Positions 1 to 64,000 of a stretch of DNA of 64,000 bases are shown here, piece by piece. The stretch lies in NCBI GenBank assembly GCA_964304625.1, contig OZ199840.1, forward strand, positions 4,068,490 to 4,132,489, written 5' to 3'. The first letter of the stretch is position 1; each line of letters opens with the position of its first letter. The translations under genes and the position numbers were made by a program. The stretch comes from Kudoa neothunni. Its lineage: Eukaryota > Animalia > Cnidaria. The notes under the pieces are model-generated. The model was not told the origin of the DNA, did no database searches, and was given only the letters and a program-made list of their open reading frames with translations.

Positions 1-3000
1 CATCTGCTTATATATAATTCTTTAATCAATTCTAAGTAAGTTAGTCTCATGTTTATTTATAGACGTCGATTCTTCCAAAAAATAAACGTCGAACTTTTCG
101 GCGCTTTTATGCATAAACGAGATTATATACCGACCGGCGCAATCACCCCTATAACGCAAGAAACACAAACCAACATTACATATAATATAATAAAATAAAA
201 TCATGTTTTAATTTCATTATTTTAATATAATTATAGCACCATAGAGATTTTCCTCTCGAAAGAACATACATAATATCCAAAAAATTTTAATTGCGATTGA
301 AGGCAATTATTTGTTTAAACAATATTATCGAAAAAATTTTTAACATTAGAAAGTGAGCGTGCCGGAAAACAATATTTTTAGGAACAACTTCTACGTCTTG
401 TGTGATTATCTATTATTTTAAATGGTAATCCATCACACACATCAGTTGAAACACGATAAATCTTAATTTTTGATTCATTTGACCTCTAAATAACGAAGGG
501 AACTAGGAGAGATACGCTTTAATTATTCTATCATTCAACGATGCTGCAATAATGCAAAATGTTCCTGTACATGGTTTTGTTTTTTAGGCAACTTTAACTC
601 GGAGCATATGTAAATAAATTCATTTAAATAATTCTAAATTAACTCAATCCTCAATAAAATGCTCCAAATCACATCCTTTTTCGCATATTCTTATTGGGCG
701 CCACTTCCGAAATACTCCGAGGAAATAAACGTCAAACCATCCTGATAAAATAGACGGCTTAAATCAACAATTGCGTGCCCTATTTATGTGGTGTCTACAA
801 CAGTGCATTATTAATTTGTGCATCCCTTCTTCCGTAATAGAAGTTTTTTGTTAATGCTAGATTTTGTAGTTGATCCAAAATTCAATTAAATAAAATTTAC
901 GCAAAATATTAAATGAGAGTGACTATCTGCGTGCGGTTACAGTTCTCCTTAAATAGATCAATTTATAGTTGAACTAAATAATTTTCAATTATTTGTAAAA
1001 TTCTATATTCAATTTAGATATAAAAAGATAATTAACAATGTATCAAGTGCTAATTTTATGTCACCAATTTAAACGTGGGATTAGAATTCGGAATAATTGG
1101 ATTAATTTCCCAAATTTCTATCTTTAAATTGCCAAAATCGAACTTTAAACGTTTAGATTTTGAAACTTATGACATCAACAAAATCATCCTACCAAGGAAA
1201 TACTGATTAAGTAGATCGATCAATTTTATAGAACAATATTTTGTCTATAGTACTCAGATAATATTCCCGCCTTAAAGCTAGAAGATAAAGATGTGGCTAT
1301 TATAGCCACTCATCATATTTAAGTAATTGTAGTTTTGACTGAAATTAATTGTTTTTGGCATCTAGGAACGGTGGCGACAGCCCAAAAATAATTGGCTGTA
1401 GAAGATTGTAAGAAATAAACTTTATACATCAACTATAAATGGAGGTTGTTACGATTAAAATTGACGATGCGCGAGTGTAGATGTCACTTGGGATTAATAA
1501 TATCCGTTACAGTAGATATTGTGTAATAACTTTCAGTATTATTTTGTCAAATACATGTTTTTCATAATAATCTGATTCGGTAACTATGAGTATTATTATA
1601 ATCCGGCCCGCGAAAAAATATAATTGACCACCCCTATTTTACAATTATACCGTTAATACGGGATAATCAGTGATATAATAAAAACTTTACACACTCTAGA
1701 ACGGTTGTGGTTGTGCGATAATAATATGTAGAATTGAAGCAATATGAAATGAAAAAATAACAAAATCATTTATATGTGCGTAAATGTTATATTTTTCAAC
1801 GAAATTAGCAGCTACTTTTATACGACATAATTATTTTCGAGTATTTTATAATAAAATATATTAATTTGAAAAATATTTTAATTTTTATTACAACATTTTT
1901 ATGGTTTTATTAATAAAACCGATAATATTTAAATATTATTTAGTTGGGGAAAATTGTCGTTTGAATAATGGTTTCTACACAATATTCGGCTTTTGAATGA
2001 CAAAATATGTGTCATAATTAATTTCATTTGATCCATTTCATGATTTAGCATTAGTATAAAATTCTCGCTTACAAATGGAAACTTTATTCCTTGCTCAATT
2101 AATGTGTTATTATCTTAAAGTAAACGGAAAAATTTATACATATTATAATTATATTTTATAGAACGATTCACTTATATGTGGTAATTGATGGAATGCATCA
2201 CTCGGGGTTAATTGGGTTTACTATGTAAACCATACTATTACGTAGGGTCAAATGGAATCCATGCTTGTGACGAAGGATTAATTTGTTAGGATAATACGAT
2301 AGGTTTCTGACCAGCATTTAATCTCTATAATAATTAAGCTTTTGGTTTTCATTTCATGTTTAATATGAAGTTCGGCTTATAACTATGTAATGAATATAGA
2401 CTGTTAGTTTATTTCTTGGCAAGGAGATAATAAAATTAAAATCTTATATTTCTCTTTAAAATATGGAATTATTATTTTATTTTAATAATTAGTCACAATA
2501 TGAGGTGAAAAAAATCATGAAAATAATAATATTTCATCTATATTTACACTTAACAGGGTTAATTTGATGCAATAACACAAATCAGCCCAGAATTTCCAAA
2601 TAAATATCTCTGAAAGCTACAACACATGTTATAGATCTAAATATTCTTGATCGACAGAGCTCAAAATTAACTTAATACCATATCAATGAAACTAAGAAAA
2701 ACTACAAAACTTGAATATATTTGTATGCGTGCACGCACAAAGTACAGAGAACCCAAAATTGCTGCAGAGCATTCTTAGCAACATGTGTTGCCTCAAAAAT
2801 ATTACAAAGACTTTAATCTAAGACAAATTAGAATAGTACAGGGATACTACGCACTTTTTGAGAAAACGTTCAGGTGCGTAGTACCAATGCAGTACGCAAT
2901 GTCCGTACTCGCGTATTTTGTAATTAAAAATTTCATTCTCTCCCTTATATTAATGATAATTCATAGATATTTAGGAAAAGTTTAATTTAAAAAAAATCAA

Positions 3001-3462
3001 ATGAATACATTATATTTTTTCGAAACTATATAGATTTTTTTAAATAGTCGATTATTTTATCATACTTTTAAGAGCCGTGTCTTATCATACAGATGAAGAA
3101 GTTCGATTTTGTTGTATGTTCTAACTCAGATAAGGCATTAGCAACAATATTTTTTTTAATTTATTTAAATGTTTAATAACTTCATTAATGGAACAAATGG
3201 TGCCAGTTTTTACATAATTTTCAGCAGTAAACGATTCATCGATCGCGTCAACGTAATTATTTATTGAGTTAACACATTTATCTTCTGTTTTGTAGTGTAA
3301 TTCATTTCGCGTATCAGAAAAATGATAATAAATCTAATCGCAAAACTATTACTATTATATATGTCATTAGTTTAGCGCGTAATGTTTCGTGTGCTTAGGA
3401 TATTTTCATTTGTGGGATAATTATTATCCTTCATATGACGACGTGTGGGCGTCAACATTATG

Positions 3463-3790
3463 GACTTCTAAATCAGGACTCCCCGATTTGGGTTCCCTGG
3501 CCCTCAAGGGGTCCGAGACTCACGTCTAGAGTCAACGAAAAAATTGTACGGCTAAGCATGCTCTGTACATAATGTATCGATACCAAATAATCAGAATTTC
3601 TCTCAACAGCATATCATGTGCGATTCGTGCACGGTCGAAGGTGAAATAAGTCTGTTAAATAAATAGTCATTTGATGAATTTTACTGAAGAGTAATTTAAG
3701 CCTTCAATCTACTATTTACTTTTTATTAGTATATGAAATAAAAATGATAACTTATTCCTTTATCATTCGTTAATAAATTATTTAGTTTAA
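3463..3790. repeat. Dispersed repeat; inverted diverged copy at ~21950-22790 (that copy is interrupted by a SINE-like insertion)
   Basis: The reverse complement of 3463-3550 aligns with 22698-22788. 3565-3660 aligns with 22590-22685, and 3660-3790 with 21950-22070. Boundaries approximate. Confidence 0.8.
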
Positions 3791-4243
3791 ATTTTAACTG
3801 GAATAACGTAAAATAATTAAATAAAAACAAATTTAACATCATCATTTTAATTTTAAAAAAAGAATATCATGGAAAAAATTTCATGTAAAAAGTAGGGTTC
3901 AAAAAATTATAAATTAATATTCGAGCGACATCGTGCCCACGTGTTATCTCCATTGTGTTTACAAAAACTTGAAATTTTTCTTATTCTTCGCATATTTAGC
4001 AGATATTCTGCTTAAAATTATTTAAATAATAAGTGAATCTAAGTGCTCTATGTAGACATGAAATTTTCCGACTGTAAGAAAGGCTATTTATTCAGACATA
4101 AATAGGTAAAATATAGATATGACTACTGGTTGTGATATTAAATTAAGTATGTTAGTTTATAAATTTTTTAACGTGTTTTTAAAAAGTAGATAAAATTTTA
4201 TCGCAGAATTCGTATGAAAATTTTAACATAACAAAATTTAATA

Positions 4244-6288
4244 CAGTCGAGATTGGATATTGCGTGACTGGATATTGCGTAATTAGAGATTTTTAAAGTT
4301 ATCCTTTAAAGAGAGAAATTTAGTTTTTTCAAATTGTTATTATCTTATTGTAATGTAAAAATATTTGTTAACAAAAAATTTAAAAAAATTTATTAATACA
4401 AAAAGTCTCGTTATTGCGTGGAAATTTTTTATTGCGTGGTTGTTAGGCGCAGCGTGACTCGTTATTGCGTGGTTTTTTGTGGTCAATTGGTTTAATTCAG
4501 ATAGTGTTTTTTCATTATGTCCCGTGAACAACGCAATATTTCAGAGAAAATGGAAATCATCCATTACTACAATTCAATAAAAACGTTGAAGGGTGCGAAA
4601 TCAATGACAATTTCCAAGTTTAAATTGAGTGGTATAGTAGTCTTCTAATGAATAGTATTGTAAAATCACATTTAAGGTCATTCAACACTTGATAGAATTC
4701 TTTCGCACGAAGATAAATTCAAAAATACAGATATTGAAAGTAAAAGGAAGAGACATTCGGCAGGCAGATTCAAAAATATAGACGATGAAGTGTATGATTG
4801 GTTTGTTAAACAACGGTCGAATGGTAACGTTCTGTCAGGAGATGCCATTATCAAAAAAGCTTCTTATATTGCAAATGAAAACAAAGTTTCCAATTTTAAA
4901 GCCAGCAAGGGATGGCTTGCAGGGTTCAAGTCAAGATATGGGATAGTTTTCAAAAAGTTCCATGGCGAGGCTGCGAGTGCAGATGTTGCATCTGTCGACT
5001 CATGGATTATTGAGAACATTGATTTGATTAGAGCATATAATCCAAAAGACGTTATTAACATCGACGAAACTGCTCTTTATTATGAGCAGTTACAAAATAG
5101 TAGTTACGTTTTAAAGGAGGAAGTCGGGATTAAGGGGAAAAAATTATCCAAAAAAAGGGTGACTGTTTTACTGTCCTCAGCTTTAAATGGGGATAAGTTC
5201 CCATTAGTTGTTATCGGGAAATTTCAAAATCCTAGATGTTTTAAAAGAGTCAAACACCTCCCTTGTGAATATTATGCACAAAAAAGTGCATGGATGACTT
5301 CTAGTATATTTATCGAAATAATGAAAAAGTTTAACCGAAGGATGATAAATCAGAATAGAAAAGTCTTAATTTTGTTGGACCAATGTCCAGGCCATCCAAA
5401 AAATATTGATTGCTTTGAAAATATCAAATTTTTGTTCTTACCTAAAAATACAACTAGTATTTTACAACCCCTTGATTTAGGCATCATTCGCTGCCTTAAA
5501 AGCAGGTACAAAAGTTCAATGACCGAGCGAATGGTTTTATGCGAAGATTCTATCATAAAAAAATATACATTGCTTGACTCAATGATAACATTAACTAAAT
5601 GTTGGGAAAGTATTCCGCCGCAAATTATTATTAATTGCTTTAAAAAATCAAAAATATTTGGAGGTATTAAATAAAATTACGACAATAAAGTTATTATCAG
5701 TTTATAGACCAAGAAGATGTGAGTGAGATACCTCAAATCAGCAACTGTTCTCAAGGTAATATTTAACGTATACGTAATTAATTTTTTCTAGATGAAATCG
5801 AAGATTCAGAAAATATGTTTGATGACGATTATGAAGCAACATGCGAGGAAGAAAATAATGAGGACTTATTGCCCATAAGTGACGAATCTGACGATAGCGA
5901 ATCAATCATTGAAGACATCAAAGTTTCAATTAATCAAATGAAAAATGCAGTGAACGTTCTGAGGGAAGCTTTTATTAAAGAGGATCCGAGGGGATTGTTT
6001 GATTTACATCCCATAATGGACCGAGTTTTAAAAATATCAAGAGAAAGATTCCGACAAACTAAAATTACAAGCTTTTTCGACAAAATTTGATAAATCACAT
6101 TTCATTTAATTAAATAATATATTTATATATAAAAATTTGATTTTCACTAATTGGCATCGGACGTAAACACGAAAAAATCATATTTTATAGTACACTGCGC
6201 ACGCAAAGGTCTGGATATTGCGTAAAAATTTTTTATTGCGTGGGTTTTTGTTGGTCCCAGAAACCCACGCAATATCCAATCTCGACTG
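4244..6288 (+). mobile_element. Full-length Tigger/pogo (Tc1/mariner superfamily) DNA transposon, 2045 bp, apparently intact
   Basis: Perfect 23-bp TIRs CAGTCGAGATTGGATATTGCGTG (4244-4266; reverse complement 6266-6288). TA TSD on both sides (4242-43, 6289-90). Subterminal TATTGCGT repeats at both ends. Confidence 0.97.
4517..6090 (+). CDS. Tigger/pogo transposase, 4 exons (4517-4631, 4677-5663, 5708-5755, 5792-6090), 482 aa
   Basis: Three GT-AG phase-1 introns (45, 44, 36 nt) join the pieces into a stop-free 1449-nt CDS. Domains in order: psq-type HTH (HSTLDRIL), CENP-B HTH (VYDWF..ASKGWLAGFKSRYGI), DD31D triad (NIDET / LLDQC / QPLDLG), acidic tail, C-terminal PIP-box-like QTKITSFF. Confidence 0.88.
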
Positions 6289-7439
6289 TATTGTTTAAAT
6301 TTCGATCTTAATTTTTTAAAATTATTTACTTTTTCTAAAAAAATCATGCACTGTTATTTTAGTTATGATATAAACTATAAATTATAGTAATCGTCGAAAT
6401 CTTATAAAGTGGATTTTTATGATGTTATAGATAATCAATTGTGGATAATATGTATAGTTCAAAGTTTTTGTTATGCCTAATCTGTTTGACTATATATTAA
6501 TAATCTAACATTAAAATAAGCATTTATTTTTAATATCTGAACTTGTGATAATATAATTTTTTGTCTGAATATTAATATACAATGATCAAAGCACCATAAA
6601 TTTTATATTGGGATTTTGAGTTTATATTGCCGAAATTCATATCGTTTACATAACATCTCTGTTTAAACGAATATATAAAAAAGATTATACAACTAAAATT
6701 TATTCCTTCCTTTAGTAAGATAAAGAAGTTAAAATATTTTCAATTTTTAGATCGAATTGGGGCGTTACCGAGGTGATTTTTATAATTAATGTATCGATTA
6801 AAATTTTAAAATCATTATTATTAACCAAAAAAAGTCATAATTCTCTTAAAAACTTTATTTTGGTATAACACAAGATGAATAGAGCACGATGTCGCTCGAA
6901 TGAGAATTTATCAATTATTTAAGGTGAAATCGTACACTCAGTATTTTTTTATTAAAAAAATTGTAAAAAAACTTCGAATAACAGGATGCAACGTTGATGT
7001 TTATAAAGAGTACAATGTTTATGTTTACTGACTAATTTTTAAGTTTCGATGCTTACATTTAGATTAAAATGATCTTAAAAATATTATTAATAGATAACTA
7101 AACAAGAATGTGTCGAATATGCATGATGTGAATAAAACTTGAAGTACAAGCGAACGTAATTGAATTAAACGTGCTTCCGACCTATTCCGATTCGAGAAAA
7201 CCTGAGAATTTTGAATTATTAGATAGCGCGATAGAGGTATAAAATGCTCCGACTTTTTTTCATCGGTAATGTAAAAATATAACATTATAACGCTGCTTAT
7301 TGAGTTTTTCCTGGTGTGGAATAAATATGTTAAAATTTTCTCGTTATTTCATGGCTTAATTGAAGTATTCTCTGGTTGTACGCCAAAAATAAAAAATAAT
7401 TTTTTCAATCATCAATTTTATGTCTTTTGTACGCAAAAA

Positions 7440-8000
7440 TATTGGTAATCATAAAGTACGCGGAATCTAAATAATGTCCTCTTGCGCACATTTTTACGAA
7501 TTTCTTTTTTTATTATTCTTGATGATAAAATAAAAGAATATGGAGAGCGAAAATTTATCTTAAAATTTTAAATAATAAATTTTACCATATCAGATCTATC
7601 TATACATGTTTTTGTCGGTTTTAAGTGTGAATTGTTTAAATACGAGAAGACAACCACGTGCTCTCAATATGCATTTTCTTAATTTTCTTAGAACTGGTGA
7701 GTTTTTTAATAATAAATCAACACTATATTTTGGATAAACATTTAATTCCAATAGGTAAATAACTTATGGTTGATTATATGAAGTTTCTACTTTATTAGAG
7801 GATATTAGGATTTTTTTCTTATTATATTGAATTTATATGCGCTGAGAAAAACCTCCAATTCAATTGATTCAAATTCTGTCCGCTGCTCACACAGCGAAAA
7901 ATTAAATAAATAAACAAACAAATAAATGTTATTAATTGTTCTCAACAGAGGAATTCTTACGTGTGTGTTTAGTATAACATTCAATTAACGTAAAAATTAT
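7440..8000. repeat. Dispersed repeat; inverted diverged copy at ~17380-17850
   Basis: Shared blocks in opposite orientation: ATAAAGTACGCGGAA (~7451 / ~17815), CGAGAAGACAACCACGTGCTCTC (~7643 / ~17540), GAATTCTTAC-TGTGTGTTTAGT (~7951 / ~17398). Confidence 0.75.
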
Positions 8001-8639
8001 GTTATTATAAATTCAAAAAATTGTTATTTCTATAAATTTATTAGTTTTAGTCAATTATATTTGAACAAATATAAATAATAACCCTAGTTAACATGTAATA
8101 TGTACACCACGTAATATTCGTAATTTGTATATTTTGCCGGATTTTTTGTTACAAAATTTTGGCATATAAAAAAACTTATAAAACAATATAAATATAGCTT
8201 AATATTTTTTTTCAATATATTACAGATATTAGATGATACAAAAATTATAAACTAAAAAAACTTACGACATAAAGGTCTATTTTTTAAAATTCCGAAAGTA
8301 TTTTTATTATAATGAAACGAGATATTTTTGTGAAATCTGCAATAATTTTATTTTTAAAATTAGTTTATACAAAATTGTTATATATATATATATATCAATA
8401 ATATAAAATCTAAATAGTAATAATAAATAACTTCTGAGTTTATAACTAAGGAAGAAACAAAATAATTCAATTTTTGTTGAAAAAAGATGTAGATTACATT
8501 TGTATCCGACTGCTTTCAGATGAAAAATTCTTAGAATTTTAAAGTTATTAGTTTGAGCTGAGTTTTCGTTCTCCGTATTCTTTTATTTTATTATGAATAA
8601 TCGTAATACGGCGTTTTTTAAGTGCCGCATACTTTACAT

Positions 8640-9195
8640 CAGTTTTCCCAACGTGTGGGCGTGGAAAATTTTTGGTGGGGCATGGATAATGGTGAGATAA
8701 TTGGGCAGCATGGCATACATTGAAATCAATACTTCGATTTTTTGATCTTATTAATTTTTAAGCGAATGTTACTATCCTACAACAATACGAAAACACTGAT
8801 TAATTTACATACAAAATATAAAAACGTTTAACACGGTTTTTGCACAATGGAATCGGAATGGTTATAATTCAAATATTGTCACATTTATAACTGTGATCCC
8901 CCTTTTTTTGACTTATCCAAATACAATAGTGATTAATTTTCAATATTAATCATTTAATTTTAAATTATAAGCCTTGAATACAGAAAAGTTTCACATAACG
9001 CGGTTTTGGACTGAATGAAGAAGTAAAAATGTTAATTTTCAAAGTCCATCGATGAATTAAATTAAATCTGATAAAATATATTTTAATTCTAATGCTGCAT
9101 GAAGCTTGATTCAAAATTATAAGCAGTTTAAGTTAAAAAATCAATACATTTGAAAAAGGTGGGCGCGATAATAGAAAAAAGGTTGGGAAACACTG
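8640..9195. mobile_element. hAT non-autonomous element (MITE)
   Basis: Ends CAGT-TTTCCCAAC / GTTGGGAAACACTG. Degenerate 8-bp TSD ctttacat / ccttacct. Subterminal GTGGGCG motifs. Confidence 0.75.
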
Positions 9196-9330
9196 CCTTA
9201 CCTCATGAAAAATTACGCTAATTTATTTAAATTCAATCATTAAAAAACAAATATTTTAAATAAAAATGAAAAAAACTCAAGATCGTGGGGGAAATCCCAA
9301 AACAATGGAAGCTCCGTTTTAAATGCCATA

Positions 9331-9341
9331 TGCGCATGCGT
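9331..9341. promoter_or_regulatory. NRF1/Ewg-type motif immediately upstream of YJU2B
   Basis: TGCGCATGCGT ends 16 nt before the ATG; a CpG-rich motif in very AT-rich context. Confidence 0.5.
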
Positions 9342-9357
9342 TGGTAAAAATTTAGAA

Positions 9358-10562
9358 ATGGTTTTTCTCTCTTTATAGAATCCTACTTAACCGATACTAT
9401 ATGTATTGATGATTTAGGCTGAAAGAAAAGCAACAAATAAATACTACCCTCCTGATTGGCATCCAGGAAAAGTTAGTGCTTGATAACAATTGTTACAGAG
9501 ACTTTTGTCCTGATTTTATTGTTAGGGAAGTCTAAACACATACCTTAAAACACACGCACTTAGAGAAAGAGCAAGAAAATTAGATGAAGGAATTTTGATT
9601 ATTAGGTATTTGAAATGCGGCTAACTCCTAAAACAAATAAGAAATACATGAACCAATTATACTCTAGATTTGAAATGCCCTTCAACATTTGGTGCAATGG
9701 ATGTGGTAATCACATTGGTATGGGAGTGCGATATAATGCTCAAAAATTGCGTGTTGGTTTTTATTTCACCACCCCCATCTACAAATTCACCATGAAATGT
9801 CATTTGTGCCCTCAAAAATTTGAAATTCAAACAGATCCCCAAAATTCCGATTATACCATATTAAGTGGAGCCAGACGCAAAGAAGCTCGATGGGACACCA
9901 AAGATTCTGGAACTGTTGAACTGATGGGTGATTAGGTATGTGAGGGGCAACAATTTGTTAATCACACTTCTCGGCTAGAATATGACGAGAAAATACAATT
10001 ACACAACGATCCGATGTTTAAGTTGGAACATGAAACAAAAGATAAACAAAAACTCAACGATTTACAACCTACTTTCAATGATTTACAGCGCTTTCAAAAT
10101 AATCGTTGGGAAGATCCCTACTCCATGAACAGAAGGTTAAGATCACAATTTAGAAATGAGAAAAATGAATTAAAAAATCTTAAAGTACATTACTCGATCA
10201 ATGTATTTTAATTATTTTTAGGAAGATGAAAAACTTTACAAAACAAAACACAATCTCCATCGATCTATTAAACTTGTTGATGAAAATCCTTCAGATATCG
10301 TTCTAGCAAATAGCATCCCATTCAAAAGTGAGCTGTCGAATTTTATTACCGATTGTTTAACAAAAAGTGAGTAAAGAAATTATTGAAATTATTTCTAGAG
10401 AATGATAAATTTATTTCTTCGATGAGGTTTGTCAAAAGTCGCGTCAAACGAAGCAATGTATTCGATGATCATAGGATATCTCAACCGTTAAGTAGCAACG
10501 CCAAAGAGTTATTAAACAATTTTTCAATTAAGAAAACAGGAAAATCCAATAAAAAACTATAG
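9358..10562 (+). CDS. YJU2B: Splicing factor YJU2B / CCDC130 (Saf4/Yju2 family), 7 exons
   Basis: Exons 9358-9360 (ATG only), 9418-9471, 9526-9605, 9668-9927, 9979-10184, 10222-10327, 10399-10562. They give MAERKATNKYYPPDW..LRERARKLDEGILIIRFEMPFNIWCNGCGNHIGMGVRYNA..KCHLC..TDPQNSDY, the CCDC130 signature. Confidence 0.95.
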
Positions 10563-10877
10563 TTTTTATAATTTTCATTTATATTACTTTTTACGTCTCT
10601 TTTTCTATATAACCCATAAATAAAATCAGTCCACAACAAATATAATCTTTATATTGATAGATAAATGCTTCTATTTTATGCAACACTTGATAATCGGTTA
10701 TATTCAACGTTTTTATTGGTCAGATATAGATATAATACATAATACGACCTAATTACATGTAAGTGTGAAAGAAGACAATTAGATAGCGTATCTATAAATT
10801 TTACTCAGCATAGCTCAATTTAATAATTAGACTGTGAAATTCTGATTGGTCAGGCCGTTTCCTTGAATGCTGGAGGC

Positions 10878-11251
10878 CAGGGGTCGGCAACCATTTTGAG
10901 CGTCGGGCCAAACAAGCGTATCCTAACTTTAATGCGGGCCGTATTAAAATTAATCTACAATAATGTTTAATTATTCTTAATTCAAATACTGAATATAAAT
11001 TAAAATTTATAAAAGTCATTTTAACAACAAAAGTACGTTAAATAAAAATTATTTATACTAATAATTTTCATTTGATGTGTAACCAACTTTTACTTAACTC
11101 GTGGAAAAACTATTTATTGGATGATGTCAAATAATATGAGATATACCTATATGCACTTTTAAAAACGTAAAAATTATTTACGTATTTTAGACATTAAAGA
11201 AAAATTTTTGTGCTGGTTAATGCGTGGTAGGCCGCAGGTTGCCGACCCCTG
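10878..11251. mobile_element. hAT (Charlie/Buster-type) MITE, 374 bp
   Basis: Perfect 15-bp TIR CAGGGGTCGGCAACC. Degenerate 8-bp TSD ctggaggc / ctgcagac. GCGGGCC-type subterminal motifs. Confidence 0.9.
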
Positions 11252-11259
11252 CTGCAGAC

Positions 11260-11625
11260 ATTGTGGTGAGTCGAATAATCATATACAACCACTTGTTTTA
11301 TTCTCCTTTCTGGAGAAGAGTGGAAATTTTATCCCCTAATCATTTCTGTCACTTTCTTTAAGATTCGAGGGGTAAGTTTTATGGAGTATGCTTAATTTTG
11401 GTTATCTAATATGATTCTGGCGATTCAAACGTCGATGAAGTCATTTCCCCATTGAGTCGAACTATTATCGCAAGTGCATCACAATTTATACGAGAATAAA
11501 CTCTATCCATAGTTTCTATTGTGGAAGGGGGATGCATAGCGCAGAAGTAATGTCTTGCCGCAACGGGGAATTAAACCTGTAACCTCCGGAATTCCAATTC
11601 AATGGCCATACATTCGTGCCACCTA
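11260..11625 (-). mobile_element. Decayed tRNA-headed SINE-like element (3' boundary uncertain)
   Basis: Minus strand has A-box-like TGGCACGAATG (11621-11611) and B-box-like GGTTTAATTCC (11577-11567), 33 nt apart. These are followed by GGCAAGACATTACTTCT..CCCTTCCAC, which resembles conserved SINE central domains (from recall). Confidence 0.5.
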
Positions 11626-12036
11626 TCATACTTCAGGGTCTCAATCAGTAAACTAATTTGCCTCGTGGATGGGTGATCTTTGGAATCAATAGCGCATTCT
11701 CCTAAAATCTAACATAACTTGAATGTGAATATAGTTTAATAATGTATAATCCACAAAATTGCACTCTTCTGAATTTTACTCGCCATCACCGAGCCTCGCC
11801 CTTCGACATTATCGAACGATAAAATATTCTCAGTAACTATTTTTTATAAGCTGTATATTAAATTTTTTAAAATTCGGCACAATATAAAATCTTAAGCATC
11901 CTACATAAAAAACATAAAGTTAAAAACGTATTAATTATTTATTTGAAGCATCTTGAAATACTCGGAATACGAAAAATTCAATAAAGTCAACAATGAATAT
12001 TCTTAGAGGAAACTCAAGATTAACAGTAATAAACAC

Positions 12037-12521
12037 TCAATGTTTATCAACTAGGTTATCCAAAGTTTTAGTTAAGTGTTCCATGGTATTATTGCCAATG
12101 AAAGACTTGATAGTTTTGCCGTCAGAGATAACAAGTATTGAAGGGACCGACATAATCTTAAAATTAACGTCAAAATTATTATCTTAAAAATTTAAAAACT
12201 TGGTATTCTTCAGCCAATTCATCATTCTTATCAACATCGACATCAAATAATGTCACTTTTCCGTTGTAACCGTCAATCAAATTCACAACTTTTGGAGTGA
12301 GTTGTTTGCATGGTTGGCACCATCTATATAAAATACCAGTGAATCTCTACCGCACCAAAAGAATACGTTGCATGGAATTTAACAACCGAAATTCCTTTTG
12401 AATTAATAACATCATGAGAAAACTGTTCCTTGGAAAGAATTTCTGTAGAGTTATGTCGTAAAAAGTTGTCCATAACTTTCTCAATTTTAAAATGGTTTAT
12501 TCTATTGAAAAGCAGCCGCAT
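12037..12521 (-). CDS. TXN2: Thioredoxin, mitochondrial type (TXN2-like), 3 exons, 132 aa
   Basis: Exons 12521-12367, 12323-12200, 12156-12037 give ..VVKFHATWCQPCKQLTP..GKVTLFDVDVDKNDELAEEYQIMSVPS... N-terminal extension MRLLFNRINHFK resembles a presequence. Confidence 0.85.
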
Positions 12522-12540
12522 TCCTCCAATTCAGGTGTTG

Positions 12541-12550
12541 ATCACGTGAT
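12541..12550. promoter_or_regulatory. Palindromic E-box ATCACGTGAT ~20 nt upstream of the thioredoxin ATG
   Basis: Perfect 10-bp palindrome with CACGTG core. Confidence 0.4.
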
Positions 12551-12917
12551 GACTGTCTTTGGGTATTCAATAGGGTTACACCGATATCGCACTTTTTAAA
12601 ACGAGTACGAATACTCCAAATTTCAGTACTCGCCGATATCGATACCCATTCCGATACCTTGTTCTACGAATGCCCAAATTTTTAGTCATTCAGAAAAAAG
12701 TTTTATTTCTCTAAAATTTACTGATCGTATTATCGGTCAGTAAAATATTGATTTTTTCAAATGTTTTGATATCCATTACATGGATAACTAGTTAATTTAA
12801 TAAGGTAAAAAAATATTTAGCGCGATATTGGTATTTATTATTCATAAACATGTCAAACCATGAGTAATATATTTTATCAGATAATTAAATTGTTCGCTTG
12901 CCATATTTTTAAAGATA

Positions 12918-13544
12918 CTAGCGCGAACTGCTCAGCGTTGCTTGGGGAAAGTTTCGCATAGAGACGTTTCTATATAACATTAAAAAAATATTATGTTTCA
13001 AATTGATTTATAGAAGCAGTCAAACTAAATCTTTTTTAAGTATCATTCTTTGTCGATTTCGAAATTTAAATCATGATCATTTCTGTGCAGGAGTGTATCC
13101 AATCAATCCTAGCTTTTAATTAACAATTTCTTATCCCGGCACCAACACCAAACAATTTGAGGTCAGTGTCATATTTTCGTTCCCGGATTATTTAAACTCT
13201 CTTAAAGTCGAATTCAGACTCAGCTCGGAAAATGTGTGCACCACTAACTTTTTAACAGATAAAAAATAGAAAAAGTAATAGAGATTAAGAAAACACAAGA
13301 AAATTAATTTTTATTTCTCAAATTAATATACTTTGATCCCCCATAAACTTTAATGCGCTTTTTTCAACAAACATTGAATTATTTTGTTTCTTTCTTAGCT
13401 ATTATCTCAAAAGTTATTTATTGTTATTATTTAGATTTTTTACTATTGATATATAACAATTTTAAAAATAAACTTTTTGCAAATTTCATATAAGCATCTC
13501 ATTTTTCATTATAGAAAAATACTTTATAAACTTTTAGATATAGA
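12918..13544 (-). mobile_element. Non-autonomous Helitron, 627 bp
   Basis: Minus strand begins A|TCTATATCTAAAAG and ends with hairpin CCCAAGC-AAC-GCTGAG followed by ..CTAG|T. No TSD. A second copy starts at 39364. Confidence 0.8.
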
Positions 13545-13574
13545 TATTAATGTAGTAAGATTTATTTTAGTTAA

Positions 13575-16500
13575 CCCTTCCGGTACCAACTGGGGTATTT
13601 AAGTGACCCCATATTATCTATTTTGTTTCTAAATCCAAAAATCAGCTTCTGATAGTCTTCAAAATTTCAGAATACCTCAATTACTATTATTTCGATATTT
13701 TGAGGAAAATATTTTTTACAATATAATTAAATCTAATGAATAGATTCAAAAATAATACTAGAGTTAATTTTTAATGCATCGGATTAGTTTTCTAATGTTA
13801 CATATTTGTTTTATAAATATCAAAAATAGCTTTATCACCCCGAAAATTTGATAATATCCGTTCTATTATATGAAAAAATGGTGCGCCTTTCTAAATATTA
13901 CCGCCTCGCGGATTAACGAGGATTAATCCGATTACGCCACGCGCTTAACATTTCTTGTGGATATTGAGGTAGCAATTGTTAAATAACTTTTTTTGAGACA
14001 TCGGTAATATTTAGTATGAGACTAGACCAAACCATTGATGATGTTGAAAAACTTATTGAGGATTCTTCTTCTGTAGATAATGATAGTTGCTCAGAATACG
14101 AAATATCTGAATCAGATGATTGTGTTATTAGTAATATAGATAGTGATGAAGATTTCCAAAGTGACGTTAAATTTTCTCAAGAAAACCCGAATAATGATTC
14201 TATTTTTTCTTCCCCGTCTGGTCTTGAGTGGTCCAAAAGAATTTGTTCGAAAACGAAAACTAAATCACACAACATCGTTACTTCATCCTCAGGCATTTTA
14301 GATGAGGCAAACAATATAACGTCCATTTTTTATGCCTTTGAATTGTTTATGTCGGATGATATAATTAATGAGATAGTAAAATACAGTAACAAGTACTGCG
14401 AAGAAACTAACCCAGAGACACACACGACAATAACTAAAAATGAAATAAAAGCATTTATAGGCATATTAATCGCTGCTGGGAGTTCAAATGGTAAGATGCT
14501 TGCTCATAGGAATATGTGGGATGGTAGTCCATTATTCAAACAATTATTCTTCCCCACAGTGATGTCCAGAAACAGATTCACTTATATTTATAGAAAAATC
14601 CGTTTTGACGATAAAGCAAATAGAATTTATCGGTTTCAAATTACAAACGACAAATTCGAACCTTGCCGCCAAATTTTCGATCTGTTTAATGAAAATTGCT
14701 TGAAATATTATTCACCAGGCACGCATATTACAGTGGATGAAAGGTTAGTAAGGTTTAGGGGTAAATGTCCGTTTCGGGTATACATGAAGAGCAAGCCCGG
14801 ACGATTCGGGATCAAACTTTGGGTGGCTGCAGACGTAGAAACGTCATACCTATTAAACATTCAACCGTATACTGGGAAGATCGGTGGAACAAGGGAAATA
14901 AATCAGGCTGAAAATGTTGTCACAAGACTTGTCTCTCCATTTTATAGAACTGGCCGAGGAGTGACCGTAGACAACTTTTTTACATCCGTTTCTTTAGCCA
15001 CGAAACTCTTCAAAGAGAACCTGGCATTGACAGGGACAATTAGGTCGAATAAACGCGATATCCCCAAAGAATTTTTAAAATCGCCACGCCGAGAGGTTTT
15101 CTCCTCTCTGTTCGGGTTTTCTGGTCATCTTTCACTTTCTTCCTATGTACCCAAAAAGAACTATGCGGTCAATATATTGTCTACCGAATTTCATGATTCT
15201 TCAACAGAAGGCACATATAGAAAAAGACCAACGGTGATTCTTCACTATAACAAAACCAAAGGTGGTGTTGATAATGGGGATAAAATGACCCAGTCATACT
15301 CCTGTTCGCGACCTACTCGTAGATGGCCACTGAAGATTTTCATGGAGATCATTGATATGGCTGCGTTGAACGCATATATTATTTGGATCCAAAAAAATTC
15401 TGATTGGAAAAAAAAATGATCGTAGCAAGCTTCAGAAATTTATTCGCGAGCTTGCTATAGAATTGGCAATACCCAATGTAGCATATCGTCGTGAGAATTC
15501 CCATACTCTTCAATCTCACATAAAGTATGGTTTCCAATTTTTTGAAATCTCTACCAATAATGACGATTTGACGATGTCTGAATCAAATTCCACTCAGCAA
15601 TCAAAGAGAAATAGATGCCATTTTTGTCCTCGGAATAAGGATAAAAAATCCAGCCTGAGATGTTTCAACTGCCTCAAGTTTGTTTGCATAAAACATAGAG
15701 TAAAAAGAAATATTATTTATTGTTTGGATTGTACCGATTCTTTGGAATAAATCGTGTTAATATATTTTTTTATTCGGCATATGGTTGCAGATTATAAATT
15801 ATACACAAATTTTCACTAGTAATTGAGTGCGATGTGTAATTCATTTTACGATCTCTAATGCATTATCATTTATGACATATACAATTTTGGTCTATTATAA
15901 TAAATAAATTCTACCCAAGGCTCAACGGATTCACAATTTTTGAATTTATACACAGTCATGCCATTTGGGAGAAAAAATATCGGCCTGTTGAAAAAACGAA
16001 TAAAATTAACCTCGCTACAGAGGAAAGAATAATTTTGTTTACAAAATAATTCTCTACTTTGAGAAATTTTACCAAATATGACTCGTAAAATTAAGAAAAT
16101 ATCTACATAAAAGTAAATATTCTAATTTCTGTTTTCGCTACTATTTTGCGAATTTCAAAAATAATAAAATAATGACAAGGCGAAAGTGATTTTGTTGTAC
16201 AAATAAATATTAAAAATAATTACGTACAAATATGACAGATATGTTGAATATTATTTTTGGTGCCTTAAACACTGATGCTCAAATAATGCAAACTGAAGTC
16301 ACTGCGCCATTCATTGTTTAAAAATATTATCATTTTGTGTATTATTCCATGGATGTAACTATTGACACGGCAAATAATATTTAGAGGTCACTAATTTTGG
16401 CTATATTTAATTATTTATATCACATCGCTTCGCTTTTGCCTGTCAGAAATAATTAAATAGAGCAGATTTTAAACGATTAAATCTATACAAAGTTTGTGAG

Positions 16501-17077
16501 TAAGAGTCGCTGAGATAAAAAATTTATATTGAGTAAGCGTACATGCAGTTTATGACTAAATTTTGTGTCTATAGCATCTGCCTACTAAAATTTAGGAAAT
16601 AATATAGATCAGCATTGGATAATAGAAGTCTTCGCTCATATAGCTTAAATTTGATCAAAGCGGCAATCACACCGATCCATCATTAGCTACGGATTCACCG
16701 ACTTATACCGAAAAGCGATGAGTATTTAATTGCTGTGATGGTCATTATTTTTTCTAATTATTCTTAATTTTTTGATCATTAGTCTTCCATATATCCTGTT
16801 TCGGCATAAAACTGATAATATTTGCTATTTATGCTACATTTTGATGCATTTGTATCATTGTCTGTGCAATGGTTTTCGTAATGAACAAAATGATTTATGT
16901 ATAGGTCAAGTAATAAAAACTAATTTTATTGGGCATGAATTATCATATTTTTGTCTCTTATTTTTGGTGAAATAGTTTCTAGCAGATTGAACAAGTTTAA
17001 GGTGTAATTCGGCTGGGGTACGTTAGTGACCCCAGTTGGTCACCCACGTTCTGTTATCGTAGTTGGTACAGGAAGGG
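13575..17077 (+). mobile_element. Full-length piggyBac transposon, 3503 bp
   Basis: TTAA TSD on both sides. 17-bp TIR CCCTTCC(G/T)GTACCAACT (16/17). Internal GGGGT..ACCCC palindromic subterminal repeats at both ends. Confidence 0.96.
14016..15750 (+). CDS. piggyBac transposase (PGBD4-like) with a single +1 frameshift in an A9 run at 15408-15416
   Basis: DDD triad TVDER / TVDNFF / GGVDNGD. Removing one A gives WKKNDRSKLQKFIRELAIELAIP and joins the Cys-rich C-terminal domain (RCHFC..RCFNCLKFVCIKH..CLDC), 577 aa total. Confidence 0.9.
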
Positions 17078-18430
17078 TTAATAATTGTTTTAATAGATTT
17101 TTTATTAGAAATTAAAAAATTATTCAGTATTTATTATAATTATTCATTATCCTAATTTTTAAAAATTAGGATAATTTTTTTACCTTGAAGAATGTGTAAA
17201 CCACTGGAAAAAAAATTCCTAACAAACACAAAAATCGGCAAAATATACGAATTGAGAATATTTTAAGATGTCAACACAATATGTTTATGATTATTATTTT
17301 TATCGGTACATATATAATTCGTTAAAACTAATAATTTTATAGAAATAACAATTTTCTCGTTTTTTTATAACTAAATTTTTACGTTTATCGAATGCTACAC
17401 TAAACACACATGTAAGAATTCTTCCTAAAAAGTAATAGCTTAGTATAATCTGTCTTTAGTTATTTCTCTATTGAAATTAAATGTTGATTAATTATTAAAA
17501 AAACACATCAGCTCCAAGCAAATTAAGAAAATATATTTAGAGAGCACGTGGTTGTCTTCTCGCTTTTAAACTGTTCGTGCTTAACCCCTGGAAAAATCTG
17601 TGTAATTAAATATGATATTGTAAAATTTGATTACATATGGTAAAAAATATGAAATAGAACCAATTTATGAAGGATTATCGAAACAAATTAGAGATCAATC
17701 CAATGTTGAAAAAAAGATGGAGATTACACGTGTATCCGACCGCGATCGGATGAAAAATTCTTATATTTTATTATCAAAAATCGTGAAAACATGCGAAAGA
17801 GGACGTTTTTTAGGTTCCGCGTACTTTATCATTACCTGATATTTTATTAACAGGCCAATGAATATTTCAAACCTAATATGTTTTTTGTATTATTCAATGG
17901 TGAAATGCGTAAAGATTTATAAAAATATAAAAATAATTTTAAAAAGCCAATTTAAAGATACCTGGATACATTTTAATTTAATTTGACACACTATTCTTCA
18001 TTATATATTGGTTTTAGAATACGAAATTCTATTGGTATCGGTACCTTTGGCGAATATCGAGTATTGCTCCAAAGTTGGTATCGGGGCAACCTTAGTATTT
18101 AATCAATAAACTCCAATGTGATGACTAGTCAAAAATTATCCGATTATCTATCTCTATAATTGATAACATAGAACTAATTCATCTCAATAGAATAAACTAT
18201 TAAAGTCTATAAACCAAGGTACAATAACAAAGATTTCCTAGTTTGCAAGCAAAATAATTAAATTTCTATCCTAATTAACAATCAAAAAAGAACGAATATT
18301 TTAAATCTAGTTAAAATTCGGAACAATTACTAAATTTCAGCGATAGTTAGAATAAACTGATTAGTTTTAGAAAAAAAAACTCTTCTCTATTCATATACAG
18401 AAAATTCATACAAGTAATTTATGTAATTAT

Positions 18431-18974
18431 TTATTCTGATGGGTTGGTGGTAGCAGTAGATGGTGGTTTGGAGGCTTTATTAAACTGGCTTCTATGTCTA
18501 GCGCTTCTGTCTTCTCGCATATGCTTCATTATCTAAAAAGCAATAGGAATAACTCAAAATTGTTAAATGTGAAATTACATCCTCGGGTATTCTCATATAT
18601 TTTATTGAGCTCCCCTTTATATAACATTCGCCAAGTTTCCAAAATTTGTCGCCATTCTATTATTATGGAGTAGAATAAGTAAGGTTTGGAGTTATGTATA
18701 ATTTTTTCATACTTTTGAGGTGCAGATAACGTCTTTAAGATAGACATTCATCCATGTATCACATGAAACCAAATGGCCATTATAAGTTTCACCATTCTTC
18801 AATTCGACCATCTATAAATACGAATACAATTCCATAACCAATAAATCAAGGCGATTATTGCATAAGATGAAGAAAAAATAACCATAGGGTAGGTTTGTGA
18901 TGCTCTTATTACTGATAGAGGCAGCTAAAAACATTTTACAATTGGAGCATATGTGATCTTTGACTTACAACCAT
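18431..18974 (-). CDS. LSM4: U6 snRNA-associated Sm-like protein LSm4, 5 exons, ~108 aa
   Basis: Spliced product MV|[14 protein letters not shown]|[33 protein letters not shown]|[26 protein letters not shown]|IMKHMRED.. matches the LSm4 Sm1/Sm2 motifs. Confidence 0.93.
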
Positions 18975-19003
18975 ATCTTCCTAGTGTTTTTGGCAACGAT
19001 GTT

Positions 19004-19014
19004 TGCGCTTGCGC
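19004..19014. promoter_or_regulatory. NRF1/Ewg-type motif upstream of LSM4
   Basis: TGCGCTTGCGC lies ~30 nt upstream of the minus-strand ATG. Confidence 0.45.
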
Positions 19015-19413
19015 GACATAGGAAATATAATTTGTTACTTTTAGTCGTTAAGCCTAAAATAATTATCATTTAATAGGGTCAATATTCTTGGAATATTTTT
19101 CTTTTTTAATGTGAATTGAAAATTTCAAAGTAATAATTGCAATTAATAATTCGTAGCTTAAAAATTTATTTTGTTGTTATTGGAATTATTAAATTATTTA
19201 TGGCATATTAAGCCAATCTAATTCCTTATATAATTATTTTTGAGTTAGAAAAAAATTTTAACCCGTATTTTTGCAAAATATTTTATTATTTCCCCAAATT
19301 AACGATTTCCCGAATGACCAAAGTTGGATTGATACTCACCCACACATGAGGTTTTCCTGTTGTTTTGGCATGCAGAAACTTTTAGCACCTTTATTAGCTT
19401 TAATTAATTTTTA

Positions 19414-20388
19414 GGCTATTCTTTACATAAAGGGACTGTAGTTGGAAACTTTCATCACACATTCGGGAAATGGAAAACGTTGGGAGAAATTTTGATTTAG
19501 AAAATAACGATTCCATCAGTATGATAGGTATAATTTATATTATTAAAATTTTTAAAAATCTTGGCCTGATTTCGTCAGCGAAAAAAATGAATATGTGGGA
19601 CGATGATGCATCTCATATGAAATGAAAGTTGTCAATATCTGTTTTTTTGAAATCCTTTTTGTTTAAAAAACAAAATTTATGAGTTGGTTTAATTTATCAG
19701 AATTCCAAACTGCCGCAGTGGAAACTATTTGTATTTTTCCTCGTAAAATTTCACCTTGTTAAGGTTATCTGCGATGAAGTACAAAAGCATATCAAAATTC
19801 TTTCTTCAAAGACTATAAGTGATTGAAATGAATTGTGAAGAAGTATTCTTACATTGAAGATTACGGACGAACGTAAAAAAGTTGGCGGTAGAAATGCTGT
19901 TGTCCAGACCGATGAAACTGAGGCGATAAAGGGAAACATGTTTAATTATTCGTGGAGTACATGAGTAAGATGAATGGTTGTTCAAAAATCCCAAGAGAAG
20001 AGGCAATTCTGTCCATGAACAAATTGTTCTTAATAACATGGAAGAGAATTCTATGATCTTGTCAGTTTAATAAAGAGGCTACAATCGTCTTAATAATGTA
20101 TGATTTTGTCACAAATATTCGTTTGTTTTCAGTGTTGGTGTGCATACAAATAAAATCGAAACTAGATAGGGGGGTTTTAAAAGAGGATGCCGGATAATTG
20201 CTAATTAAAATGAAGAGTCATTACATGACTTCATATCAAAGTTTATGTGCCGTAAAAATATAAGGAAATCAAATTTAGTATCTTCTTCAAATAAATAATG
20301 AAGAATTATTTAATATAATTTATTGTGTTGTTTTGGTACGACTATACCCCGCATTTTTCGAGTACAATCTGTTATGTAAAGGATAACC
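19414..20388 (+). mobile_element. Heavily decayed Merlin (IS1016/ISXO2-like) element, not visible in the ORF track
   Basis: Imperfect TIRs GGCTATTCTTTACATAA / TTATGTAAAGGATAACC. Remnant peptides MENVGRNFDLENNDSI (19470), KKVGGRNAVVQTDET (~19875) and VHTNKIETR*GGFKR (~20139) are homologous to the 26593 transposase. Confidence 0.8.
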
Positions 20389-22070
20389 ACAAGCGTTAAA
20401 ACTTTAAAATATTTTTTAATTCTAATGCCACACAATTTATACGCGGTGAATCACTAGATTTCAAGTGTGACAAATATTTTTGCTTGTTTCATAATTATTT
20501 GTGTCAGTTTAATTAATGTGTGATCAAGGTTTTATTCAGATGAATGGAATATAAATTTAACTTAATACTTTATAGAGATATCAACTACAAATTCTTAACT
20601 GAGGTATAAATCAAAATTACGTGTTTCTTATTCGCATTAAAATCTAACATGATAATAATTGAATCAATCTTTATTCAATGTCAATATAATAAATCAGTAC
20701 GTTCGCTGAATGTAGTCAAAAAATTATTAGCAGTCTTCACAAAAAATGCAGTGAACATATAATAGTACATATAACACCTTGCATTTTTATACTTATTTTA
20801 TCAAATTGAAGTTTGTAAGAGAGTGAAAAGTTATAACTTTAACATATTTTCAAAGTTATGGCTATTTGTAAGAGCATGTTTCATATCGAACTGTGGATGC
20901 ATGCGCGTTGCCGTTTTATTCTAAAAAATCTTATTTATAGGTAATATATGCATTTTATACCTTAGAACCCGCTATGTTTAATTATGCTCGCCAAATAATT
21001 GTGCTCCTATGGGTTATATATAATTAAATATCGCACGAATTAGACCTGCCTTAATATTATGAAAAAAGGCACTTCCATTTTTTCTGAAATGGAGATTTTT
21101 TACGTGGCAACTAATGTTTTGTTTAACTTTTTTATCATGTTTACTGCAAAACAAATTATATCGCATCATTGTCAATTTACTTTTTGATGTTTCTCGATCA
21201 AACTCCACATATTAATAATTTGATACCATACACAATATTAAACTATATTTTCATTGTTATAAATTAAGTTTGTCGTTTCATGTTTCATGATCCATAAAAC
21301 TTTTTAAAGATATTTAAAGCAGCACTTACCGATTCATTTTAGTTTCCGCACCCTAACAACATATAAGGACGACTCCGCGTCCCTTCTCAAAAAAGAGATT
21401 TAAAAATGGATCTATTTTTTGGCGGGAAATATCTCTACTAAAATTATATTAACAAGAAAGAGACCGTCGATTTTGACTAGAGAACGGATGTAAATAAAAT
21501 AAATGCAACCGATAATAAATTAAATGTTTTGACTTTTTTCGTCTTCTTTGGACAAAAATTAGGACAACCGGGAATTTAAAAAAGTTGAAGGTATGCGCAA
21601 ATCATAATTTATAAATGAACTAGAGATTTAATATTTTAGTGAAAATATCAAATGAAAATAATGACGCTGGTGCCAAATGTTGGATATTGTAGTTTTGTAT
21701 TATAAATTAAAAATCGAATGAAGAGAATAAACATATGACCAAATCACGAATGTATAATTTTAGTTTTTATAATTATTGAGTGCACATTGACTTAAGTTGA
21801 ATTCTTACTTGCATTATGGTTTACTTACAAAAATAAAAAGTACAATTTTTAATAATTCAGTCCATTTTAAAATACTTTTTAAGTCGTCCATCTTATCCAT
21901 TAAAATTGAATATTTTATGATTCTCTACATTAAGACGAAGATTCGAATTAAATAATTTAGTTACAAATGATAAAGAAATAAATTATCATTTTTATTTCAT
22001 ACAAAAATAAATAGAACATAATATATTGAAAATAAATTAATTTCCAATAAAATTCATCAAATAATTTTTC

Positions 22071-22586
22071 CTGGACAATATGGCAATATGGCATAGTGGT
22101 GTTAGGTCGAGATCGCATATCTTGGGGTTGCGAGTTTGAAGCCTAGTCCGGGCGCTCCTGTACTCCTAATCCTAAATTAAGTATGAAGGTTGCAGCTGTA
22201 GTAATCGCACGGATATGCGATTTATCGTGACCTTGCTTGCATCTGGGAGGGGTGTCTGGCGGAAGGGGAGAACTCGGGCGCTCATAAACTCATAAACGCC
22301 GGGGTACAGTGACGAAATACAACCCAGTAGGGGGTATCCGTAGAGCCGACTCCCCAATTCAAAAGACTGTCCCAGACTAGTTTTGGGTTAATCCAGGGTA
22401 TAGTTGAGTGGTGGTTGCTCAGAAGCGACGATGCCTAGTGGGTTAAAATCACACACTACCGCATAAATGTAAGTCGTCTTAATATGACGCTGCGATGCCT
22501 AAAGCGTAAATGGAGAAGGTCTAACCAACTCGAACTTCACAACCTAACAAGTTGCGTCAGGGATTCGATCTTGTAAACAAAAAAAA
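22071..22586 (+). mobile_element. tRNA-headed SINE-like insertion, ~515 bp
   Basis: A-box TGGCATAGTGG (22089-22099) and B-box-like AGTTTGAAGCC (22133-22143). GC-rich body and 3' A8 run. Absent from the homologous repeat copy at ~3660. Confidence 0.7.
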
Positions 22587-24286
22587 CTTGTTTATCAAAT
22601 TTATTTCAACTTCGATTTTGCAAGAATCACACATGATATATTTTCGAGGAGGTTCAGATTATTTAAAATCATACATTACGTAAAAAGTACGATCGATCGT
22701 ACGATTTTTTCATTGACTCAAGGTGTGAGTCTCTGACCCTTGGATGGTCCGAGAACCCCCCCCCATTGGGAAGTCCTGACTTAGGGGGTTAAACGAAATC
22801 TTTAGGATTTCACGATAAATTTAAATAATATTAAAGATAATTCTTAATTTACCAATAAGGTTATTTTTTGTCGTTTTTATATCCAAAATCAACATTAGGA
22901 GTAAAATCAGCATTAATTTTTGAATGGGGAGCGGGATTAAAACAAATAAAGAAACATTGATATATTCGATCATGCTACATCAAATTTCGACTGTGTATTA
23001 TTAAATCTCAAAAAAAAACGTTAAATGTGTACATATATAACATTGCAGTAATCCTTCGTTTGAGTAAACTTATTCTTTAATGTTGAATTAGTTTATGTTG
23101 TTTGAGTTTTTTTGGCCTCTATATACAAAATGAAATATTTTACCTATTTTCAAACATAAAAAATCTCCTAGTTTTAACTCACCATATTATATCGTCAATT
23201 TTGTCTACTATTCATGATTAAATAAAGGTTGTAATAAATTTTGGAAATAATTTAAAAAGTTAAAACTAAAATTATTTAATATATTAATAAATCGGAGTGT
23301 TTGAATTTTTATCATTATTTGTGAACCAACATCAAATCTAATTCTTAAATAATGGATGCGAGTGGAGGTGGAGGTGGAAAACGCTTGCTTTCTAATAATA
23401 AAATAAATCATTATATCTGAAATTTTTATAATAATGCTTGATGAATAGTTTCTTTTGATATTATGATAAAAAAATATTTTATAATGATTACCTTGAATAA
23501 AGTTGAGAGGATTCACTTAAATATGTTAACAATCTCGAATACAACCGATGTATAATATTTGATTTATAATCAATAGCTTTCCTGTTTAAAGGTTATTTAA
23601 AAAATTAGTTTCACAACATAATATTTTAATCACGTTTCCTCAGCTTGTAAGAGCGATATTTATCAGCGGTGTAATGTTTTGCTTTCCATTTATCATATTG
23701 GGTTAAATACTATCGGATTCTAGATTAATTATTGCATTATATGCTAATCTATCTGAAACATTAAAAAACATCTAGCATTTTTTTTCATATGTTACAAGAG
23801 AAAACAAATAAAATATAATTTATAATTAGTTCTGTAAAATGGGTCGTATGAATATTACCATTATGCAATAATACATAACTTTTATCTCTATTAAAATCCT
23901 ATAAGTTTAAAATAATTTTTAATTAACTATAAGCACATCATTTTTAAACAAAAACATTGCAGAAACGTGAAAATCAATCATATTTAAGTCGATTGAAAAC
24001 ATCCATTGATGATAATCTTACAAGTAAAGCCAAGCCGCTACAGCGTATAAAATGTAAAAAATCTGATCTCGATTTTCATAATTATAAACTAAAAAAATAG
24101 GTATAGGAGTGGTTTACTTCATTATTTGTTCCTAATTACGGCTGTCAAATGTATAGGGATATTCTGTGATGACCCAATTATTGTAATTACTTAAAAAACA
24201 GGAAACAATTTTATTTTATGGATTTAGTACGGAATAATTATGAATAAATTGATCAACAAATTCAATGTGACGCTCTATAATTTCAG

Positions 24287-27200
24287 AAAATATAACCCAA
24301 AAGCACCATTCGAGAAGCCTTTGATATCGATTATTATAGCTGTTTGCAACCGTAAGTTATTAGGATAACTTTTAATGTGCTTTCCTTTAAACATGTCGTT
24401 TAAATTGATATATATTTAAATAACTTAAGTCTGTATAACGCAGTATCTATTGATTCGGTTTATTTCCGTATATTATGCAACCAATTTAAAAATCGCATTT
24501 TGTAAAGGGTTCACAAAATATGCATTTAGATATATTACGACAGTATTTTTTCTAGTGATATATTAAAATTTTGTCAAAGAACATGTATTTACATGGACTA
24601 ATATTAAAATTCTATTCAAAAAAATAGCATTTCAAAGGCTAGGGCAGGGGTCAGAAACCTATGACTCGCGAGTCAGATATGAGTCTTTTGGTGGCTTCAT
24701 CTGGCTGACAGACAAATGTACTATTATAAAAAAATGTTTCGTTAGACTACTTAGTCTATATGTGAAACGATGACAAGACTAGATTTGAAAATCAGTTCGC
24801 AGTCATTTCATCGAGTAATTGTCCAAAATGTCGTTGTGCCTTTCTACTTATCTATCAATGTCATCGGCAACGCATACGAGGCAGAGGCACCGTCCAAGTG
24901 GGGTTGCCGTATTTTGATCTCAAAAGTAGGACTGATTTGGGCTTATGTAAAAGAGTTCACATAACGTCTTATCGTGAGCTCAGAAAGTAAACTTCCTTTG
25001 TTTCAGCTGCGTTTTTAGTCTACAAATATTAGAGCCCTTTTCTAGGAAAATGGCTAAAAGAAAAAGGGGAAATGATTATCGAGCCTCAGCGGGAATGGAC
25101 AGAGGAATTTGCCTTCGTAGAGAGAGCGAGTCCCGCAGTATGTCTAATATGCACTGATAAAACTTAATCTATGTAAGGATCAAATAGAAAGCGACAGTTC
25201 GATCTACTACATTTGCATCAAAATATCCTGCGGGGATAACAGGAAGAAAGCAGTTCAAGAGCTAATATCAAGAGTGAAAGCTAGTCAGCCGCAACTCCCC
25301 GTTTGGGCCAAACAAGTCGACCGGAATTTGGCTTACTTTGAGGGCGGTTTAGAAATTATGAGAAACAGAAAGCCTTTCACGGATGAGGAGTATGTCAAAA
25401 CATTCATGATTGCGTTTGCCGATGAACTTTTTGGCGATTTCTCGGATAGGGAATAGATAATTAAACGAATAAAAGGCGTCTATGTCGGCAAGAACTAATC
25501 ATGATCGTTCCGTCATGACGTTAAATCAAATCGAGGCCACGCAAGTGAGGGACACAAATGCAACATTATTTTTATCTCTTGTTTTGGATGATTCAATAGA
25601 CGTAAACAGTTTATCCCAGCTCAACGTGGCTGCAAGTTACGTTGTCGGAGAAACACTACATGGGGAAATTCTTGCAGTTTTGCCTACGAATGGGACACCA
25701 AGAGGAAGATATATTCAAGTCCTTCACTGAGTTCGCTAAAGAAAAAAATCTATCGATAGATAAACTTGTTTCGGTGTGTAATGATGGCACTCCATGCATA
25801 GTGAGGAAAAAAGAGAATTCGTAGCTCCTCTTTGTGAATATGAAAAATGGTGCCTTCTAAGTTTTTGATGAATCGTCCATTAGGAGGCTCTTCGTGCTCA
25901 GGTGTGTGCCGAACAGCCTGGTGAGGTGATGTCGTTGGTCATCTATATTGTTGCTCGAGCTTTAAAAGATCGTCAGTTTAAAACACTGTTGGATGAAGTT
26001 GGGAATAATTATCCTCGTCTGTTTCTGCACAGCAACGTGCTTAGGTGGTCAAGGGGTAAGTGCTCAGTCGTTTCGCGGCTCGTGTGGATGAAATCTAAAA
26101 TTTTCTAAGATTTAAAAATGTCGAGCGGCCTGAGTTAGCCGACATTGAGTGACTCCTGAAGTTCTACTATCTCATGGATATTTCTGAATATCTAATCCAG
26201 CTCAGTGTGAAAATGCTAGGCGTTTGAAGTACATTCTTATCTCTGCAACAAGCAATGTTTGTATTTAAAAACATGCTAGAACTAGAAATTCTAAAAAGCG
26301 ATAACGAGAGTGTGAGAATGATGTGGCTCAACATACAAAGTTACTAAAATGTTAAACATGATATTTGTTGCATCCAAAACGGATGGATTAAGACAAAAAT
26401 GAGAAAACCGTGTTCTTTAGAGCTTTAACTAAAAATACCGTATTTCAGTATACTCTCAAACCCAATAACTAACACAATTATTCCGTAATTTTTGTAAATT
26501 TACTTTAAATAAGTTTATAATGCATTGGCTAAATTACACATAATGTTCATCCAATCGGTGATTTTGGGGAGGTCTCGATTCTTTATAATACGATGCAATC
26601 AAACAAAAAAATTTTTACGTTAGAGAATATTGATAAGATTATAGACTTGGATCATGGTTTTTTTCGCAATGACCTTGAATATACAATAAAAACAATGCAA
26701 AATTTGGGTCTTATGAAGAGTTATTCAAAATGTTTTTGTGGCGGTCAAATGTTTCTAGTTAAGAGAAAAGACGTTGATGATGGTTATCAATACAAATGTA
26801 TTTCATGCAACAAAAAAACTTCGATACAACAAGGAACTATTTTTGAAATTTCTCGATTTCCTTTGTGGAAAATTTTTATTTTTATAGTAACGGTAATCCA
26901 ACATCCAACAATGACGTACGGCGATATTCGTAAACACACTAAAATTTCTTCAAACTCCACCATAAATTATTGTAAAAACGTCATTACTGATTTTATGGCA
27001 TCTAAACTAGATGAGGAATTTTCTAAAATAGGCGGGAAGGATGTTGTAGTACAAATAGATGAGACCGCTATATCAAAAAGGAAGTTCAACGTTGGAAGAA
27101 TTCTTCGGAATCAATATTATTGGATGGTGGGAGGAATAGACGAAGACGGAAATTTCTTTTTGAAAATAACGCAAAAAAGAAATAAGGATATTCTAAAAAT

Positions 27201-30200
27201 AATAAGTATTGAGAATGTAGAGGAAGAGTCAACTATTTGGACCGATGGTTGGAAAGGTTACAACAGTTTGAAGGATCTAGGTTTTGTTCACGGTACCGTG
27301 ATCCATAAAAGAAGGTTTGTTTCTATTGAGGCGGTCCATACTAACAAAATAGAAGCTACATGGGGGGCTTTTAAAATAAAATATAGAAACGCCAAAAATA
27401 AAACCCCAGAAACACTTCCTAACATGTTGTTGACTTCATATTTCGAAGAAAATATAGTGGAAAAGAATTGTCGACTTTATTTAAATATATAATGGTTTTT
27501 AAGTAGTAACAATTTATTTTTCCTACATTTTACGAGGTGTTTCATTTTTCCCGATTGGATGCACGGTCAATGTAATTTAGCCCATATATTAATAAAAGTG
27601 TGCCATATCCATGTTCTCAATAAGCATGGCTGACACTTATTCTTAGTAAGACTCTGCGTACCATTGAGAATAGTTATTAAACTTATATTATTATATGGAA
27701 AAACATTAACTTAATCTTTTATCAAAAGTTTTATACAACAAATTTTTTTTATGTATTTTATTTAGGCAGTGGCTATCGCTACGGATCCGTTTAATCCGTA
27801 TGCGGGGGTTGTCTATTGCTACGGGAGGGAATAACTCCAAATCTACAAACTCACATAAAATTTGAAATTTATATTTGTAATCAATGATTTTTGGCCTAAC
27901 ATAATTAACTGTTTTGGAGAAAATTTGAGCTATTGAAAAATATAACATTAATGTAAGGAGTTTTGGATTAAAAAATAGCTTTAGTTCATCTTTTTACCAT
28001 TTAATAAAATTAATATGCAAAATTGTTTGTGTAAAATCGGTTAATAAGGATAATACTCAAATGAAATAAACATTTTTTACTTCTTTTAATATGATCGTGC
28101 GCCAAGAAACGTTTTTAATTTTGTGGCAACTGCTCACCTATTTTAAATGGACGGCATATTTATATAATTTGAAAATTTAAAATAGTTAGGTAATAATTAT
28201 TAGTTTACGAAAAATATTAAGCGCATGAGTTAGAAATATTGTATTAAATTGATTATGATCAATTGTTTTGTTCAAATAAAACATTTTTTAATAAACAGTT
28301 AGTAATTTAAATAGTTAGTATATTATTTTTTCATATGTTTTTATTCTAGAAAAAGAAATGACAGCCTACTTTCTTTAGGTCATCCGATGGTTTTCACTCT
28401 CAGTGGGAATGATAGTCCTAACTAATATTTGGTAACATTTTAATAATTTTATTTCAAGTATCAGTTGTTATTTCGTATTATTTTGGATTAACTTCCTTTG
28501 AAATATTTGTATTACACAAAGTTTACTGGTAAAAAATGGGTATTTTAACCCTTTCGTTCCCAAATTTTTTTTTTACATGAAATCTTTTTGTGTAAAATTA
28601 ATGATAAAATTATATATAATTTAAAATTTATACTTTAAACAAAAATTATTTAACGACAATTTAAAGCTCCTTTTAATCTGTCCACCAAGGTGGACAATGG
28701 GTATTTATTATTTATTTGCCTCGGCATATTCGCGCATTGGTTCCGCGCAAAAAAAGAAAACATAAGAAAATTAAAATTTTAAAATATTTTTACAGCATAT
28801 TATGAAAGTTATAGAAACAATTCCTTTCTTTCTTAAGACAACAAAATGAATGGCATTTCATACATTTAAATTTGGTCTTTTTTGACAAACCCTACATCTT
28901 GAATGTGTTGTCATTATTTCAGGAAAATGTCCAAATATGTCAAGACAGATTTCATCACTCAATGGATTAGACCTCGTTCTTTTTTTATCGACGTTGGCGT
29001 AATTTTTTCCGCTATCAGTTTGATTAAGTGAGGGTCTACCACGTTTTGATTGTGTAGTCATTGCTTGATGGTAGATAAGACTTTCACTAACTTTTAAAGA
29101 AAAATCCAACGAATCCATTACTTCATTCTTATCGGTGCGTCTCACGGAACAATTTCGTTTGTAAAGTAGCCAAGCGTTAACCATGCATGTGTTTAGAGCC
29201 CAAAAAAAGGTTCTAAAATAATACTTTCTGCGCTTATGTTTCATAACATAAAGTGACATGAGCATATCGGATAGGTCAACCCCGCCCATATTTTGGTTAT
29301 ATTCCTTAACCACAGCTGGACAAGAAACTTCCACCATTTTTTTCTTAGACCTATCGAATCTTTTTGACATTGAGACTGGCTCAATCGAGGAATGAGTAGA
29401 TGAAAGAGTGACAACTGATCCATCAAACCATCTTGTTATCGATATTCCATTACCAGAGTCATGAGCAGAATCATACTAGCCACGTCCTTCTTTTTTTAAA
29501 TCTTTGTCACTACTCAACGGACAACCCTTAACTCTGTTAATACGTATCGTACCAACAGAATAGATATTTCTTCGTTTTAAGAAGATTTGGAACGGGATAG
29601 ATGTAAACCAGTTGTCGAAATAAGTGAAATATGGTTTGCTCAGCGGTAGACTTTCGCACAACTTTTGGTGACGGCGGATTTTCGTCCATCGTAAAGATGA
29701 AAATCGTAAACCAAACCATTAACACCACATCTCGCAAACATTTTAAACCCCCATTTCGTTGGTTTATTGGGGACGTATTGCTTGGCCTTATATTTGCCTT
29801 TAAACGGGATAATCTGTTCGTCAATTGAATGGTTTCTTTCGGGCTCAATCTTTAGAAACGATGCTCTAACAAAATCTAACAAAGGTCTAATTTTAGCGAA
29901 TTTGTCGTATTTGGGCGAATTAGGATCCGTGATAATTTTAGAGTTATCCACGAAGTGCAAGTATTTATATATTTGCTCAAAACGGTTCCTTGAGAAAGCC
30001 TCGGAAACAAGGGGATAGTTCATAAGTTTCGACCAATAACATCGATACCTCGGCATTCTTACTATCCCCATAATAATTAAAATCCCCAGATATTTTTTTA
30101 TTTCCATAATATCAGTTTTGAAATTGGAATTTTGTTGAGTAGCGTACAGATTTGATTCATATGCAATATTCGATATCAACTCATCCGTGAAGAAAAATTT

Positions 30201-33200
30201 GAAATACTCAATGGGCAATACGAGGTCTTGCAAGTCGCTAAAAATTGTCTCATTGATTTCTAAATTTTCAGCTGGATTTGGAACGTTCTGTTTCTTTTCC
30301 CACTTAAAATTTAAAATTTGATCATCATCAGAATCACTGGAATCTTGATATGTTTCATCACCCAATTCTGCCACGTAGTTTTGAATGATAGGACAGTCCA
30401 ACTCATCTACCATCACATCTGGTTCTGAATTATCCGCATCTGGAAATACAATTACTTCTGTGATGGTTTTTCCATTTTCTTTCTGACTAAAAACAATATC
30501 GTGATCCATTGGAATATACTATCGGAAGTCCTCGAAGCCCCAATGTCCACTATAATACCCACGTGGAGATTTGTGTGTTTTTTGGTATATTTAAATCACA
30601 AATTAATTAAATTTCATTTATTAAATATTCGCTTCATTTTTTACAATATTTAATTTTTTTCAGTAACATTTTATGATTTATTGATACTTATTTTTCCAAA
30701 TGTTTTAGATTATTTAAGCGTTATAAAAAGGGAGGGTTGTATCACAAATAAAAATGACCATAAAGCATTTATTAATATGCTATCTCATTTAATATATAGA
30801 GTAACAACTTATGTTTAATATATTAATAAATTACCTTTTAATAATTAATGTACATAAATATATAAACGAATTAATTTTTGTCCACTAAAGTGGACAATGG
30901 GAACGAAAGGGTTAAGAGACAATTCCCTTACTTTATGTTCTCAACCGTAACAACGATACATAATTTTTCATACAAAATGCACGCGTAAGTTATGCGAAAT
31001 TCTCAAATAGGATCGTTAGCAGCAGTTAAATACAAGGGTGCACTAATAAGAATACCAATTGTGGAATTTATCTAAAATATTTGATTTTACAATCACCGCG
31101 AGTTCGAAAGTTTATGTATTGCTTTCGTTAACACAAATTTCCAACAGAATTGAAGAATAAGTAGCATTAGGTGATCAACCAAAAATAATCATGTAACAAC
31201 ATTATTGTCTTCTTTTTAGTTTTAACATCACAATTAAAATTGTGAGCTGACATACTGATGGTCGTAAATACATCCATGTTGGTTATTCTTATTGTTTTCA
31301 AATTGTGTAGGGATTTCATTGTGATATTTTTACTTTTTTCATAGCATAACATTTTTTGTATACGATTTTTGGGCTAAATTACAGTATACGTGTCTTAACT
31401 TGGTTAACTTTGTTGAATATTCGGTTTTCGTCGCCAATGTCTGCTTTTAAAACAATGTTCACTTTAGAAAACATTGATCAAATAAAAATGTTATATTATG
31501 GATATTTTCGAGAGGATTTATCTTATACTATTAAATGTTTACAGAGTATTGGTATATTAAATAGTATCCGCGCTTGTTCTTGTGGTGGGGGTATGTACAT
31601 AATTTAAGAAAAGATATTGACGATGTATGCCAATATAAATGCGAAAAATGCTCCAAGCGATGTTCCATAAGAATAGGGTCTATTTTTGAACAATCGAAGA
31701 TTCCAATATGGAAATCATTTCTTCTGATTGTTTGCATAATACTGCATCCCAATATGACGTATAAAACATTATGCAATCATTTGGATATTTCGTCTTATTC
31801 TACAATATATGATTGGAAAACAATGGTAAAAGATCTGATGGCTTCAATATTGGATCAAAAGTTTTCAAAAATTGGCGGGAAAGACATTGTGGTTCAAATC
31901 GATGAAACCACCATAACAAAGTGAAAATATGGTGTGGGGCACATCCTTCGAAGTCAACAATATTGGATGATTGGGGGAATAGACGAAGATGGTAATTGTT
32001 TCCTCAAGATACTTCAAGAAAGAAATCGCATAGTCCTAGAAGAAATCGTATGAAAGAATGTAGAGGAAGGTTCCATTATTTGGACTGATGGTTGGGTGGA
32101 TACAACCGCCTGGAAACATTGGGATTTATCCACGGAACCGTCATTCATAAGCGCCGATTTGTTTCTGATGAATGCGTCCATACGAAGAAAATACCCCGGA
32201 CAAGAAATTAACACCTCTTGTAAATATATAATGAATTTTTAAACAGTGTGAATTTTTTCGCCCGAGGTCAGACATGTACACTGTAATTTGGCCTAGTAAA
32301 GCTTTATTAAAATATTTTAAAATTTTAGATTGAGAATCTTGTATTTTCCGCAATTCCATCATTTTTAATTTTGAGGAAAAAAGATGATCATAACCCTTAA
32401 TATGACTTTTTAATGGGTTATATAAGTTAGCTTTCAATCCAAGAGAGGATTCCATCGTACAAATGACGCTACAATGAAAACTTTGATTCCCACATGGGTT
32501 ACTGTAATCGAGAATACAAAACGTGTTTCCTTCTATTGTACACATTAATTTCAGATAACGCATTACAGTAAAATTTAAGTTTTTTTTTAATTTTTATGTT
32601 ATTAAAACTAATAATTTATCCATATTTGTAACAATAACATTTATGACGATAGAATTATGCCCACCGCTATTTAAATGCAAACAGTAAGCTTTGGTATTGA
32701 TTTTAACCATAAAATAAAACATTACTTTAAACATATTTACTGAATTCACTACATAGAATGCTCTAATCGTTTTCTATGAATAACGGTAATACTTAATATA
32801 CTTTGTAGATATGTAATAATACATATAAATATAATCTATATAACAAATACAATTATTTCATTTTATAAAAAACTAGATAAGCATATTTTAACTGATTACG
32901 TTAGCTGCGCTAGATTAAACAGATTAGGTACAATCAGAGGTAATAGGATAGACATTTTATGCATATAGCACAACGTCTGGTATTTTCTTTTTAATTATAG
33001 AAACCTTTATTAGTTAAAAATTAAAATATCTATTCAACATTACTCATAACAAAACGTAAAACACGAAATTTATAGTCACAATATTAGAAATTTCAAATTT
33101 TATGTGGGTTTGTAGATTTGGAGTTATTCCCTCCCGTAGCAATAGACAACCCCCGCATGCGGATTAGACGGATCCGTAGCAATAGCCAGTGCCTTTTATT

Positions 33201-36200
33201 TATGGAAGTGGCTATTCTTACGAGACCGTGTAATCCCTTCTCGGGACCGTCTATTCTTTCGACAATGAGTATCTTTTTTCCTATGAATTTTTTAGGTTTT
33301 ACAAATTGTAATTTTAATCCAACTAATTCATAAGTTTTGGGCATTATTCCTCCCTTCCGATCGTTTACTAACACCAAAAATCAATTATTTTTCTATTTTT
33401 GACAGTTTAGGCATATTTAAATCGACAGTTTTTTCTAATTGTGATAATGTAACTTTATTTACATACGAACCCATTGGTCCAAGTGTCAATGCTACGGCTT
33501 CGTCAGATTATTGAAAACCTGACTAAATCTAATTTTAAATGCATGTAGACCTACTATGTCATTTAAAAAGTTAATTTTTGTAAATCAAGGATATAAATTT
33601 CTGTGCAGGTTTAAAATTTTTGTCATTTTTCTTAGTATTAACTCTGCCCCTATGAAGTACGAAAAAATGACCCACGTATTGATGGGTTCCAATTTGTACC
33701 CAAGATGAAATTGATTATAAATGTGAAAAAATATTTAGAACGTAACGTGATACAACTCTAAGGAATTTATAAATATGAATTAACAAAATCTTTCCCCCTC
33801 TTGTAACTTTAAATGCAGATATAAGACCAATATAAATTGATCAAGTTGGACCAATGTGGTAAAGTCATAGCACGAATTTCAACACAAACGTTTCCAATAA
33901 AATCATATTTCTTGAAGCTGAGAGTGAATTTTATTATACAGGTAATTCGTATGTAGAAATATTTGTTTTGTTAATATAGTTCAAGTTAAGTTGAAGAATA
34001 TACTGAAGAAAAAACGTAAACCAACATAATATTAGATAATAACAATGTATTTACCTGGGTAATTGTAATCAAATGTATAAATCAAATAATAATTTTTATA
34101 ATGATATACTCATTCAATCCAACATCAAGTCTGTCGGAAGACCCAAGGCAGCAGATTAACCACTATTGGACTTTTGATTAAAAAATTAAAATAATATTTT
34201 AAAAAACCTTTGATAAAAACTTCATGTATTATAAAAATTACCAAATATAGGTTCCTGATTATGTTTTATGATTTATATTTTAACGTTACATAGCATTCAT
34301 TATCAGGTGGTGGCATATAATTTTTTCGGCTAGGTCTATTTTATTTAAAATTTTTAAACAAATCATCAATATGTGCTAAATTATGATGTAAATATCTTAT
34401 AAAATGATAACAGTTCATACAATTGATTCGTATCAGATCATAACGTTGACACATGAACCAATGAGTTCATGTGTAAATAAAGTTACATTATCGTAATTGG
34501 CGTAAATTGTTAAAAACGTAAAAATAACAGGTATATAATCGTGATAATTAGTTTTAAGCAAGGGATAATACCAAAAACTTATGAACTAAGATAACTAAAA
34601 CATTAACTTATAAAAATTAAAAATTTTACAGGAAAAAAATGTAAACATACGTTTATAAATTCAGACTTAAAATACCTAAAGTAGGAGAAAAGATATTCAT
34701 TGTCGTAAGAATAGACGGTCCCGAGAAGAGATTGTATGGTCTCGTAAGAATAGCCAGTGTCTTTATTCATTGAACGTTTAAATAAACTTCTATTTAGATC
34801 ACAACGTCAAAAAATGCGCCAATACATTAGCAAAAATTCACGTGTTTAATAACGTCCCTAGGGGGGAAATATTTGTCAAAGTCTTCTATGGAATATCCTT
34901 TCAACATCAGTAAACTAATGAATATTACAAATTTGAAATAGGAAACTATTTCATGGAACGAAGCCTCAATGGAACACAATGCTGACTCAAAATATCATCA
35001 ATCGCAATGCACCTAATATTTTCTCACATAACGCCATTATTCAGCATTCTAAGCACATAAAACCCTTGAAAACCTTAAATTTCTTTTAAATTTTCATTTT
35101 AAAATTTTATTAATTAACTAACTAACTTTTAATAAATTTATCATTCCTTTAGTGGAATAATTATTTTATCGTCCCAAAAATAGACTCCAATAATTTTGTA
35201 CTAAATATCACAATGTTCCACAAATATTGTTAAATTAAGGATTGACATGACAAAAATACATATAATTATCTCCTTCTTTAATAAATCCCGAATTTGTAAG
35301 ATAAAAATCAAGTTTAAGAATTCGCAACTCATTTGATAAAATTTTTTACAATACAATGAACTAACACTCGTATTGTTTGCTCAACTGAGGCTGCTTTTGT
35401 TGTGATTCTTTACATCCCAAATGATCAATTGTTATTTTTCTACCTGACTTTTAGTATTAAATACAATATGAGGACTATAAACGAAATGATGAAAACTGAT
35501 AAAGCTTTACTAAAAGATTATCTGACTATCAAAAACTTCCCAACAATAGAAATCCAAACCTTTTCCACAAACTCTTTATTAACTTATAGTTTCGCCAACG
35601 TGGATATAGACAAAACAGTATATATTTTAGATTATTAATTTCATTTCATTAAGGTAATTACACCACATATAACATTAATATTCAGAGAAGATATTTTATT
35701 CATTGGATTTGATACTGTAAACTCAAATAAAATCCCCGAGTCACTCATATACACAACTAATTTCGGCTCTCGCCAATATTCAATCTTCGCCAACACCTTT
35801 GTGTGTGCTTCTGTATTAGAAATTAAACTTCAGATTTATTATCAACTAATCAAAGTATAAGATACCGTTACATAATGTTTATAAGCGTATTATCGGTTTC
35901 TTAATTAATATATAGAATTCAAAAGGTACAAAAAACATTAAAAATTATTGCATACCGAAACAAAAAATAGTCAAATTTTACCCTCAATCTGTTAAAAGCA
36001 TGTGCGTCGAAAATTCTGATATGCCTAATCGAGTGACATTTTCCGGATTATTCGACGAGGAAAACTGTATAAAATTAATTAAAAATATAATAACTAAAGG
36101 CAATCTTTATCCGGGTAAACTGACAAAAATAAACTTTGCCGAAATGAATCTACCATTATTGACAGATCCTAAAACTGACCTAGAAGTAAATTTGATGGGA

Positions 36201-36863
36201 ATTTATTTCTAAATTATTAATTGAATATTATCCATCAAGTTATACACTTCTTTGATTAAAAGAGATGACAATAATGATGATATTCATAAAACCTTGGTTA
36301 AACATCAAAAAAAGTTTTGTAAACCAAGATTCTTAAGAAAATATGTATTTTGTTCAATTTTGAAATATTATTTCTTTTTTTTGCTAGGTCAAAACGTCGG
36401 ATTCCCAATGTCTTCAAATAGTGTATTTGAGATATGTATTGAAAGATATTTTAGGTTTCAGCGGAAAAAATATTTATATAAATAACGAGTATGTTAGTTA
36501 ATAATATGATTGAATTTAAAACTACTTATAGTCCTATGCCTGATTTGGTTCCCCAAAGAAAGGTTTTCGCTGATCCAAGAATAATTTACTATACAAGAAA
36601 AACTAGTCTCGTTGAGACTTCGTATTTCGTTAGATTTAACAATAACTTCAACTAATCAGCAACTCTCTAGTAGCCTACCAACCACCATCGTGGTTTCTAC
36701 AACCACTTCTATTGCCCCAATAGAAACCACGACTAGAAAAGCCTTATCAACAAGCAAGAAAGTACGACTTGGAATAGCACTAACACTCGCAATTGTTGCC
36801 TTGGGTGGTGTTACCGTGGCGGTCTACCTGAAAATAAAAAAAAACCCTGAAGAACAAATCTAA
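24287..36863 (+). CDS. Orphan multi-exon single-pass (type I-like) membrane protein; 5' exons probably extend to ~22.9-24.2 kb but the model is unresolved
   Basis: The last exon encodes a Ser/Thr-rich stalk, TM helix LGIALTLAIVALGGVTVAVYL, KIKK and a short tail. A chain of GT-AG-bounded open segments spans 34798-36863. An upstream exon ending at 24351 (GTAAGT donor) joins 34798 in phase: ..ISIIIAVCN-HHNVKKCANTLAKIHVF. Confidence 0.55.
24645..26285 (+). pseudogene. 3'-truncated hAT transposon with decayed GTF2IRD2/EPM2AIP1-like (Buster/SPIN group) transposase
   Basis: Left end CAGGGGTCAGAAACCTATG. Frameshifted CDS from ATG 25050: MAKRK..EWTEEFAFVER..VCLIC (zf-BED), KPFTDEEYVK, SLVLDDSIDV, VCNDGTPCIV, LHSNVLRWSRGK. 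Confidence 0.9.
26527..27582 (+). mobile_element. Merlin (IS1016/ISXO2-like) DNA transposon, 1056 bp
   Basis: 32-bp imperfect TIRs GGCTAAATTACA..CATCCAATCGG. Degenerate 8-bp flanks aatgcatt / catatatt. Confidence 0.92.
26593..27508 (+). CDS. Merlin transposase (Zn ribbon + DDE_Tnp_IS1595); probable 1-nt deletion near 27421 alters the C-terminus
   Basis: CFC..CISC, then VQIDET / IWTDGW / HTNKIEATW. The alternative frame after 27421 reads HVVDFIFRRKYSGKELSTLFKYIMVFK*, matching the tail of the 31372 copy. Confidence 0.9.
28549..30911 (-). mobile_element. Full-length piggyBac (second family), 2363 bp, with pseudogenised PGBD2/3-like transposase (30509 to ~28800)
   Basis: TTAA on both sides. Perfect 14-bp TIR CCCTTTCGTTCCCA. 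TGTCCAC..GTGGACA palindromes near both ends. SIDEQ / YFDNWF / GGVDLSD triad broken by a frameshift (~29650), a stop (29476) and a frameshift in the Cys-rich tail. Confidence 0.95.
31372..32293 (+). mobile_element. Merlin element (second family), pseudogenised and internally deleted, 922 bp
   Basis: TIRs GGC(T/C)AAATTACAGT(A/G)TAC(G/A)TGTCT. Fragments MFTLENIDQI, CSCGGGM, KIGGKDIVVQIDET and IWTDGW carry stops and frameshifts. The catalytic E region is deleted near 32183. Confidence 0.92.
33204..34761. mobile_element. Second long-TIR non-autonomous element with 9-bp TSD, related to 27765-33193, 1558 bp
   Basis: TIRs of at least 70 bp: GGAAGT/GACACT-GGCTATTCTTACGAGACC..TCGGGACCGTCTATTCTT. TSD tttatttat / tttattcat (8/9). 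Confidence 0.9.
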
Positions 36864-37233
36864 TACATCCACCATTATGTTTATAACTAATAGTTACTCC
36901 ATGTCGCTTGCCTTAATTTTGTGTAATCCCAAATTTGGTGAAATACTCATAATTTTTTTTTATTAAGCTACAAATTTTTATAATAAATGTAAATACATCT
37001 TTAACTAGAATATTTTTTTGTCTTTTTATTGTTCACAAGATAAACACACTGGCGTAGTTTATTAGGCTGTGGAGTTCTAGCTGTTAAGACAGATTCCGTG
37101 ACTATAGTAGGCGTTGCAGCGAGTAACATGGAACTCCTCGCCTCTTCTTTGTTAATGTATTTGTATTATATAAGTTGTACTTACGTATGTTCGATAGTGC
37201 ACGATGGGACTGCGTAAAATGATCACCGTACAT

Positions 37234-38080
37234 CAAGGGTGGGCAAACTTTTCTGTCCGCGGGCCGCAATATTCAAAAATAGTCTGTTTATTAATGTTAG
37301 AATGCGAACAAAACAATAATTTTTTATTTTAAATTAATTTAGTTTAAATAAGGCTTTCATTGATTACGTTTTTTAAAAATTTTAAATACTGTTTACCCAA
37401 TAAGAAATTTTGGAGTCGCGGAGAATTTTATGGTGTATAACACAATGAAATGACATTGTACTATGCATTGAAAAGTCTATTTTGATTTTATTATTAAGAA
37501 ATTTCACAATACAAGAGTGTTTTCCTGAATGAAGGAACGCCATCATTTGTTATGCTGCCAAGTTTAGCCAAACATAAACCAAAACTAATTAAACTGGTTA
37601 TTAAATGGGTCGACAAATCTTTTTTCTATCGCTCCCCACATTTTTCAAACGCACATAAAAAGGATATTCAGAACAAATCTAGCTGCAGCAATAAGGAGTG
37701 AATTGAAGAAATTCTAATTGATTCGCTCAATAAAATTGTGCGAACTTTATAAAAAGAGAACCCTTTAAATTCTATCACAGTGGTTCTTAACCTTTTTTAC
37801 TTGCGGACTCCTAATGTGTTCAATGGACTTATCACGGACCTCATCATGTTTTAATGCATGATCCAATCATATATATAAATATTTTAGCCTTTTCATTCTC
37901 ATTTTCCATTTTGGGGACTGATTAAAAAATATTTTAAATCATTTATTTTTAAATTATATACAGTCGGCAACCGATTTTACGCACTGCGGATTTTATGCAT
38001 TTTTTTAAGGAATATCTTTGAGATTCATATTTAGTATGTATATACCAGGCATGTGGTGTCAGGGTAAGCAGTGTCTTTCC
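37234..38080 (+). mobile_element. Cluster of orphan transposon left ends (hAT at 37234 and 37778; Tc1/pogo-like at 37961)
   Basis: CAAGGGTGGGCAAACTTTT..CGCGGGCCGCA; CAGTGGTTCTTAACCTTTTT..GCGGAC; TA|CAGTCGGCAACCGATTTTACGCAC. No matching right ends found. Confidence 0.55.
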
Positions 38081-39363
38081 TGAGAATACAAAACACCAAC
38101 AAAAATTTGTGTATAAAAATAGTTTATATTTAATTTAATATTCTTATATTAATTTATATTCTTATTTTGTATAAAATAGAAAAAAGTTCGAAAAGTTTTT
38201 GAATGTATAAGCATAAACCAGCGCTGCCTCCAGATCCCCCTATTAATTCTACAGGAGCATCCAAAACTAGCACTTGTCGCATGCTCAAGTTAACACACGG
38301 CGTTCTATTGGCCACTCGATGCAGAATCTTTGCTGCCTCTCGAACACTCTCAGCTCAATATTCAACATCCAAAATTTTTACTAACTTTTTTTGACAACTT
38401 TTATTTTCTTTTTTTCAAGTATTAGTTAATATATTTTTTATCTTTTATTTATAGGAACACTAAACATTACATTTTATGTAGCAAATCATTTTTTATGATT
38501 AAACTTTAATCATTAATCTCTGTTTTGTTTAATTTAAAGATAATCGCAGGAATCATGAATAGTAGTGAATATCTTCAAACATTTTCAGGTTAAAGTTCAC
38601 TTCAGCTTCGTGCGATATTGAAACCACATGCAATCTCTATTGTTCAGATTCTTATTTTAATATTAGCATTATTTTTTCATTTTTGGTAAGTTTATCTAGG
38701 TTGTATCTACTTAGAACATTTTTAACATTATCTTAAAGACAGTATGAAGCAAAATAATTAAAAGTTAAGTTCTACATTTATTATCAAGAAAAACGCCTAT
38801 TATAGATATATATTTTTATATAATGTAATTTAATAAGTTAAAAAATACTGTAAATCATCTATTTTAGTTTATAGATTTTTGTACCTGTTTTTTATTTTTT
38901 AAAATAAAAGTTATATCTTTTTTCCACTAAAATTGTTTCAAATTATTTTTTTAAGTTAAGTTGTTTATAATTTTTGGGTTTTATATTTTTCATCGTGTGT
39001 TAAAAAAATGAATATCCATTTATTTCCCGTATAAGAAATTAATTTGTTTCTAATGATATCAACATTAATAAAATATACAAAATACTATTTAGTGAATAAC
39101 ATGCGTATTAACTATTATGCAATAATATGGATTTACTCAATTTATAGTTATATTAGGTAAACTTAATAATGTGACCTAATATTAAACCTCATGTTACATT
39201 TACTAATTATATTAAAGAGAAATATATATGTTTTTGATATTATAAATTACGCGTGCGCATTAATATATATTATAGCACATGTATATAAAATTTGGGCTTA
39301 AAATTATAAAAACAAACAATTATACTTTAATAATTAAATATTACACGTTAATTTTTATTAAAA

Positions 39364-39870
39364 CTAGCGGGAACTGCCCAGCGTTGCTTGGGGAAGATTT
39401 CGCATAGATACGTTTCTTAACAATACTCGAAAAATATATTTAAGCCTAAAATTAACCCATAGATGCAAAATAACTAAAAATTTGTAAGCAGTATACTTTA
39501 ACGCTTTGGATTATGAAGTTTAAATTATGTTCATTTCTTTGGTGTGTTCCAATCCTGGCGTTCATTTAAAATTTTGTGGCTCGGCACCAACGCTAAATAA
39601 GTTTACGACAGCATCGTATTCTTTTCATTCCCGAATTATTTAAATCCCGTTAAAGTGTTATCTAAAACGTTATTTTTTGGTCGGAGGATTTTTGAAAGTC
39701 GAATTCCGGCCTCGCTCGATAACTGTGTGTACCACTAACTTTTTAAGAGATAAAAAAATGGAAAAAGTAATAGAGATAGAAGAAAACGTATGAAAATTAA
39801 TTGATATTGCTAAAATTAATATCCTTTGGTCCGCAAAAACTTTAATGCGCTTTTTCTAACAAATAATTTA
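39364..39870 (-). mobile_element. Helitron MITE, second copy (3' part)
   Basis: Aligns with 12918-~13400. Hairpin CCCAAGC-AAC-GCTGGG followed by CAGTTCCCGCTAG|T on the minus strand. Confidence 0.8.
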
Positions 39871-41159
39871 AATAATCGGATGAAGTAACCATACAACCAT
39901 CTGCACTGAATTGAATCACTGAAAGTTCAACATAACGGACCGTTTCAAAGAAATCTACGGACAAGATACTTGCGTTATAGTGCTTCAACCTATCTGATTA
40001 TAACACGCATAACCAACTAAATAATAATGCAAATATTGACATTTGTTCGTAACTAAATCCACTAATAGAGTCTTCAATATGTGTTTATCAAGTCAATTAC
40101 ATTAAAACTCCTGATATAAGGAATTTATTTGAGTAAATAATAAAATAAACGCACAAATCTTATACGTAATGACAGATGGCATCGTTCAATTAACATATGA
40201 TAGAGTATATAATGGAGATAGTTAACTTCAACCGACCATCACCATGACATAAGCAAGCGCCAATCCTATAGTTGAGCTCATGTAATCCGATAAACAACTT
40301 TAAATCGACAAAATCACTATTTCATAAATACCTTTTGGAAACTTTAATGGTCCGAAAACAATTAAGCGATTTTTTTAAATATCGCAAATTTATAAAATTT
40401 TTATGGAAGTGTCTATTGGCCGGAACAAATTGTTTTTACCTGTTTAGGGGATTCTTTTTAAATTTTAATGAGTCAAAAAATTATTAAAATGGGTTATATG
40501 TTAATGTGAAAAAATAAAAGAATTTTGTCTTTAGGATTCTGTGATATAAGGCGTTACTTAGGAAAGACCCATCCTCATCATTATTGTAATTTATCGCTGT
40601 AAATGCTCTATTTTCTTCATAAACTTGTTTCACGTTTGAATGAAATGTTTTTATGATTTTTTATCAGTAAGAAATTTATTCGTTCCACGTATTGTGCAAT
40701 AATAATTTTCTGATATGATATATCCGTGCTATATTCATAGTTTTAAATGAATTCACTGTTTTAATCATGTTATTTGCTATTTTTAATATTTTTTAATTGA
40801 ATTCAACCATATAAATGGTTGTCGTAAACCCAAAACTCCAAATAGCGTCAAATGTCCGACATTGATATTTTTTATAATATCGGTATAAAATCACTCAATG
40901 TAAATAAATGTTGTGAATATGATTTTTTTATTTGAAAATGAATCAAATTTGTTGATTTATACCTAATTTAATGTCACCTAATCAGGACACTTCACATACT
41001 CCCTTATTTAGACTTCGCATACAAACTGAATTTTGACGGTACTGGTTGAAATTTAATGTTCTCAATTAAAATATTTAATTGTTATTATCCACTATAACAA
41101 TTTTATTCATATTTGGACCATTATTTTCAACGTTTAAAAATATAACTTTTTATTGGTGA

Positions 41160-42602
41160 TTTTATTCAAAAAAAGATGAACTTATTAGTTCAAACGTTTC
41201 AATTGACCGAATACGAGTTTTACGGGGAAAATACACTCAGGTTGAAGGTGAGTTGTATAATTGGATAGTTAGCATGCGAGAAAAAAAGAAAAACATCTCA
41301 AAATTTATAATTAAAGAAAAGGCGATGCTTATAGCAAATGATCTTCTAGCCAAAGATTTTCATTACAGTAGTGGGTGGTTTTGTAATTTAAAAAACGGTT
41401 CAGTTTGGAAAATCAAAAGCTTCACGGTGAGGCAGGTAGTGCGAATGTGATGGCAACAAATGAATGGATTGGACAATATTCGGATGTATTAAGTAATTAC
41501 AATCATGAAAATATATTTAATCTTGACGAATTTGCTTTTTTTACGAACATCTTCCCACATGTACTTATACAACAAAAGACGAAATCGAAGTGAGGGGTTG
41601 TAAACGATCAAAAAAAAGAGTGACCGTGTTGGTAACTGCATCATTGGTAAGTTTCAAAAGCCACGTTGTTTTAAAGGGGTGAATGATTTCCCTTGCAAAT
41701 ATTTCTCTCAAAAAATGGTTGGATGTCAGCAGGTATTTTCTATGAGATACTAAAAGATTTTGACAATAAATTTTTTCGAGAAAGTAGGAACGTTCTTATG
41801 TTATTAGATCAATACCCTTCTCATCCTCAATCAATTAATTCATTTACAAACATCAAATTATTTTTTCTCCCAAAAAATGCCACCAGCATTGTACGCATTG
41901 TACAGCCAATGGATCTCAGTGTTATTAATAGTCTTAAGGCAAACTACGGAAAAATAATGGCCCAAAATCTTATATTTGACGACGATGCTACAAATATTCT
42001 GAAATACACCATATTAGATTTCCTAAATACATTAAACAATGCTCGGAAACAGTTAATAATTCAGTTATAATAAATTGTTTCAAAAAAGCTCCTATTTTGG
42101 GTAGTGATATTTTTGTTGATTTCGAAATATCTAATATACACACAGAAAAATCATTAATTGATTCGAATTATGAAAATTATGAAATTATTGATGGTATTAA
42201 TTGTTGCTTATCTGATTTGATTATATTAGATGACCTCGATGATGTTGACGTTATGAAAGAGGCTGAAACTGTTCATAATGATACATTTGACAGCTCCAAC
42301 ACAAGAAAATTAAAAAATTCTATATGCACACAAGACTCTAATTTTGATTTGGAAAAAGAAACAACTATAAGCCTCGATCAACACAATTAGAAAGATCTTT
42401 CCAACCGAAAAACCTGCATAGATCACTTATACGAAATATTTAAAAAGCGAGAGAAACAAATTAAAATAGATAGCTATTTCATCAAAAAATACAAGTATTA
42501 TTTGTATTTGCACGTGCGCGAAGCCTCGATATTGCGAGTGGCCTTGCTATTGTGTGGTAAATTGCATTTCCCAAAAAACCTCCCTATATCGAGGCCCTAC
42601 TG
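41160..42602 (+). pseudogene. Decayed Tigger/pogo element (second family), left end lost
   Basis: Frameshifted LYNWI..SSGWF, KLHGEAGSA, FNLDE, LLDQYPSHP, VQPMDLSVI, NCFKK and PIP-like QIKIDSYF. Right TIR ..TATATCGAGGCCCTACTG|TA. Confidence 0.9.
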
Positions 42603-42676
42603 TATGTTCAATTTACAACTCGGGTGAACTCGTGGTCACCTATTAAAGATTAATACTTAATTTTTATATTTTAAAC

Positions 42677-43207
42677 CAGTGGTAGGCACTACTTTTGGTT
42701 CTGCGGGCCACATTGGCTCATTACAAAAGCTTGGAGGGCCGCATTGTTGATTAAATGTTTTCTGACATTTTTGGTACAATAAAAAAGTTAGTGTATAAAT
42801 TAATTTGAAAAAATAGAAATTTGGTGATCGGCATACTATTGCAAGTTTCGATCGGAATAATAGATTTTATCGCTTTTCAAATATGTTAATAAATTAGATT
42901 TTTTCAAACTCGGCGAATGTAATGGAAAATATGGATATGGTTCTTATTGCGTCAAACCTAATTTATGTATGAGTATCGCATCCTCATATGTTTTTCTGCT
43001 ATTTAGTTATTTTTAGATTCTTTTTGTTGTGAATTGAATCTCGTGTTCCATTCTTTCTTAAGTTTATGACGTGATTTCGTTTTAAAGGCGTATTAGATCT
43101 TACCTCATTCACGTTTACATATGATAATCATAGGTACGATGCAAGCATACGTAAAATATAGAATCAGATAATAAACTCGAACGCGGGCCTCACTTTGCCC
43201 ACCACTG
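42677..43207. mobile_element. hAT MITE, 531 bp
   Basis: TIR CAGTGGT(A/G)GGCA. Perfect 8-bp TSD TTTTAAAC (42669-76, 43208-15). GCGGGCC subterminal motifs. Confidence 0.93.
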
Positions 43208-43711
43208 TTTTAAACATATGTATGCATGTTTCTTCATAAATAAGAATATAAATAGACATTCATTTGACGCGCAGCAAAGGATTAAACAAATTTTCATTAT
43301 TTTGCACTGGAAAAAATTATTCGGAGTTCGAACACACTCTAGAACGGATTATGGTCAAAGTCCGAAGTTGCACTGTATGCGAATATTGAAAACGACCAAA
43401 GATTGCTCATATAAGAGCTCATGGTCCCTAGCTTGCCCATCCCAGGTCCCAAAAATGACCAAAATTGCACACTGTAATTGCGTAACCATTTCTAAATCCC
43501 ACAAAGAAATATCGATAGTTCGCTGCACAAACATCAACATACTTAAAAAGAGAAAACTCCGGTCTCTGAAAATTTTAATTTGTAAAAATATACCTAAATA
43601 AAACCTAGACTAGTTAAGGAAACAAAACAGCGCGATATGGACGAAAGCGAAAAAAGACAGTTGCCGAATCGAAAAAATATTTCATACAAAACAAACAAAG
43701 TTCAACAAAAA

Positions 43712-44131
43712 TCAAACTTTTTCACCACGAATGCGGCGAGCAAGTTGAATATCGCGAGACATGATGGTGACCCTCTTGGAGTGGATAGCAATGAGATTGG
43801 AGTCCTCGAACATTCCAATCAAATAAGCTTCGGTGGCTTCTTGGAGGGCAGACACAGCAGATTGCTGGAATCTCAAGTCTGTTTTGTAGTCTTGAGCAAT
43901 CTCTCTGACCAATCTTTGGAAAGGCAACTTTCTAATGAGGAGCTCAGTAGATTTTTGGTATCTTCTGATTTCTCTCAAAGCGACAGTCCCAGGTCTGAAT
44001 CTGTGTGGCTTTTTGACTCCACCCATGGATGGGATGGTTTTCCTGGAAGACTTGGTAGCCAGTTGCTTCCTGGGCGCCTTTCCTCCTGCTCCTCCAGTGG
44101 TCTTTCTAGCGGTCTGTTTAGTTCTAGCCAT
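43712..44131 (-). CDS. Divergent histone H3 variant, intronless, 139 aa
   Basis: Clear H3 sequence ([44 protein letters not shown]) with a 3-aa tail insertion and ~20 substitutions. Confidence 0.97.
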
Positions 44132-44473
44132 TTCGTGCGATAACTATCATTGTAACCCCGCATGACCTTTTTATTGTTTGTTGTTTATTATTAGCGCTGA
44201 CCGCACGCGGCGGCGTTTTCGTGCTGAATTGTATTTGCGATGTTTAAGTTTATGGAAAGCAGAAATCGTATTTTTTATTGTAGTAAACTCTGTATTTATT
44301 AATTTCCAGTCAAAAAGATACACATATACAAAAATACATAAAATATATAAGAGTATAAATCGTTATTTCCGATACTTTCCGAAGGTTTTGCAACAACATT
44401 ATATAATGGATCGGTATAGCGGCAATTCACAGATTATTAATCTGTTATGTGGATTAGCGGTTTGTCACCAACC

Positions 44474-46756
44474 TTACTGAGGGCGATTGTCCATAGAAAA
44501 ATTTTTCATATAAAAAAGTATATAACTAAAAATCAATAAATAATGAGTAAATCTCACCATCACTAAAACATAAAAATAACTACCATTCACATTGTGAAAC
44601 AGTTTCAAAGGAAACTGGTAGAATATCTTCATCATCACATAGATACCACTAGAAAATAAATAAGAGCCCATTCTTGTCGGCATAATAGAGAATACTTGTT
44701 GATTGATTCTAACATAGGATAGGTAATGACCGGAGTGATAGGCACCTTTGTGTACAACGACACCATACAAAGTGTATTGAGTGCCGCCATTTTTTTCAAT
44801 ATCATCGCAAGCTTTAATGTCATTATCATCGTTATAGAAATGTTTGGTGGTGGCATCAATGAAATCTTTGAGATCGAGATGAAGAGGAAATTCAATTTTC
44901 GTATCGAGTTTTTTAACGCCATCGCCAAGAGTGAATCTCTGTAAAAATTTAGTATTACATTCAACTGATCGATTAATGGTGCAATAACTCACCTTCATAT
45001 GTAAACAAAGAATGGTGGGTAGTTTGTTGAGGGTGAATTTGGTGACTTTTTGCTAAATAACAACAAAATATCAATACCAGCGATAAGTAAAATTGGTGAC
45101 AGAAATCCCACATACCTGTTGGGAATCACAATTGTGGCAGTAGGTGGTGGATCCATTGCACATAGTTTCCTCCTTTACAAATCTATTTCAATCACCTTAA
45201 TCGTATCGACTGATAGTTTGATCAAGCATACGTTTCAATGCAATCATATAGATTAATGCTGTTTATTTTTTTAAGCAAAGAGTTTCCACTGGTGTCGCAT
45301 TTATCTATGAAAGGAACAACAATAATGATTTTAAGCAAACGTCTTGTTTCTACTTGAGGTGGTTTTGCGGTTATCATCAACCTGTAAACCAAGTGAGATA
45401 TCAATAAAAGGTTCGAATTTAGATGTGATATTTCTACAACAAATCAGTTAAGTAGACAACAAATGAACAATTACTTGCACGCCATACAAAACACTTTATG
45501 CGAATAGGATCCTTGAAAGATGTGACTTATGTTATCAGAAGTATCGAAATAAGATGGTTGGTTAGAGTAGGATAAATTAGATGTTGTGTTGGAGAGATTA
45601 GAGTTTTTCGAGCGAATGACACAACTAGAGTACAAGCAATCACTATTTAACAAACTCATCGGACAGTTAAATCCTAGATTGAGATTATAGGTGCATTTCT
45701 AAGCGGGAATTAGGTACCATAAATTTCGTTTCGAAGTTTTTCAATAATTAAAATAAAATATTCGTGAGCATCTTGTTGAGCGATAGCCAACGTTGAGTTT
45801 TTGTCTGTTGTACACAAAGCTCGCATCAGACTTTCGACATTGAGTTTGAGATCACTTTCATTGGTGATCACCTAATAATTCCAATAAAATCTATCAAAAG
45901 CTAGACCTCAACACAACAAAATTACATAGTGGAAAATTATTGTCAATAAACAGGTGATACAACTCTCTTTTGAGTGAGTACAGTTGTGGAAACCGGAGAG
46001 GAAAAAATGAGTAAGTGGAGGGGTTGCGAGTAGTATTTGAAGTACACAATTCAAAAAACAACTGTTTCCAATGTTAATTATTCCAGTTGGTGGTTTATCG
46101 ATAGTGACAAAAGGATAAAAAGTGTTGGGATTAGTTGGCTCGATTCCTTTTCCGCTTGAAGTAGCGCGATCGAAAGAATGTTCATGGAAATATTGGTTAA
46201 ATAGTTCTTCGAATAAATTTTTTTGTGTAAAAGAACAATCTTCAACACAATCCAACCCAGTATTGGTGGTCTGATGATAACTTTCACCAATCGAAGAAGC
46301 CTCGTTCAAACAATAAACGCACGAAACCTTCGAATCCTTCAGATTCATGCACAAAAAATGCCCTGATGTCATTACATGATGACTCCAATGATTTTCTTTT
46401 AGACTACCCATATAGACACAATCCAAACATAGATATAAGTCGTCAAATGACTCTTTTTCACAGAGATCGCAACATGTTTTGCATTTGCTGAAATCCATAC
46501 AATCTATCACATTTTTTTGGAGGACCTTAATATGGGTAGGGAGTTGCTGTAATTCTTGGGGTTGAACATGACTACAACTGCTCACGATCTCACGCGCAAA
46601 ACTCTCATCTATCGATATTTAAATGCGTTACTATCATTCATATTGGAATGTGTTTTTATTACCTATCAAATTGTTGCCAGTGGCACTGACAACATTCTCA
46701 GTAAAAGTAGAATTGGATATTAAACCATTTTCCTCTTTGCTGTAGTTTTGTTTCAT
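44474..46756 (-). CDS. Ubiquitin-specific protease, USP22/Ubp8-like (zf-UBP + C19 peptidase), multi-exon
   Basis: ATG 46756 (MKQNYSKEENG..) is spliced to a zf-UBP exon (CDLC..CLDCVYMG..H..H..CVYC). Cys box GIINIGNSCFLNCVLQ, QQDAHEY exon (~45765), His box YTLYGVVVHKG..SGHYLSYVR, WYLCDD, YILFY. Confidence 0.88.
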
Positions 46757-47015
46757 TATTTGTTTGAGATGCACAGCCGAAAATTCAACTAACTAATATT
46801 CAGGTTCGAATTGGCAAGAGAGTTATTTTCGAGCTGAAAAAAATCATATCATCTCCAAAAATAAATCCACCACCAATTGTCACTATTTACCTCACTTTAA
46901 ACTATCTTCTTTATTCACAACAACACAAAATTTGCACGATAACAACTGCACGATAATATCACTGTATAATGTAAAGGATTAAAATAACGATAGAACCACA
47001 AAAATTACATCTATG

Positions 47016-47215
47016 AGCCAATCAGTTTCACACAGGTTAAAGTGCTAGCAATAAACCTGCTCAGTCAGATCACAACCTTTCAATCTGCTATTCGAAGCTT
47101 TTATACCAACTATAATAGCCAATCAATCAGCTCACAAATCTACCACCCACCACCAGATTATGAATACAACCGATGATATGGGGCATGTATTTTAATAGGC
47201 TTCTATTGATTGGTT
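47016..47215. promoter_or_regulatory. Three CCAAT (NF-Y-type) boxes upstream of the USP gene
   Basis: AGCCAATCAG (47016), AGCCAATCAA (47117) and TGATTGGTT (47207), spaced ~90-100 bp apart. Confidence 0.45.
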
Positions 47216-50200
47216 TTGCTGATCGATCTCGTCACCTTGTTTGGATTGTTAAACCTTGTTATGTTCGGTTGGGTGGTACCAAATTTTTACACATTTATTC
47301 ATTTTTTTATCGCCTCACTCAACATAAATATCGCATATAGTGGATTAAAATGTTAAATCGATTACGAAATTTTATCCTTTTTCTACTTTTTAGTTGAAAT
47401 TCACGTCTTTCTGAATGTGTTAATGCGCCCTTATGCTGCAGTTATGCTTGATAATGGTTAAATTATATACGTAGAAATCTTTATGCGTCAGCGATCATCC
47501 TATCCATTGTATATTAATGCTGTTAGTATTGCCATCATTGAATTGATTGTCTATTTATTTATTATCTAATTTTTCAATGATTTATGCGTTGATGTAACGA
47601 TTTTAAAGTTTTTAATACGTAATATTCTACATTTCGTTATAATGAACAATAATGATGTTTATAATTAGATCTGCACCTTGTTATTTTTTCCATTAATCAA
47701 ACATCTATTATATTTTTATTTTATGTTGATTAATTCGAATTATTTCAATTGAAACTTTTAGGTTAATCTTCCTCTAATAATCGTCCATTTTCGTTATGTA
47801 GATTAAGCGCTAGCACCAGATTAAACACTCTGTCACTAGCTTTGTATATCGCCATTCACACCTTTTAAGTATTGAATTGACTCAATGCACTTTTTCATGC
47901 CCAATTCACTCGTTCAACCTCTTATTTCGCTTTTATTCAAACATAGCACCATTGAATTTTGATTCGCATAATTGATATCATTAATCACTATGGCTACGAC
48001 AGGATTGATTTAATCTTTTTTGTCTTATAAAAAACTTTATGACAAAATATATGATCTAAGTAGTATTATTAATGAGGAAATTAAATATTAGTGATATTAT
48101 AATTCTAGTCGGTTTATTCATAACGAGAATAATTATTTCATTTTTGAGTTGCGTACGCGTGTGAAAACTTTATATAGTTAAAGTTTATTATATTTCCTCG
48201 ATTTTTGGTATATGTATTCTTGTTATATTTAAATTTTAATTTGTATAAGCATTGAGTAAATTTATATAAATATTATAATATTTAAGCTTATATAGTCTCA
48301 CACTTTATCACTGGAACGCAGGGTTGTAAATAGTCTAGTTATAAGATGTGGTGAAAATTGAATTTATTCTATTGAATATTGTGATGTTTATTTAATTAAT
48401 ATTGGTTTTTTTTAATGTAGATATTATTGAGATTTATAAATTATCGTAATCGGTTTAAAGTTAACTGAAGAATATTTTTCTTATGTAACTTCTTTGATTC
48501 GACAATGTGCTGATCCATTCACATAAAGTAGAAAGTTACGAACGAAAATATTATTCTCAAATTTTATCATAACTTTTATAAATTATTTAAATACAGAAAA
48601 GATGTAATATCACAATAATTAATTACTTCAATATACATAATTCTCAATCTTGAATAATTATTTTTAGTTTCATATAAGAATATTGGGGTATTCGTGATTT
48701 AAATTTAGGAAGTCGCTATTGATACGATCATAATATCCAGGTAGATATAGTTTCGACTGTATTTAATTATTTTTGATCCATAATCAATCATAGAATATCA
48801 AATTTTTTTTCAATCACGCTTTTTTTGAAATATTATATCGAATGCACATTTTTATATAAACATATTTTGATGGTTGAGATGTTAGTTGTCCCTCCTGTAA
48901 ATGTGACTAATTGACTTTTCAATCATAAATTTTATCCTTACGATTTATAATTTTTAAGATTTCTTATTGATTTAGAATTTAATAAATTATCTAGATTTCA
49001 GTATAGAGACAATAAAAACTGAACTATATTTTTGAGTGAAATACATGAAAGTATTGTTATATAAAATCTATTTTTTCAGGTTTATAATCGATCTTGAATT
49101 AATTTTTAGCTTTCAATTGTTTTTATATGCAGTGGTTTTTGAATGAATCTATTTATGACATGATGCACGGCTGACACGTTTTTGTAGATTAAAAGTGTGC
49201 GTAGCATTTGTTATTCGATGGTTTATAGCAGGAAATAGATTTGGAGCTGTGTATTAAATATTAAACGATAAATTTTAATCAATATCTCAATATCCTATTT
49301 CCTCTTCATGAAAGTAGTTAGATATCAATTTCTATACTGATTCTTCCGACACATGTAAACTCCCTATTAATGTTTGTATTTCTTATTTTATAAGTTTTTT
49401 CTCGTCATATTTTTATTGTAGAATTTATTTTAATATACAAATTATTAAAATAGTTTCTAAAATAATATATTAAGTCGTTTTTTTTAGATCTAATTATGTT
49501 TTAGCCAGAACGTTAGTGTCACGACGATGTGTCCGACTCAATTAAATTTTTCATTACGTAAGCCCAAGTTCCCACATCCTCAAATGCCTTGGTTTTTCAG
49601 TAAATTTTATTCTCCAATTAATATCATCAATTAACTTTTATGATCTATTCATTATTAATATAAAAGTTTTTTGATTAACAAACCACTAATAGTCACTCAA
49701 ATTAGGCAATGTGAGTAGTGATGTTAGCGCACGCGTTAACGTCACTATTTATATAACAAGCAAGCTAAATCGAACTACAGCTAAAAAATAAATCGCAAAA
49801 ATATTAATTTTATAAATAAAATATGTGTGCGATACGTAACATCGGGGTTATAAATTAATATATGAATGGCGATTGTTTGCGTTATTTATTATTAAAAAAA
49901 TGCATAAAAAAGTTTTGAAAAATAAAACATTATAATAACTTAATATTCATAAATAAAAACAAGGGAATGCGATTTGTGATTTATGATAAATCATAAAAAT
50001 GATGTAAACAATACAGGGTTACAATAAAACATTGAATACTAAACATTAATTTTGGACCATGTTTTTATTTTTTTTTTAAATTATCGAAAAGACCAGTAAG
50101 TTTATTTTATTTAATTATTAGAATTATTTTAACAGCTATTTAAGAATTTTAATATATAAAATCTAATAATTTATAAAATTTAAAAGTGACAACATTTTAT

Positions 50201-50791
50201 TATCAAGAAAAAATTGTTTATCGTTATCACAACTTTATTAATTTGTTATATAAAAAATTTATAAACTAAAAATAATGTTTCGCCTTATGTTAGACTATTA
50301 TTTGTAGTTGTATATGATAGTAATAGAGTAATACTAACGATTTTAACGTATTTCAATTGGATATGCGCGTAACACAATGCGCACAAGGTATGTAGTCAAG
50401 TAGCTTTTATCGAGGGCGACAGAACAAGTACTAATGCGTAAATTTTATTCTTTTCTCTTAATAGTTGTAACAGAGTTCTTTGCGGTGATATTCAATGGAG
50501 ACAACATTGCACCACAACAACTATTACGTGATTAATAAGGATTATCTACCTGACTCGTAAAGGTTTCTCAATCCATCTCTGAAAAAAATAAAAATTTATT
50601 TTTTTTACTTATATGTTATTATTATTTTGCAACAGTCAAATCTTCTATTATATAGTAAAACTACTTTTTTCGCATTTATCATTAAATTTAAAAATTCTGC
50701 ACACAATGAGTTACTGACTATTGTTTAAAGATGTAGCAAGAATTTAAATGATTTATATTGAGAACAATATTTCCCACAAGGACATTCTTAA

Positions 50792-51667
50792 CTCTCCGTG
50801 TACTGCGCCGAAAAAAATCACGTGTGTTCCGATGGGGTCCGCTCGGACCCCAGAAAAAACTGTCTTAATGGTTTTTAATTTCTTTGTGCCATGTTTTAAA
50901 TAATTTTTCATCTATTTATAAGATGTTTTTCGTAGGAAATTTAATTGGTTATGAAGCGTCGGTAGACCTCAGAACGGAGTCCCATAATGCATCAATATCG
51001 GCTATTTAAAAGTAAGAAAGAATCTAACGGCACAAAAATTAAGCAAATTTCATCTAAAAAATAGTCGTTTGGAATGTGAAAACCATTTCTCAATAATAAA
51101 TTGCAAGTAAAATTGATCCGAGCGCACATCAACGGCGGCAGCTTTTTCGTATGAAATCGGAAACAACAAATTAACAATAAATAAAATAAATTGAATAAAG
51201 ATGCCTTGGCTCAAATTTATAATTTAACGAATTTTTTTAAGGAACATACAAAAAGCAAAGTTCAAATTGACTCTTGACATTTGATTTATACATCTTTTTT
51301 TGTCAGACGTAATTTGTGTTTTGAAAACACTAGATTTGCCGTGTTACTTTTGTTATGTAATTCTTAATTTCCACTTAATTTTGTTGTTTTAAACATTTTC
51401 CTTATAAATTTAATAATATCAGAAATAGGTTTTCATAGTTACAAAATTAAGTGAAACGACCGAAAATTCCACTATTGATTCGCTCTAATAATCATTAAAA
51501 TTAGCTGATAATCATTTTTTAAATGTAATGTTTTTACGCCGTTCGAAGTGTTTTAAACTTCTAGAGTAATTTCTAAATTTACAGATGGCTCAGATTTGTC
51601 TACCCGAGACTGGATTCAAGTTAATCGGAAGTGGGGTCCGCGTGGACCCCACTCCGGACAGCGAGGG
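50792..51667. mobile_element. Decayed piggyBac-type MITE
   Basis: TTAA|CTCTCCGTGT ... ACAGCGAGGG|TTGA. Matching subterminal palindromes GGGGTCCGCTCGGACCCC (~50834) and GGGGTCCGCGTGGACCCC (~51633). Confidence 0.7.
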
Positions 51668-52429
51668 TTGAAGCATTATAATATAAACGCGCGCAGTTAG
51701 AAACCGAGGACCTAAGCCACCAAAAAAGTGCATGCGCCGAGTGGGTTCTGTGGCGAGTAGAATGTTATTTCACTATTAAAATAAATTAATACACTGAAAT
51801 TGGATTAAATAATTAATTTATATTCGCAATATCCAATTTTATATGAAAATTTGATAAATCCGTTGAAAAATTAGTGTACAGTCAACTATTAGGCAAATGT
51901 TTTTCAAACCACAATTTTTGCTGTTTTAAAACACTAGAAGATAAAATATTGAGATGACACAGGGTTGGTCTTAAAAATAGATTGACAGAGAAACTATTTA
52001 TCGCATCATGTCGGCCGACCAACTTCGGTAATCCCAAAATTTAGAGCGGTACATCAATAACGTAAGGCAGTTTTTTTCTAAATGAGATAAAAGCTTTCGT
52101 CTTTCCATTTTTTAATTGCAAATAGCTTCCATTCGTGGTTCAGAGATAGAGTTAATTTTTAGAACCTCTACAATTTACTACGATCTCGGTATTACAATGA
52201 TATATTATATATTTTATTAAACAAATATAGATATAATATAGAATTAATTCCAAAAATAATTCATAAGTAATACCGGTGCTAATTGGATGAATAAACCAAA
52301 CAATGTATATTAGTTCGTGTAAACAATAACACGAACGAATACAATAAAATGAATTGTCTGGGATAAACAAAGGTCCAGAAAAAGCCTTTATCATTTTATT
52401 TTCGTTAAAATTTAATGAATTTAATAGAC

Positions 52430-52993
52430 ATATATATATATATATATATATATATTAATATACGGGAAGGGAATAAATTGTAACGATATTATCCAAAACA
52501 ATTAAGATTTAATGGTTATAATCCAATAAAAAACTTTTTTAATCCACAAATCAATTATGAATATTATGGTCGCTTGATATAATAAAACGATTATATATGA
52601 GAAAAGGAGTCGACGCTGAATCCGATAGGCCATCAGAATTAATGTACATAAATTATTAATTATACTGATTAGTTTCATAAGTATTAAAAAATAATAACTT
52701 AATTTTCATTATAAGTTTATGTATATAATATGATTTTTTTAATTTTTTCGCTCAATGCTTTTAAATAAATGCTTACATTTATACGATTAAACTGAAATTT
52801 CTATTTCCACTTAGAAATTTAAAATTTAAGCCAGGATTTTAAAAAATACCAAAATATTAATAAATCTTCACGTAATATAAGAAAAAAAGATCAAAGAATA
52901 TACATTTTAATGTATCGTAAAATTCATGTTGGATCAACCGATTTTTGGTACATTAGAGGGTTTATAACATATATATATATATATATATATATA
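52430..52993. repeat. Two (TA)~12 microsatellites (52430-52454, 52969-52993)
   Basis: Direct inspection. Confidence 0.9.
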
Positions 52994-53669
52994 TTAAATA
53001 TATCAGATATATGGTCTCATGAAACCCATGACAATCGATCGATTAAGAATTATTAAATTAATCTTATTTACAAGGAAATTTACTGTTAATAGTATGAGAA
53101 TTGATTTTGAAAAAGTTTAGAAATAATTTTTTAACATAATCACGTTGACAAATTTAAATATAGAGGGGATTGCGATATCGTACGAGAAATAGTCGATCCC
53201 ATCCTATCCATGAATGAAGGGAATGCCGAAATAATTTTTAGAATATCTTGAGTTTCAGTATTTTATTTATCTAATTCTAAAACTCCTGATCGTACGACAT
53301 TTCTAGAGGAAAACGAAATTAAAATTTTCTAAGCCATATTGTAGATATCGTGTAACGTAGATTGGTGCTATTTTTCTTCGTATTTTATAACAATAAAATA
53401 AAAAGTATTAATTTAAATATAATCGCACATTAAAAATAACGTACCAATTAAGAAATTAATAAAACGCAGAAATCACACCATAAGTCTTTTTGGGGAAAAA
53501 GGAGTAGAATTAATTGGGAATTATGAGAAATTTTATTCTCGAATATAGAAAATTATGATCAAATAAATAACTAACTAAAAGATACAATGAATGGTGGATA
53601 ATCTTAATTTTTTGGTCGAGTCCAATCGTGGCTTTTGGGTGTCATAATCGAGATTATTTTAGTTGTCAA

Positions 53670-55769
53670 ATGCCGACATTGAGAGTAACGTAGCCTTTAT
53701 CGTCAATTTTAACTAAAATTGATATTTAGGAGGTTTTAAAATTTTTGGATATTTTATCAAGAAAACATGGTTTTAACAATTTTGATCACTCATGTAAAAG
53801 CGCGATTAAATGGGACCAATCTGAATGTATTCCTATGACAAGGCTTTTGTTGAATAAATGTAATGTTAAGGTATTTCGGATACGAATATTTGATTCATGT
53901 ATTTACATCTTCTATGCATATTATCTGTAATATATAGGATGAGACGCTAGATAATCTAAAGATAATACACATTTCTGGAACTAAAGGAAAGGTTTACCTG
54001 GATTTTACATAAAACCTTTATTGATACGGTGAATAACCTTTCAAGGGATCTGTTGGTACCTTTTGTGAGAGTATTCTTCATGAATTTTCTCTGAAGACGG
54101 GCTTTTTTAGGTATTCCACATCATTAAATTAAATTATTTATTCATACACGAGGATTGATTTGTTTTTAGCTCCCCAAATCTATATGATATTCGTGAAAGA
54201 ATTCGATTGGATAAAAAAATGATATCTACTCAGATGTTTGACGATTATTACGAGTTTGTAAAAAAATGTTTGCTTGAAGACGATGTAAGCACCAATTATT
54301 GCTAATTTATTTTTTTCATGTAATAAAAATAGGTTGATTTTGACTTTAAATTTCGAAATTTTACAAGACCTGTTGGATTTTTTATGTTTATGACGGTTTT
54401 ATGTTATGTGATATTTGTAAATGAACAAGTTATTGATTGATTTTGCTGTTTCTAATTAATAGAAACTTAAGATTGAAGTGGCGATAATTGAGTGTGGAGT
54501 TGGAGGTCGATACGACTGTACTAATGTGGTACAGCACACACAACTTTGTGGAATAACTGAAATAGGGTTAGAACATGAGGAAATTCTTGGAAATACAATC
54601 GAAAAAATTATTCATCATAAAAGTGGGATAATAAAAAAGAACAGTAAAGTTTATTTAATAAAACCAACTCAGTTTTCAGTGCTCAAGGACGTGAAGAACG
54701 AAGCTGCCCTGAATAATGTAATCAGATTGACTATTCAGCACAAATTATTTTTTTACAATATTTAGGCTTCACTTGATATGGTGGATAGATATACCTATCC
54801 ATGGATCTCTCATTTAAAGCTAAATATGGGTGGGATTCATCAATATGATAATGCTTCATTAGCACTTTCTCTGGCTACATCTATGCTATTAAATTGTATT
54901 ATATTAGTAGTTTAATTTAATTAAAACATTTGTCAATTTAGATGATATTAATTGTGTAAATAACGACTTATTTTATACAAAAATAACAAAAGCATTAGAA
55001 AGTTGTCATCTTCCTGGCAGATGTGACTTAATTTGTAAAGATAATATAAGATTTTTTATTGATGGAGCTCATACTGAAGAGAGCATTCAGGTTGTTTTTC
55101 GATATTTAAAATACATTCTCATGTTTTTCCGGAAACTTTGAATATTTTTAATTTTCTTTAGATTTAACTTATTAAATTATTCTTAATTAATGATTAATAA
55201 GGATTATTTAGTGTTGCATCAATTGGATTGAAAATTGCAACTTTTTCACAAATACTAAGTAATTTAATCTTTATCTCACAAATAAACATATTTATAAAGT
55301 TGTAGAAAGATTCTGGTATTTTTTTGTACAGGTGGAAGAAATTATATTAAATTTTTGAACATACTCTCTGTATGATATATTTTGTGTGTGTTCTTTTTAT
55401 TATTTGGTTGGTAGGAAAAACAGTTTGACACCTATATATTCTGTCCGAACGTAGTTGACGTCTCGACCGAGTGGAATAGCGGTAGTGGTTGGATTTTGAG
55501 CTAATTTTTACATTATTATAGACATCATGTGTTTTGATCACGAGAAGCTTTCTAGGGAAAAATGTTCCCGGTCCATGTTATACGGTTTCTGCTCTTCTAA
55601 AGTCAGCATAAAAAAGGATGTGTTATTTTTTCCAAACGTTGATGATACGATCAAATATATAAAGAAAATTTCAGCAATTAAAAGCTTTAACGGTTCTAAT
55701 GTACTTGTCATCGGCAGCATGTATTTGGCTGGCTGTTTTCTTTCACAACTGAAAGCCCATTTCAGATAA
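53670..55769 (+). CDS. FPGS: Folylpolyglutamate synthase, multi-exon (start codon tentative)
   Basis: IIHISGTKGK|GS, KTGFFS|SPNLYDIRERIR, IIECGVGGRYDCTNVV, ITEIGLEHEEILGNTIEKI..KSGIIK, LPGRC, FFIDGAHTEESI, VLVIGSMYLAG, joined by short GT-AG introns. Confidence 0.93.
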
Positions 55770-57378
55770 TTATTTTGTTCAGTAGAATATTCTTATTTAA
55801 TTTTTTTTTGAAAAGTAATGATATTGAAAAAATTGGAGAAATTAAGTCAATCAAACATTTAAGTTGCTAAATTATAATACATTTCTGTATTTGAATAAGA
55901 TATTCATTCAAAAAATTATTTATGTAGATAAGTTAAAAATATTAGTCAGACAACAAAGACGCATTCGTGGATTCGAGGGAGAATGATGAAATCACGTGCT
56001 TCGGTTAATTACCGAACATAAGCATGCAATAAATTGTGGTGAGAAAATTTTTTCCCCATTTTTAAATTTACAGAAAAGTCTGTTAACTTTTCAGTGCCAA
56101 ATAAATTTATCTTAGAAGGCGAAATAATTAATAACCGTTACAGATTTCCAATGTGAATTGTTCCATATAAAATTATTGATCCATTGTAAACGTTCGTTGT
56201 AGTTAGAAAATACAACGAAAGAAGTCCTAATAAAGGCAATAACTTTTTCGTGTAATTTAAAGATAAAGTAACAAGAAGCACGATATTTAGGCCAATTTGT
56301 TTTTGCATGTCATCGAGGAAGGAAGTGAAGTGGTTAAATTGTCTAAACTGATAGTTGAACATAAAATAATATTAGCCCCTAAGGAATATACCATATTTTT
56401 ATTCAAAAAATGTAAAATTTACGATTGTAGTTAGAGAAAATGTTGTGCAAAAAACAAGAAACAAGCTGGTCGACTAATTTAAAAAATCCAAGAATTAGAT
56501 GTCGAAATTAAGTGTAGTCTTTCTCAACCAATAAAAATATTAACAATTATCAGGAAAACTATTTTGATATAAATTTAAATAAATATTTCTTAATGAATTT
56601 ATTTTTGAGTTTTATTGTGACTAATCCGATATCACACGTTCGCAGGTGCAGTCATTATTTTGTATATTAACATCTCCCTTTTAATTGTTACATTAATAGT
56701 TTCTTTTTTTTATATAGTATATATAACTATTTTTGAACCATTTTACATGACTAAAAAAAGAAATAGACACTTTGCTGCTATAATATAAAACTTTAAGACA
56801 AAATTTGTTTACGGACGTTCCCTCGCCTATTTGACAAAAATAATTCTAAATGAAGCGATAAATTATTTTTATTAAGTCCAATTTTTGGAATCTTTGTTTG
56901 AACATTTATAAAAATAATTTTTCCTCTTAATAATCACTTTAAACTTTATATAATAAACTTGTTGCAAGTTATAACCTAGGATTAGAAATTAAATAAAAGT
57001 TTGTAGTGAGTATAATTCCTCGTGATATATTATATGAAATGAAAATTTAATTCTTCTATTATTATTATGATTGTAATATAACAATTGATAAATGTTAATC
57101 ATCATTAACGTGCCACAAATTTCTTATGTAGCTCGATTAACTAATATCATAGAACAATAACATTAATTGGCTTCGAGCTTTCAACGATTTATCGCTCCAC
57201 ACGGAAGTAGAAGCAGTCCTTTGTAAGAATATTGGTAGTATAACAATTTAATCGCTCAAGTGCTGCTCTACAATAAACTATTGAATAGTTGGAATTTGAT
57301 ACTTTAATAATTTAATGATTCAAATTTCACCTGCAATTACATCAGTTATTTCTGAACAAAAAACGATTTAATAAAAAA

Positions 57379-60300
57379 ATGGAAGAAAGTGAGGGCGAAC
57401 TTATAGACCTACCTCAAACTATTCGTCAACAGCATGTATTTTTATAAAAAATAATCTCCGATTAGTTCATTATCCTCATCTACAAAAATATTTTAAACTA
57501 GTACGTCTTAAGTGTTTTTTTAAAAAATACTGGTGTTGGATGTTGTATTTACGACAAGTTGACTGGCAAAGTTATTCTCATCCCAGACATAACGACAACA
57601 AAACCATTATTTGATTTGAAAAAAGGTAACCATCTCAAATCACTTTTTGTATGCACATCTAATTTTTGGACATAGTAATAGAAAAAGTTGGACTACCAAG
57701 TTTGATTATATCAACGAAATGCTGCGTTGAGAAGATGAAGGAATTTTTTAAGAAGGGTTAAACTTTTCGAGTGATTATTTATCAAGTGTTCTTTTTAGAA
57801 GGAATTATGGTCGGAGAGATGGACTACTTTCCTGTCGTAGTTCACGGTATTTGGATTGGCAATATCTTTAATTTATTCAGATTAGATTATGCATCATGCC
57901 TCAAAAGAATGTATAACGTAAAAATTACTGAACTTGGGGACGATATTAGTGATATGGAGCACCATTTTTACGTTAATAAGTTTATTGATCAATCAGATAC
58001 GTTCACTGTAAGAGTTACTGTATAGCATGGCAATCTGTTTATAACGCATCAAGATTAAATCATTTGGTGCTTTATTGTATTACATGTCGAAAAAGTTTTA
58101 TGATGAGAAAAATGCCGACCACAACAACGAAAATTCGGATATGTTTAGCATTAGCACGATAGAACGAAGACTTATGTATTTTACAATTTGTAAATGGCAG
58201 CTAAATTTTTGTAGCTACAAGGAATTGATAATGGATTGGTATAGTATGAGGTGATCGGATTGAGTTTATATCTATTTTATAAAAACGAACCTAATTCGTT
58301 GTATGTTAGTGGATTAAAAATTTTTGGTAAAAAAATAAGAAAAAACAATCAATACTTCGACAAAAAACAACAAAAATACAATAAAAAAAATAATATCTAT
58401 GCGATAAAAAATATTGTCGATGACATAAATCTGTTCAGTAAATAATAAATTCTAATTTTAATTGATTGGTTGGTGGTCTATTTATATGTAGATATATTCA
58501 ATGTGACATTCACTAAAATTGGATATCAAACTATGTTTGACTGGTTTCTGCATCCTCTGTATGACAAGGATGCGATTGAGAAACGTCTAGATTGTGTTGA
58601 GTTTTTTTGTTCTATATATAACTCACAAAATTTCAGTGATATCAAAGAAAATCTCACAAAAATCTATGATATTAGGGTGTTATTAGACTTAGTTGACTTT
58701 ATTTTCTTTATTTTTAATATTCCAATAGGGGATAATTACTAAAAACGATTACTCCTTTGCATATTATGATTGGAAAAAAATTGAAAAGGTTGAGTTTCGT
58801 TGAATTTCTAAGTTAATATTTGTTCGGTAGTGTCTAACTCATTCGAAAATAATCTATGAAATTATATGTCAATATTCTGCTAATAATTATGTTTTTTCAA
58901 AAGTAATTCAGAGCTTAAATATAACTTTTTGTTTTATTTAAATAGATAAAAGAAATTTACCATGACGTTAATATTGATGAGATTATAAATGAGATGAAAT
59001 TTATTGTAATATAAATTAAAAGTAAATATATTTTTGTTGATGTTATTGTAAAAGGTAAACTTTACTGATACCAAAATGAACCAAAAATTTACCGTCAAAA
59101 AGGAATATGACGATCGTTTGGATAGGAGTAATTGAATCACGTTTCTCATATAATTTGTGAATGATTAGAAAAAGAAGTCTATCTCAACCTACCTAATATC
59201 TTGACTGATTCGGTTAAATACGAGATGAAAAGATTGAATGGAATCCTAGAAGAATGCAACATTTTTTATTTGCCCCAGGTTATTTTTTGTTTAATATCGG
59301 CGGCGATATTGCGTCTTCTTGGTTGATTCTGACTTTGTAGTTGGGATATCTTTTAACTATTAGAACTGAGCTCCTCAACGATACTAAAATAGAGCAGCTG
59401 TCTCAATTTTCAATTGATTTTGTGGTAAATAATTTTGAGTTGCTTTTTAGTTTAGAGTGAATCAATTTCATACTAGGAATACCTTGTTTTTATAAAAATT
59501 AGAAAATTATTTTTTTAAACTAAGGTTAGTATAAAAGAGATAATTATCTAATATGTATATTTTAAGTTCTCTGCAAACGGATATTCTCATTTCAAAAGTC
59601 CTGAAACAGAACGTAATTCTCTGTTAACTCTAAATTTATTTTCCGGTTGTTTAGGGCTTGATAATGAGATTGGCGATCTTCAATGTGAAATCATGGGTAT
59701 GTCTAAGACTTCAAATAATCGAATTAAACTCGAGAAAATTTATAATTCCAGCAATCTAGAATATTTAGGGAAAGATATTTAATATTAAAAGCGACATTCG
59801 TGCATGCGATTTGTTGATAGAATAGCAAGGGATTTTAGAATATCCTTTTCAGCACTAGATTTTCTCACTGTTATTATATATAAAAAATATATACTAAATA
59901 ATTTATTTTTGGGAACATTCAAACAGATTAATGTTTTTATTGAATACTCGTTACATATAACATTGTTACACACATCGCATACTTGTTTTCCCCGCCTTAC
60001 GATGCGTACAGGACATAAACTACATCGTTTCCTATTTTTTGTATTGTTAACTTCCATAAATGATGTATTAGTCTCATTTAATTTAAACTTAACTATTTCA
60101 AGAGAACGTTTGAAGGCGGGTTGACGTCCAATTTTGTTGGTCTTCAGCTCTTGTCTTCTGGTGGCTTATAATCTAAGAAGCGAATAAGTCCACTGAAAAT
60201 TGTTGTCGGCGATTAAGTTTATCTTTCAGATATTCCAGAATGCTTTGAAAAGACACTAAAAAGAATTAAAAGCAGCCACATCAATAATTTGTTAGTAGAT

Positions 60301-63300
60301 AATTGATTTGAGAAGTTCGAACCTGACGTTGATACACTTATCGCGAAATTGTGACATTAACTTTAAATAAAATAAAGTATATAGCTATTATCATAATCCT
60401 TTTTGGCTGCAAACTGGCTTAAAATAAAATTTTAACAGTTTACTTCTTAAGTGGGATGGTGGAGCCCAAGGTCACCCACTAAGGGTTAATTTGAGTCAAA
60501 ATCCGTTTTTACAATATACTGATATTCATTTGAATAAGAAGTGAATTTATAAACTATTAATTTGTATTATGTTAACAATTTTTTTTCAAACTTTTTTTAG
60601 CTTTATTAAAAGGATTATTATAAAATATATGGGATTGTTAAGGTGGTTTTTAGTAGCATGAGATAGGGTTTTCATCGTTAACACAATCTTGAATGAACTC
60701 AATAAGCTTTAATGAGTTATTTAATTAAAAATATATGAAGCGACTTTTGAAAAAGTGGACTTTTGGTTAAGGTTGTTTAGAAATTATTGAGTATACAGTA
60801 TAATGTATATATAAAGATAGGTTGTGGCATTTAAACTTACTTTATCTTGAACATATTATAAAAATGAACGCTTTTGAATAACTTATAAATGCATAATTTT
60901 AGACTAATATATATATATACAGAAACATTAATTATACTTTTTGCATTTCGTACACATATTTTGTTAGCATTTTGTTTCTAATACTGCTTCATGGAGGTAT
61001 ATAATCATTATATGTGAAACTTAAAAATATATTTTTTCATGGAGAAGAAATTTTTTCATATTTTAATTAACGCTATGTAATTATTTTTCCTTTCAAGAGA
61101 AAATGGATATGAATATAATATATATGAAATTATAAAGTTTAGTCATTGAATAATAATGAAGCTAATTCAGTTTGTAAAGATTATATACCCTCTCATTTTA
61201 AATTACTTACAACAGTTGAAAATGAATATTTTTGTTGGTATTAAGATGAAATATATTCTTTAAAATATACCTAACTATATTTAATGGTTAATTAATTTCT
61301 TCCAATCTCATTTTCTCCATAGAAAAAGCTTTAATGCAAATATACCCTTTGTAATTTGAGGTAACGCTGATTATTTTAAAATATTATTTCAGATCTGATC
61401 ATTATTCAAAGAATTAATTGATTAATTAATAAAGTTAATGCAGTTTTAATTAATCTTCTCAATTTTATGTTTAAGATTGATAAAAGTCAATTTAAATTCT
61501 GAGACTTATCGAATTTTGAAAACGAACATTAATATTGAAATGTCTGTATATTTTTTTCTATTTCAGGAATCAAGCCTGTAATTTTTTAATAAAAAATTCT
61601 AAAAGAATTATTTCCAAATGAAGCCACCTTTTAGGTTTTCTGTTCACGCATGTCGACGAAAATTTTCTGCCAAATAAATAATGTAATGTTCGGCATGCTT
61701 TCATAAAATAATAATAATAATATCTTCATGTATTTTCAATAATTCGAAAATCTGTTATTTATAATTTTTTGGTATATTTTGGTGATATATTAAAAAAATA
61801 GGTTATTGCTCTCTAGCAATAAAAGTGAACTGAGTTGAAAAAGTTTGTGAACTCACATGCTGTTGAAACTCATATTTGTACATATATATCATATTAACTT
61901 TGGTCTCTAAGAGCTGTATTAATCGATTAAAACTAGTTCCAATGGCTTACTACGGTATTATATTTTTAATAAATCACCAAATTAACTCTGATAATTTTTC
62001 TTTATAAGTTGGATCTGGAATAGACGGTATTAATTCTAAGTTTATAGTTTTACTAATTAAAGGGTCTTTAATAATCTTTGACCTACCAATTTGATATTTA
62101 AGAGCCCTAAATAATGATTAGTAGAATCTCATTTTTAAGCTTTGAGTCACACGTTTCGATGAAAGGAAGATAGTTTACTCCGATTGACATATTTACATAT
62201 TTTTCGTTTTCAATTTAGTTTTTATTTAAATCAAAATAAAAAGAGACGATTATAATTTAAATTTTATCTATTCTCGTTGAATTACTCAATAATTGTAGGT
62301 TAATATAAAAATTGATTATACATAATGTTCTTAAGCTACCAAATTATCAATGGAGTAACTATTATAAATGCGGTTTAAATTATTTAAATACGAATAAAAG
62401 CATGTTAAAAATTTTCAAACATATTTTTTAGTAGTTCCTGTAATTTATTCGCATGTGTCATTTCACGACCAAAAAGTTACGATTGGTACTATATCAGATT
62501 TCGAATTTAAGTGTATAGGATCATCTGTTGATGATTGATACAAGACGTTAACTTTAGTTACTGTACTTAATATAGGAAGAGAATAACTTATTCAGTTTTA
62601 TGATATCGTGATATTCTTTTGGTATTTGATAACAAAATTTTTTATTAATTGAAAATAATCGATAAAAAATCTATCGATTACTTTTATATAAATAGATTAT
62701 TCTAGTTATGGGTTATATTTAATTTTTAAATCGAATTAATAAGAAATTAATGTAGATATTTTACTAATGATTCATTAACGTATTATTGGATAATATCATC
62801 TTTAAAATAAATTAATAAAAATATATACGAACTCTGGACATGAATTATCATCCTTTTTTCTCTTTATCAGCGGCATAGCTGGTTAAGGTAAAATGGGCGA
62901 GAATAAAATAGCATGTTTCATGTGATTATAGTAATTAGCGTGAGTGTTGTAAATGTTATATAAATTAAAAAATACATTAAATATGCTAAAAAATTCTTAA
63001 TTATAAGTTTCTACTAGAGTATAAATTTTATAATTTATACTTACGTTGGTATTCTTAATTGCCTTCGATTCCACCTGTAGTTTGTGCCGGATAAAATTTT
63101 TTTATTTATGACTGTCAAATTTAACTGCTTCGTTTTAAACAGTCTGGAAAACTAAATATTTTTGTTTTGATAAAATTGCTTTTTTACATTTTTGAAGAGA
63201 TTATAGTATTACAATTTAAATCGCTTTAGCTTCATATTCTATATCTTGTAATTTAGACATTTTCCATTCTTTTAGATTTTCCGTGAACCTCTGATTCTTA

Positions 63301-64000
63301 CACGTTTTAAAATTTATTGTCATTCTTTAATTTTAATCATAGAACTATTTTGAGTTAATATATGATTCATATGGTTAAAATATATGCGGCCTTTCATTTC
63401 GTGGTTTTATACTGAATTAAATTTGATATTAACGTATTAATACTGAGTTATTAGATCATGAGACAGAAATATCTATACAGTTACAAGACTTAATAGTTTC
63501 GAGCAATGTTAAACTGAATCAACTCATTGAGATCATTGGTGAGATAGATTGTCTGATGGCATTCACCGAAAACGCCGTTCGGTACAATCTTCATCGTCCA
63601 ATAATAGTTAATGAGAGCGTGATTGAGTTGAAAGAATCCAGAAATTTACTTTACGAATTGGTTATACCAGAATTTATCGAAAATGATTTTTCGATAGGAA
63701 CTGACCAGAGTCGCATTAATGTTTTGTTTAGTTCCAATTGTTCAGGAAAAAGTGTACTACTTAAACAAGTAGGAAATAAAATTTTTTACTCTTTAACGTA
63801 GTTATTTGAATTAAAAATTCAAAAAGGTTGGATTAATTGTCTACATGGCTCACATTGGCTCATTTGTTCCTGCCAAATATGCTAAAATTGGTCTAACGGA
63901 CCAAATATTTACAAAACTTAATCAATCAGATTCAGTCATTTCTGGAAATTCAACATTTGGTTCTGATCTCAACCAAGCAATTCCAATAATTTTGTCTAAA
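57379..64000 (+). CDS. MSH5: MutS homolog 5 (meiotic crossover protein), multi-exon, truncated by the window end
   Basis: GVGCCIYD..LIPD, DWFLHPLYDKDAIEKRLDCVEFF, YLPQ|LGYL, LDNEIGDLQCEIM|DHETEI, NCSGKSVLLKQ|VGLIVYMAHIGSFVPA..STFGSDLNQ. Contains a 3758-nt intron at 59697-63454. Confidence 0.92.
59785..60485 (-). mobile_element. Internally deleted piggyBac remnant in the large MSH5 intron
   Basis: End TTAA|CCCTTAGTGGGTGACC on the minus strand. Remnant peptides IIDVAAFNSF and Cys-rich RKRCSLCP..CDVCNNVIC..IC. Confidence 0.75.

Follow-up and report, generated by a model that had tools for sequence, protein, structure and literature searches.

The stretch of DNA analysed here, referred to below as the window, is 64 kb long and comes from the genome of the myxozoan Kudoa neothunni. 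At positions 4244–6288 it contains a pogo/Tigger-type DNA transposon of 2,045 bp, recognised by its terminal inverted repeats (TIRs), TA flanks and domains. We consider it probable that this is an autonomous cut-and-paste transposon, with a transposase that would be translatable after the splicing of three introns. The evidence that can be read directly consists of the anatomy of the element, its domains, the conservation of its intron positions and the identity of its copies.

Anatomy and gene model

The element is bounded by TIRs of 23 nt, at 4244–4266 on the plus strand and 6266–6288 on the minus strand. An earlier sequence-only reading had described these repeats as perfect, which is correct: they are complementary at 23 of 23 positions (100%). 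They are followed on either side by a TA target-site duplication (unstranded; 4242–4243 on the left and 6289–6290 on the right), and all 11 young copies of the element are TA-flanked. Its ends, its target site and its domains all place the element in the pogo/Tigger group. The closest named database matches to its second exon are annotated as 'Tigger-derived' and 'jerky-like' proteins.

The element contains repeat families, D1–D3. In the 64 kb of the window there are 11 instances of the motif TATTGCGT, nine of them within the element, compared with a mean of 2.5 in shuffled sequences. Five are direct repeats within its first 230 nt, in the 5′ untranslated part (4258–4470, plus strand, starting at 4258, 4273, 4412, 4430 and 4463), and three are at the right end, comprising two direct repeats in the 3′ subterminal part (6216–6241, plus strand) and the inverted copy in the TIR. 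The ninth lies close to the ATG, on the minus strand at 4531–4538, and is thus inverted within exon 1, 15 nt past the start codon. These repeats are probably binding sites for the transposase.

The gene is predicted to consist of four coding pieces separated by three GT-AG introns, all on the plus strand. This is the arrangement proposed in the sequence-only reading, and on checking base by base the positions, lengths and phase 1 of the introns were all exact. Exon 1 (4517–4631, 115 nt) is open from its ATG, and has 38 codons plus one nucleotide, encoding the first helices of a predicted CENP-B-type helix-turn-helix (HTH). After intron 1 (4632–4676, 45 nt, phase 1) comes exon 2 (4677–5663), which at 987 nt is the longest, and which encodes the recognition helix of that HTH, the HTH_Tnp_Tc5 domain and the DDE_1 domain. 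Intron 2 (5664–5707, 44 nt, phase 1) and intron 3 (5756–5791, 36 nt, phase 1) enclose exon 3 (5708–5755), a micro-exon of 48 nt encoding a polar linker. Exon 4 (5792–6090, 299 nt) encodes an acidic stretch, a conserved C-terminal domain and a PIP-type motif, with the stop codon at 6088–6090. The four exons add up to 1,449 nt, equivalent to 482 codons plus the stop, and this agrees with the protein of 482 residues claimed previously.

The three donors all start with GTA, and the codons split by the introns are GGT, GAC and GAT. Exons have a GC content of 34% and introns 21%. At the introns the unspliced frames run into stops immediately: retention of intron 1 would give a peptide of 43 residues, and on retention of intron 2 the frame ends after three codons, giving a product that would lack the C-terminal domain and the PIP motif. 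Frame arithmetic nevertheless gives weak support to these introns, because many GT-AG pairs restore the frame in DNA that is 70% A+T. The three breaks have 20, 2 and 8 of these pairs, respectively, so that intron 2 has just one further frame-restoring pair besides the predicted one.

Translations, domain scans and database searches were run exon by exon rather than on the joined protein. Using exon 2 alone, Pfam identifies HTH_Tnp_Tc5 (PF03221; E 9e-15) at about 4772–4957 and DDE_1 (PF03184; E 3.7e-37) at about 5150–5641. The catalytic aspartates are at 5063, 5378 and 5474 (exon-2 residues 129, 234 and 266). The last two are separated by 31 residues, within the spacing of about 30–36 expected of pogo/Tigger transposons, which bears out the proposed DD31D signature. 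Pfam gave no match with exon 1 alone or with exon 4 alone. Exon 1 does match, weakly and at the expected place, the N-termini of relatives that bear a CENP-B_N domain (hhalign P 0.0015), and it is 66% and 59% identical to the first exons of the two foreign homologues described below (L031 and L032). This first HTH is cut by intron 1, and its helix-3 portion, encoded by the beginning of exon 2, can be aligned with relatives. Of the two HTH domains in the sequence-only reading, the second is therefore clear, and the first is likely. At the end of exon 4 is the sequence QTKITSFF (6055–6078), followed by three residues and the stop. It fits the PIP consensus perfectly and the motif is conserved in relatives, as would be expected from the terminal PIP-like motif noted earlier.

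The predicted splicing, protein function, PCNA binding and current activity of the element can be put together as follows. Judging from conservation, transcription of the transposase gene would start inside the element, and the host spliceosome would remove the mini-introns of 45, 44 and 36 nt, the mRNA being translatable only after this. Translation would then produce a DDD transposase having, again on the basis of conservation, a split CENP-B-type HTH, a Tc5-type HTH, a DDE_1 domain, an acidic linker, and a C-terminal domain with a PIP motif. By analogy with pogo and its relatives, this transposase would recognise the TATTGCGT repeats that lie within the TIRs and beside them, and would then cut the element out and insert it again at a TA. 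The same analogy suggests that the PIP motif, being a PCNA-binding motif, could couple the reaction to replication or repair.

Intron positions in relatives and in the host

The real support for the introns is comparative, and it supports the view that they are real and old. Of the database homologues of exon 2, the nearest (P0001), with 53% protein identity in local alignment, sits on a 1.9-kb contig of another sample (L031). The three introns on this contig interrupt the same codons as those of the element, and their phase is identical. They have lengths of 38, 35 and 31 nt, different from those of the element, and show no evident resemblance to them in sequence. The contig also has a micro-exon, in this case of 36 nt, and the encoded protein ends in QKHITEYF. 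A second foreign homologue (L032), which is decayed and has 48% identity, shares the sites of introns 1 and 2, its intron 1 being 38 nt long. The contigs of two other database homologues (L041 and L042) were uninformative, as one contains adapter sequence and the other represents a different lineage.

All three introns are also found in a second Tigger family of the same genome, here called family B, at 34% identity. One copy of it is in the window (41166–42604, plus strand; 34% protein identity to exon 2). This copy is decayed and truncated at its 5′ end, and has intron 2 at 42101–42145 (45 nt) and intron 3 at 42194–42229 (36 nt), both on the plus strand and at the same site and in the same phase as in the element. 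Between them is a micro-exon of 48 nt, the whole module spanning 42101–42229. Full-length members of family B (L046–L049) also have intron 1, and after its acceptor exon 2 begins at the position where it begins in the element. The intron-1 donor of this family (L045–L049) is AT in three of the four full-length copies and GT in the fourth, a G-to-A state that is also seen in an older layer of the element's own family, with 72% identity.

Intron position and phase have thus been kept across 34–53% protein identity, and this would require selection on splicing. The three-intron layout therefore appears to be old and common to several related families.

Related families that lack an intron provide a view of the spliced junctions. 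In the same genome, families C and D (loci L061 and L064, at G000:C1:8040900-8044400 and C3:10055300-10058800, and L063, at G000:C2:2116500-2120200) are without intron 1. Their sequences FNISTISTLNGIL and FKIGYISTLNGIL are uninterrupted at the intron-1 site, and are colinear, residue for residue, with the spliced FKLS-G-HSTLDRIL of the element. At junctions 2 and 3, continuity from DDE_1 to the PIP motif is seen in family D and in the database relatives, with a linker that is itself not alignable; in family D a single frame runs from the catalytic domain through the PIP motif. Immediately ahead of the acidic stretch, family C contains one phase-1 intron, which may correspond to intron 3.

Further evidence comes from 15 intronless relatives of 477–561 residues. 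In these the domain encoded by exon 4 follows DDE_1 in frame, and nearly all of the 15 have a terminus of the form Qxx[ILV]xx[FY][FY]. Because the intronless relatives carry this domain within the DDE_1 ORF, exon 4 belongs to the protein.

K. neothunni is a parasite of tuna. Its published assembly has a size of 40.2 Mb and an N50 of 12.0 Mb, in three chromosomes and a mitochondrial circle, with 30.4% GC and 45.6% repeats, and only a very small number of RNA reads could be mapped to the parasite (PMC12239612). The assembly used here comprises four sequences totalling 40,260,978 bases, three large ones of 17.15, 12.04 and 11.05 Mb and one small one, and the window has 29.7% G+C. The 5′ splice signal of myxozoans is reported to be reduced to 'GTa' (PMC13644364), which the three GTA donors of the element fit. 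Host exons have 36.8% GC and host introns 26.0% (PMC12239612), and the composition of the element's exons (34%) and introns (21%) fits this.

For intron length, K. neothunni is listed at 49 bp (PMC12239612, Table 2). In an unconventional myosin gene and in CCT genes, eight host introns could be placed by means of splice signals and frame, and these have lengths of 49–190 nt. HSP90 and myosin II proved intron-poor and were dropped as gauges of host introns. The description of the three introns as host-sized is thus roughly right, in that they are at or just below the lower end of the host range, but all three are shorter than any of the eight placed introns.

Copies of the family and competing readings

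There are at least 11 copies of the element in the genome at 98.5–100% identity, and their outer flanks are distinct in 10 of the 11. Eight of these copies (L002–L009) have 2–5 differences from the window copy in about 2,049 nt. The near-identity that the sequence-only reading had proposed to look for is therefore present, and points to very recent movement of the family. Two of the copies, L006 (G000:C2:9460235-9462286) and L010 (9479634-9481687), are 19 kb apart and have identical flanks, but about 10 positions distinguish them, one being the donor-1 base. The pair could have arisen by segmental duplication, followed by change or conversion, or could be residual haplotype sequence.

Every exon is open in eight of the 11 young copies. 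The other three (L007, L009 and L010) have single-base indels, mostly in short homopolymer runs. It is worth adding that a cytosolic-type HSP90 gene in the same genome (L034, G000:C2:9557606-9559127), which is intronless, contains two single-base shifts in A runs, reflecting either an error of the low-coverage assembly or a pseudogene. Given these homopolymer shifts and the low coverage of the assembly, some of the indels in the young copies may likewise be errors. Four young copies have an extra in-frame glycine two residues past the third catalytic aspartate.

The splice dinucleotides of the young copies are intact except for one variant at donor 1, and decay of these sites is seen in old copies only. 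To that extent the GT and AG dinucleotides, whose conservation had been put forward as a check, are conserved in the young copies. The variant is a change of G4632 to C, which converts the donor to CT; it is found in six aligned copies, namely four of the 11 young ones together with L013 and L014. In all of the CT-donor copies there is a GT 3 nt upstream, at 4629, use of which keeps the frame and yields one codon fewer.

Among 23 aligned genomic copies, none is without any of the three intron segments. Copies with a continuous ORF lacking the segments, which the sequence-only reading had named as evidence that would tell against it, thus did not appear: the segments are there in 23 of 23. Exon 3 is open in 22 of the 23, in one case with an in-frame deletion of 3 nt. 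In pairwise comparison with older copies, the divergence of the introns is similar to that of untranslated parts and third codon positions, and exceeds that at the first two codon positions.

The older layers of the family have 83–96% and about 72% identity to the element, and there are also deletion derivatives. In all six aligned copies of the 72% layer (L022 and L026–L030), exon 1 contains two in-frame TAA codons and donor 1 reads AT, and in five of the six acceptor 3 reads AA. Because these defects are shared, the progenitor of the layer was evidently already non-coding, and it spread as a passenger. For the same reason, this layer was unusable as a test of the splice sites.

This behaviour of its relatives raises the question of whether the element itself is coding-dead, with segments that are not removed, or not removed efficiently, and with copies moved in trans by another Tigger family. 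The genome offers potential sources of such help: a DDE_1 scan found at least 637 candidate Tigger/pogo loci in 40 Mb, belonging to several families, and the shared non-coding defects of the 72% layer indicate that relatives were clearly amplified in trans. The introns of the element are also, as noted above, shorter than the eight placed in host genes. Against this, all exons are open in eight of the 11 young copies and their splice dinucleotides are intact apart from the donor-1 variant. In addition, the retention of intron position and phase over 34–53% identity would need selection on splicing. We therefore regard this explanation as unlikely. The claim that the element is autonomous fits a family with 11 near-identical copies, eight having all exons open, as does recent mobility, and the element may still be active.

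A second alternative accepts the gene as real and supposes that its main product differs from the one modelled, through use of the donor at 4629, skipping of exon 3, or deliberate retention of intron 2. The GT at 4629 is in frame with the same acceptor, and is the sole option in the CT-donor copies. As exon 3 is symmetric, with 48 nt, the region 5664–5791 could be removed in frame as one unit, and retention of intron 2 would end the frame within three codons with loss of the PIP motif. However, exon 3 is open and its protein similar in 22 of 23 copies, with equivalents both in the foreign contig L031 and in family B, and the junction at 4632 matches families C and D residue for residue. These observations favour the full four-exon product, and make a different main product rather improbable.

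Finally, domesticated pogo-like genes often have introns (PMC4231638; bioRxiv 10.1101/656579), but the reading of this locus as a domesticated Tigger-derived host gene and not a mobile element is ruled out, to near certainty, by its intact ends, with perfect TIRs and the TA duplications, and by its copy number, with 11 or more almost identical copies, of which ten occupy unrelated loci.

The reading that we prefer is therefore that of an autonomous transposon whose transposase gene would be spliced.

Known transposons and annotation of the superfamily

The transposase mRNA of Drosophila pogo needs splicing, and contains one intron. The element resembles Drosophila pogo in its TA duplication, short TIRs, DDE_1 core and C-terminal PIP motif, as well as in its predicted splicing; it differs in having three introns and a micro-exon, and in its myxozoan host. 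A passage of PMC4231638 (citing Warbrick 1998 and Wang 1999) lists for pogo the TA duplication, short TIRs with a motif bound by the transposase, an N-terminal HTH, a DDE_1 domain and a C-terminal motif through which the transposase is reported to bind PCNA.

The intronless Tigger, Tigger-derived and jerky-like proteins of animals are 33–41% identical to the element over HTH_Tnp_Tc5 and DDE_1, and have the same C-terminal domain. These proteins are encoded by continuous ORFs of 477–561 residues, whereas the element spreads its protein over four exons.

Introns in DNA transposons have been described as rare (bioRxiv 10.1101/656579). The same work describes TLEWI, Tc1-like elements with introns from molluscs, which have TIRs and a transposase ORF in 3–6 exons. 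Like TLEWI, the element is a DNA transposon of the Tc1/mariner group with TIRs and a multi-exon transposase. Unlike TLEWI, it belongs to the pogo/Tigger family rather than to a Tc1-like one, is found in a different host, and has introns at unrelated positions.

The P element of Drosophila is a DNA transposon with three introns, in which retention of the last intron leads to a truncated repressor. By comparison, retention of intron 2 in the element would also give a protein truncated at its C-terminus. The two transposases are from unrelated superfamilies, and the retention product of the element is predicted from its sequence. With Tigger families of 0–3 introns, all below 49 bp, one may speculate that intron gain or loss is live in this genome and that splicing might regulate transposition in the manner of the P repressor; we put this forward very tentatively, as an unlikely reading.

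No account of multi-intron Tigger elements turned up in searches of the literature, nor did any statement on the gene structure of Tc5. In three large surveys of pogo and Tigger elements the word 'intron' is absent. Multi-intron elements of the Tc1/mariner group have already been described, and the new addition is a three-intron Tigger lineage in a myxozoan. A three-intron Tigger leaves the known working of such transposons unchanged. Myxozoans are a group already noted for unusual introns, and the presence of sister families with and without a given intron could be used to study intron turnover and the minimal size of introns in them.

There is also a warning for annotation, as at least one Tigger family in this genome looks young and competent despite its broken ORFs. 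The open frames of the 150 DDE_1 loci that were scored do not exceed 345 residues, so that no full-length intronless Tigger ORF was seen among them. A survey that equates an intact element with a continuous ORF would consequently score the superfamily as dead. The warning in the sequence-only reading, that ORF-based annotation would discard this element as dead, is therefore plausible; the three large surveys never mention introns.

Other Tigger families of the genome have repeated open frames of 293, 288 or 276 residues, which suggests that there are further young families. The window also contains transposases of other types. At 14016–15750 there is an ORF of 467 residues with a full piggyBac-type domain (DDE_Tnp_1_7, E 4e-81), followed 43 nt on by an ORF of 95 residues, and this pair may be a second transposase split by a mini-intron. 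A further transposon type is represented at 26593–27492 by an ORF of 299 residues with an ISXO2/IS1595-like DDE domain (E 1e-11).
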